This document shows, piece by piece, positions 1-64,000 of a stretch of DNA of 64,000 bases. The notes under the pieces are model-generated. The model was not told the origin of the DNA. It saw only the letters and a list, made by a program, of their open reading frames with translations, and did no database searches. Within the stretch, counting starts at the first letter, position 1. Each line of letters begins with the position of its first letter. The translations under genes were made by a program, and so were the position numbers. This DNA comes from Octopus vulgaris (lineage: Eukaryota), in the NCBI GenBank assembly GCA_951406725.2, contig OX597833.1, positions 3,596,001-3,660,000 on the forward strand. Direction: 5' to 3'.

Positions 1-592
1 AAAAAAACATATATATATATAGATATATATATAAACTGGAAATAAAAAAATTTGTCATGCACATATGTAATGAAATGGAAAAAATACCTAAGGATAAATT
101 ATATTTCTCATCTCCACCCGGGTAGCACATTTGATGTATCTATCTTTTTATGGTTTACTTGTTTCAGTCATTAGACTGTGACCATGCTGGGGCAGCGCAT
201 TGAAGAAATTTTAATTAAACAAATCAACCTCAGTAGTTATTAATTTTTGTGAAAAGCCTGGTACTTATTCTGTTGATTACCTTCGCCAAACTGCTAAGTT
301 ACAGGGACATAAACACACCAATGCTGGTTATTAAGTGGTTGGGGGGGACAAACACAGATGTATGTGTGTGTGTGCACAGGCATGGCAATGTGGTTAAAAA
401 ATCTCACATTGGCGCAGGAATGGTCGTGTGGTAAGAAGCTTGCCTCTCAACCACATGGTTCTGGGTTCAATCCTACTGCGTGGTCCTTTACTTTAGCCTT
501 GGGCCAACAAAAGCCTTGTGAGTAGATTTGGTAGACGGAAACTGAAAGAAGCCCATCATTTATATAAATATGTGTGTATATTTATATAAATA

Positions 593-990
593 GGCGCAGG
601 AGTGGCTGTGTGGTAAGAAGCTTCCTAACCAACCACATGGTTCCGGGTTCAGTCCCACTGCGTAGCACTTTGGGCAAGTATCTTCTACTATAGCCTCGGG
701 CCGACCAAAGCCTTGTGAGTGGATTTGGTAGACGGAAACTGAAAGAAGCCCGTCGTATATATGTATATATATATATATATACGTGTGTGTCAGTGTGTTT
801 GTCCCCCTAGCATTGCTTGACAACCGATGCTGGTGTGTTAATGTCTCCGTTACTTAGCGGTTCGGCAAAAGAGACCGATAGAATAAGTACTGGGCTTACA
901 AAAGAATAAGTCCCGGGGTCGAGTTGCTCGATTAAAGGCGGTGCTCCAGCATGGCAGCAGTCAAATGACTGAAACAAGTAAAAGAGTAAA
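593..990 (+). mobile_element. tRNA-derived SINE, family A (full length; partial copies at 160-560 and 1010-1150)
   Basis: Head GGCGCAGGAGTGGCTGTGTGGTAAG with B-box-like GGTTCAGTCCC, internal (TA)n/(TG)n, tail ...GACTGAAACAAGTAAAAGAG; many copies in the window. Confidence 0.85.
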
Positions 991-1566
991 GAGTGCCCCC
1001 CCCCCCCACTATCGCTTGACAACTGATGGTGTGTTTACGTTTCCATAACTTAGTGGTTTGGCAAAAGAGACCGATAGAATATGTGTATTAGGCTTACAAT
1101 GAATAGGTCCTGGGGTTGATTTGTTCGACTAACGGCAGTCCTCCAGCACCACGCCAGATATTTTAACAATTTTCTTTTTTAAACAATTCTGAATAATGTC
1201 AGCATGGACAACAGACGTGTGATGATGATAAAAATATATTAGGATCTTTTTAAACATGAGGGCCCATCTGAGTAGGGTAGAAATCAAAAGGGTTCATAGG
1301 TAAAAAAAAAAATGATTGAGAACTAGGGGTTTGGAGTATGATAGAAGGACAGAAATGGGTGTCTAAAGGAGAGACATGGCTACCCCAGTTGGAAAAGGAG
1401 AAAAGATGGTGAAGAAGTGAGAGGATACCCATAAGTTTCAGGAAGATGAATATAAGGGGTCCAGAGGATTGGACTGGATCAATGAGGAAGTATGGTCACG
1501 AGGGTGGCAGAGGGATGGAATTGGTGATAAGAGGTGAATGCAGGGTAATAATAATAAAAAGATTAA

Positions 1567-1661
1567 CCCTTTTGTTGCCAGATTATTCTGTCAGATGCTT
1601 GTTTGAACTTAAAATGGGTGGACAATTTTGGCTGGATAAGGCTGGATTAAATGCTAAAGGG
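1567..1661. mobile_element. piggyBac-like MITE
   Basis: TTAA|CCCTTT...AAAGGG|TTAA: TTAA duplication and short inverted termini. Confidence 0.55.
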
Positions 1662-2214
1662 TTAAAGTGAGTACCCGGGTGGACATGAGAAACATAAATC
1701 TCTTTTATTCTTAGAGAAACAAAAAACAAAAACACAAAAGTAGTGCACCATCTAGAAACTGTGTAATACAAATATCTAAATTTGTGGTTCTATACAACCC
1801 ACATCTGCTCAGAAAATTGCACATGAAAGGGAGAAAAGGGGCAGAATATTTTTTCTGCTCTTAGTTACAAACGCCAGAAAGTAAGACATGATCACATGCA
1901 AGCCAACAAGGGAACTTCAAAGTGGTCTGTTGACATGCTAGAAATGGCAGTAATATCTCCTTCAAATCACATCCTATTGTTTTAAAAGAGGAAAGGAAGA
2001 GAAATTGAATGAAGTGTCTTAGATATATATATATATAAAAAGATGGGATGGTCATGGTGGGAACACTTTTGATTCTGCTTAGCAGTATTTCATGTGTTTA
2101 CATTCTGGGTTCAAATTAACAGCATTTGAACTCAGAACATAAACAGCTGGACAAAGAACCACTGACCATCTGGTCCAGTGCACTAATTGCTGCCTTAACG
2201 ATAATTATAATAAT

Positions 2215-2875
2215 CCTTTCTACTGGAAGCACATTGTCTCAAATCTGGGGGAAGGGATTAAGTCGATTACATTGACCCCAGCACGTAACTGGTACTTAAT
2301 TTATCAACCCCGAAAGGATGAAAGGCAAAGTCGACCTCGGCAAAATTTGAACTCAGATCGTAGCAACGGGCGAAATGCCATTAAGTATTTCGTCCAACAT
2401 ACTAACGATTCTACCAGCTCACCACCTTAATATTAATAATAATAATAATGATATGGGCCCCACCTGCAAGGTCATGTGCTGTTTATCTTGATATGAGATC
2501 ACCATGTCGTGCACATGTGGTTGTGATGCATATGCCTGGTGTACCCTTATGAGACGGGTAGTCATGATGGGTATACTGGGTTTCGTATATTTTACCCCAG
2601 TGTCACTTTGATGGCATACACTGCTCTCTCATTCAATAATAATAATAATAATAATATTAATTTCTGTTGGAAGCACAAAGCCTCAAATTTTGGGGAAGGG
2701 ATTAAGTCGATTACATCGACCCCAGTGCATAACTGTTACTAGTTTTATCAACCCCAAAAGGATGAAAGGCAAAGTCGACCTCTGTGGAATTTGAACTCAG
2801 AACATGATGGCAGATGAAATACTGCTAAGCATTTTGCCCGGTGTGCTAACGATTCTGCCAGCTCGCTACCCTAAA
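2215..2875 (-). mobile_element. Two SINE family B copies (about 2215-2430 and 2660-2875)
   Basis: Reverse complement of the family B core GCCTTTCATCCTTTCGGGGTCGATAAATTAAGTACC and of the head GGYGGYGAGCTGGCAGAA. Confidence 0.75.
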
Positions 2876-3254
2876 CCATAATAATAATTATGATAATTTC
2901 TTGCATAGGGACAAAGTGGGTCAAGTGGGGAGAGAAGAATCAATAATTTTAGCCTTTGTCTTTGATTGGTTCTCTATTTTGTTGACCCAGCAAGGATGAA
3001 AGACAATGTCTACCCTAGAAGAATTTGAAATGAGAATGTGAAGGAAGGTAAGTAAATACCACAAGGTATTTCATCTCGTGTCTAACTGTTTCTGCCATCT
3101 AGCACACTAAAAGTAAAAATAATAATAATGATAATAATGATGATAATAAATACTAAGTTATACTAACATGGCTGAATGGGGGAAGATGAAGAAAATATAA
3201 GATGAGGAAATGAAAAAAGAAGTTTAGGGGGTTTAGGCACACACAGGGGTAAGA

Positions 3255-5033
3255 TTAAGATGATGAATTGTGGATTTTAAGGTGTCTGTAGAGGTGGGAA
3301 GACTGGGAGAAGGCACGGTTGCAAATATCGCAGACATAAGGTCGCTTTTGTTCATGGATCAATAAATGTCTTGAGAGATTGGAGGAACGAGAGAAAGCTT
3401 TGTTACAAATTTCACACTGATATGGTTTCTCGCCCGAATGGGTCCTTAAATGGATCGACAAGTTGGATGACTGGGAAAAAGATTTGTCGCAGACCAAACA
3501 ACGGAATGGTTTCTCTCCAGAGTGAGTTTTCATGTGACGCGATAAATGAGAGGAATCTGTGAAAGCTTTGTTGCAAAGTTCACACCTGAAGAGTTTCTCG
3601 CTTGAATGAGTCTTCATGTGAAGCGCCATTGCTGAAGCTTCCAAGAAACTTTGGTTGCAGAAACCACACAAATAAGGTTTTCTTTCAGGTATTTCTTCTG
3701 AAGAATACAGAATTTGGTTGCTGTTGTTGTTGTTGTTGCTGAAAAACATGTTGGTACGGGGAGATTTCAAGACATTTTCATTACACTTGCCACAAGGATA
3801 GTTTGGTGAAGGCGCTTTGATCTTTGGCTCCGCCAGATGCTGATTATGTATCTTTTGATGTCTGGTAAGATGTGAAGATTGTGAGAAAGACTTCTGGCAA
3901 ATGGTACAGGTAAATGGTTTTTCTTCAGAATGGACTTTGATGTGTCTAGACAAGTTGGAAGAGCGTGAAAATGATTTGTCACAGATTTCGCAGGTGAATG
4001 GTTTCTCACCAGAATGACTACGTAAATGAATCGACAGATTGGAAGACTGGGAAAATGCTTTCTCACACACGTGGCACACGTAAGGTTTCTCCTCGTAGTG
4101 TGTCCGCATGTGCCGCGCCAGGTGAGAAGACTGCAAGAAGGCGCGGTCACATATATTACAGACAAACGGTCTTTCTGCTGTGTGAATTTTGATATGACGA
4201 GAAAGACTTGAAGAACGTGAGAAGCCCTTTTTGCAAATGTCACATTTGAATGGCTCCTCACCTGTGTGTAAGCGAGAGTGGAGAGAAAGGTGTTCGGCTC
4301 GGAAGAATGCTTTGCCACAGGTGGGACAGAAAAATGGTTTCACCTCAAAATGGATCCGCAAGTGGCGGGTTAGATGTGACGACTGCAAGAATGCTTTGTT
4401 GCAAACCTGGCAGACATGGGATTTCTCCTGTGTATGAATCTTCATGTGGCGGGACAAATTCGAAGAGCGCGAGAACGACTTGGCACACATATCACATTTG
4501 AATGGTTCCGTTCCAGAATGGATGCGGAGATGAATGGACAAGTTGGAGGTCTGAGAGAACGTCTTGTGACAATATTCACATGAATAAGGCCGATCTTTCG
4601 AATGGATGCGTAGATGCCGTGTTAGATGAGACGACTGGGAAAAAGCTTTGTGGCAAATCTCACAGACATAAGGACGTTCGGCAGTATGGATTTTATGGTG
4701 CCGAGACAGATTGGAAGAACGAGAAAACGCTTTCTTGCAGATCTTACACACATATGGTTTTTCCCCAGAATGGGTTTTCATGTGGTTTGACAAATGTGAA
4801 GATTGCACAAAAGCTTTATTGCAAATGTCGCAAGCATATGGCCGACTGGCATCATATACTTGTATGGAGATCCCTTTTGTGGTACCATTCTTCTTCAGAA
4901 TATGGTTAGGTAACCAGGCCTTGATCAAATCATCAGTTAAGTTGTGAAAGCTCTTTTGGTGCAGAATGAACTCATCCTCTTCAGCAAAGATTATCATACA
5001 ACTGGAGCACTCGTATGCTCTGATATCAGCCAT
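3255..5033 (-). CDS. C2H2 zinc-finger protein, 592 aa, 18 intact fingers (1 + 12 + 5) and one degenerate finger; single coding exon
   Basis: Repeated CxxC-x12-HxxxH with TGEKP-like linkers; in-frame TGA three codons upstream of the ATG supports the start; polypyrimidine+CAG acceptor at 5119-5142 (-) implies a 5'-UTR intron. Confidence 0.95.
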   Translation of the reverse strand: MADIRAYECSSCMIIFAEEDEFILHQKSFHNLTDDLIKAWLPNHILKKNGTTKGISIQVYDASRPYACDICNKAFVQSSHLSNHMKTHSGEKPYVCKICKKAFSRSSNLSRHHKIHTAERPYVCEICHKAFSQSSHLTRHLRIHSKDRPYSCEYCHKTFSQTSNLSIHLRIHSGTEPFKCDMCAKSFSRSSNLSRHMKIHTQEKSHVCQVCNKAFLQSSHLTRHLRIHFEVKPFFCPTCGKAFFRAEHLSLHSRLHTGEEPFKCDICKKGFSRSSSLSRHIKIHTAERPFVCNICDRAFLQSSHLARHMRTHYEEKPYVCHVCEKAFSQSSNLSIHLRSHSGEKPFTCEICDKSFSRSSNLSRHIKVHSEEKPFTCTICQKSFSQSSHLTRHQKIHNQHLAEPKIKAPSPNYPCGKCNENVLKSPRTNMFFSNNNNNSNQILYSSEEIPERKPYLCGFCNQSFLEASAMALHMKTHSSEKLFRCELCNKAFTDSSHLSRHMKTHSGEKPFRCLVCDKSFSQSSNLSIHLRTHSGEKPYQCEICNKAFSRSSNLSRHLLIHEQKRPYVCDICNRAFSQSSHLYRHLKIHNSSS

Positions 5034-5118
5034 GATAACTCAATGTGGACACACCAACCTTCAATCTTTAAGATTCGCTGATCATCTCAACAGATTATGG
5101 TTCACCATTCTGAACAGC

Positions 5119-5142
5119 CTGCAAATAGAAAGAGAGAAAGAG
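5119..5142 (-). other. Splice acceptor of the zinc-finger gene 5'-UTR intron (exon begins at 5118)
   Basis: Minus strand reads ctctttctctctttctatttgcAG|gctgttc. Confidence 0.75.
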
Positions 5143-5198
5143 TTCCTTATTACAGTGTTAATGTATGATCTCTAAGTATTCTTACATATACATACATC

Positions 5199-5552
5199 AG
5201 GAGTGTGTAACAACTTACCTGCCGAATCGACCGGCCCCGAAAATGGATGGCGCTGGAGCAAGCGACCGATGCCGGACCAGCCAGGCGACAGGTTGTGTGA
5301 TCGCTGGCGAGGCGACTTACCGATGCCTGGTCGAGTAGGAGGGTGCCACGGCGTGCATGGAAGCCGCGGGTGCGAGCCCGGGTGAAGCCGACCACGGGTG
5401 CAGATCTCGGTGGTAGTAGCAAATATTCGAACGAGACCTTCGAAGACTGAAGTGGAGAAGGGTTCTGTGCCAATAGCAGTCGAGCACGGGTCAGTCGGTC
5501 CTAAGGAGCGGGCAAAAACTTCCACGAAAGGCACCAGATCCGTCGAACGTAG
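5199..5552 (+). pseudogene. Dispersed 28S (LSU) rRNA fragment, about 350 bp
   Basis: Conserved eukaryotic LSU motifs in order: GGAGTGTGTAACAACTTACCTGCCGAATC, GAAAATGGATGGCGCTGGAGC, GGTGCAGATCTCGGTGGTAGTAGCAAATATTC, GAAGTGGAGAAGGGTT, GGGTCAGTCGGTCCTAAG; no flanking rDNA. Confidence 0.92.
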
Positions 5553-5554
5553 CA

Positions 5555-5668
5555 GGGGCAAGCATGGCTGTGTGGTAGGAAGCATACTTCTCAACCACAT
5601 GGTTCTAAGTTCAGTCCCATTGTGTGGAACCTTGGGCAAGTATCTTCTACTACAGCCTCGGGTCGACT
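5555..5668 (+). mobile_element. SINE family A head (3'-truncated)
   Basis: GCATGGCTGTGTGGTAGGAAGC...GTTCAGTCCC...CCTTGGGCAAGTATCTTCTAC. Confidence 0.8.
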
Positions 5669-5739
5669 GAATTTAGTACAATTCTACCATTTCACTGGCT
5701 CAAACTGGTACTTTTAAATCAACCCCTAAAAAGACATCC

Positions 5740-5965
5740 TTAACCCTTTTGATACCAACCTGCCTGAAACCGCCCCTGGCTCTGTAGTACAAATGTCTTG
5801 TTTTCATAAGTTCTGAATTAAAATCTTCCACCAAACCTTAGTCAGAATTTATGTTCCTAACACAAGCTTAATGATAATGAAGTTACTTTACTAAATTCTT
5901 TGTTATATTTGAAATTAATTGAAAGAAACACAGAGCATCTCAACAGAAATATGGTAACAAAATGC
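5740..5965. mobile_element. piggyBac-like MITE; related pieces at about 14350-14546 (inverted) and 56110-56210
   Basis: Starts TTAA CCCTTT; shares CTTCCACCAAA / CTAAATTCTT blocks with the other copies. Confidence 0.5.
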
Positions 5966-6720
5966 AGTGAGTCAAAACAAATACCGCAAAACATCCTGTC
6001 TGATGCTCCAACGACTCTACCTAATCACCCACCATCTTATTTCATGCAGGTTTACATTTAACATTTCAACAGAATCATGTACACACTTCACTCCACTCAT
6101 AACATGTGGCACTTCCTTTCCTCCTACCATTTTCCACTGCCACCACCACCACAACCACTCCACCTCTGCTGCTGCCACTGCCTACACAACCACCACTACC
6201 ACTGTTCTTTTAACATCTACTTTCCTATACTTGCATGAGTCAGATGAGAGTACAGAGAGGCAGAGTTTCCCCAAACCGGATGCCCTTCCTGCTGCCAACT
6301 TGCATTTGACACAAGAGGCCCAGACATAGCACCAAATAGCACCAACAGCGAAGCCATTATTTACAATCAGCAAATGAACACAAGAGAAGATGAAGAAAAT
6401 ACCAACTTTCACAACTGATAAAATAAATATCGGGCATTCAAAAGAATCGATTCAAATGACTATATCTTTTCCTTGCAAATGTGTGGCCTTTGCAAATAAC
6501 ACCAGCACCATTATTCTTATCGACGTTCCGTATATAACTAAACTATCTTCAACAATACAAGATCTTTAACAGTAATCTGATCATTCGGATTTTAAGCAAA
6601 TTAGAAACATTATGGATTTACAATATCTTATATATTCTAAAATCGCTTTTAAAAACTAAGGACTAAATTTTTGTACATTTTTAGTATATTCTTAACATAT
6701 TTATATATATTTATATATAT

Positions 6721-7135
6721 GGCGGCGAGCTGGCAGAAACGTTAGCACGCCGGGCGAAATGCGTAGCCGTATTTCGTCTGCCGTTACGTCCTGAGTTCAA
6801 ATTCCGTCGAGGTCGACTTTGCCTTTCATCCTTTCGGGGTCGATAAATTAAGTACCAGTTACGCGTTGGGGTCGATGTAATCGACTTAATCCGTTTGTCT
6901 GTCCTTGTTTGTCCTCTCTGTGTTTAGCCCCTTGTGGGTAATAAAGAAATAGGTATTTCGTCTGCCATTACATTCTGAGTTCAAATTCTGCCGAGGTCGA
7001 CTTTGCCTTTCATCCTTTCGGGGTCGATAAATTAAGTACCAGTTACGCGTTGGGGTCGATGTAATCGACTTAATCCGTTTGTCTGTCCTTGTTTGTTACC
7101 TCTGTGTTTAGCCCCTTGTGGATAGTAAACAAATA
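6721..7135 (+). mobile_element. SINE family B with tandemly duplicated body (core resembles the Meta-SINE domain)
   Basis: GGCGGCGAGCTGGCAGAAACGTTAG head followed by two near-identical copies of GTATTTCGTCTGCC...GCCTTTCATCCTTTCGGGGTCGATAAATTAAGTACC...AGCCCCTTGTGG. Confidence 0.85.
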
Positions 7136-7599
7136 TATATATATTTTTAATGTATTTTGGGTATGTTTATATATCTTTATTCTTTTACTTGTTTCAGTTA
7201 TTTGACTGCGGCCATGCTGGAGCACCACCTTTAGTCAAGCAAATCGATCCCAGGACTTATTCTTTGTAACCCTAGTACTTATTCCATTGGCTCCTTTTTG
7301 CCGAACTGCTAAGTTACGGGGATGTAAACACACTAGCATCGGTTGTCAAGCGATGATGGGGGGACAAACACAGGCACACAAACATATACACACATACATA
7401 ACAAAGTAGACACTGGGGTATGATTCAGTCCTCTTGGATTCGTTGGATCTTGTCAAACTATGATCCATACCAGCATGGAATATGGACATTAAAAGATGAT
7501 GATGATGATGGTAGTGGTGGTGGTGGTGGTGCTCAGAAATTGTTAGTACATACCTAGTTTTAGATTTGTTTTTCTTTTTAACATTTTCCTCTATTGCAG

Positions 7600-7717
7600 A
7601 ACCGCGTGGAGCTTAGGTGTTTCACTCATAAACACACACATCGCCCGGTCTGAGATTCGAACCTGCGTTCCCTGGACCGCGAGTCCACTCCTCTAACCAC
7701 TAGGCCATGTACCTCAA
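7600..7717 (-). mobile_element. tRNA-derived SINE family D head
   Basis: Minus strand ACATGGCCTAGTGGTTAGAG...GGTTCGAATCTC (A and B boxes); fuller copies at 36650-36910 and 55130-55423. Confidence 0.75.
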
Positions 7718-7944
7718 TAGCTTACTTTACTAAAATATAATCTACTTTATTACACTTGGAGGAAAGACACTATAGTACTTTGGAAAGTTAAATAAATGTT
7801 CCATGGTGATATAGGTGTGGAACCACCATTATCGTGTAAGTGCATCTGTGCATCATCATTTAACATTTGCTTTCCATGCTGTCATGGGTTGGAATGAAGA
7901 AAAGAATAGTGTAGTGTGGTACAGAACATCTTGTGTGTACACCT

Positions 7945-8330
7945 AGGCGCAGGAGTGGCTGAGTGGTAAGTAGCTTGCTTACCAACCACATGGTTCTGGG
8001 TTCAGTCCCACTGCGTAGTACCTTGGGCAAGTGTCTTCTACTATAGCCTCAGGCCGACCAAAGCCTTGTGATTGGATTTGGCAGACGAAAACTGAAAGAA
8101 GCCCGTCGTATATGTTTGTGTGTGTGTGTGTTTGTCCCCACCACCATTGCTTGACAACCGATGTTGGTGTGTTTATGTCCCTGTAAGTCAGCAGTTCAGC
8201 AAACGACACCGATAGAATAAGTACTAGGTTTACAAAGAATAAGTCCTGGGGCCGATTTGTTCGACTAAAGGTGGTGCTCCAGCATGGCCGCAATCAAATG
8301 ACTGTAACAAATAAGAGAATAAAAGAGTAC
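7945..8330 (+). mobile_element. SINE family A, full length
   Basis: Family A head and tail. Confidence 0.85.
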
Positions 8331-8547
8331 GCAGACACATGACTCTTCCTGTTATGTTTAGAGTTCCACATGGATTTATGATATTCCAATGTTATTCTTT
8401 TATTCTTATTCTTTTTTGTTTCTCTGTTCTGTCTGACCTTGTGCTGTCCACTCCGTGTTTCGGGCCTTTGTGCCTAATAAAGAGTTAATTCTTTTACGTT
8501 TCAGTGTAATGGTTAAGTAACTTCTATAATAATTAGTATTAATAGTT

Positions 8548-8920
8548 TACTCTTTTACTTGTTTCAGTCATTTGACCGCGGCCATGCTGGAGCACCGCCT
8601 TTAGTCAAGCAAATCGACCCCGGGACTTATTCTTTGTAAGCCCAGTACTTATTCTATCAGTCTTTTTTGCCAAACCGCTAAGTGACGGGGACGTAAACAC
8701 ACCAGCATCGGTTGTCAAGCAATGCTAGGGGGACAAACACAGACACACATACATATATACGACAGGCTTCTTTCAGTTTCCGTCTACCAAATCCACTCAC
8801 AAGGCATTGGTCGGCCCGAGGCTATAGCAGAAGACACTTGCCCAAGATGCCACGCAGTGGGACTGAACCCGGAACCATGTGGTTTTTAGCAAGCTACTTA
8901 CCACACAGCCACTCCTATTA
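8548..8920 (-). mobile_element. SINE family A, full length
   Basis: Reverse complement of family A. Confidence 0.85.
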
Positions 8921-9167
8921 AGTTCCTTGATAATCTATTCTGGTTAAGCATCCAAATGGATTTACTTGGAACATCCAGTGCTGGGTTCCAAGCAACCAGA
9001 ATGGTGAGACATACACAGGAACTAATGATAGAAACTTGTGTTTATCTTAATCTCTCATATACATACCTATATATATATATATATATCATCATCATCATCA
9101 TCATCGTTTAGCGTCCATTTTCCATGCTAGCATGGGTTGGACTATATATATATATATATATATATAT

Positions 9168-9400
9168 ATTTCTTTACTGCCCACAAGGGGTTAAGCATAG
9201 AGGGGACAAACAAGGACAGACAAAGGGATTAAGTCAATTACATCGACCCCAGTGCGAAACTGGTACTTAATTTATCGACCCTGAAAGGATGAAAGGCAAA
9301 GTCGACCTCGGCGGAATTTGAACTCGGAACGTAATGACAGACGAAATACCGCGAAGCATTTCGCCCGGCATGCTAACGTTTCTGCCAGCTCGCCGCCTTA
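9168..9400 (-). mobile_element. SINE family B, full length, within (TA)n
   Basis: Reverse complement of family B. Confidence 0.85.
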
Positions 9401-9616
9401 TCTATCTATATATATATATATATATAGATATATATATATAACTCCAAGAAAGTTAGGGGTTGTGAGTCCAACCAACTAAGGGATAATATCTATCCAATAT
9501 ACTGCTGGTAGAATACCCAATTATTAATACACAAGTGCTTTTTATTGCATTGCAATTACATTACCTAGTGTACTAAATGGGTGAAGGTAAAGAGATATTT
9601 TACCATTAATTAATAG

Positions 9617-9886
9617 AGCAATAAAAACATGGAGGAGATCAATAGTTCGTTCATCAACTTTAGGACATTAAAAATGTTAACTTATTTATTTATAAAACTG
9701 ATAATTATAACATACATACATACATATAACATATTATTCTATGCATATCCTTATCTTATATGCATAGAATAATATGCTATATGTATGTATGTTATAATTA
9801 TCATTTTAATAAATAAATAAGTTAACATTTTTAATATCATAAAGTTGATGAACCAACTATTGATCTCCTCCATTTTCTTATTTGCT
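9617..9886. repeat. Foldback palindrome, arms about 130 bp
   Basis: GGAGGAGATCAATAGTT...TTCATCAACTTTA mirrored by TAAAGTTGATGAA...AACTATTGATCTCCTCC; centre about 9748-9757. Confidence 0.9.
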
Positions 9887-11654
9887 ATATATATATCTCA
9901 TCATCATAATCATCATCGTTTAACATCCGTTTTCCATGCTGACATGGGTTGGACAGTTAGTTTCACTAGGGACTGGCAAGCCAGAAAGCTGCACCAGGCC
10001 CCATATATAATAATAATAATCCTGGGATGGAATTTATAAACACTTACTGCATTGTTACATGCGTTTCCATAAATCTCTTAAGATCACGACACATATGTAT
10101 ATATGGTTGGTTAGTCCATGGTACTCTGTAAGGAGCATGGAGCCGGTTTCCTGGTTTCTCTGGTGTATATATTCCCCACCTGGAGAGGACGCTAGTCTAT
10201 CGCAGCATTACTCACTTTTGCCAGCTGAGTGGACAAAAGTGTCAAACACAAATAGTCAACACAATAAGTCATTTGACTGCAGCCATGCTGGAGCACCGCC
10301 TTTAGTCGAGCAAATCGACCCCGGGACTTATTCTTTGTAAGCCCAGTACTTATTCTATCGGTCTCTTTTGCCGAACTGCTAAGTGACGGGGACGTAAACA
10401 CACCAGCATCGGTTGTCAAGCAATGCTAGAGGGACAAACACAGACACACAACATGAAATGAAGTGTTTTACTCAAGAACACAACATACAGCCCGGTCCAC
10501 AGATTGAAACCACAATCTGAGGATCGTATGTCCAACACCCTAACCACTAGGCCACGTGCCACCACACACACAACCCATATATATATATGAAGCACCTCTG
10601 AAAGTCTTTCAATTCTAACAATTAAATTACATTTCTTTACAACCTAATCTGTCCATTTTGAAAGGACATGAAGCAAATGCGACAGTGGGTGGTGGAGCCA
10701 GGGAAGGGGCCACCACAGAAGCACAATTTATTGTTGCTGTTGTTGTTGTTGTGTTTGTTTCTGTTGCTTACAATTGCCACTTAAGTGAACCACTTCTGCA
10801 GCCACTTAAGATCCAATGAGAAAATGAAAATGGCCTGACCCCACAACTCCCTACTTAAAAATCTACAAACGTTGAATATGCAGATTTGGAAGTTTTCAAA
10901 AGAAAGCAACAACAACAACTACATCTGTGTGTCTGTGTGTCTTTGCACTGATGTTGGTTTTTCTTGTCCCCCCTTAACAAACTGGTCGGCAGCAGTTTGA
11001 CTTACAAAGATGTGGAATAAGATACCCGAACCCTTTAGCACAATTAGTCTGCAAGAGTCCTGCGTTGTTCCCACATAAAAAGCACTCATGCCAGTACCAT
11101 ATAAAAGTGTCCATGCAGTGCCACGTTAAAGCACCCAGCACATTCTGTAAAGTGGTTGGCGTCAGGAAGGGCATCCGGCCATAGAAACCCAGCCAAATTA
11201 GACTGAAGCCTGGTGTATCTCACCAGCTTGCCAGCCCTGGTCAAACCATCCAACCCATGCCAGCATGGACAACGGACGTGAAATGATGATGACGATTATT
11301 TTGTCAAATGTAATGCTTCTGTATTCACGTTGTTTTGAATTAATCGTGCATTCCTTATCTTGTAACTTCAAGAGTTCAATGATGTGATTGCTGTACTTTT
11401 AGGCTGATGCTGCAGAGTGGCCAGACATAGTAACACAGGGAACTAGACACAAGCAACACAGTTTCAATGTGCATTTTGTTTACAAAAATTGCTTAACAAG
11501 TCAAGACATGTAAAGAAACCAGATGTGCTTTTTTCACAGGACTATGAACACAGTCTCTATGGACAGGGAAGCTCTTTGTATGCAACCAATGATTGTATCT
11601 GTGAAGATGAGTGGCAAAATAAACTGACTTACATAAAGATTCACATATATTTAT

Positions 11655-11817
11655 AGGCGCAGACATGGCTGTGTGGTAAGTAGCTTGCTTTCCAACCACA
11701 TGGTTCCAGGATCAGTCCCACTGTGTGGCACCTTGGGCAGGCGTCTTCTACTATAGCCTAAGGCCGACCAAAGCCTTGTGAGTGGATTTGGTAGGCGGAA
11801 ACTGAAAGAAGCCCGTC

Positions 11818-11869
<52 letters not shown>

Positions 11870-12060
11870 ATATTTGTGTGTGTGTCTGTGCTTGTCTTCC
11901 CACCGTTGTTTGACAACCGATGCTGGTGTGTTTACGTCACCGTAACTTAGCGATTGAATAAGTACTAGGCTTACAAAGAATAAGTCCTGGAGTCGATTTG
12001 TTCGACTAAAGGCAGTGCTCCAGCATGGCCACAATCAAATGACTGAAACAAGTAAATGAA
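11655..12060 (+). mobile_element. SINE family A, full length
   Basis: Family A head and tail. Confidence 0.85.
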
Positions 12061-12861
12061 TATTTTTATATCTGTCTTTTTATCCATTTATCTATCTATC
12101 AACGTGTGTGTATGAGAGACAGAGAGAGAGAATACTGCCTCAACAAGAGTCATCTAACCCATGCCAGCATGGAAAAAGAGAGATGTAAAAGCAACAATGA
12201 CGATGATGATGATAATGATGATGATGTAAGTGTTTCGCATTGTTACTAATTAGTCTGAAATCATACTTGAACAGAACTAATACTAAAAGTAATATTAGTC
12301 CATGACCATCATCCTAATATCTTTTTGGCATCTCTGGGACTACACTTCATGAAACAGGTGTAGTTTGAAAGAGATTTGACTGTTACTTTTAGCAAATCAA
12401 ATGACCTGTGTAAATGGTCCCCCTCTCCCCCTAGTTTCTGCAGTACAGGTCTAATGAACCACCCCCAGAAATTAAATTTTACCAACAAACCACAGCTGTC
12501 TGAGTTGACTGGGTACTGATAAGAACCAGCTGGGTCTGTAGTTGAAGCCCTTTACTCCCATTAACTGAACCTACCTAACTATCTGTAAGGGACCACAGCA
12601 GGTACCACAGATAAGGGTAGTGAAATGGCAGAATCCTTACACCAGGGTTTCCCAACAGTTTTTACTCTTGGAAATATATTCTATGCTTCAAAGAATCCTT
12701 CTCCAAAAATTTGACCTGGCTGTGTGGTTTCAGGTTCAGTCCTGCCAATTGATGCCCTGTGAGAGAATTTGGTAGATGGAAACTGTGTGGAAGCCCATCA
12801 TGTGTATGTGTGTATACATACATACACACACACACACATATATATACATATATATATATAT

Positions 12862-13222
12862 AACAATAACTCTGAGCACCTCAAACTCCACCCGTCTAAC
12901 ACCCGTGGACATATTTACAAAGTCAGAAAACAGCACAGCTCCCATGACTTTAGGAAACATTTTTTCACGCTGAGAGTTGCTGAAGCATGGAACAAACTGC
13001 CGGCATCAGTTGTTAGTTGTCGGAGCACTGTATCCTTCAAAACTTCCATGCTTTCTGAGATTCACCAACACTACTACACCTGATTTTCTCCCCTCCATAC
13101 ACACGCAAGCATGTATCTGACTCATACATTGTTCGCTTTCCAGACATTTGTACATTATTGCATATGCTTTATACGCACTTTCTGACAAGTTGTGGTGCAC
13201 CTGAGCACTGTATACAATAATT

Positions 13223-13250
<28 letters not shown>
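12862..13250 (+). mobile_element. CR1-like LINE 3' fragment
   Basis: Translates NTRGHIYK...RKHFFTLRVAEAWNKLP, typical of the CR1-group ORF2 C-terminus; (ATT)n tail. Confidence 0.8.
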
Positions 13251-13256
<6 letters not shown>

Positions 13257-13641
13257 AGCATTGGGCCTCAACGAGGCAATGAGCAAGACCTTTGGCATTA
13301 TGTCGAGCTTGAGGAGAAGACCCATCAAGCCAAGCAAAACCAGTCATGGCAGATACTGGTATCACACAAACTGGCACCCATGACAGTGGCACATAAATGC
13401 ACTCCCATGTCACACGAATGGCACCCACACTGGTGGCACATAAAAGCGCCCATTACACTCTGAGTTGTTGGCATTAGGAAGGGCATCCAGCCATAGAAAA
13501 CCATGCCAAAACACACGATTCCAGTTCAGTCCCTCTGTGTGGCATCTTGTGCGAGTGTCTTCTGCTATACTCTTGGGCCGACCAAAGTCTTGTGAGTCGG
13601 TTTCGTAGATGGAAACTGAGAGAAGCATGTCGTATAAAAAA

Positions 13642-14135
13642 ATAATAATGAAATTATTGTATACAGTGCTCAGGTGCACCACAACTTGTGAAAAGTGCGT
13701 ATAAAGAATATGCAATAATGTACAAATGTCTGGAAAATGAACAGTGTATGAGTCAGATACATACTTGTGTGTGTATGGAGGGAAGAAAAATCAGGTGTAG
13801 TGTTGGCGAATCTCAGAAAGCATGGAATTTTTGAAGGATGCAGTGCTCCGACAACTAACAACTGATGCCGGCAGTTTGTTCCATGCTTCAGCAACTCTCA
13901 GCGTGAAAAAATGTTTCCTAAAGTCATGGGAGCTGTGCTGTTTTCTGACTTTATGTCCACGGGTGTTAGACGGGTGGAGTTTGAAAAGGTGCTCAGAGTT
14001 ATTGTTAGTAAGATGGTTGATAATTTTATGGGTGTCTGCCAAGTCAGCTGCCAGACGTCGGAGTTTCAATGTGTCCATGCCCAGGGAAGTAAGGTGTTCA
14101 GAATATGGCAAATGCCTAATGGAGGGTATTCTTTT
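13642..14135 (-). mobile_element. CR1-like LINE 3' fragment, same family
   Basis: YSEHLTSLGMDTLKLRRLAADL...TRGH...FFTLRVAEAWNKLP. Confidence 0.85.
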
Positions 14136-15491
14136 TGCCTGTGCTATTTGACAACCAATATGTGTTTACATCCCTATAATGTAACAGTTTGGCAAGAAAG
14201 TCTGACAGAAAGAGTACCAGGCTTCAAAAATCGAAAAGAATGCAAGTTCTGGGATTGATTCTACAGAGCAGTGCCCCAGCATGGCTACAATCTAATGATC
14301 ATAACAAGTAAAGGACAAAGGACCAAATTCATCCTCACAATACTTCTGTTGGAATACACAGCCTTCGTTTCAATTAATTTTGAAAATAATGACAGACTTT
14401 GTCATTATTATTATTAAGCTGCTGTTTAGAACATAAAATGATGTGAAATTTCAGCAGAAGGTTTTAGTTTAGATCATTTTAAAATAGAAAGTTTATTTCA
14501 TGGAACTAGGAGTGGTCTCGGGCAGATTGGTATGAAATGGGTTAAATAAAGTTGTTTACTTGTTAGGAAATATATATGTTGACAGCAGGCACGTACCGTG
14601 AGTAATTACTCCAGATTGGCAGTTTGTGACGTTTATGGAGTAAAACTCATAAAAATGTAAGCGAAACACAGGCTCTCGACTGAGTTGAAGGCAGAACTAA
14701 TTCTGCCTTTATAACGCGTAAAGAAAACGTTGTTGTAGGAATGTACGTAGCATGTGTACTACAGCAATACTACGTGAAGCTTAAATACTAAGATTGAAAA
14801 GCAGGGACGAATTATGCCTACCTAATCTACAAAAAACTAAAATATTTTTGCATTTTATGCATAGTAATCAGAGTAACCTTTATAATTTTATTGATTAGGG
14901 GCATATTTTGTCATAAAGAAAAATGTTGCTATCGATCTAGTTTATTCAAGGTAGGCGCTGCCTATCTTGCCTACCCAGGCGGCACGTCCCTTGTTGGAAG
15001 GGTGAAAACTTATGCTTTAAATAAGTAGATGGTAGTTTCTCGCAGTCTGAGAAAGAAGGTTCTGCAATTTTTTGCAGGACAACCGGCACAAATGATTCGT
15101 TTATAGTGATCGAATGTTTGTGCATTAAATCAGGTTACTCTTTCCACCAGATAAACAACACCTGAACAGGTGCACAATGTACCACCTGTCAGGTGTCAAA
15201 GTGATTGCAAGGCAACCTGAGATGAAGTGTTTTGTTCAAGAACACAACGTACTGCTCCATCCAGGAATTGAAACCGCAATCTTGCAACTGCAACATGTCT
15301 AGCCATCCTCAACAATCTTAATAAATAGTCAACACAAAAGCACATCTTTTTCATTGAAAAATAAGTCGACATAAACTACAGGAATGCTTGAACACTGTGC
15401 CCCAGTTCTGCAATTAAAATACTTTTTTTTGTTAGAAAATTACTATTTTTTAATCTCACAATGAGAGATATTCAGCAACAGTACTTTCTAG

Positions 15492-15721
15492 TAAAGATCG
15501 TTCGCCAATATAAAATGGCAGTCCTGGTTTAGGACGAATGTTGCTGTAATTGAGCCCCTGGAGACAATGTCTCCAGCTGGCTATACGACACGATCTGTGT
15601 CGAAAATATAAGGACACAGGTCGCGTTGTATAGCCAGCTGGAGACGATGTCTCCTGGGACTAAATTACAGCAACATTCGTCCTAAATCAGGACTGCCATG
15701 TTATGTTGGCAAACAATCTTT
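15492..15721. mobile_element. Palindromic MITE-like element, arms about 110 bp
   Basis: ATGGCAGTCCTGGTTTAGGACGAATGTTGCTGTAATT mirrored by AATTACAGCAACATTCGTCCTAAATCAGGACTGCCAT; loop about 15601-15611. Confidence 0.8.
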
Positions 15722-16448
15722 ATCGCTGCCAGAGCAACAAGCTGGCCTCCGTACCAATGGCACATAAAAACACCATTCAAGTGTGATCGTTACCTGTGTT
15801 GCCTTACTAAGCACTTGTGCTGGTGGCACGTGAAAAAACATTTGAGTGAGGTCGTTGCCAGTGCCACTGGACTGGCTCCTGTGCAGGTGACACATAAAAA
15901 GCACCATTTGAGCATGGCCGTTGCCAGTACCGCCTGACTGGCCCTCATGCTACCAAGCTTATCTGAATATTACAGAGTGAACTCTGCCAAAGGCACCCAA
16001 GGGGATCAGAAGAAGTTAAACTGGACAACAGGTTGTCTGTCATCCATGTAGGCCATGGCAGGATTTGAACTCAGAATGCAAGAGATTCACTTTGACATCC
16101 TTAGAATTATTGCTAAATCCTTGCCCTGGACTTGTACCTTTTCATCAACCCCTGAAAGGAGGAAAGAAAAGCAAAGTTGACCTGAGCAGGGTTGGAACTC
16201 AGAAGTCAGAGAATCAGAACAAAATACTGCATTCTGTCCAACACTCTAACAACTGAGCCAATTTGCCAAGTTATCACAAGTCTTCTATTCAGAACTAACA
16301 ACCAGAAGCGAAACACCACCACCTCACTACACTATGATGCTTTACATCAGTGCTTCTCAACCAGGGTCCATATGGCCCTTAGGGGACCCGTAAAAGATTT
16401 TGCTGTTAAACTTTATGTCCAATGAATTGGTTATATTTTCACACAAAA

Positions 16449-16615
16449 TCATCATCATCATTTAACATCCGTTTTCCGTGCTAGCATGGGTTGGACGGTT
16501 CGACCAGGGTCTGGGAAGCCAGGAAGCTGCACCAGGCTCCAGTCTGATTTGGCAGTGTTTCTACAGCTGGATGCCCTTCCTAACGCCAACCACTCCGTGA
16601 GTGTAGTGGGTGCTG
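16449..16615 (-). mobile_element. Repeat family C with (GAT)n tail; other copies near 11090-11295, 16800-17050, 17455-17635, 35495-35760, 44218-44720, 53260-53447, 57185-57365, 58230-58475
   Basis: Shared core GGTTGGCGTTAGGAAGGGCATCCAGC and 3' end CCAACCCATGCTAGCATGGAAAACGGACGTTAAA(TGA)n. Confidence 0.8.
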
Positions 16616-18129
16616 GTTTCAGCCAGGTTTGTAACGAAAGAGTTAAGAAGATAAAGAAAATATTCTGAGTTTCAATTCTCACTGGGGTCAGTTTTGCTGG
16701 TCATCCTTCTGGACTCAATAAATTACAGCACTTTCATAAAGCAGTGGACCAGCACCTTTCAAAATGCTTTAACAATTTTTTTTTAAATGATTCCTAATCA
16801 TCATCATCATGATCGTCATTTAACATCCGTTTTTCATGCTGGCATGGGTTGGACAGTTTGACAGGATCTGGCCAGCTAAGGAACGACTACCCAGGCTTTA
16901 TGTCTGTGTTTTGGCATGGTTTCTACAGCTGGATGCCCTTCCCTAACACCAACCAGTTTACAGAGTGTACTGGGTGCTTTTTTTTACACAGCACCGACAG
17001 GGGTGCATTTACATGGCACCAGTACGGGTACTTTTTATGTGGCACCAGCACCTACAAGCCCACAAGATTAGGAATGATCAGCAGGAGAGGGATGTAGGGG
17101 ACAGGGCAGTATGCAAAGACAACCATGATTTTCCTTAGCTTGACATGTCTTTTGAAGCATAGCAAACCACCAGAAGTCTCAGTCCCCTGTCATCCCCTAT
17201 GAAAGTTCTCTGTACTTATAAAAAATATGATCTTTTACACACTGAATGGTTAAGAGGGACTATCCAAGTGGATAGGAAACAAAGGAGGTCCATAGGTTAG
17301 ACAACACCACGTTAGATCAGACCACACCCCCAACACTCCCATATCATACAAGACTACATTATATTATAATGGCACATTGCACACCTAAGTGAACTATAGT
17401 ATAATATATACCAAGATATATCATGTGTATCATGATATGCTGTGCCACCCGTGAAGGTGGCACGTAAGAAGCACCCACTACACTCTCGGAGTGGTTGGCG
17501 TTAGGAAGGACATCCAGCTGTAGAAACTCTGCCAGATCAAGACTGGAGCCTGGTGCAGCCATCTGGTTTGCCAGTCCTCAGTCAAAACCGTCCAACCCAT
17601 GCTAGCATGGAAAACGGACGTTAAATGATGATGATCATGGTCAACCAATGGTGTATTTGCTCAAAGTGCAACACATGGGGCTGAGTCTGAAGCAACGTGT
17701 TGGCCAAACTATAAAGCCATGTTTGCCATCTCGGCACTTTTTTAGTTTTAAAAATATGAATCTTTCAGAAAATTATGAGGAAACAAAAAGTTTGATAGGG
17801 GAAGGCAGTGACGCCAAACCGTAGTCAGGCCAGCCAGCTGTTCTTCGTTGATAGTCCAACTGGGGTTTGTTTAAAACCACGACCTGGTCCTTCGGGTACT
17901 TTTAGCAAAAGCCCATTCTGTTGCAAGGTCTCGAATTTGTATTCACTTCCTTATTTCCTTCCTCGAGTCAAGTTAAGGCCAAATGTAAGAAATGAAAAAC
18001 AGAAACCGTGTTAATGAGGGATCCTCTACGTGGTCGCTCGAATGGTTAGAAAGAGTAGCCAGTCCATAATACAGAAGGCAAGGTGTGTGTGTGTGTGTGT
18101 TCAGGATATATCATTTATGCTTTATCAAA

Positions 18130-18645
18130 ACAGAATGCGTGTGTTTGAGAAAGATATTGTGAGAAAAAAGGAATATTGCATGTGACGGAGAAAAGAATGA
18201 AGTGGATACGAGAAAAGGATACAGATATAAAGGGAGAGGCGTGTGTGAAAGAGAAAGGGATTGTGTAAAAGGAGCAGAAAGTGGAGAGAAAGGGGGAACA
18301 GGGCGTGATAGAGAGAGGAGAGAAAGTGCGCATGTGAAGAAAAGGGACAGAGAAATAGAAAGAGAGGAAGAACGTGTGTAAAGGAGAAAGGAATAGTGTG
18401 CATGAAGGTGGGGGAAAGAGAGAGGAAGATAGAGAGGGGAAGAAAGAGAATGTGTGTGAGGGAGAGAAAGGGTCAGGGTATAGAAGAAAGAGAGAGAGAG
18501 ACGAAGAGAAGGTGTGTGTGTGTGTTGTGAGGACAAGGAGCGTAAAATAAGTATGGAAGGAAGTAAAGGGAAAGTCAAGTTCACAATTTTGATGTAAATA
18601 GACGAGATGAGGTTGAGTGAGAGAGAGAGAGAGAGAGAATGAGAA
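18130..18645. repeat. Purine-rich (GA) low-complexity tract
   Basis: Strong A/G bias on the + strand; source of spurious minus-strand ORFs. Confidence 0.8.
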
Positions 18646-21625
18646 AATGGGTTTTTTAAGAAAATAACGAAACATGTAAAGCTTTGATAAAAGTTTTCAA
18701 AGACAATCACACGCATATAGTTTATGGTATGGCATTCAATATGACGTGTATCTATGCGTATATGCATGTGCTTTCTTATATATGATATGCAGTTACCCGT
18801 AGTAGTCTCTAGAGAGAAAGAGAAAGAGTATATATATATTAATACATACATGCACATTGTAAAAAAAAAAACGTGTATAAACACACAGACACACATGCTG
18901 TAAGCCTCCAAATGCCAATCAGAAAAAAGAATTCCGTCTGATGGCCATGTCTGCGAGAAGGCGGCAACACGTGTGTAGTAGAATGGCGACGTTGAAGAAC
19001 ATAGAACTTCTTCCTTACATAGTGAGACATTTGAAGAGAAAGGGGGTGGAGACGACTCCCGACGAAGGGTTAATAAATGCTGACACACACACTTAAATAT
19101 ACAGGAATACCGATTTCATTGCGTTTTTCTTTCGTCCACTTCATGGTGTGGTCGAAGACTAGGTTTTGGGGATTAGATTATGTGAAATTCTTACTAATAA
19201 AGTCAGTTAATTATTTTGCCTTCAGGCCTTTTCATTTCTTTTAAGTATAAATTAGGCCATTAAAGGGTGAACAATCACATGAGTAGTACTGACTTGACTC
19301 TTGAATAGAATGGAACTTAGAACGTAAAAGCCCTAAATAAAATACCACAAGGCATTTTGTCCGAGACCCCAATTAATTCAGCTAAGTGACTGCCCTAATT
19401 AATGATAACAATTACTTCTTAATTGCCGTTAGTTTGGAGAGAGAGAGAGAGGTCTAGTCGATTAAATCGACTTCAATATCTGACTGGTACTTTTTTTTAT
19501 CGAGCTTGGAAGGAAGGCAAAATTGACCTCGGCTGGATTTGAACTCAGAACGTAAAGAATGGTAACAAATGCTAATGTTCTAATGATTCTGCTAAATCCT
19601 CTGTCCTCAAGGTCACAAATCTTGGGGAAAAGAAGAATTGATTATATCAGCACATGTACAAGCTTGTACTATCTTACCGACCCCATAAGAATAAAAATAC
19701 AAAATTGACCTCGGGATTTTTTAAAAACTCAAAAACGTACATTATTATGACTAGGATAAAATAAATACCAGTTGAATGGCCTTGGGCTAAAAGTTCCATT
19801 ATTACGGCAACCAACACTAATGATAATAATTGTTTTAATGACCGTGGTAATTAACCCTTTTCTTAATTACTTGTCACAAGGGCGATAGATGAGAAAGCAG
19901 CAGTAGTGTAATATAAATAAAAGAAAGTATAGTTTAGTAATTGTGATGTGGTTACACTCATGCCTTTCCCAAGGACATGTAAGGGTCACAAAAATGAGAA
20001 CTCGTCCAAAGACAACAGGTAATTTAGTAAATTATAAAATAATGATGATGATGACGACCACCACGACAATAACGGGTGATGCTGATGAAGGTATTAATGG
20101 TTTATTTTGACTGGACACATGGGGAGAAAATGGATGTTGTGATGTTCAAGCATTTCCCTAAATACGTTGACGAGGAAACCGATATGGCAAATGCCTTTTA
20201 ATCCGGGATTGGAACATCATCTGTCTCTCAGTTTAGCGGGAATACCACACGTCCACTGGCGCACTATAGCAAAAACGATTCCAAGGCCATTATTTTATAA
20301 AGAGATGCAACAGTTCTCGTGTTATGATTACATTCATATCCAAGATTCTTTATAGAAAAAATAAACTGACTCATTGATAGAATGGTAAAGTTGACCTTAG
20401 CGGGATTCGAACTCAAAAAGCATTTTTGCTCGATACTCAATCGATTGTAGTGGGTTCTAGTAAATGACGGGGAGATTTTATCGACCTTGAAATTGGCACG
20501 GTTTTAAGCTTGTAATACACCATTTAGCTCTTCATTTTACCGATTCCATCATCATATTTAATAATAGTAATTCTGTCTAAGATAGGACCAAAAGCCTGAC
20601 ATTTTGACGTCGAGAAGGGGCGAGTCGTTTACATCGATGCTCGGTACTTGACTGATACTATATGTTATCGACCCCGCTGCCATTCGTTGATGCTGCATCG
20701 AAGAAAGCAAAGAACAAAATGCCAGAAGAAAAAAGGAGAAAGAAGAAATGGACCCCACACCAGAGCTGAAGACACCTTTCAAAGGGTGGTGGGGCGCCAC
20801 GTCGAAAACGGTAGAGGAGAAGGGACCGAAACCGGACGTGGTTCCCTCCTGATGATGTCTTTAGCCACTGGATTCTATAAAGGAGTTGTGAGGTAACGAA
20901 CCACGAAACGAAGTTGGAATTCCTCAGAATTCCTCCCGTTATAGCCTCGGCCGTGGTTTGTACTCAGGATGTAAGGAGTCGGAAGAAATGTCGTTAAGCC
21001 ATTTTATCCGATGGTCTTTGACAGTAGATACAAGGCCCACGTTTGTGAAGAATATAGATGCAGTAATTGACATGGGCCTAACTACAGATTGATGCCCCAC
21101 TAAGTTTGTTTCCTCATAACTTTTTGAAAACTACATATTTTAAAAACGAAATTTTGCAGATACATTTTCGCGGGTGTAAATTACGATTGTGTTGGTAACA
21201 TTAAAAGACAAAATTGTTAGGAGTTTTGTTATCATTCGCATTTCCCTCTTTCCGATTCAGTTTCTTCATAACTCTCTCTCTAAATTGGATATTTTTAATA
21301 TTTTGCAGAAATGTTTTCGAGGATTTGAAACGTAATGGTCACGTTTCAAATATATAAATCTAAAAAGAAAGTGAAAATGTTGAAGTTAACGGAAATTGGT
21401 TGCAACAAAGTCAACTTTGGAGAGAGAGACTGTTTTTGTTTTCCAAAGTTTTTACCATCATTATTGTATTTACACTGCCAACAACTTATCTCTGTAAAAT
21501 TTCAATTAAAAATATACATCTCTCAGAAAATTATGAGAACAAAGTTAGGGGGGAGGGGTCACCAATGTGCAGTTATGCTCTGATTAGTGTGCGTATGTGT
21601 ATGTGTATATATATAATATATGCAT

Positions 21626-21668
<43 letters not shown>

Positions 21669-22662
21669 CAATAACACCCCACCAAACTCTTAGACGAAAG
21701 GTGGTAAGTACTCAATGACATAAATAATAATAATATTTAGAAAGTTATAAAGGGAACAAAGTTATGGAGCGTGGGGCCCTAATGTGTAGATATGCCTATG
21801 CTTTGCTTACTGTATCTTCCGTCAACACCTATAACTTCAGAAAGATGAAAGCTGGTACTCATTGACACTTAATAATAATGGTGATAATTTCTTCGATAAG
21901 CACGAGGTCATAGTTTTGTGAAAGGAGGGATGTAATAGAGTTGGCTTCAGTTTAATCGACCCGAGGTACTTACTGGTACATATTTTTATCGCATGGGAAG
22001 AAATCTACAAGGAAAAATAAACTAACTTATTGATACCAGTGCTGATATAAAATGCCCCCACAGCAAAAACCAGAAATATATGTTTGACATTTAGGCCTTC
22101 CTGAAGAAGCGTCAACCCAAAATAAACATGAGTGTCATAGATTTATATATATATGTATATATATATATATATATATATGTCATTCTTCTACTTTATTTAC
22201 AGGGTTCAGACAAAGGTTAGATGAAGAAGACGGGAAAAACAATTTCTCGTCTTCATATGACCGGTGCTTTGGTAACTAACTTTAATTGTATTAACCCAGG
22301 AAATGTATAAATATATAGAGGTGGCGGGAGTCAAGGTCCGAAAATGATGTAGAGACAAAAATACGTGTAAGGCGCGTTATTTGAAGTTAGGACCACCCAA
22401 AAGCAGTAACGGAATGGTCTACAAAAGTGAATCTAGGAATGGAATAAGGAAGGAGTGGAACCGAGGGATCTGGTTATGAGGGATATATTCATATTTGGCG
22501 ACGAAAGATCGCCTCATATTTATTTCCTTGGATAGAGACCAAAGACTTGAAATATTACATCGTACACAACATACAAATTATAAACACAATATATATATAT
22601 ATGTATGTATGTATGTATGTATGATGTATGTATGTATGTATGTATGTATGTATGTATGTATG

Positions 22663-22715
<53 letters not shown>

Positions 22716-23339
22716 CTATTTTACTGATCTGTGTTCGACTACGGCACCGCCATATAATATACGGATGTGCTTAGAAAATGAAATTGATTGTAGGTGAAGC
22801 CAGTCCCAAGAATGGCGAAATGTTGAAGAATTCCGACTTCAACAAAAGTATCTTGGAGTTTTTGCATCCAAAAGTTAGTTAAGCGATGCAAAATAAGGAA
22901 GCGGGCAGACAAACACAAGCCAAAAAAGCAGGCAAGGAAGCTCTCCATCCCATTTTTATTTCTTTCACAGACAGAAAGAATACCAAGTCGACCGACCGAC
23001 TTGGTTTAGAAATATAAATGAAGAATTTGTCGAAGAGAGGGGAAAGACACACAAGATTCTTTTCCTTTTCTTTTTTGCTTTTTCTTTCTTTTCTTTTAAT
23101 AAGGTTCGATTTAGATTCTTGATTACAATAAATACTGGAAGGTAAAAAGAAAAATATATTTAAAAAGAAACATCTTTGGTTGTGAATGCAACAAGTTTGG
23201 GGTATGTCGAGGTTGTGGGGCTCCCATCTGTGAATTAAAAAATATATGGTTTGGTCTGTCTTTTTTTTTAAATGAGGAATACGTGGGACCATGAACACAC
23301 AAAGTCTTCGAAATCAACAGGAACTAAGTTTTGAACTTC

Positions 23340-24372
23340 TCAAACTCCATCCATCTCTCTCTGCCTCTCTCTCTCTTTCTCTCTCGCACTTACCCTGAGA
23401 CTCCGTTTTTTTTTTCTCTTTTTCCTTCTTCACGCTTGAATAATTAGGTAAATAAATATATAGATACATTAATTATTGACTTGGAGAGTTGAAAAAGAGA
23501 GAAAATATAAAAATAAATATGTATCTGATTGCAGATACTTTAAAATAAAAGTGAATTTAACCTAACGAAATTCACATCGAATAATCCAATGAAGAAGCAA
23601 AAAGCCACTAAAAAACTTCATAACTTTTCTCCTCCCCTTCCTCCTGCAACTCTCTCTGTATCAACTTTTCTATCCATAGCACTCACTCACTCTTATCTAT
23701 CTGTATATCAATTGCTTTATTCTCTGTGTCTATCTATATTTTGGACTCCCTCTCACTCACTCGCTCTGGTTTTATACGTGTATCTATCACACACTCTCTC
23801 TCTATACCTCTCTGTATATCTATCACACTCTCTCGTTCTCTCCCACTCTCTCAGTCTGTCTGTATATCTATTTCACCCACACACTCTTTCTTTCTATCGT
23901 ATTTTATTTCATCTTTGGTATAATTTTCTTCCTTCACTCACGCACTCCTAATTTATTAAGTTAGTAAACTGTACTTATTAACCAATGTAGTTAATAAAGA
24001 TAGCAATTTATTAACAGCTACTTATCTACAATCACAGATGAAAAATAAACTTTTAGAACAAATTTAAAGTCAAACAAAAATTAACAAATCTAAAGAACAG
24101 CCTCTGTTCCTCTTTCTCTCTCTCTCTCTCATATTTTCTATCTATCTATTTGTCTCTCTTTCTCTCTATCCATCTCTTTCTCTCTCTGGTTATCTGCTTC
24201 TCTGTATCTGTCTATATCTATCTGCTACTCCCTCCCTCTGTCTATTTCGTTTTCTCTTTCTCTCTCTCTCTATCTGTTTCTCCCTCTCTTCATCTCTGTT
24301 TCTATTTCTCTTTCTCTTTCTCTCTCTCTCTCTCTCTGCTAACCTCTCTCTATTTGTCCCTCTCTTTCTCTC
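23340..24372. repeat. Pyrimidine-rich (CT) low-complexity tracts
   Basis: Degenerate (CT)n and (CTAT)n. Confidence 0.8.
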
Positions 24373-25039
24373 CGTGAGAGACGAGGGAAAGAAATGCTAA
24401 GAAACGAATGAGGGGAGTGTTGGAAAACTGTTGATGTGGGCAAGAGAGAGAGAGAAAGGGGTGAGTGAGAGCAAGTTCTTGAAGACAAGAAGAATAAAAA
24501 AGGGGGGGGACCTTTCTTAGTTTCCGGTCCCTCAGGTCTTGTTCTACCACTTCTGTGATACGTTTTGCTACTTGTTTTCTCTCCCTATTTTTTTGTTATC
24601 ATACTTTGAGTCCCTTCCTTCCGTTGTTCCCACATAAAATGGGCCCCTCTGTCATTTTGTCTATCTGTCTCTTCCTCTGTGATATATATATATATATATA
24701 TGTATATATTTCTTTACTACCCACAAGGGGTTAAATACAGAGGGGACAGACAAACGGATTAAGTCGATTACATCGACCTCAGTGCGTAACTGGTACTTAA
24801 TTTATCGACCCCGAAAGGATGAAAGGCAAAGATATATATCTTTGCCTCAATAGACATTTATCCACACAAACCCCCATGATATAAAGAAACTTGGCTGAAA
24901 AAAGGGAGTGAAAGACGTCGTCTCCTTATACTGACACTTTGGAGACCAATACTGAAGGATCGCCATATATATATAACAGGCTTCTTTCAGTTTCCCTCTG
25001 TGAAATCCAGTCACAATTCTATCCCGATTTATTGTTGGT

Positions 25040-26520
25040 GAAGAAAGATAGGCAGATAAATTATAAGAGAGAAGTGACAAGTGGCGAAAAGAAGGAAGAC
25101 GGATGTTGAGAGAGAAATTGTAGAGAATATATAAGACAAAGGAAAAACAGGAGAAAGTTGAAAAATGATATGAAGGAGACATGAAAGCAGTTTGAGAGAA
25201 AGAATGGGGGGGAAAAAAGGGAGTAAGTGAATGAGAGAATAGAAGACAGGAGAGAAGAGAAAATAAGGTTTGGATATGAAAGAGGGAAAAGAAAATATGG
25301 AAGTCTGTAAAGAATATGAAAGGTGAAAGAGTGTAAAGGAATCTGTATAAATGTGAGGGAGGGGGAGGAATTGTAAAAAGGGATTGGTGAGAGATTATGT
25401 GATATGTGACAGAGGGTGGTGGATTGTAAGAGAGAGGCGAGAGGGAGAACGTATGCAAAAGAGAGGGTAGGAGAATGAAAAGGGAGAGGTGAGAGATTAT
25501 AAGAGACAGGGTAAGAATGTAAGAGAGAGGGTGATAGAATAGAAGACAGAGGAGGGGGTATGTAAAACGATAAAGAGAGGATGAGAAAATGTAAAAGGAA
25601 GAAGTAAAGAATTATAAGAGAAAGAGAGAGAGAGTGAAAGGAAGAGGAGAGATGATGAAAAAAGAAAAGGTTGCAGAATGTCAAAGGGAAAGGTTAGAGA
25701 ATATAAGAGAAAGGATGATAATGTCAAAGAAAGAGAAAGTAATGTAAAAGGGAGAGGTGAGAGGATGTAAAAGAGAGGGTAAGAGAATATAGGAGAGAGA
25801 GAATGTAAACGAATAAGAAGAGTGTGAAGTAGTTGGTGAGTGTGAATAGAGATATTATAAGATATGAGAGAGGGTGAGAGAGAGAGGAAGTCGTAGTAGG
25901 GGACAGAGTGTATGCAAGTGCGGTAGCGAGTAGGAGTGTAGATGAAGGGGAGAGAGAGTGAGAATATGTGAGAGAGAGGGAAGAGATAAGATACATGAAT
26001 GTCATGTGATTTGGCATTTGACAGGCGGAGAGAGAAAGAGGGTAAGAGCAAGGGGAAAAGATGAGGGGAGAGAGAAAGAGAGAGGGAGATGCTTGGTGGA
26101 AGTAGGAGGGTAAAGGAGTGGAGTAGAAAGAGAGGAAAGCGTATGGATATAGAGAAGAGGAAAGTGAAGGAGATAAATGATGAAATAGAGAGAGGGAGAG
26201 AGGGAGTGAAATGAAGGGTCATAAGGAGAGAAAGCGAGAGAGGGGGAGGGCTACAGTAACAATGTGAAGCATCAGAGTGTGTGTGGGTATGGATGGAGAA
26301 AGGGGAAAGAAATGGCGAGTAGGAAGAGAGAGAGAGAGAGAGAGAGAGTAAATGAGGGAGATAGGGGCGATGAAAAGTTAATTATAGCGCAGGAGACGGG
26401 GGGGGGGGAATATGGAGAGAAAGATGTGATAATTAGGAGAGTGGAAAAAAAGAATGAAAAGTCGAAAATGAGAAAGTGGACAATAGCGAAACGAGAAAGG
26501 AGGTATAAGTGAAAAAATGA
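25040..26520. repeat. 1.5-kb polypurine (GA-rich) tract
   Basis: Very few C on the + strand. Confidence 0.85.
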
Positions 26521-26619
26521 GATAAGACAAGGCATAGAGCGCGCGCGTGTGTGTGTGTGTGTCGTCTGGCAAGTTTTAATGAGTGTCGTACACGAAACTC
26601 GCAGCCCTTGCATCACACT

Positions 26620-26853
26620 TTTACTCTTTTTTACTCTTTTACTTGTTTCAGTCATTTGACTGCGGCCATGCTGGAGCACCGCCTTTAATAGAGCAAACTC
26701 GACCGACCCCGGGACTTATTCTTTTGTAAGCCCAGTACTTATTCTATCGGTCTCTTTTTGCCGAACCGCTAAGTAACGAGGACATAAACACACCAGCATC
26801 GGTTGTCAAGCAAGGCTAGAGGGACAAACACAGACACACAAACACACACACGC

Positions 26854-26903
<50 letters not shown>

Positions 26904-27066
26904 GACGGGCTTCTTTCAGTTTCCGTCTACCAAATCCACTCACAAGGCTTTGGTCGGCCCGGGGCAATAGCAGAAGACACTTGCCCAAGATGCCACGCAG
27001 TGCGACTGAACCCGGAACCATGTGGCTGGTAAGCAAGCTACTTACCACACAGCCATTCCTGCGCCT
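26620..27066 (-). mobile_element. SINE family A, full length
   Basis: Reverse complement of family A. Confidence 0.85.
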
Positions 27067-27084
27067 ATGTAAGCTCTGCTTATT

Positions 27085-27121
<37 letters not shown>

Positions 27122-27463
27122 TATTCTTTTAATCTTTTGCTTCAGTCATCTTGACTGCGGCCATGCTGGAGCACCGCCTTGAGTCGAACAAATCGACCCC
27201 AGGACTTAATCTTTATAGGACAAATACATACATACAAATTGTATGTATGCATTTGTCCCCCAAACCATCGCTTCACAACCGATGTTAGTGTGTTTACGTC
27301 CCCGTAACTTAGCGGTTCGGCAAAAGACACCGATAGAATAAGTACTAGGCTTACAAAGAATAAGTCCTGGCGTCGATTTGTACGACTCAATGCGGTGCTC
27401 TAGCATGGCCGCAGTCAAGATGACTGAAGCAAAAGATACACACAAATACATGCATACATACAA

Positions 27464-27506
<43 letters not shown>

Positions 27507-27583
27507 TACATACATACATACACACATACATACATACATACACACATACATACATACATACATACATACATACATGCATATAT

Positions 27584-27790
27584 AAGTTGAAATTTACAGA
27601 AAAACAAAAGACGAAGACAGGTGTATAAACAATAAACAGGTGTATTAGTTAAACGCTCGGGAAGGAGAGAAAGTCTTTTACATTTCGAGCCTACGCTCTT
27701 CAACAGAAAGGAACACGGGGAAATAAACAGAGAGAGAATAAAAAGAAAACTTTTGGAGCTAGCGGTCAATCATGGCGGCTGGCTGGACAA
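27584..27790 (-). mobile_element. Probable Penelope-like element end with a minimal hammerhead-like motif (27675-27710)
   Basis: Minus strand CTTT-CTGTTGA-AGAGC GTAG GCTC-GAAA-TGTA-AAAG; same layout as 45730-45935; abuts a microsatellite. Confidence 0.55.
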
Positions 27791-28067
27791 AATTAAATAA
27801 TTTTTAATTAAATTTTCTGAAGGACTGGAATAGAAACAGCTGTAAGGGATATTTATCAATTTTTTAATTGATAAATAATAATTTATTAATTATCTCTCTA
27901 TTTTCTCATCTTAAGAAATAAATATATATAAACCACAGTTTATATAGTTACCTTACAGTTGAGTATTAAATGTAATTGTTCAATATTCTTTGTAAAGGGA
28001 ACTAACCAGTACTTTCATAGGATTTTGCTATTCCTTCATGAGGTTTGTAGCCTTTTATTGTGCTTAT

Positions 28068-28204
<137 letters not shown>

Positions 28205-28470
28205 CGTTAATATTGAACAGTGAGATGTTCTCAACTATGCATTGGTGGATAAATATTCTTTATTTGTAGACTGACAAGGCACCCAATAGTTTCATATTAA
28301 TAGAGATATATCACTTAACAATTATCGACCCTATTGCATGGGACAGTTGGTATTCGTTTTTATCTTGGATGAAAACACAATAAAGTGTGTGTGTGTGTAA
28401 CAGTTTGAGTCAGTGTCATTTGACTTAAAGTCTCGTGGGCGCAGGATACGTCCATCTCATCAGTGTCCTA

Positions 28471-28522
28471 GCATCTGATGAGATGGGTGTGCTCTACGCG
28501 CCAACGAAACTTCAAGTCATGC
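28471..28522 (+). ncRNA. Type I hammerhead ribozyme motif, predicted cleavage after GUC at 28518
   Basis: Stem I GCAT/ATGC; core CTGATGA (28475-28481); imperfect stem II closed by G-C; GAAA (28506-28509); stem III ACT-TCA-AGT; C17. Confidence 0.75.
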
Positions 28523-28616
28523 GAAGCTGAGTTCAGCTGTTATGAAAAATACATAGCTCCGATCAAATTTGTTCAGTGCTACTTTCTTTCATTTTTTTCA
28601 CTCACTCGTGCGCGCC

Positions 28617-28618
<2 letters not shown>

Positions 28619-28699
<81 letters not shown>
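28619..28699. repeat. (TG)n microsatellite
   Basis: Direct reading. Confidence 0.95.
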
Positions 28700-28701
<2 letters not shown>

Positions 28702-28994
28702 GGACATATAATTTAAGCTGTGTCCTCGTGAAACACATCTGCATATTCCAGTAATCCAATGCACTGGTTGTTCGGGATAAATTTGACAGTTTGCATAAAA
28801 GAGAAAACGAAATAGAATATCTCATCCAAAGATAAGAAGTATTTTAGAAAAACCAAACATATCAACGAGATTGTGGCTGGGAGATAACACTTTACCAAAA
28901 GCAGTCGTCCTCAACTGTCACCACTGCATCAAGACGGTTCCAGAACCTGGCGTATGCATTTCTCACTGTCTCCTTAGGAAGATCCTCAAACACC

Positions 28995-29411
28995 TATTTC
29001 TTTACTACCCGCAAGGGGCTAAACACATACGAGACAAGCAAGGACAGACAAACTGATTAAGCCGATTACATCGACCCCAGTGCGTAACTGGTACTTAATT
29101 TATCGACACCGAAAGGATGAAAGGCAAAGTCGACCTCGGCAGAATTTGAACTCAGAATGTAACGGCAGACGAAATACTTATTTCTTTACTACCCACAAAG
29201 GGCTAAACACAGAGGAGACAAGCAAGGACGGACAAACTGATTAAGCTGATTACATCGACCCCAGTGCATAACTGGTACTTAATTTATCGACCCCGAAAGG
29301 ATGAAAGGCAAAGTCGACCTCGGCGGAATTTAAACTCAGAACGTAGCGGCAGACGAAATGCCGCAAAGCATTTCACCCGGCGTGCTAACGGTTCTGCCAG
29401 CTCGCCGCCTT
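28995..29411 (-). mobile_element. SINE family B with duplicated body
   Basis: Two tandem reverse-complement family B bodies and one head. Confidence 0.85.
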
Positions 29412-29419
29412 ATATATCC

Positions 29420-30051
29420 TCAAATACCGCCTTGATCTTCGTATTGCGGACAGAGCAGTCGGTCTTTCTCAACCACGCCCCACACATAGTACCTGTGGGA
29501 ATACAATCGGGGAAATGAGACAGTCAGAAACCGGGGTTTGTGAAGTCGTAGAAATTCTCCAACGACCACTTCTGGCTCTCTCTGGAGGTATGGCAACGAG
29601 CCGAATCCTACTGCCACACATATGGCCTTCCAGCAGCAACCCTCTTCAGTTAGGGTTCGATCACAGTGCCCAGCAGCTTCATATAGCCGTCTGAATTGGG
29701 CCTAAGGTTCTCTTCATCAGTTGTTGGATGAGTTCTGGCGTGTGGACGCAGTCAAAACGCCTGCGAAGTCCTTTCATGCTGGCCACGGCTTCGTAGTCTC
29801 CGTTGCAGCTGTCCATGTCACGTCTTACAGTCTTTACAAAGGCTCAAAGACCATTGAGCGGTAATCATGATATTGTTAACTGTTTTCCATTATTCAGGTG
29901 GTTTCCAGTCCTCCATTTCAGCCTTTTCCCCAACTACAGCTTCAATCTTTATGCTCTTCAACGCCGTTGACTACCCACCACTACACCAAGCTGTTCCAGA
30001 CAAAAAAAAAAAGAAACATACAAAATCGTCAAATTTAGTCCAAACACCCTG
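29420..30051 (-). mobile_element. Internally deleted, decayed Tc1/mariner transposon
   Basis: Minus strand encodes RPYVWQ*DSARCHTSRESQKW..ENFYDFT..PDC..YYVWGVVEK (relics of QQDxAPxH and WPPxSPDxNP motifs) with stops and frameshifts; terminus CAGGGTG at 30051. Confidence 0.75.
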
Positions 30052-30104
30052 CATGTCTGTAGATGTTTTGTTTTAAATGGCAAAAATCATACATTATAAG
30101 TCAC

Positions 30105-30527
30105 TCTTACTCTTTTACTCTTTTATTTGTTTCAGTCATTTGACTGTGGCCATGCTGGAGCACCGCCTTTAGTCGAGCAAATCGACCCCCAGGACTTATT
30201 CTTTGTAAGCCTAGTACTTATTCTATCAGTCGTTTTTGCCGAACCGCTAAGTTACGCGGACGTAAACACACCAGCATCAGTTGTCAAGCGATGTTGGGGG
30301 GACAAACACAGACACACAAACATATACACACACATACATGCATATATATATATACATATATACGACGGGCTTCTTTCAGTTTCCGTCTACTAAATCCACT
30401 CACAAGGCTTTGGTCGGCCCGAGGCTATAGTAGAAAACACTTGCCCAAGGTGCAACGCTGTGGGACTGAACCCGGAACCGTGTGGTTGGTAAGCAAGCTA
30501 CTTACCACACAGCCACTCCTACGCCTA
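30105..30527 (-). mobile_element. SINE family A, full length
   Basis: Reverse complement of family A. Confidence 0.85.
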
Positions 30528-30751
30528 GAAGTTGAGATTCTTGGAGTATTATATTTGCAGAGAAAGTACGTATTAAAACGAAGACTGAGATATGTGATAC
30601 TATTTTAATTCTGTGTTACACATGTTTCATTACAACAACGGAAATATATTTTATGAATATAAATATTGGTTTCAAATTTTTTGCACAAGGCCAGCAATTT
30701 CGGCGGAGGAGTAAGTCGATTAGATCGACTCCAGTACTCAACTGGTACTTG

Positions 30752-31171
30752 GGATCTTTTCGGTTTGACCGGCAGTTTTTAACATAATTTCTAGGTAACT
30801 AAAAAATTATAAACTTCGTATACTGGTAGAATGTGTTTATAAAACATCTTTTTCTCTTGGCGTTATTGAGGAAATTCTATAGTTTGTAAGATATTTGTTG
30901 CTTTTTTTCTTCAATTTCTGCAATTTCAACCAATCACTGACGTCTATTGAGGTAAAAAGCATTCTGTGTCGTATGAATGTCCCTCGTTTAAGAAACAGAT
31001 TGGATTTATTTACATTTGTGAAGAAAAAAGATACCCTTCCCCCACCCCTAACTCTAACCCTAACCCTAAAACAGATTGAAATGCAATAGATCGATACTAG
31101 GGTCATAATTATGGATGACAATTTCATATGACACCGCTAGAAAAAAACTGCCGTTCAAACCGAAAAGATCC
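30752..31171. mobile_element. Non-autonomous DNA transposon (Merlin-like MITE) inserted into a family B SINE
   Basis: TIRs GGATCTTTTCGGTTTGA.CGGCAGTTTTT / AAAAACTGCCGTTCAAACCGAAAAGATCC; 8-bp flanks GGTACTTG/GGTAATTG; internal (CCCTAA)n. Confidence 0.8.
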
Positions 31172-31670
31172 GGTAATTGTTTTTTCGACTCCAAAGGAAT
31201 GAAAGGCAAAGTCCACCTGGGCGGAATTTGAACTCAAAGCGTAAAGACGGACGAAATGCCGCTAAGCATTTTGCCCGTCACGCTAACGATTCTGCCAGCT
31301 TGCTCCCATTTGATTTCAAATTTTGGCACAAGGCCAGCAATTTCGGGGGAAGGGTTAAGTCGATTACATCCCCCCTCCCCCAGTTATCTTACCGATCCCG
31401 AAAGGATGAAATATTAATACAGGTACTCAATGCTTTAACCGGAAATCTAAAATCCAGAAAGCCCCCAAAAACCGAACTTTTTTCTAAAGGGTGTAGCTGT
31501 ATGGTATATCGTCAGATCCCAAAACCTGTTGGCCCATCTGACGATACGCCATAAAGCTAAACCCTTCACGGACGGGAAACCTAAGGTAATCCCATAATCC
31601 GGCTTTACACATATTTAATATATACAGTTCTACATCTTAGAGAGTGCTTCTTCTTTCGGTTATATACATA

Positions 31671-31702
<32 letters not shown>

Positions 31703-32004
31703 TATATATGACTTGTTTCAGTCATTTGACAGTGGCCATGCTGGAGCACTGCCTTTAGTCGAGCAAATCGACCCCAGGACTTATTCTTTGTAAGCCTAGT
31801 ACTTATTCAATCGGTCTCTTTTGCCGAACCACTAAGTTACGGGGACGTAAATACACACACACACACACACACCGTATATAGGTTTGATAAGTACTAACGC
31901 ACAAAACTCTTGTACCTTGAGTCACTCCTGGTAAATATTAATAAAAATATATACGTATATTTACACATGTATGTATGTATGATGTATGTATATATGTATG
32001 TATG

Positions 32005-32038
<34 letters not shown>

Positions 32039-32686
32039 TGTATGTATGTATATATATATATATATATATATGAATCTATCAGTCAACTTGAGTCAATTTG
32101 TGTATAATATACAGATATCATTGGTTAATATACATTTATATATTTATACATACATGCACACATACACACACACGTGGGTGGGGGTTGCGCGAAGGTGCGT
32201 GCATTGGATAGATAATAAAGGGTGGGGTCTCTAATTTCTAAAAGACTCGGCGTTAAAAGATGTCGAGGTTGAAATGAGAAAAATAAAAGAAAGAAGCGAA
32301 GAACAAAGACGTCGAAGAACAAGAAGAAGTCAAAGTAAGTTCCCAGCAGAGGTACCCATATTTGGAAGAAGCGGGTAGAATGTACCAATGGCAGTGCTGA
32401 GAGAGAGAGGGAGTGAGAGAGAGGCAGAGAGAGAGAATGGTCGTATGGCGGTTTGGTTCTGTCAGCTTCACTGACTGGAAGTCGGCGCCAGAAACGGTTG
32501 AGTGTAGAAATAGAGAAGGTTAGATGAATAGAGTGAGAGGGAAAGAAGAGAGAGAGAGGTGATTGATAGAGAGGGAAATGGGGAATGGTATGTGTGTGTA
32601 GGAAGGAGGAGTGGAAGGTGTGAGAGAGTAAGAGTGAAGGAGAGGCAGAGAATTGAAAGGGAGAGCGAGCTAGCTTGAGGGAGGGA

Positions 32687-33112
<426 letters not shown>

Positions 33113-33496
33113 AAGAGAGATGTGGCTAGACAGATAGATTGATATAAAGGCTGTGCTATCGACAGCTAGCTAGATAAAAGGGGAGAAAGAGAGTGTTGTG
33201 GGTTAGTGTGTGTGTGTTTGTACGAGAAGAAAGACAAGAAATGGCGAAAAGAGAGCAGAACACGAGGCGAGGGAGAGAGATTACCGAAATTTAATGGCTT
33301 CTGAATTAGGACAAGGCCAAGCGGTTTTGAGAGGATGGAGGGGAGGGGGTTAATCAATCTAATCGACCCCAGTACTTGACTGGGACTTTTATTTTATCGT
33401 CGGAGGGGGTTAAAAAAGGGGCAGTTGACCACGGCGGTATTTGAACTCAGAATCTACAAAGATTTCACAAGGAGACAAATGATGTATAGAAAATAT

Positions 33497-33658
33497 AGCG
33501 GAGTGGCTGTGTGGTAAGTAGCTTGTCTACCAACCACATGGTTCCGGGTTCAGTCCCACTGCGTGGCACCTTGGGCAAGTGTCTTCTACTATAGCCCCGG
33601 ACCGACCAATGCCTTGTGAATGGATTTGGTAGACGGAAACTGAAAGAAGCCTGCCGTA

Positions 33659-33689
<31 letters not shown>

Positions 33690-33920
33690 GTATGCATGTG
33701 TGTGTTTGTGTGTCTGTGTTTGTCCCCCTTGCATTGCTTGACAACCGATGCTGGTGTGTTTATGTCCCCGTCACTTAGCGGTTCGGCAAAAGAGACCGAT
33801 AGAAATAAGTACTGGGCTTACAAAAAAGAATAAGTCCCGGGGTCGAGTTGCTCGACTAAAGGCGGTGCTCCAGCATGGCCGCAGTCAAATGACTGAAACA
33901 AGTAAAAGAGTAAAAGAGTT
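33497..33920 (+). mobile_element. SINE family A, full length
   Basis: Family A head and tail. Confidence 0.85.
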
Positions 33921-34230
33921 ACAAGATGCAATGAATTATGTTTGGGGTTTCGGAGAGTTTGGTCAGCTTCTCCCTCCTTCGCATACATTCTTCCTTTTTC
34001 TCTTTCTGTGAACATTCTCCCTTAATTTTATGTTTCATTTTAATCGTCAAACTCCCTCCTACATTTGTCTTTAAACTTCCTCCCGCGCTCATGTTTAACC
34101 CTCTTCACGTGTAACTCTGCCAGCCTCCAGCAAATTCTCTCTCTCTCTTGTTAAACTCTTGTCTTACACTATTTAATTTCTTTTTAATTTCTTCAGTTTC
34201 TCCATCTCTCCCTCAAGTTTTCTTCTTATT

Positions 34231-34264
<34 letters not shown>

Positions 34265-34546
34265 CAAACTTTACATTTGAGGAAAATTACCACGCACGCA
34301 AACACGTTCTCACTAAAGGTTTCACATGAATGAATCGATTCTAAATTCTAGCTTTGCTCCAAAACAACTTCACAGACTAACATTCAGGTTTCAATAACCC
34401 GAGAACTGCGTTTTCTACCCAGCTGGGTATCATTATTAGCCTTGGTGCGGGTCAGCCAAATGCAGCCTCTAGACCAGTCGAGTTCGTTATACCTATCCCT
34501 GTCTGGAGTTCTCTTGCCTCTCTCCTTCTCTCCTCCCCCTCTCAAT

Positions 34547-34590
<44 letters not shown>

Positions 34591-35932
34591 TATACGGCGG
34601 CCTTTTCCTCTCGTTTCTACACTCTTACTTCACTTTTCTTTTACTTGTTTCAGTCATTTGACTGCGGCCATGCTGGAGCACCGCCTTTTAGTCGAGCAAA
34701 TCGCCCCCGGGACTTTATTCCAAAGTAATTGTGGTGTCATTGACGGGATCAGCTTTTTGTAGATAATCGGACATAAAAGACCACATTTAGTCTTGACTTT
34801 CATTTGAACTCGCGAACACGAAATTTGCTGGTGTTCCTGCTGCTGCTGTTGTTGTTGTAAGGGTGATTAGGTGATGGTCTAGGGCTTAGGGGCGAGAGAT
34901 CCCAGACCTTGGAGAAAAAAAAAACTTTGGTCGTCTTGTTGTAGTCGAGGGCTCTTCGTTGACGCCCGGCACCACTGGGAGGTGGCCCTCGAAGTCGCTG
35001 GAAATGGAGATCTCCAGGTTCAAATTCTTGGACGGCTTGTGTTGCTGTTGATAAAGTGAGTCAATTACTTAAAATAACTTAAAATAGTTGATTTAAATGA
35101 AATTAAGGTGGAGTTGAATTTCATGAATTCTAGGACAAGTGACGGCACAAAGAAATGTAGTCGTCTCTGCTTTGAGTTATTCGTCAGAAATTAACAAGAA
35201 TGCGATTAGTAATTTAAGGAGAAATTAAAGAAATATGATTTAAAATAGAAATACAATTGCAAAGTTTTAAAAAAGGCGTAAATGATATTGTGACCAGCAT
35301 AAGCATAAAGAAACAAGAGATGTGAACATGTAAAAAAATTGGTGGGTGGGAAAGAAACTGAAAGAAAAGGCGACAGGAAGAGTGAAGAACGTGGGAAGAG
35401 AGAAAGAAAGTGAAAGTGGAGAGAATTGGAAAAGCGAGAGGGAGAGAGAGAGAGAGAGAGTCAAGTAAGGGGAAGTAAGTGATGGTAATAGAGATCGTCG
35501 TCGTCTTCGATTAGCGTCCGCTTTCCATGCTGGCATGGGTTGGACGGTGCAACTGGGGTCTGGGAAGCCAGAAGGTTGCACCAGGCCCAGTCTGATCTGG
35601 CAGTGTTTTTACGGCTGGATACCCTTCCTAACGCCAACCACTCCGTGAGTGTAGTGGGTGCTTTTTACGTGCCACCGGCACGGAGGCCAGGCGAGGCTGG
35701 CGAACGGCCACGATCGGATGGTGCTTTTTACGTGCCACCGGCACGGGGTCAGGCGAGGCTAGGGAAAGAAAGAAAAGGCAGTGAAAGTGAGACATGGGAA
35801 AAAAGATATGAGGAGACAAAAAGAAGAGATATAGAGAGGCAGGGAGGAGGTAGAGGATTTAACTGTAGTACAGTGATAAGAATGAGAGAGAAAGAAAGAG
35901 ATGCTGTAAATGAAAAAGAGAAATAAAGGGAA

Positions 35933-35993
<61 letters not shown>

Positions 35994-36265
35994 TTGGAAG
36001 CAGTAAAACTTTTAATGAGAACCAGGAAGAAATACAGAAGTGAAATAAAAGCTTCAGCAATGTGGTGGCAGCAGAGAACAGGCGATTGCTACATATACTG
36101 AAATAGGAAAAAGTTCAACATCTGCAGATGCAATGCTTGGATACCTCGCCAGAGTTGTATCTTGGGCTCATTAGGTGGGTCGGGTCTTACAGCGTACCCT
36201 CTAGTACAGGCGTTCCATTTTCGGTTATTTAAGCCTAGACTTGTGTCCAAAAGGATATTCCAAAA

Positions 36266-36495
36266 GGCGGCGAGCTGGCAGAAACGTTAGCACACCGGGC
36301 GAAATGCTTAGCGGTATTGCGTCTGTCGTTGCGTTCTGAGTTCAAATTCCGCCGAGGTCGACTTTGCCTTTCATCCTTTCGGGGTCGATAAATTAAGTAC
36401 CAGTTACGCACTGGGGTCGATATAATCGACTTAATCCGTTTGTCTGTCCTTGTTTATCTCCTTTATGTTTAGCCCCTCGTGGGCAATAAAGAAAC
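36266..36495 (+). mobile_element. SINE family B, full length
   Basis: Family B head, core and tail. Confidence 0.85.
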
Positions 36496-36649
36496 AGATA
36501 TTCTTTTGGCTCTGTCCATTACCTCTTTTCAAACAGAACCTTCTAAACGCTTTCTCAGTAGCCTTTACGTTGTTCTTGACGATTCTTCTTCTGCTCATTC
36601 CTAAAATACTCAGAATTCAATAGGCTTTATTCAGGATATTGTTGTTTGT

Positions 36650-36910
36650 TCCTTCTCGAGCCATTCCTGGATCATGAGGTTTCCCGGTTTCCCGGTTTCA
36701 TCGCCGCTCCGTCGTCGGTGAGCTGCTAGATGCAGGAGGAAAGAGTGAGAGAAAGTCGTGGCGGAAAGGTCAGCAGAAATTCCCCATAACCTTATACCGG
36801 AGCCGCGTGGAGCTTAGGTGTTTCGCTCATAAACATACACATCGCCCGATCTGAGATTTGAACCCACGATCCCTCGACCGCTGCTCTAACCACTAGGCCA
36901 TGTGCCTCCA
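36650..36910 (-). mobile_element. SINE family D
   Basis: tRNA-like head plus body shared with 55130-55423. Confidence 0.8.
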
Positions 36911-37124
36911 CTTTACTCAGAGTACGACCTGCAAATCCACCAATTCTTGCAACATTCTTTTACCAACCCCTAATTTCAGATCTCCTTATTTGAGCTCTCC
37001 TTCATTTGCGTTTTCTCTACCCTCTCATCCCAGAGCACAGTTAACTCCACTAGGAGTAGCTGTCTGGTTGCCTCGTAAACCAAGATGACATCAGGTCATA
37101 ACACACACTCACACACACACGCAT

Positions 37125-37829
37125 CAGTAGCGTAACCAGGTTCTAAAGTCAGTGGGAGCGAGCTTATAGAAAAAGACGCTGGGACACGTACCAAACAGTT
37201 TTAACTCACTTCTCTTACATCAAATATTTTATTAATTACAATATACTTAATTGCATTCTGCATTCATTAATTCCATGTTTCAGCAACACTGTTGTTATGT
37301 ATGAAACTTGTAATTACCGATAGAGGTGTGAGGTGGAAAAAGAGGAAACTCCACAGGACCGTCCGTTGTTGAGAGATTATGACGGCAGGGTTTGTACTGA
37401 TTTTTAAGACGTTAGCGGCCACCAACGTATCAGAGAAGATTGACCAGACAGTTCAAAAGCACAAGTAATTGGTTACATAGATCAGACAGTTCAGAAGCAC
37501 AAGTAATTTGATACATAGATCAGCCAGTTCAAAAGCACAAGTAATTGGTTACATAGATCAGACAGTTCAGAAGCACAAGTAATTTGATACATAGATCAGG
37601 CAGTTCAAAAGCACAAGTAATTGGTTACATAAAGTCAAGACTCCAGAAGGATCTTGGAAGGACATACGATTAACAGAGAGAGAGAGAGCGGGGAGATGAT
37701 CGACTTTTATCATACAAATGAACAAAAGGGTTTAAAAAAAATTGTTTAAAAGGCGCAACGCAAGTTTAGAAAAATGTATCCATGGGGAGCGGTCGCCCCT
37801 CTTGTTCTCCTATTAGCTACACGCCACTG
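37125..37829. mobile_element. hAT-like non-autonomous element
   Basis: Termini CAGTAGCGT / ACGCCACTG; flanks ACACGCAT / ATACACAT (6 of 8 match). Confidence 0.55.
37445..37632. repeat. 38-bp minisatellite, 5 copies in alternating A/B variants
   Basis: CAGACAGTTCAAAAGCACAAGTAATTGGTTACATAGAT alternating with CAGACAGTTCAGAAGCACAAGTAATTTGATACATAGAT. Confidence 0.95.
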
Positions 37830-38395
37830 ATACACATACAGCTGTAGTTTAATATGCTCAAAGAGTGAATATCAAAAAAGACAACTAAACAATTCGGTGG
37901 GAATTCATTATGAGTTGAGTAAAGAATAAATTGATAATATTCATATATGCAAATGAGGTTTTTTTCCTGTTTTTGTATATTTTTCTAGTGTTTTTTTTTT
38001 TGCCTTTTAGATTCTTTTTCCTGGTAGTTTTACGGTCGCCATATTAAATTCGCATATAGATTAACAAACACAACTGGTTTCAAGGAAAAAAAACCCCCAT
38101 TGTTCAGCAATCCTAATTTTCTGCCAACACTTTGCTTTTAATAAGTGACAAGGGCAGGTTGTGCAGAGATAAAGGTGAAACTGTATGGTATATTGAGAAT
38201 GAGTATACACGAAGCTGCCCCCCCCCCCAAAAAAAAATACAAAAGAAGATACGATAATCTTTTCTACTAGGCACAAGGCCCGAAATTTTGGGGTAGGAGC
38301 CAGTCGATTAGATCGACCCAGTACGCAACTGGTACTTAATTTATCGACCCCGAAAAGATGAAAGGCAAATGAAAGGCAAATACGAACGTAACCGC

Positions 38396-38598
38396 ACCTC
38401 AATAGACGTCATTGATTGGTTGAAATTGCCGCAATGCAAGAAATTAAAGATCAAATAGCTTACAAACTACAGAATTTTCTCAATAAAGCCAAGAGAAAAT
38501 GATGTTTTATAAACACATTCTACCAGTATACGAAGTTTAAAAGTGTTTAGTTACAAAGAAATTATTTTAAAAATCTGCCGGTCAAAGCGAAAAGATCC
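38396..38598. mobile_element. One-ended fragment of the GGATC-terminus MITE family (another at 41469-41632)
   Basis: Ends ...CTGCCGGTCAAAGCGAAAAGATCC; shares CATTCTACCAGTATACGAAGTTT. Confidence 0.75.
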
Positions 38599-39999
38599 AA
38601 AGTTTTTTCTAACAAAGAAATTCCTCAATAGGGGCAAAAATGCCACCCAGGGGCAACCAAAGAGTTCCCTGATCACGAGACCCTCTACTTACTAGGCGTA
38701 CCTTGGAAACTGCTCCTCTCTCCTCCTTACTCCTCAGGCTACTGGCGCCAGTTTATAGCTGGCCCACTTACTCGAACCATACACGTCTCATCCACCCATC
38801 TTTCAATAAATTTACTGAAGCGATGGGGAGGGGGAGGGCAACACTTCCTTCTCAACCCTCATCTTGCTGTTTTTCAAATGGAGTCAATGAGAGCTTGACT
38901 GAAGACGAAAGTGTTTGTTTTGAAGGACGAAAGGCAAAGTGGATCTCGATGGGATTTGAACTCAGTATGCAGAGAGACGTTAAAAATACCTATTCCTTTA
39001 CTACCCACAAGGAGCTAAACACAGAGAGGACAAACAAGGATAGACAAATGGATTAAGTCGATTATATCGACCCCAGTGCGTAACTGGTACTTATTTAATC
39101 GACCCCGAAAGGATGAAACAAAGTCAACCTCGGCGGAATTTGAACTCAGAACGTAACGGCAGACGAAATACCGCAAAGCATTTCGCCCGGCCTGCTAACG
39201 ATTCTGTCAGCTCGCTAATTCTAATAATTGCCTCTGATTAAAGCGCAAAGCCAACAATTTTGAGGCTCAAGGGCGGGGTTTGAATCGATATCATCGACCC
39301 TAGTCTTGACTTGAAAAGATAAAAAGGTAAGGCTGACCTCGGCGGGATTTGAACCAAGAACATAAAAGGTCGAAAGAAATGTATGAAACGGACGTTTGTA
39401 TATCTTTTTTCATCTTTTATCTCTTACCTGTTTTAGTTATCAGACTGCGGCCATGCTGGGGCACCACCATGAAGAATTTTTAGTCGAACGAATCGACCCC
39501 AGGACTTTTTTGTTAAGCCTGGTACTTTTTCTGTCATTCTCTTTTGATGAACCGCTATGTTATGGGGATGTAAACATACCAACATCGGTTGTCAAGCAGT
39601 GGTGGGGCACAAACAAGGAAATCATCACACGCGCACGCGTGGGGCACACAGACACACACACAGACACACAGACACACAGACACACACACACACACACACA
39701 CACTCACGACATGCTTCTTTCAGTTTGCGTCCACCAAATCCACACACAAGGCTTTGGTCGGCCCCGAAGCTATAGTAGAAGTCATTTGCCCAAGGTGCCA
39801 CGCAAAGGAACTGAACTCGGAACCATGTGGTTGGGAAGCAAACTTCTCACCACAAAACCACAGCCGACAATTTCAAATTAAAGGCAGCTTATAATTATTC
39901 CTGTCTACTTGGCTTACAGAATACTCTATCGAGATATGATCTCGATGACCCGATGTGCTTTGTCCATGTCCACACTGGCACATTCGGGAAATCCAGCTG

Positions 40000-40646
40000 G
40001 GATCTTTAACTTTTGACCGACAGATTAAAAAAATAATTCTTGTAACTAAACACTTTCAAACTTCGGACCCTGGTAGAATGTGTCATATAAAACATCTTTT
40101 ACTCTTAGCATTTTTGAGAAAAACTTATATTTACGAAGTTATTTCACGTTAAAGTTGTCGTAGTTCGGTAATTTCAACCAATCAATGGCGTATATTCAGC
40201 TGAATAAAATTACAGCCGTTGTTTGTTAACAACAACTATCGGCGGTGTATTTTTCGTTTGTCACTGTTATTTATGACATCTTTCGTGCATCTGCACTGGT
40301 TTGAGCTTTAAGGTTTTAGGGTTAGGGTTTTAGGGCTAGGGTTAGGGTTAAGGTTTTAGGGTTAGGTTCAGGGTTGTCATAAATAACAGTGACAAACGAA
40401 ATTTACACCGCAGGAAGTTCTTGTTGATAAACAACAGCAGTAATTTTATTCAGCTGAATACACGTCATTGATTGGTTGAAGTTACTGAAATACGACAACT
40501 TTAACGTGAAATAACTTCCTAAATATAAGCTTTTCTCAAAAATGCTAAGAGTAAAAGATGTTTTATATGGCACATTCTACCAGTGTCCGAAGTTTGAAAG
40601 TATTTAGTTACAAAAAATTATTTTTAAAATCTGTCGGTAAAGATCC
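40000..40646. mobile_element. Foldback MITE with about 280-bp TIRs and a central telomere-like tract
   Basis: GGATCTTT...AAAGATCC termini; long inverted arms; (TTAGGG)-like array at about 40311-40376. Confidence 0.88.
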
Positions 40647-41299
40647 ACCGGTTGGTACCTGTCGGTCAGAAACGTCTGAGTAGGTTTGTAAGGCTTTTAC
40701 AACCTCTTCTTCTATCGACTGGCCTCTTCACAATCCCACACAGACACACACAACAAAAAAGAGAAAAGAAAAAATCTTTAAGAAACACACTGGGCTGCGA
40801 GTTGAGATCGAACCCACATCAACGTGGCAGTGAAGTGAACGTCTTAAATACTCAGCTATGACTGCACTCTATACATTTTCGCAGCAGACATTGACCTACA
40901 ATTGTTCGACGTGGGTACAGAGTGTATTGTTTCCACCCGTCTGACTCTGAAAAACGAAGAAACTGTTCTTCCTTGTCTGAAAACGAAATTTAAAATAATT
41001 ATTGCATTGTGAGCATCCATAGTGTTTGATGTTGTATCGTATATTGGGATGTTTTTCGGTGGAGAAAGATGACTTCGTGAAATTTCTGCAGATTATATAA
41101 GGTTACCTCTAAAGTTTGGTAGACACGGAAAGAGTTTTAGTATATCTAATTGCTGTTGAGGCTGGGAGGAGACGGAATGGAAGGGAGAGGAAGGGCTATA
41201 GAGAGAAGGAGCAGAGAGTGATGGAGAGTTGATGAAAGAGAAGAAGGAAGGCGAAGAATGAGAGACGAGGGAGAGGGAAAGAGCAGAGATAAAGAGAAA

Positions 41300-41335
<36 letters not shown>

Positions 41336-41758
41336 AAGAAGGGAGATATATAAGAAAAGAAAAAAGAGAGAAAGAAGAGAACAGTAAGCAGAAAGAGGGA
41401 GAGGAAGAGGATTATGAAAGGGAGGGCAATGGGAGGAAAGAGAGGTAAACAGAAAGGAAGAAAGAGAGGGATCTTTTCCTTTTGAACGGCAGTTTTCAAC
41501 ACAATTTCTAGGTAACTAAACACTTTTAAACTTCGTATACTGGTAGAATGTGTCAAAACAAAACATTTTTTTTTCTCTTGGCTTTGTTGAGAAAATTGTA
41601 ATTTGTAAGTTTAACGTAGTTTAATTTTTCGAAGAGAGAGAGAGAGAGAGGGGGGGGGGGGGAAGAAAAAGTAAAGAGAAAACGAGAGGGAAAATTATAT
41701 GGAATAAATTTACAGAAGAGATTTTTTTGTTAATTAACCGTGGACACCGGTGACGACT

Positions 41759-41772
41759 GTCTCCAAGGCAAT
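41759..41772 (+). promoter_or_regulatory. Candidate RFX X-box upstream of the putative IFT52 first exon
   Basis: GTCTCC-AA-GGCAAT approximates the X-box consensus GTYNCY-N2-RGNAAC; IFT genes are established RFX targets. Confidence 0.45.
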
Positions 41773-41774
41773 AA

Positions 41775-41963
41775 ACGCCATGTTGTAATCAAACTCCTCC
41801 GTTGACAACGTTATCTTCTTTATATTCACCTCCAAACTATCAATAGCTTATTGGTATTGATCTAGTGAATCGAATTGTGGTTTATGGGTCAAAACTTCAT
41901 CTAAGACATTCGTTTACAGCATTCTGTGCCGTAATGGCGAAACATCAGGGCCAATATTAAATG
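41775..41963 (+). other. Putative non-coding first exon of IFT52 (donor G|GTAAGT at 41964; intron to acceptor at 46011)
   Basis: Unique CpG-containing sequence ending in a consensus donor; strong acceptor ttttttttctttcAG at 46011; 5' boundary is a guess. Confidence 0.5.
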
Positions 41964-41997
41964 GTAAGTTGTTATTTAATCCAGATTTAGGGGGCGG

Positions 41998-42207
41998 TTT
42001 ACTCTCTTTTACTTGTTTCAGTCATTTGACTGCGGCCATGCTGGAGCACCGCCTTTTTAATCGAGCAACTCGACCCCGGGACTTATTCTTTTTTGTAAGC
42101 CCAGTACTTATTCTATCGGTCGCTTTTGCCGAACCGCTAAGTAACGGGGACGTAAACACACCAGCATCGGTTGTCAAGCAATGCTAGGGGGACAAACAGA
42201 CACACAA

Positions 42208-42253
<46 letters not shown>

Positions 42254-42840
42254 GACGGGCTTCTTTCAGTTTCCGTCTACCAAATCCACTCACAAGGCTT
42301 TGGTAGTAGAAGACACTTGCCCAAGGTGTCACGCAGTGGGACTGAACCCGGAACCGTGTGATTGGTAAACAAGCTACTTACCACACAGCCGCTCCTGGGG
42401 GCTTCTCTGAGAGCGAAACAATTTTGAAGAAATTTCATTTTAATCAGCAAAACCGCAATTGTGTGACACCCTACCCCCGATTTATTTCGACATAATTTTC
42501 TAACAAATACATTTTTATTGTAATATTTCCCTACACAAAATGTGCCTCTCCCCCACCCCCAGTTTTGTTTTTTCATAACTCAGAAATTTGGAAATTTCAG
42601 AAATTTTTTAATGAATTTATGTTATACACACGGGAATTTATACGACTCTTTTACTTGTTTGAGGCCTTTTACTGCGGCCATGTTGGAGCACCGTCTTTAG
42701 TCGAGCAAATTGACCCCAGGACTCATTCTTTGTAAGCCTAGTACTTATTCTATCGGTCCCTTTTGCCGAAACGCTAAGTTACGGGGACGTAAGCACACCA
42801 GCATCGGTTGTCAAGCGATGTTGGGGGACAAACACAGACA

Positions 42841-42876
<36 letters not shown>

Positions 42877-43055
42877 TATATATATATACACGACAGGCTT
42901 CTTTCAGTTTCCGTCTACCAAATCCACTCACAAGGCTTTTGTTGGCCCGAGTCTATAGTAGAAGACACTTGCCCAAGGTGCCACGTAGTGGGACTGAACT
43001 CGGAACCATGTGGTTGGTAAGCAAGCTACTTACCACACAGCTACTCCTACGCCTA
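41998..43055 (-). mobile_element. Two SINE family A copies (41998-42395, 42645-43055)
   Basis: Reverse complement of family A. Confidence 0.85.
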
Positions 43056-43262
43056 TGCAAAAAAATGTGATTTACGCGGTATTTAGCCGTTATTTTTAGC
43101 ACATCTCACGACCACATCGTACCGATCTCGTTTGTTTATCTCTCTGATATATTGATGTCTTTCAATATCTTTCTTCCCGTAAGCACATTTAATGGTCTGT
43201 TATTGGGATTTAAGCCAAGAATTCGGACTGTGATTTAAAAAAAAAATTTCGAAAACTTAAAC

Positions 43263-43382
43263 TTTTGTTTTGCTGACTGGAATACAGGGTCCCGTACGGG
43301 ACGGTTGAGTGGGAACGAAACTGTCCCAGATAGACACAGCTGGAGCAATGACGTTCAATGTCGCAGCAAAAGGATACAGGAA
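43263..43382 (-). pseudogene. Inverted, frameshifted IFT52 coding fragment (homologous to about 46563-46690)
   Basis: Minus strand gives FLYPFAATLNVIAPAVSI...GTVSFPLNRPV...LYSSQQNK versus gene FLYPFGATLNVIAPAVSILSSGTVSFPLNRPVCALYSSQQSK. Confidence 0.92.
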
Positions 43383-43704
43383 TGGTATAACGTGTGAAAG
43401 TTCCAGCATGGCCGTAGCCAAATACTGAAACAAATAAAAGACTCTAAGACTAGCAGAACACAAATTCGCCAAATTTTTCTGAAAATTCCACGTTTTTCAA
43501 AATTTTCTACTCCATAAACACGTTTAATGGAATGACGATGCACCAAGGGGTGGTCCACTGTGGGGCATTTAAGCAAAGAGGTCGGACCATCCGTATTTTA
43601 AACTCTGGTTTCAAAGAAAATAAAAATCGAAAAAGAGTGGACAATTTAGGGTTTATAGTGGAGTGGGGGATGGGGTTTAAAAAATTAAAAACTTTTTCCA
43701 TAAT

Positions 43705-44102
43705 GCAGGAGTGGCTGTGTGGTAAGTAGCTTGCTAACCAACCACATGGTTCCGGGTTCAGTCCCACTGCGTGGCATCTTGGGCAAGTGTTTTCTGCTAT
43801 AGCCCCGGGCCGACCAATGCCTTGTGAGTGGATTTGGTAGACGGAAACTGAAAGAAGCCTGTCGTATATATGTATATATATATATGTATGTGTGTATGTT
43901 TGTGTGTCTCTGTTTGTCCCCCTAGCATTGCTTGACAACCGATGCTGGTGTGTTTACGTCTCCGTCACCTAGCGGTTCGGCAAAAGAGACCGATAGAATA
44001 AGTACTGGGCTTACAAAGAATAAGTCCCGGGGTCGATTTGCTTGACTAAAGGCGGTGCTCCAGCATGGCCGCAGTCAAATGACTGAAACAAGTAAAAGAG
44101 TA
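43705..44102 (+). mobile_element. SINE family A, full length
   Basis: Family A head and tail. Confidence 0.85.
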
Positions 44103-45149
44103 ATACAACCCCCCTTTTTTTTTATTCTACAGGAATTTAATTTTTTGATTGTATTTACGAATTCTTTTCACATTAGTATATATATGTGTGTATTTTTATG
44201 TATTTATATATAAATATCATCATCATCATCATCATTGTTTAGCATCTGCTTTCCATGCTAGCATGGGTTGGACGGTGCAACTGGGGTCTGGGAAGCCCAT
44301 AGGCTGCACCAGGCCCAGTCTGATCTGGCAATGTTTCTACGGCTGGATGCCCTTCCTAACGCCAACCACTCCATGAGTGTAGTGGGTGCTTTTCATGTGC
44401 CACTGGCACAGGTTCCAGACGAGGCTGGCAAACGGCCACGATCATATGGTGCTTTTTACGTGCCACCGGCACGGAGGCCAGGCGAGGCTGGCAACGGCCA
44501 TGATCGGATGGTGCTTTTTACGCAAATATGTGTATGTATTTATATATGTCATCATCATATAACATCCATTATCCATGCTGGCATGGGTTGGATGGTTTGG
44601 TTAAGGGCTAGAAAGCTGAGCGGCTGCACCAGACTCTAGTCTGATTTGGCATGGTTTCTACAGTTGGATGCCCTTCCTAATGCCAACCACTCCAGAGAAT
44701 GTAATGAGTGCTTTTAAGTGCCAGCTGTGTGACACCAGTATCTGCTACGACCCCTATTTCACTTGGCTTGATGGGCCTTCTTCTCAAGCCCAGCATAATG
44801 CCAAAGTTTTCGGTCATTTGTCATTGCCTCTGTGAGACCCAAATACTCGAAAGCTACTTTTTACATGCCACTGGCATTGGGCACATTGCCTCCGTGAGGC
44901 CCAACGCTCAAAAAGTGCGTTTTTTGTGCCACCAGCATTGGCCACGACTACAATTCCACTTGGCTTGATGGACCTTCTCAAGCACAGCTTAGCGTCAACA
45001 GTCTCTGTCATTAGCCATTTGCCCCTGGGAGGCCCAACGTTTGAATACCATTGCTTCACCACTTCATCCCATGTCTTCCCACCACAGTTAGAGATTGGCG
45101 CTTCTTTAATGTATTTATTAATATATATATATATATATACATATATAAA

Positions 45150-45193
<44 letters not shown>

Positions 45194-45198
<5 letters not shown>

Positions 45199-45357
45199 GA
45201 TATAGTGTATATTTATACACATAAGGAATCCACTTTATGTGAAATTCAACACATTAGAAAGAACAGCTAGGTTTACAGAACCTAGCTGTTCTTTCTAATG
45301 TGTTGAATTCACGTAAAGTGGATTCCTTATGTGTTTAAATATACACTATATCGTATA
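45194..45357. repeat. Foldback palindrome, arms about 78 bp, next to (TA)n
   Basis: CATAAGGAATCCACTTTA...AGAACAGCTAGGTT mirrored by AACCTAGCTGTTCT...TAAAGTGGATTCCTTATG. Confidence 0.9.
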
Positions 45358-45729
45358 ACTAATATATAGTCTTCTTGACTAATTTTTTTTTTTGCACGTT
45401 AGACCACTGGAAATGTAAATTTTTGATTGAATGTTTTGATTTTAATTAAATTCCATTTCCCTTTGACATGATATATATATATATATATGATAATAATAAT
45501 AATAATAATAATATGAGGGAATATTATTCCAAACTTAGAGGGAAAAATTCAATTTAGAAATACTAAATCAAATTTCACAAAATATAAAATATATATATAT
45601 ATATATATATAATTTATATATTTATATTTAATCTTTCTATAATATGTAATTTTTCTAAATGGTATAATTTAATTTTTCATTATTGAATTGATGAAAGGTG
45701 GGTTTTTTTTCTAATTTATATATATATAC

Positions 45730-45935
45730 ATTCAAAATGTGACCGCGTTTGTACCGTTGGCGATTTTTTTTCCTCTGTCTTCCCTTCTCTGGATCTTTCC
45801 TTCTATGTTTCCGACGAAGAGCTCCGCTTGAAACGTTAAACCCTCCTTCCTTCCTGAGCGTCCAATAATACTATATTTGTTCCACGTCCTCATGTTGTTG
45901 TGTTTTTTTGTGCTTTCTTGTTTGGATTAACTATA
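45730..45935 (+). mobile_element. Probable Penelope-like element end with a minimal hammerhead-like motif (45807-45841)
   Basis: GTTT-CCGACGA-AGAGC TCC GCTT-GAAA-CGTT-AAAC; embedded in (TA)n. Confidence 0.55.
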
Positions 45936-46043
45936 TATATATATATATATATACATACTTATCTACTTATATATAAGTTATATATCTATTTCTCTGTTTT
46001 TTTTCTTTCAGAAGTGGGTTGATATCTAAAACATTCCAGAAAC

Positions 46044-47357
46044 ATGGCACCTGTCACAGAAGGCGTTGAAGGTGGGAATCCTGGTAACTTGATACTTTTT
46101 AATACTTGCAAAAACGAGTTGTTCTCCCTGGGTCGAGGTTTCAAAACCTTCAGTCGTAAACTTCGGTCCGACTGGAGATTCCAAAACAACAAGGACTCGA
46201 TTACCGAGGAGAAGCTCGCCAGTGCCCGTGTGTTTGTCCTGGCGGCTCCCCGCGAGAAATTCACTCAGGATGAGTTCAATGTCATGAAACACTACGTTGC
46301 CAAGGGCGGCAATATATTTGTGATGCTGGGTGAAGGCGGAGAAGACCGATACGAAAACAACATCAACTTCCTGCTTGAAGAATATGGTATTATGATAAAC
46401 AGCGACTCTGTTGTGAGGACATCTTATCACAAGTATTTCCACCCTAAAGAAGTGTTGGTACAGAATGGGGTCCTGAACAGAGCCATCAGCCAAGCAGCAG
46501 GGAAGCTGAACTCAGGACTGATCAGTGATTCTGATGGTGGGAACAATGCACAAGCACTCTCGTTTCTGTATCCTTTTGGTGCGACCCTGAATGTCATTGC
46601 TCCAGCTGTGTCCATCTTGTCGTCAGGCACTGTGTCGTTCCCACTCAACCGTCCAGTGTGTGCCCTGTATTCCAGCCAGCAAAGCAAAGGCAAACTCGCC
46701 GTTCTCGGTTCTGTACATATGTTTAACGATACTTACTTAGAGAAAGAAGAGAATCTGAAAATCCTGGAAGTTCTGCTGAAATTTCTCACCACAAACAACA
46801 TCAAACTGAACCAGATCGATGCCGACGACCCGGACATATCTGACTACAACATGCTGCCACAAATGTCCACCTTGTCTGAAGAACTGAAGACTTGTTTGCA
46901 GGAAACGGACGACATTCCTCGCGACATTGCCTCCCTGTTTGACAACTCTCTGTACAAGCTGGACACGTCCCTCATCCCCACAGCGATTCGGGCCTACAAC
47001 GAACTGCATGTGAAGCATGACACCCTTGCACTGATCACCCCACAGTTTGAAACCCCTCTCAGTCCACTCCAGCCGGCTGTTTTCCCGTTGGCTCTTCGGG
47101 AACTGCCTGCCCCCAGTTTGGATCTGTTTGACCTCGACGAGCAATTCTCATCGGAGAAGGCTCGTCTGGCCCAACTCACAAATAAGTGCACAGACTCTGA
47201 CCTTGAGTATTACATACGAGAGTGTGGAGATATTTTAGGGGTGACCACTAAACTCTCTTCAGAATCGAAAGATGCCAAACATATACTGGAATATATCTTC
47301 CTGCGAGTTGTGGAATTCAAGAAGCTAAACCAGGAAACTGAATATGCAGGTGTTTAA
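46044..47357 (+). CDS. IFT52: Intraflagellar transport protein 52, 437 aa, uninterrupted CDS
   Basis: Diagnostic motifs MLGEGGE, NINFLLEEYGIMINSDSVVRT.Y.KYFHPKE, YPFGATL, LITPQFETPL.PLQPAVFP, LFDLDEQFSSEKARLAQLTNKC, VVEFKKLNQE. Confidence 0.97.
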   Translation: MAPVTEGVEGGNPGNLILFNTCKNELFSLGRGFKTFSRKLRSDWRFQNNKDSITEEKLASARVFVLAAPREKFTQDEFNVMKHYVAKGGNIFVMLGEGGEDRYENNINFLLEEYGIMINSDSVVRTSYHKYFHPKEVLVQNGVLNRAISQAAGKLNSGLISDSDGGNNAQALSFLYPFGATLNVIAPAVSILSSGTVSFPLNRPVCALYSSQQSKGKLAVLGSVHMFNDTYLEKEENLKILEVLLKFLTTNNIKLNQIDADDPDISDYNMLPQMSTLSEELKTCLQETDDIPRDIASLFDNSLYKLDTSLIPTAIRAYNELHVKHDTLALITPQFETPLSPLQPAVFPLALRELPAPSLDLFDLDEQFSSEKARLAQLTNKCTDSDLEYYIRECGDILGVTTKLSSESKDAKHILEYIFLRVVEFKKLNQETEYAGV

Positions 47358-47668
47358 TATATAAAATGATGCTACATTACCTTGGAAGATGTCAAGTGCC
47401 TTTCTGTTCTTTACTGCTCTGGGTGACCATTACAGTAATAATTTTCAACTGTCATGTTACCGTTTCTAACTAGTTACCAATTGACAGAGTTGTCTCCTCT
47501 TGTCCGTTCATCTGTTCTCTTAACTCTTTGTAAATACATTTGACTAGAGACACACATAGATTTACATTTGTATATATATATATATATAATAATAAATATT
47601 AGGGAATAAATCCAAATTTACAGGGAAAATCAGATTTAGGATTGAATCCAATTTTATAGTAAAATATT

Positions 47669-47870
47669 ATATAATATTAATTAGAGATAAAACCACTATT
47701 TTGCAAATCAAACAAAGAAAGACTTAATCCAATACATAAAAAAAATTTAATATAAATTAAATAAAATTATAATTTTATTTAATTTATATTAAAATTTTTT
47801 TATGTATTGGATTAAGTCTTTCTTTGTTTGATTTGCAAAATAGTGGTTTTGTCTCTAATTAATATTATAT
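47669..47870. repeat. AT-rich palindrome with no loop, arms about 100 bp
   Basis: AAAACCACTATTTTGCAAATCAAACAAAGAAAGACTTAATCCAATACAT mirrored on the right; centre about 47770. Confidence 0.9.
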
Positions 47871-48204
47871 ATATATATATATGTACACACACACATGTAT
47901 TTATATCAGCTTAGACATGCACACTAAAATGTTTATACACACATTCACACACACACATGCATATAAAGATACACACTCAATACATATATACAAACATACA
48001 CAATTACGTATGTAAATGCACATATCATTCTTTTGTCAATAAATTATTTTAATATCATTATGTTGTGTGACGTTTCTGAGTTCAAATGCCCCAGGAATAA
48101 CTCTTCCTTTTTAATCTCCTGGGGTCGTCAAAAACGTAATGGTTGGTTTACTTGACCGTGGCCTTCCCTCAAATAGGTCGGTCTTGAAATCAGTGTATTT
48201 AATT

Positions 48205-48592
48205 CTCTTTTACACTCTTAATTGTTTCAGTCATTTGACTGTGGCCATGCTGGAGCACCGCCTTTAGTCGAGCAAATCGACCCCAGGACTTATTCTTTGT
48301 AAGCCTAGTACTTGTTCTATCTGTCTCTTTTGCCGAACCGCTAAGTTACAGGGACGTAAACACACCACCATCGATTGTCAAGCGATGTTGGGGGGACAAA
48401 CACAAACACACACACACATACATATATACGACGGGCTTCTTTCAGTTTCCATCTACCAAATCCACTCACAAGGCTTTGGTCGGCCTGAGGCTATAGTAGA
48501 AAACACTTGCCCAAGGTGCCACGCAGTGGGACTGAATCTGGAACCATGTGGTTCGTAAGCAAGCTACTTACCACACAGCCACTCCTACACCT
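48205..48592 (-). mobile_element. SINE family A, full length
   Basis: Reverse complement of family A. Confidence 0.85.
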
Positions 48593-48947
48593 ACTATTTT
48601 GATAATTTTCAACTTAATTCACTGTGGTTTTGTTGCTATTGCTCAGATGTGATCTTAGATGTTTGTTGCTTTCTTGGTTGTGTTGTTGCTAACCCAGATG
48701 TGTTGCAATTCTCCCAGTTTGTATCAGTGCTTTCACAGATGTTGCTAACCCACTTTTGTCATTGTTGTTGCTAATCCACTCCTGTTGTTGATATATCAGT
48801 CCATTGCTGTTACTATCTCCACTGTGTTATTATCCAAAATTCAGGATATGTTGTTGCTATTGCAGATACTTGTTGCTTTCTCATCAGATATTGTTGCCAA
48901 CTCAGTTGCGTTGTTGCTATCCCAGATGTGTTCCCTTCACAATTTAT

Positions 48948-49675
48948 GTCATTGCTATCTCAGATGTTGCTAATTTAGTTTAGCCAATGTTGTTGCTATC
49001 CCTGATGTTATTACTGCAGCTTGCCATTGCTATCTCATATGTTGTTGCTAATCTAGCTTAGCCAATGTTGTTGCTATCCCTGATGTTATTACTGCAGCTT
49101 GCCATTGCTATCTCAGATGTTGTTGCTAATCTAGTTTAGCCAATGTTGTTGCTATCCCTGATGTTATCACTGCAGCTTGCCATTGCTATCTCAGATGTTG
49201 TTGCTAATCTAGCTTAGCCAATGTTGTTGCTATCCTGATGTTATTACTGCAGTTTGCCATTGCTATCTCAGATGTTGTTGCTAATTTAGTTTAGCCAATG
49301 TTGTTGCTATCCCTGATGTTATCACTGCAGCTTGCCATTGCTATCTCAGATGTTGTTGCTAATCTAGCTTAGCCAATGTTGTTGCTATCCCTGATGTTAT
49401 TACTGCAGTTTGCCATTGCTATCTCAGATGTTGTTGCTAATTTAGTTTAGCCAATGTTGTTGCTATCCCTGATGTTATTACTGCAGCTTGCCATTGCTAC
49501 CTCAGATGTTGTTGCTAATTTAGTTTAGCCAATGTTGTTGCTATCCCTGATGTTATTACTGCAGCTTGCCATTGCTATCTCAGATGTTGTTGCTAATCTA
49601 GTTTAGCCAATGTTGTTGCTATCCTTGATGTTATCACTGCAGTTTGCCATTGCTATCTCAGATGTTGTTGCTAGT
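48948..49675. repeat. 78-bp minisatellite, about 9.4 copies
   Basis: Unit GCCATTGCTATCTCAGATGTTGTTGCTAATCTAGTTTAGCCAATGTTGTTGCTATCCCTGATGTTATTACTGCAGCTT starting at 49023, 49101, 49179, 49256, 49334, 49412, 49490, 49568, 49646. Confidence 0.95.
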
Positions 49676-50058
49676 CTAATTTTGCTTTTGCTGTTGCTAT
49701 TCCATTGGTGCCAGGCTTTTTGCAAAATGTCATGTGATGTCAAGAAAAGCACATGCACACACACAAACACACACACAATAGCCCTCTTTCAGTTTCTGTC
49801 CACCAAATCCACTCACAATGCTTTTGTGGTCCTGGGATTGCAAGAAGACAACTGACATTATGGAACAGGAAACCAAAGTTTGCCTCATAGAAGACTAGTT
49901 CTCAATCTGGACCCTTCATAGTGTGGGGCCCACTGAAGAACTTGGAGATAGGTTCCTTGCAGCAGCTAAACCACAGGGAGAGGTCGAGCACTTTAAAATT
50001 TCTTACTCTCTGGAATGAAAGGGAGAAAAATTAGTGGCTATTGTATCTGAGAGATTTT

Positions 50059-50650
50059 AGTTAGTTAGTTAGTTAGTTAATTTTTTGGCTCAAAAAGCAA
50101 AAAAGCAAGGCCATGTAGGGGGACATGGAGTTATGTACAGGGTGGTGTTCATGTAAAGAGTTCAGGCCACTTGTGGTTAAGGGAGACTTTAAACCGAGCG
50201 GTCGTCGGCATCTTCACTATCTTGTCCGGCAGCTTATTCCACGGATCCGCAACCCGGACGGAGAAAGCTCCTCTCCTTCGATTGAGATGAAATCGTCGCA
50301 GATAGAGCTTTTCGGACTGACCCCGCAGCCAACACTCTGGAGCAGGAGTGAAGAACAGCTCTTTCGAGAGGTTACACTTTCCGCTTATGATGTTGTGAGC
50401 AAGAATGAGATCTCCACGGTGTTGTCGTTTTTCTAGAGAATAAAGGTCGAGCATCCTCAGCCTTTCTTCATAAGACAAATGCTTGAGACCAAGAACCATG
50501 CGGGTAGCCAGCTTCTGGACTCTTTCGAGATGCTATATGTCTTTGAGGAGATAAGGAGAAGAGGCTTGAATCCCGTACTCCAATATGGGTCTTACCAGTG
50601 TGACATAGAGCGGTAGGAATATGGCTGCTGTGAGCATTCTGAATGACCGT
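50059..50650 (-). mobile_element. CR1-like LINE 3' fragment, second family, (TAAC)n tail
   Basis: YVTLVRPILEY...LSYEERLRMLDLYSLEKR..RGDLI...FSVRVADPWNKLP. Confidence 0.85.
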
Positions 50651-50829
50651 CGGTCCAGGAATAGATCTTAGACAAGCGCCAAACTTTGGCAGCGTAAACT
50701 AAGATGCAAATCCTTGAACTTTATTGAATTGAATTTGTACTGGTGAGGTTTGTATATCTGACTGACCCCTTCTCCAAGACCAGAAGTAAGGGGAAATAAA
50801 ATAAACAATGAAATATAGATTAGAGCATT

Positions 50830-51362
50830 GGTGCAGGGGTGGCTGTGGGGTGAGAGGTTTATTTCCCAACTGCATGGTTTTCGGTTCAGTCCCACTGCGT
50901 GGCACCTTGGACAAGTGTCTTCTACTATAGCCTGGGGCCAACCAAAGCCTTGTCAGTAGATTTGGTAGACAGAAACTGAAAGAAGCCCATCATATATATA
51001 GGCATAGGCATATCTGTGTGGTAAGAAGCTTGCTTCCCAACCACATGGTTCTAGGTTCAGTCCCACTGTGTGACACCTTGGGCAAGTGTCTTCTACTATA
51101 GCTTCAGGCTGTTCAAAGCTTTGTGAGTTGATTTGGTAGATGGAAACTGAAAGAAGCCCATCATATATATATATGTATGTATGTATGTATATGCTTGACA
51201 ACTGATGTTGGTGTGTTTACGTTCCCATAACAAAGCGGTTCAGCAAAAGACACCTATAGGATAAGTGCTAGGCTTATAAAGAATAAGTCCTGGGGTTCAT
51301 GCCTTCAACTGAAGGCACTGCTCCAGCATGGCCAGTCAAATGACTGAAACAAGTAAAAGAAT
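50830..51362 (+). mobile_element. SINE family A with duplicated 5' half
   Basis: Two heads (about 50830 and 51005) and one tail. Confidence 0.75.
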
Positions 51363-51469
51363 ATATATATGTGTGTGTGCGTGTGTTTGTTTGTCCCTCC
51401 TCCCCATGCTGCTTGACAATTGGTGTTGGTGTGTTTATGTCCCCATAATTTAACAGATTAGCAAAATAA

Positions 51470-51903
51470 TAATAATAATGAAATTATTGTATACAGTGCT
51501 CAGGTGCACCACAACTTGTGAAAAGTGCATATAAAGCATATGCAGTAATGTACAAATGTCTGGAAAGCGAACAGTGTATGAGTCAGATACATGCCTGTGT
51601 GTGTATGGAGGGGAGAAGATCAGGTGTAGTGTTGGCAAGGATGCAGTGCTCCAACGACTAACAACTGATGCTGGCAGTTTGTTCCATGCTTCAGCAACTC
51701 TTAGCATGAAAAAATGTTTCCGAAAGTCATGGAAGGAGCTGTGCTGTTTTCTGACTTTGTAAATATGTCCACGGGTGTTAGATGGGTGGAGTTTAAAAAG
51801 GTGCTCAGAGTTATTGTTTGTACGATGGTTGATTATTTTATGGGTGTCTGCCAAGTCAGCTACCAGACGTCGGAGTTTCAATGTATCCATGCCCAGGGAA
51901 GTA
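51470..51903 (-). mobile_element. CR1-like LINE 3' fragment
   Basis: SLGMDTLKLRRL...NTRGH...LRVAEAWNKLP. Confidence 0.85.
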
Positions 51904-52374
51904 AAATAAACCAATAGAGTAAGGTGCCAGGCTTTAAAATAAATAAAAAAACAGATTACTGGGGTCAATTCAAGGCCTTGCACCCCAGAATGGCCGTCGT
52001 GTAATAACTGAGACGAGTAAAAAAATATGGCTCTGGGTTGATTCCTGCTGCTTGGTACTTTGGGAAAAGTTTCTTTTACTTCAGCCTTTGGACGAGTGGA
52101 TTCGGTAGACAGAAGCTGAGAAGTTCTTTGTACATGTGTGTGTGTGTGTGTTTGTGTGTTACTGTTACCTTACCTTGATATCTGGTGACGATTGTAAACG
52201 AGCATCCCTGTCGTGCAAGAGGTGTCCTTTTGTTTGCAGTCTTCCGTGAAAACATGTCTGGCCTTGTGGGGGGGATATTTCCTTACTCAGAAACAAGTGA
52301 AGGTTGGAGACAGGAACAACGTGGACAAGTGGACATCAAATGGTGATGATGATGATGATGATAATAATAATAAA

Positions 52375-52826
52375 ATAATAAAAAACATTGTGTACAGTGC
52401 TCAGGTGCACTACAACTCATCTAAAGTGTATATATAATCAGGTGTAGTTTCGGCGGATTTCGGAAAGCATGAGGGCCTTAAAGGATGCAGTGTCATGGCA
52501 GTCAACAACTGACGCAGGCAGTTTATTCCATGCTTCAGCAACTCTGAGCGTGAAGAAGTGTTTCCGAAAGTCATGGGAGCTGTGTTGTTTTCTGACTTTG
52601 TAGGCATGTCCACGTGTGTTAGACACATGGAGATCAAAAAGGTGTTCAGTGTTGTTGGTGAGGTGGTTGATAACTTTGTGGGTGTTTACCAAGTCCGTTG
52701 CCAGACGCCGGAGCTTCAGTGAATCCATGCCCAGGGAAACAAGGCGCTCAGAGTATGGTAGGTGTCTGACTCTGAGCGCCTTGTTTCCCTGGGCATGGAT
52801 TCACTGAAGCTCCGGCGTCTGGCGAC
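52375..52826 (-). mobile_element. CR1-like LINE 3' fragment with a foldback at its truncated 5' end
   Basis: MDSLKLRRLATDL...FFTLRVAEAWNKLP; 52697-52754 repeated inverted at 52769-52826. Confidence 0.85.
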
Positions 52827-53463
52827 GATGACAGAATTTAAAACAAAGGAAAGATTTTGTTTGCAAAAAAAAAAGAGGAATAAAAAACAACAGTGATTTA
52901 GTATGTTTTTTTTTTATTCTTTAACAAATGTAAAATATAAATTATAAATTCAAATATTGAAATATTTGCACCAGATTCATTCCGAACAAAACACAAGCTT
53001 CTAGTGTTTTTTTTTTATCATTTTATTTTTTATTTTCTTTCACGCCATTAGATCAAGTGATTGGGTGAGGGGTGAGGGAGCAAGGGGGTGGGGTAATTGA
53101 GGTTTCAGTTAACGTTGACCCTGTTCCACAAAATACTGGTTTTAGCAAGGAAACACACGAATGTGCAACTACATACACGCGCGTATATATATATATACAT
53201 ATATATATATACATACATATATATATATATATATAAATATATATATATATACATATATGTGCGGGTGGCACGTAAAAAGCACCCACTACACTCACGGAGT
53301 GGTTGGCGTTAGGAAGGGCATCCAGCTGTAGAAACATTGCCAGATCAGACTGGGCCTGGTGCAGCCTTCTGGCTTCCCAGATCCCCGGTCGAACCGTCCA
53401 ACCCATGCTAGCATGGAGAACAGACGTTAAACGATGATGATGATGATATACATATATATATAC

Positions 53464-53512
<49 letters not shown>

Positions 53513-53860
53513 CATATATATATATACACACACATACATGCATTTACATATGTGTTTGGTGCTGAAGTCCATGCTTGTCACTTGTGTGTGGAGTCAATTC
53601 ATTTTGAAAGACAAGAGATAATAACAATAACAAAACATCAACAACAATTCTTTCTACGATAGGCACAAGGCCTGAAATTTTGGGGGAGGGGTCTAGCTGA
53701 TTACACCAACCCCAGAGTTTCACTGGTACTTAATTTATCGACCCCGAAAGGATGAAAGGCAAAGTTGACCTCAGTGGAATTTGAACTCAGAACGTGAAGG
53801 CAGAGGAAATGCCGCTAAGCATTTCGCCCACCATGCTAACATTTCTGCCAGCTCACCACC

Positions 53861-53897
<37 letters not shown>

Positions 53898-55129
53898 CAA
53901 CAGAAACATGGAACAGGGTGCAGGGGTGGATCAGGGATGGGGGTAGGGTGAGAGTGGAAAACAGCTTATTTTTGTTTTTTAGAAAAAAAATCCAAACAAA
54001 TTCAAAGTATTTGGTTAATTAAATTTTAACCGATTTGAATTAATTAGATAGTATAACCATAGAACAATATCAGATCAATCAGTTCAATAAAAAAAACACC
54101 CACCCCTCCACCCACACGAGTAGTGGTGATCATGATGGGGGTGGGGGTGGCAAGGGGGTGTGCGGGTGAGTAAAATGGAAATTTTTGGTAAAAATTGAAA
54201 TATTTTGGTAAATTCACCAAAAAAAATTTGACAGTCAAATAGATGAATAAATAAATAAATGTGTGTGTGTGTGTGTGTCTTTTCTGTTTGTTTTATTCAT
54301 CAAGGCTAAGCTCATGCTGGAGCAACAGTAATCTGTAGACTTATGCATGGCCAAAACAACAGAAGGAAAAAAAAAAAGTGACATTGAGAATATTGAAACG
54401 GAAATCTTTCTGAAATAGAATTTGGTTTGATCCAAATGGTCAGAAAGATTTTTTCTGTCTGTGTGTCCTCTGATCCTTCCACCAAAAAACTTTTTCAAAA
54501 ATTTTGGTGAAAAAAACTCACTTTGATTAAATGTTTTGTATATGTTGGTACATTTTGTCACAAAACGACATAAAATAGAAAAAAAAAATTCTGTGAAAAT
54601 GTCAAAATAAATATATAATAATTTAAATAAATACATTTTAAATAAATCTTACATCTTTTAGTTTTTTCATTCATTGGACTGGGCCATGCTGGGGCACAGC
54701 CTTAAAAGATATAATTTAAATAAATTTAGTTGAAATAAATATATAATTCAAATAAATACATTATTTAGTTAAATACATTTTAAATACTTGATTTAAATAC
54801 ATTTGAATTATATTTAAAATAAAAATATAATTTAATACATTTTGAATAAATATATAATTGAAATAAATAATTTAAATGAATATTTAATTAAGATGAATAG
54901 ATAATTTAAATACATTTTAAATAAAAATATATTTCAAATAAATATATTATTTAAATAAATACATAATTTAAATAAATAGAAAATACCATAATTTACATAA
55001 ATATATTAAATATATAAATATGAGACAGAAAGATTATGTGTGTTTGTGCTCCTGCTTGTTCCACTAAAATGATTTTTATAAATCATGAAAATAATTCCTA
55101 GTTTAAATATATGTAGTGTGTGTGTGTAT

Positions 55130-55423
55130 GTTTGTTCCTTCTTGAGCCATGCCTGGCTCATAAGGTCCGGTTTCTTGGCGTATAGGTTCCCCACCTGGAC
55201 GGGACGCCGGTCCGTCGCAGGTAAGCTGCAAGATGCAGGAGGAAAGAGTGAGAGAGAGTTGTGACGAAAGAGTCAGCAGAAGTTTCGCCATTACTTCCTC
55301 CCGGAGCCGCGTGGAGGTTAGGTGTTTTCGCTCATAAACACACACATCGCCTGGTCTGGGATTTGAACCCGCGATCCCTCGACCGCGAGTCCGCTGCTCT
55401 AACCACTAGGCCATGTGCCTCCA
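55130..55423 (-). mobile_element. SINE family D, near full length
   Basis: TGGAGGCACATGGCCTAGTGGTTAGAGCAGCGGACTCGCGG...GGTTCAAATCCC head. Confidence 0.8.
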
Positions 55424-56299
55424 CTGTGTGTGTGTATGAGTATGTATGTGTTCATACTTATCAAAAACAAACAAAAAAATATATATATATATAATTAAAT
55501 AGCAGCACAAAAACTTCATAGCTTTAAATAAATACATTTGTTTGAATGAGTGTTTTTGTTTGTCTTCACCAGAAAAAAACAAAAAAACAAAAAAAAACAA
55601 TAACCCAGTTATAAACAACCCACAGGTAAAATTCATAATTACAGGTAACATCAGGACAAACAGACTGGTAGACGCATGCTTTTGTAGTACCAGAAGTGGA
55701 TTTTTGGAACAGTGGTGGTGATGGTACATTTTTCAAAACAAAAAAAAAAATTCTTTATTAAAATTGTTTTTAAACGCCAAAGTTGAGTTACCCAGTTACC
55801 CAAGTGCAAAAAGATTCTGAAAACCCATGCAAGGTACCACCCCCTCCTTGTTTATTTTTCATCATCAGAATCAGCCAAAAGATCCCCAAAATACAAACAG
55901 AGTACCCAACTCTATATTCTTGTCCTTAAGTTAGAAGATGCTTCAACGCATGTAAAGTACCCCTTCCTCTCCCACGTGTTTCATTCTTTAATTAATTAAT
56001 GATAAATATAAGACACCTGCCTCTTCCTTATTTTTTTCATCTGAAGGTCCTTCGATTCCAACACCTGAGACCTCCCCTGGGTTCTAAGACTTCTTGTTTT
56101 GAAGTGACCTAAAAACCTTCCACCAAAATTTCATGTCAACTCATTTTCTAAACACCAGTTTAAATGATGGCAAACTTATCTCACTAAATTCTTTATTATT
56201 TTCAAAACTACCCTATTTGCTAGCGTATAAGATGCACCCCTATTTTCAAAGTGTATTTTGTAGAAACAAGCAAATTTAGCATGTTCGATTATACACTTA

Positions 56300-56737
56300 T
56301 TGAAAAGATAGCAGGATCCCTAAACAGATGTTATATGGGGAACTTCTTAATGGAAAGAGACCCCGGCAGAGACCAAGGCTGCAATTTAACGATTATGTCA
56401 TGTGCTGATTAAATGCCTGTGATATGCAGGAGACCTACTGGGGGAGCAATTCCTGTCATCGCCACAGATGGAGGAAGCAGGTTAAGGAGGGGGTCGACTC
56501 CTTTGAGAGAGCACATCTTCTGCATGGAGAATTGAAGCATGCTGCTCAAAAGCACACAGTTGGTGTAGTGAATGGGGAAAGCTTGGTCTGCAATGTTTAC
56601 AATCATGTATGCTTGTCAAGAGCAGGGCTCATTAGCCACCAACGGATCCGCAAATGCAAAATATAAGTTAGTCCTAGAGTGGACAATGTTCCTGAAGGTC
56701 AGCAATGGTCTTCCTCAGTCACAAGTGGACGGCCATC

Positions 56738-56740
<3 letters not shown>
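56300..56740 (+). mobile_element. RTE-clade LINE 3' fragment
   Basis: DSRIPKQMLYGEL..GKR...RPRLQF, then RWRKQVKEGV and the C-terminal zinc-finger relic C..(Y)...CLSRAGLISHQR. Confidence 0.75.
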
Positions 56741-56768
<28 letters not shown>

Positions 56769-57079
56769 CATGCATACGAGTACACATATATATCTGTTGA
56801 TGTGTAAGAGTTGTAAAATATATTCAAAATATATTTTACATTGTGTAAAAGTTATCAATAGTAGAACTCAATGTGCTGGATAGAGCTGACGGACATGTTT
56901 AATTACATCAAAAGTTTACAGTCTACTTAGAGTTTCATACCCAGGCTAGGCTATTAGTGATTGTGGGCCAGAAAAACTTGCTTGCAGTTGACATAAGAAT
57001 ATGTATGGGTTGGAGATGGGGATGGTGATATCTTTGAAAACTAATTAAAAAAGGCAGAAACTGTGACAGAAAATCGTCG

Positions 57080-57472
57080 TTAATCCTTTAGCATTCTTTG
57101 TCAAATGTAAAGCTTATTTATTCATTTACATTGTTTTGAATTAATCAGGCATTATCTCATACTTTCAGGATTTCAATAACATGCTGGTGACACATAAAAG
57201 ACACCCAGTGCCCTCTGTAAAGAGGTTGGCAACAGAAAGGGTATCCAGTTGTAGAAAAATTGCCAAAACAGAAGACTGGAACCAAGTGCAGCTCTTTGGC
57301 TTGGCAGCGCCTGTCAAATTGTCCAACCCATGCCAGCATGGAAAGCAGACATTTGAATGACGATGATTGTATATTTTTAGAATGACATTGTAGGGGAGGT
57401 GTGAGGGACCAGATCTGACTGGTCAGAACATATTTGGGCCAAATATGGCCAGATCAAATGCTATAGGGTTAA
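57080..57472. mobile_element. piggyBac-like MITE with a nested family C repeat
   Basis: TTAA TCCTTTAGCATT ... AATGCTATAGGG TTAA. Confidence 0.55.
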
Positions 57473-60127
57473 GGTGTAAATTTCCCATCTCACTCTTCTA
57501 ATAAACTTCTCAGTGAATTTTCTGCCCATATTAAGTTCCATGTCAGACAATGCTTCCATTATGTAAAATATAATTTTACTACAAACTCTGCTGGGTGGAT
57601 GGTGTTAGGAAGGGTGTCCAGCCGTAAAGACCCCTGCCAAAATACACACAGAAGTCTGGTGCAGGCTCCTGCCTGGCCAGTTCCGGTCAAACCATCCAGC
57701 ATGGAAGGCAGACATTAAACGATGATGATTATTCATTATGTCTCTTAGTGTGGTTAAGAAATTTTATTTCCCAACCATGTTGTTTTAGGTTCAATCCCAT
57801 GAGAAACAAGCTTATACCACAGATAATAGTTACTCCATGCTATTTAAAAAAAAAAAAAAAAAAACCATCCTGTACACTATGTAAAGTGGTTTGTGTTAAG
57901 AAGAGCCTCCAGCCATAGAAACTATGTGACAACAGACAGTAGGGGTTGGCGTAGTCTTCTGATTTGCCATCTCCTGACCTATGCCAGAATGGAAAGCAGA
58001 TTTTAGATGATGATGAGAGAGCATTTTATAAGAATAGTCAGATGGAAAATTTACCATGTTGACAGACAAGAACCCTTTATATAAGCTGCAAACAATGTAG
58101 TCTCCTTCAGAGTCATGTACAGCCCACCCGGGGTGAAACTGTGGACTGTTGGCAATTAATATAATAAACATATTTGTCCCCGCTGTCCAGCAAATGGAAT
58201 TCTTTATCAGCCATACTGGTGCCACATATAAAAGGGCCTTTACTGGCACCATGTAAAAAGCACCCAAGCTGGCACACATGAAAGGCACCTGTGCCAGAAT
58301 CACATAAAAAGCGCCCAGTGCACTCTGTAGAGTGGTTCACATTAGGAAGGGCTTCCAGTAACAGAAACCATGCTGAATCAGACAACTGGAGCCTGGTACA
58401 GCCATCCAGCCTTGCCAGTCCCTGTCAAACTGTCCAACTCATGTCAGCATGAAAAGCAGATGCTAAATGATGATGGTGGTGGTGGTCAAATAATCTTTAC
58501 ACAGTGTAAAATATATTTTGAATATATTTTCTAAGTCTTACATGGAATAGAACGGGTTAATCAATATCACTGACCCCAGCACATGACTGGTATTTTATTT
58601 TATTGACCCTGGAGGAATGAAAGGCAAAGCCGAGATAGTTTCTTATACAAGCACAAGGCCTAAATTTTCATTTTTGGGGGATGGTGGTGGTGGTGGGGTT
58701 AATTAGTCAATTACATCAACCACACTAATTGACCGGTAATCAATTTTATCGATCTTGGAGGGATGAAAGGCAAAGTTGATCTCAGCAGGATTTGAACTCA
58801 GAACGTGAAGAACTGGCATCAGACATTTTTACTGACCCCCTAATGATTCTGCTGGTTCAATGGAGGAAGAAGAAACATTTCCAATTTAGGCACAAAGCCA
58901 GCAATTCTGTCTGAGGGCTGGGGATTATATGTCATCAACCCCGGCAACTTTGACTGATACTTAATTTTATTGACCCCTGAAAGGATAAAAACTGAAAGAT
59001 GACCTTGGCAGGAGTTGAACCCAGAATGTAAAGAACAGGAATAAATGCCACAGGGAATTTTGCTTGATGATCTACCAATTCTGCCAACCCACTGTTCTTT
59101 CACAATAACAATGGTTTCTGATTCAGGCACAAGGCCAGCAATTTTGATGGTGGTGGTGGTGATGGGGTTAGCCGAAGACATCAACCTCAAGTCTTGACTG
59201 GTATTTTGTTTCACCAGCCCAGGAGGGATGAAAGGTAAAGTTGACCGTGGCAAGATTTGAACTCAGAATGTAAAGGTTTGGAAGAAATTCCATAAAGCAT
59301 TTTCTCTGATTTTCTTTTCATTCTGTGAGTTCACCTTAATACCTTTGATGGTGTGGTTGAGAAGCTTGCCTTGCAAATGAATTGGTAGATGGAAACTGTG
59401 TGGAAGCCTGTTGTGTATGTATATAAATGCGTGTAAGGACTGTCTGCATTTGTTACCCACCAATGCTTGCCGATCGGTGTTGGTTTGTTTATGTCTATGT
59501 AACTTGGTGGCTCAGCAAAAGAGACCAACACAATAAGAACCAGGCTTTAAAAAAAAAAATACTGGCGTTGACTTGTTTGAGCGAACCTGCCAAAGCAGTG
59601 CTCCAGCATGGTCACAGACCAACAAGTAAAGTCAGAAGATAGACAGGTGCAGGACCACAGAATTGAGGAGAAGTGTTTAAACAACGAGATAAGATCCAAA
59701 GAAGAAGAAGAAGAAGAATGAAAATTGAAGTCGACCCCAGCAGGATATGAACTCAGATCATGTAAGGAGATGTGTAACAGAATCCTGTGAGGTACTCTGT
59801 CCATTCCTCCGCAGGTGATTCTGTTGTCCACTGTCTTCTAACACCGGCACGAGGCCAGACATGTTTCTGGACAGTGCTGTGAAGTGGATCTTTGTGTTAG
59901 GATAGGGGAAACTAAAATATTTGTCTCCCTTGGAAGGACGAAGGCCAAAGTAAACTCTGGAACAATTTACAGAGTCTGCTAATCAAGCATCTTAATTAAT
60001 ACAAACGGTAATATTAACAACATTTTTTTATAGACACACATATACATGAGTATGCATGTATGTATGTATATATATAAATATATATACATGGATATGTGCG
60101 TGCCTGTGTGTATGTGCATATATATAC

Positions 60128-60215
<88 letters not shown>

Positions 60216-60324
60216 TTATGTAAGTTCAGCAAAATTTAGATTCAAATGAATATGGTACTTAAGTCAGAGGCAGCAGAATTTTGTATGGTGTTATCCATAT
60301 AAATCCATGGGGTGATTATAGTCA

Positions 60325-60458
60325 AAATAAGCAACAAGTATATCTTAGGTAATTTGGTACGATCGTTTCATACTACTTCAATACTTACAATGTTTAATAA
60401 AATGAAGTAGCATGAAACGATCGTACCAAATTACCTAAGATATACTTGTTGCTTATTT
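60325..60458. repeat. Foldback palindrome, arms about 56 bp
   Basis: AAATAAGCAACAAGTATATCTTAGGTAATTTGGTACGATCGTTTCAT mirrored on the right. Confidence 0.9.
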
Positions 60459-60563
60459 GATATATACATATATATATATATATTATATCAGTTATGATAA
60501 AAACAATTTTACATTAATCTGATGGGTTACTCTATACTTTTGTAGAGAATAGATTTATCATTC

Positions 60564-60678
60564 TTAAGCAAGAATGTTGTTGATAGTGACTCCGATGTTT
60601 CGGCCAGCTAAGCCATTATCCAACAATGACTTAGCTGGTTGACACTTTGAAGTTACTGTCAACGACATTCTTGCTTAA
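60564..60678. repeat. Older imperfect foldback palindrome
   Basis: TTAAGCAAGAATGTTGTTGA...CCAGCTAAG mirrored by CTTAGCTGG...TCAACGACATTCTTGCTTAA. Confidence 0.8.
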
Positions 60679-60755
60679 TAATAATATATATATCATTGTA
60701 TGTATGCATGTATATATATATATATATATATGCATGTATGTATATATATCTATGA

Positions 60756-60832
<77 letters not shown>

Positions 60833-61259
60833 CATACACATACACACATGTATATATTATTAGAAACTGAAGCTCCTTGATTTGTAACGTTGAGTTTTTG
60901 AATCATTCGAACAATCAAAAACTTAAAACTCAGAGTTACAATTTAAGAAATTCCAGCATCCGTTAAAATATACATACTCTCCTTCATGTATTGAGTACCT
61001 ACCCCCATTTGTAAATACAACTGTTCACATTATGTATACATATATAGACATGCACACACACATATAAAAGGTGAATGAGATTTGGTTATCAACAATATAC
61101 AAGTTAAAGAGAATACTTTTGTGAGATAAAAATTTTGACATCCAAGAAGGCAATCCAACTTATGCGTGTTTCAGAGCTTCGGATCAGAGGAACAGGATTC
61201 TTCTTTGTTAAGCATGGATTATGACTAGTTATGGAAGAAAATGTTTTTTCATGGTTGGA

Positions 61260-63533
61260 TTATGAATCAAAGTCAGGCCAAAAAGAGACATGGATCTTGC
61301 GTAGTTTACTATCAAATAACTTCAAAAGCCAACGATCCAAACCTTGCAGAGGTCCACCTTCTAGAAGTGGTTTAACAATTAATTCATTATGTTCTTTCTC
61401 GCTTTCCGACTCTGTGGCGGTGCCATGCAGCTGTTGTAAGCCTCTGGATGTGCTCTTTGCATGGTAGATGTAATAGTACTGGCGGTAACCGTTAATGGCC
61501 AACACCGTGCCGATGCAGTTGCGAATGTTAATGTTACAAAGTTGAACTCGGTTGTCGATGCTTTCTTCAAGTAAGTGTCGGTACCATGCTAAATATTGGT
61601 CGAGATCTAAATAAGAGAAAGTCAGCACGTTCGAATGAGAATATTCTCTCATTAGCTTCCGGAAAGAATTCAATATATCTTCCTTATCATCATCTGCCAG
61701 AAGTACAAGTATGGTGAAACCTGGATCAGTGTCTTTGACAAGCATGTCGTAGGTCTCGGGACAGAGTTCATAAAGAACCATAGTGTTGTCCGGGCTTTTT
61801 AAAGCCAGTCTCTTGTTTTTGATGTACAGTGGTCTAGGCCTTATTTTGGGCTGTTGCTGCATCACTTTTTCCATTTCCGTGTTAAGCATCCGACGCATCA
61901 ACAATCCGACAAAGAAGACAGAGAGAAGAGCAATAACAATGCTGAACCATGTCGTGAAATCATAATGTTTGAAATAGCCTAGCAGGCGATTAAACCAGTC
62001 GAAAAACTTGTGAAGGATTCTTACCATTAGACTCAACGTGTGTTCATTGTGGAAGTCAGGCAAGGTAGCAGTGTAGTGTAGAATATTAGAACTGGCAAAC
62101 AACTCTTCTAGACGTTTCTCAAGGTTCTGGCATGTTATCTGGTTATGGATGTCGTTACCACTCCATCCAGGTTCCACCCATTCATAGTTCATGTGGTGTT
62201 TGTCCATGCGCCACAGAATGGCCAGCTTCAGTGTCGAAGGGTTTGAATGCGTCTGGTTCCCATCCATGAGGGCGCTGACGAAACGGCGCTGTGTTTCTTC
62301 GTAGAGGTACATAAATTTCACCTTGTTTTCGAAAGTCGGGGCCCGCTCGACGTAGTTTCGAAACTGTGAACGGTACCTGTTATGTTCGTCGGTCTTCTTG
62401 CTGACTAGAATCACACACAGTTTTCGACGTTTGGGTCTGATCTCAATGGGACACAATTCATCAAAGAATATTTGCGACGAGAGGCGAGGTAAAGTGAGGT
62501 ATTGGTTAGCATCCATCACTTCGTTGATGCTGTCCGAAGACAAAGTATTCATCGTGACAATTGCAACACTCGTGTTACTGTCTTCACCAACCATCAAAAG
62601 ACTTTCTTTAGCCTTGTTTACATTAAAACGATCCAGTATTCCTAAAACATTAGAGCTTCGGGTGTTGACATAACCGGATGCGATTTTCTCACGGTGGGCG
62701 AAAGCCGACATTAAGAACCTCAACGGCGGTTTCTCTTTCGGGGCGAAAAATAAGGCTCTCATTCGGTTATCAGACCACCCGAGTAGGAAATCTTTGAAGT
62801 TATTATCGCTCAGTGTTTTCAAGGTTTTCGGAGGTTCAAACAGATTTCGAACAAAATCGCGAAGTGCTTGTTTGGTAACGTGGCCCTTAAAGTAAGTTAC
62901 CCGACCATTGACAATAGCCATGATCTGAGGAATTTCATGGATACGCAAATTACTGCCCAGCACACGGTTCGATGTCACATGGATGGTTCCTACTCCAATT
63001 CCAAGTTGTTCCTGGTCTTTGATGAATTTTTCGATCAAAGGCTCGATATGTCGACAGATGTGGCAAGTGTCACCATATGCATAAAGAAAATAAGGTCTTC
63101 GATAGCTTTCTGGAAGAATTCGGACATCGTAGAACTCGTGGGTTATCATGTGTTTATCGATAATCGATTCAGCTCCAAAATTGAACACCCGAGATCCAGG
63201 TGGCCCCGGTTTCTGATACCTGGCATAGTTCCTTTGTATATGATTGTCATGAGATGCTACGTAACCGTGTTGGTCGTAGATCGACCGCCGTTCCGGATGG
63301 CCTAACGTTTGGTACGCCTCGTTGATTTTGGTAAATCTAAACACAGCAGCAGGATCTTTGTTCTTGTCAGGGTGCCACATCTTCACCAAGTACTTATAAG
63401 CCTTCCTGATGTCTTGGTTGCTCGCGTGTCTGTTTACTCCGAGCACATCGTACGGATTATCAGCAGAACCAAAACTCGAAATAATTACGATCATCAGAGG
63501 TAAAAACATGAGGGAAACCAATATTTTCTTCAT
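61260..63533 (-). CDS. DNAJC16: DnaJ homolog subfamily C member 16 (ERdj8-like), 757 aa, uninterrupted CDS
   Basis: Signal peptide, J-domain with HPD (WHPDKNKDP), thioredoxin-like CxxC (CHIC), LPRLSSQ.FFDELCP...CVIL motif, one transmembrane segment near residues 527-545, C-terminal GLDRWL.KL. Confidence 0.92.
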   Translation of the reverse strand: MKKILVSLMFLPLMIVIISSFGSADNPYDVLGVNRHASNQDIRKAYKYLVKMWHPDKNKDPAAVFRFTKINEAYQTLGHPERRSIYDQHGYVASHDNHIQRNYARYQKPGPPGSRVFNFGAESIIDKHMITHEFYDVRILPESYRRPYFLYAYGDTCHICRHIEPLIEKFIKDQEQLGIGVGTIHVTSNRVLGSNLRIHEIPQIMAIVNGRVTYFKGHVTKQALRDFVRNLFEPPKTLKTLSDNNFKDFLLGWSDNRMRALFFAPKEKPPLRFLMSAFAHREKIASGYVNTRSSNVLGILDRFNVNKAKESLLMVGEDSNTSVAIVTMNTLSSDSINEVMDANQYLTLPRLSSQIFFDELCPIEIRPKRRKLCVILVSKKTDEHNRYRSQFRNYVERAPTFENKVKFMYLYEETQRRFVSALMDGNQTHSNPSTLKLAILWRMDKHHMNYEWVEPGWSGNDIHNQITCQNLEKRLEELFASSNILHYTATLPDFHNEHTLSLMVRILHKFFDWFNRLLGYFKHYDFTTWFSIVIALLSVFFVGLLMRRMLNTEMEKVMQQQPKIRPRPLYIKNKRLALKSPDNTMVLYELCPETYDMLVKDTDPGFTILVLLADDDKEDILNSFRKLMREYSHSNVLTFSYLDLDQYLAWYRHLLEESIDNRVQLCNINIRNCIGTVLAINGYRQYYYIYHAKSTSRGLQQLHGTATESESEKEHNELIVKPLLEGGPLQGLDRWLLKLFDSKLRKIHVSFWPDFDS

Positions 63534-63736
63534 CGTGTTTGAGTTTTTCTTATAAAATATACTCGTATAGTACAGTACCTCTGTGTTTCGAAGGTGTCAA
63601 ACTGGCGAATACCCCGTCCAAAGTACCCGAGGTGGCTGATGACATTTAAATTCCAGCGGAGGAGGGGAAATATCAACAATCGATTCAAAGTAAAAGTCAG
63701 TTATCTGCCCTTAGTTACCAGTTCTTCTCACCAGGT

Positions 63737-63745
63737 CACTTCCGG
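63737..63745 (-). promoter_or_regulatory. ETS-type motif CCGGAAGTG about 200 bp upstream of the DNAJC16 ATG
   Basis: Exact consensus at a plausible promoter position. Confidence 0.4.
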
Positions 63746-64000
63746 TTTATTTCGAATTGTCTTTTTTGGAATTTTGGAATAAAAAATTGGTTTTTAGAAA
63801 GAAAAAAAAAGAAAAAAAAGAACTTTCTTTCTTCATATAACAGAACTTAAAATTCTTCTTACATAATATGCATCTATCCTTTTTTTATCAATAATTTTTG
63901 TATGAAAAAAATGTAATCGAAAATGAAACTAACATTTCCAAAAAAACATAACATAATTTTCTTTAATTATCGAAACGTGCAAATAAATAAATAAATAAAT

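Follow-up and report, generated by a model that had tools for sequence, protein, structure and literature searches.

In the Hydra clade of Penelope-like elements (PLEs), as described by Craig et al. (2021, PMC8557442), the protein carries DKT instead of DKG together with RWK, CxCx5C, CxxC and CxH motifs; the annotation of Penelope-13_HM includes an inverted copy, truncated at its 5' end, and one hammerhead per strand. An inverted 5'-truncated copy and a tail on one side are standard for EN+ PLEs (PMC8557442, PMC3846280). Self-priming on an antisense template was proposed by Arkhipova et al. (2013, PMC3846280). For PAc, Frangieh et al. (2024, PMC11167929) reported that the Penelope protein in vitro cuts and extends both target strands, that two nearby RNA start sites bound the tail and thereby explain it, and that the hammerhead of their study cleaved only with protein. 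Minimal hammerheads in opposite-strand pairs 100–700 bp apart were described by Cervera and de la Pena (2014, PMC4209133), where a minimal monomer gave no cleavage and dimers low cleavage; minimal hammerheads were also reported to need dimers (Luense et al., according to the review PMC6765202).

The locus studied here lies in a stretch of 64,000 nt of Octopus vulgaris DNA (contig OX597833.1), referred to below as the window. We read it, with a probability of about 0.9, as a stump, 210 nt long, left by an old Penelope-like retrotransposon of the Hydra type; it consists of two 3' ends placed head-to-head and is likely functionless. This reading draws on family membership, on an RT/endonuclease remnant upstream of the hammerhead in longer copies, on the paired arms with their one-sided tail, on junctions that vary and on decay of the core. 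The sequence-only reading had proposed the remnant of a Penelope-like retroelement that carried a hammerhead and was duplicated in inverted orientation, and the family, its RT/EN link and the paired arms bear this out. Like the Hydra clade members Penelope-13_HM, -6_HM, -14_HM and Hydra-1_Obim, the family has an RT plus GIY-YIG-type ORF of ~700 aa, a hammerhead near the 3' end and microsatellite targets (PMC8557442), the target being (GT)n here versus the (TA)n given for the clade in that source. The inverted head-to-head end and the palindromic junctions are also found in Pen2a_Av (PMC3846280) and PAc (PMC11167929), and in those units as at this locus the tail is confined to one arm. Unlike the Pen2a_Av and PAc units described there, both arms here barely exceed the hammerhead, no ORF lies between them and no discrete target-site duplication is readable inside the flanking GT runs, the last point counting against the reading. 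The architecture is thus a known one in a Hydra-type family and matters little as it stands; the family has some value as documentation of Penelope integration.

Table 1. Positions of the features of the head-to-head locus (window coordinates) and of hammerhead sites in the sister family (locus coordinates).
Feature	Position	Strand	Remark
(GT)n run adjoining short arm	28385..28398	.	likely left half of microsatellite target
Inverted short arm, tailless degenerate hammerhead copy	28398..28463	-	CUGAUGA kept; GAGA for GAAA; no stem I
12-nt perfect complement	28452..28463	+	innermost segment of inverted arm
Inversion junction	28464..28474	+	includes 5' strand of stem I
Long arm, 5'-truncated 3' end of Hydra-type Penelope-like element	28465..28609	+	profile -10 to 129
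Type I hammerhead motif (minimal form) in the element's 3' repeat	28471..28522	+	no core letter missing
Stem I 5' strand GCAU	28471-28474	+	pairs with AUGC 28519-28522
Core CUGAUGA	28475-28481	+	mapped letter by letter
Stem II closing pair	G28482-C28505	+	
GAAA	28506-28509	+	
Stem III, 3 bp	28509-28511 with 28515-28517	+	
C17	28518	+	predicted cut 28518/28519
One-sided tail	28543..28609	+	~65 nt; missing from inverted arm
(GT)n run beyond tail	28619..28699	.	likely right half of microsatellite target
Sister-family hammerhead site	L151:1277	-	
Sister-family hammerhead site	L153:1178		
Sister-family hammerhead site	L155:1046		

The plus-strand motif shows the elements of a type I hammerhead, namely a CUGANGA core, GAAA, a UH site and three helices, with the open end at stem I. 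It had been called complete, and all core letters are indeed present; the qualifier is that stem I has four base pairs and that stem II is imperfect, an A being bulged out and a G-A mismatch lying two pairs away from the core. This core-proximal mismatch is absent from most family copies. The 9-mer of stem III is self-complementary with one central mismatch, as in the dimer type, with a self-pairing energy of −3.4 kcal/mol. Stem III of the palindromic type ACTT-T-AAGT-C is shared with Penelope-6_HM and -14_HM (PMC8557442), and the short stem I, the palindromic stem III and the long stem II with a bulged base after G10.1 are shared with the minimal hammerheads of metazoan PLEs (PMC4209133, PMC6765202). 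Unlike in the metazoan PLE pairs, the two cores here are only 11 nt apart, and the ribozyme is a putative one. The hammerhead of Hydra-1_oBim, as it appears in PMC8557442, is another core variant with different stems II and III, so that the octopus family looks like another one. Animal non-LTR retrozymes (Li et al. 2026, 10.64898/2026.07.22.740005) are likewise dispersed and PLE-related and carry a type I hammerhead; they are tandem same-strand units, unlike the inverted pair and the protein-coding family seen here. Assignment of the locus to that group was rejected, since it has one sense motif without tandem units and its family has an ORF.

Searches of the locus with the Rfam hammerhead models, one of the checks suggested at the outset, gave no match to any hammerhead family, neither at gathering score nor at E up to 10; minimal PLE hammerhead variants may be absent from these models. 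The loose pattern CUGAUGA-N8-38-GAAA occurs three times in the window versus 1.56 expected and is not enriched. Despite this, the full motif is real because the locus belongs to a repeat family in which stem I covaries. Among 108 arms, stem I pairs 1–3 showed TA 76/CG 8, AT 72/GC 10 and TA 39/CG 32 (0 of 2000 shuffles for each), the arms being mutually related, so that the covariation reflects subfamilies and not independent events. The same 108 arms showed clear covariation in stem II at pair 7 alone and none in stem III. Covariation, likewise named beforehand as a check, was thus found for stem I; as judged from the alignment, it shows that the fold was kept in the parent lineages and is uninformative for this particular copy. 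In one subfamily (6 of the 108 arms, including locus L162), stem I is fully swapped, with ATGC/GCAT replacing GCAT or ATAT, which amounts to a four-pair compensatory change.

Dispersed family copies were recovered genome-wide by similarity, core and tail searches. With the locus itself excluded, its own 2.8-Gb genome contained 55 matches at 69–89% identity, of which 30 were fetched and 28 were distinct. Searching with the exact core pattern returned 29 matches, at 28 distinct loci, and the exact pattern for the 19-nt tail returned 17, each versus 0 in the control. A rough hand estimate from per-site mismatch rates puts the core-spanning arms in the genome at a few thousand. Pairs of arms were scored with a profile covering the final 640 nt, as self-blastn missed several inversions including the one at this locus; the profile was trimmed after its iteration had drifted into microsatellites, leaving ends approximate and junctions good to a few bases. 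Head-to-head pairs were present at 21 of 28 core-picked, 16 of 28 similarity-picked and 8 of 17 tail-picked loci. Loci picked further upstream, at the end of the ORF, gave 7 of 30 and 0 of 30, a low yield that goes against the reading, though the test sees junctions only inside the last 640 nt and most junctions of these loci fall outside the profile.

Inverted pairs made up 46 of the 139 distinct loci scored. The tail was found on one arm in 37 of them, on both in one and on neither in eight, and a microsatellite lay at most 40 nt from the tail end in 24 of the 37 asymmetric pairs and at most 40 nt from the short end in 16 (background 12%). The present locus fits this family rule, with a short arm, a tailed long arm and GT runs on both sides. 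Its short arm corresponds to profile positions 0 to 67 and ends ~24 nt beyond the cleavage-site position; the length of its tail exceeds the 30–40 nt given in the papers, which counts against the reading as a relic of this kind. Both arms begin between −35 and +50 of the core in 35 of the 46 pairs, and between −16 and −2 in six of the eight inverted tail-picked loci. The latter, a small unbiased hint, suggests that reverse transcription ends, or cDNAs are joined, at a place determined by the hammerhead's 5' edge. Arm starts showed no sharp peak at the cleavage site (+44) and were spread from +27 to +67.

The 35 pairs in which both arms begin near the core, and the many copies that are hairpins of 150–220 nt, could also be produced by a small palindromic element, MITE-like or retrozyme-like, that propagates itself and transposes with its head-to-head arms as one fixed unit. 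We consider this very improbable, because the 46 pairs have 45 distinct junction pairs, their ends are asymmetric, the lengths of family members form a continuum up to ORF-bearing copies and tandem units are lacking at the locus. At two other loci the palindrome runs past the element into flanking DNA, over 418 nt at 85% (L009:1386-1794) and over 506 nt at 73% (L007:1001-1498), which suggests fold-back duplication at or beside the insertion. Two groups of near-identical loci, L131–L133 and L081–L082, lie close together on one contig and are probably segmental duplications or assembly repeats.

Upstream walking showed that in long copies this hammerhead is continuous with a decayed ORF of the RT plus GIY-YIG type, the end of which is separated from the hammerhead by ~450–500 nt. 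The link between hammerhead and ORF is drawn for this very family because several copies carry both. Locus L124 has this hammerhead end and a tblastn match to a 713-aa RT/EN homologue (aa 121–551, E 6e-38), L093/L079 combine the same end with a match to aa 159–587 (E 1e-17), and L102, L106 and L112 join the hammerhead to later parts of the ORF homologue. Full-length members of this family were absent from the copies recovered. A stop-free piece of 139 aa, taken from L103 of a sister family with a different hammerhead, had 135 relatives, many of ~700 aa, and was 45–59% identical to the best 120 of the 135. The single ORF of EN+ PLEs, RT followed by GIY-YIG, is accordingly represented by a broken ORF matching ~700-aa proteins, and the family also shows the hammerhead in the terminal repeat, the 5' truncation, the inverted 5' copy and the one-sided tail of this group. 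PF00078 was precomputed on two of the relatives (among the best 120 of 135), and PF01541 appeared weakly, below cut-off, on two of eight homologues scanned. Pfam searches of 18 read-through frames (L017, L023, L103, L115, L129 and L130) returned nothing relevant, the first homologue (P0002) had no match among solved structures, and a search of the protein atlas yielded unnamed clusters and DUF8422 at 12% only.

Clade motifs were counted in 46 near-full homologues among the best 120 of the 135 relatives. DKT/S was present in 46 of 46 and DKG in none; YRDD was found in 45, RWK/R in 38 and CxCx5C in 34, CxxC beside E in 44 and CxH beside N in 42, and CCHH was absent as judged by eye. In the octopus copies themselves, DKT occurs in L134–L136 of the sister family and EKT in L150 of the present family. 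N-terminal RWK was seen in two of the four sister-family copies that reach it, the copies of this exact family stopping short of it, and CxCx5C is intact in L140 (sister family) and degenerate in L102 and L106. Based on these sequence comparisons, the parent is probably another, unnamed Hydra-type family. The sister Hydra-type family (L103, L115, L127–L146) is ~80% alike among its copies and has its own hammerhead with different stems II and III (Table 1).

The stump was likely made in one insertion event between GT repeats. In the proposed course of events, the endonuclease would nick both target strands in the microsatellite, and each 3' end would prime reverse transcription at one of two nearby RNA start sites, giving a tailed and an untailed arm. 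Both cDNAs would stop early, here close to the hammerhead's 5' edge; their ends would then be joined through a few complementary letters. A self-complementary CTAG lies at 28468–28471 inside the junction, and we infer that it is a possible joining point of the arms. Two-strand priming and self-priming on an antisense template are not separated by these data. In the active parent, the hammerhead was likely functional in tandem transcripts, either as a dimer or aided by protein. In the stump it is without a same-strand partner, since the inverted copy, being on the other strand, cannot be a dimer partner, and any read-through RNA is predicted to form a long hairpin in which the core is buried. 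In a comparison that covered 4 of 19 sequencing runs, contigs in every case, the segment 28368–28618 was present in one contig with two differing letters (kind of run unrecorded); three runs guessed as RNA contained short pieces of other copies only, which has no bearing on expression.

The sequence-only reading went further and proposed that the inverted arm gates the ribozyme in cis. Several of its observations hold. The diverged minus-strand copy is there, with its core at 28463–28457, 11 nt from the plus-strand core, with GAGA in place of GAAA and without stem I, and the 12-nt stretch 28452–28463 is a perfect complement of 28475–28486. The statement that the remainder of the arms has diverged is contradicted by 48 matches in 66 aligned positions (73%) and by the fold, in which 28400–28545 is predicted as a single hairpin of 146 nt (−70.8 kcal/mol, z −8.3, 0 of 200 shuffles). 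The long arm is 86% and the short arm 84% identical to the column majority over profile positions 0–67, so that independent arms would be expected to share 0.86 × 0.84 = 0.72, and 0.73 was seen. Judged by these figures, the arms differ as expected for two copies decaying independently. Across 33 loci the mean arm-arm identity was 0.71, versus 0.68 between loci.

The 12-nt run is within chance: with the mismatches of the locus shuffled, such a run falls somewhere in the arm with P 0.26. Runs of at least 12 occur somewhere between the arms in 11 of 33 scorable pairs, and in 10 of the 33 at least 10 of the first 12 positions match. A 12/12 match at the start of the core is unique to this locus among the 33 pairs (~0.02 per locus), for a locus chosen for that feature from a family with many copies. 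In the predicted fold the upstream arm buries the core (P unpaired 0.02 or less), and this part of the proposal stands in the model; functional gating found no support. Relative to the ensemble, the hammerhead state costs 39 kcal/mol with the arm and 8.6–10.8 kcal/mol without, in a fold model that leaves aside Mg2+ and tertiary contacts, and the predicted "on" state is thus disfavoured even when the upstream arm is removed. For 29 core-intact matches the monomer fold is a median of 13.7 kcal/mol above the ensemble, and the present copy ranks third. It is predicted to be a good candidate for assay, among the best kept of the 29.

Decay of the core was measured in 103 arms chosen without regard to the core. 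The overall mismatch is 0.188 in the core and 0.237 outside, a difference that a composition-matched site test puts at P 0.13. C/G sites decay alike in core and non-core (0.29 vs 0.28; CpG 0.455 vs 0.458). A sites are better kept in the core (0.078 vs 0.162, cell-level p 1e-4), as are T sites (0.121 vs 0.219, p 0.011), and both counts go against the reading as a relic. We read the A/T retention as parent-subfamily variation at non-core sites combined with alignment anchoring; some copies may be conserved. Among 50 spanning arms picked independently of the core, four cores are intact versus 3.1 expected if neutral. The conservation of the core among genomic copies that had been named as a check was therefore not borne out, with C/G sites decaying as elsewhere and few cores intact, and at the level of the family the alignments do not point to selective conservation of the core and its masking arm.

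These results bear on whether the locus could be a co-opted, cis-antisense-gated hammerhead that is silent in read-through RNA and cleaves once the upstream arm is absent. All core letters are in place in a copy that is among the best kept, its 12/12 complement is unique among the scored pairs and the predicted masking is strong (39 kcal/mol with the arm vs 9–11 without). We nevertheless hold this to be a very remote prospect. Masking is automatic in any head-to-head insertion, and insertions of this family usually take the inverted form, with junctions that vary; the 12-nt match is within chance and is approached or equalled in length by the other pairs counted above. The off state is a hairpin of 70 bp, too stable for switching by refolding, and the on state requires transcription to start no more than ~10 nt from stem I and, probably, a partner for dimer formation. 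The core-proximal G-A mismatch in stem II is one that most copies lack, and the arms have diverged as if independent. Since family copies very often sit as back-to-back pairs, the predicted masking is likely a by-product of head-to-head insertion and not an evolved on/off switch. Were gating true, it would be an endogenous gated hammerhead born of transposon insertion mechanics. To our knowledge, antisense-gated designs come from engineered ribozymes only; a literature search on natural ones brought up nothing.

The minus strand of 28400–28545 folds as well (−66.6 kcal/mol, z −8.7). Long hairpins are ADAR substrates, and the stump, inert as a ribozyme, might act in a host transcript as a passive double-stranded RNA hairpin, that is, as a substrate for editing or for small RNAs. 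Its stability in either orientation, with z below −8 for both, is in favour of such a role, which we judge improbable, if less so than the gated ribozyme or the mini-element: the pairing bears no sign of selection, and among the long ORFs of the window no recognisable host gene lies within 17 kb of the locus. The locus may be intronic.

Next to the stump, the minus strand of 28205–28320 is the decayed 3' end of a different high-copy repeat, the core of which is lost in this copy. Loose ends of sequencing-run contigs show a stem III, GAAAC-CAA-TGGT, resembling the one given for Hydra-1_oBim (PMC8557442), and a piece similar to the repeat adjoins a family copy in L010. Elsewhere in the window, two uninterrupted ORFs encode an IFT52 homologue with all three Pfam domains (46023–47357, plus strand, 444 aa) and a DnaJ/thioredoxin protein (61260–63596, minus strand, 778 aa), which we take to be DNAJC16-like. 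Being intronless, both point to retrocopies or intron loss. The window further contains a single-exon C2H2 zinc-finger array of 594 aa (3255–5039, minus strand), a 28S rRNA fragment that continues into a copy of a common dispersed repeat (5412–5664) and a tandem array of ~11 units of 78 nt (48887–49780).
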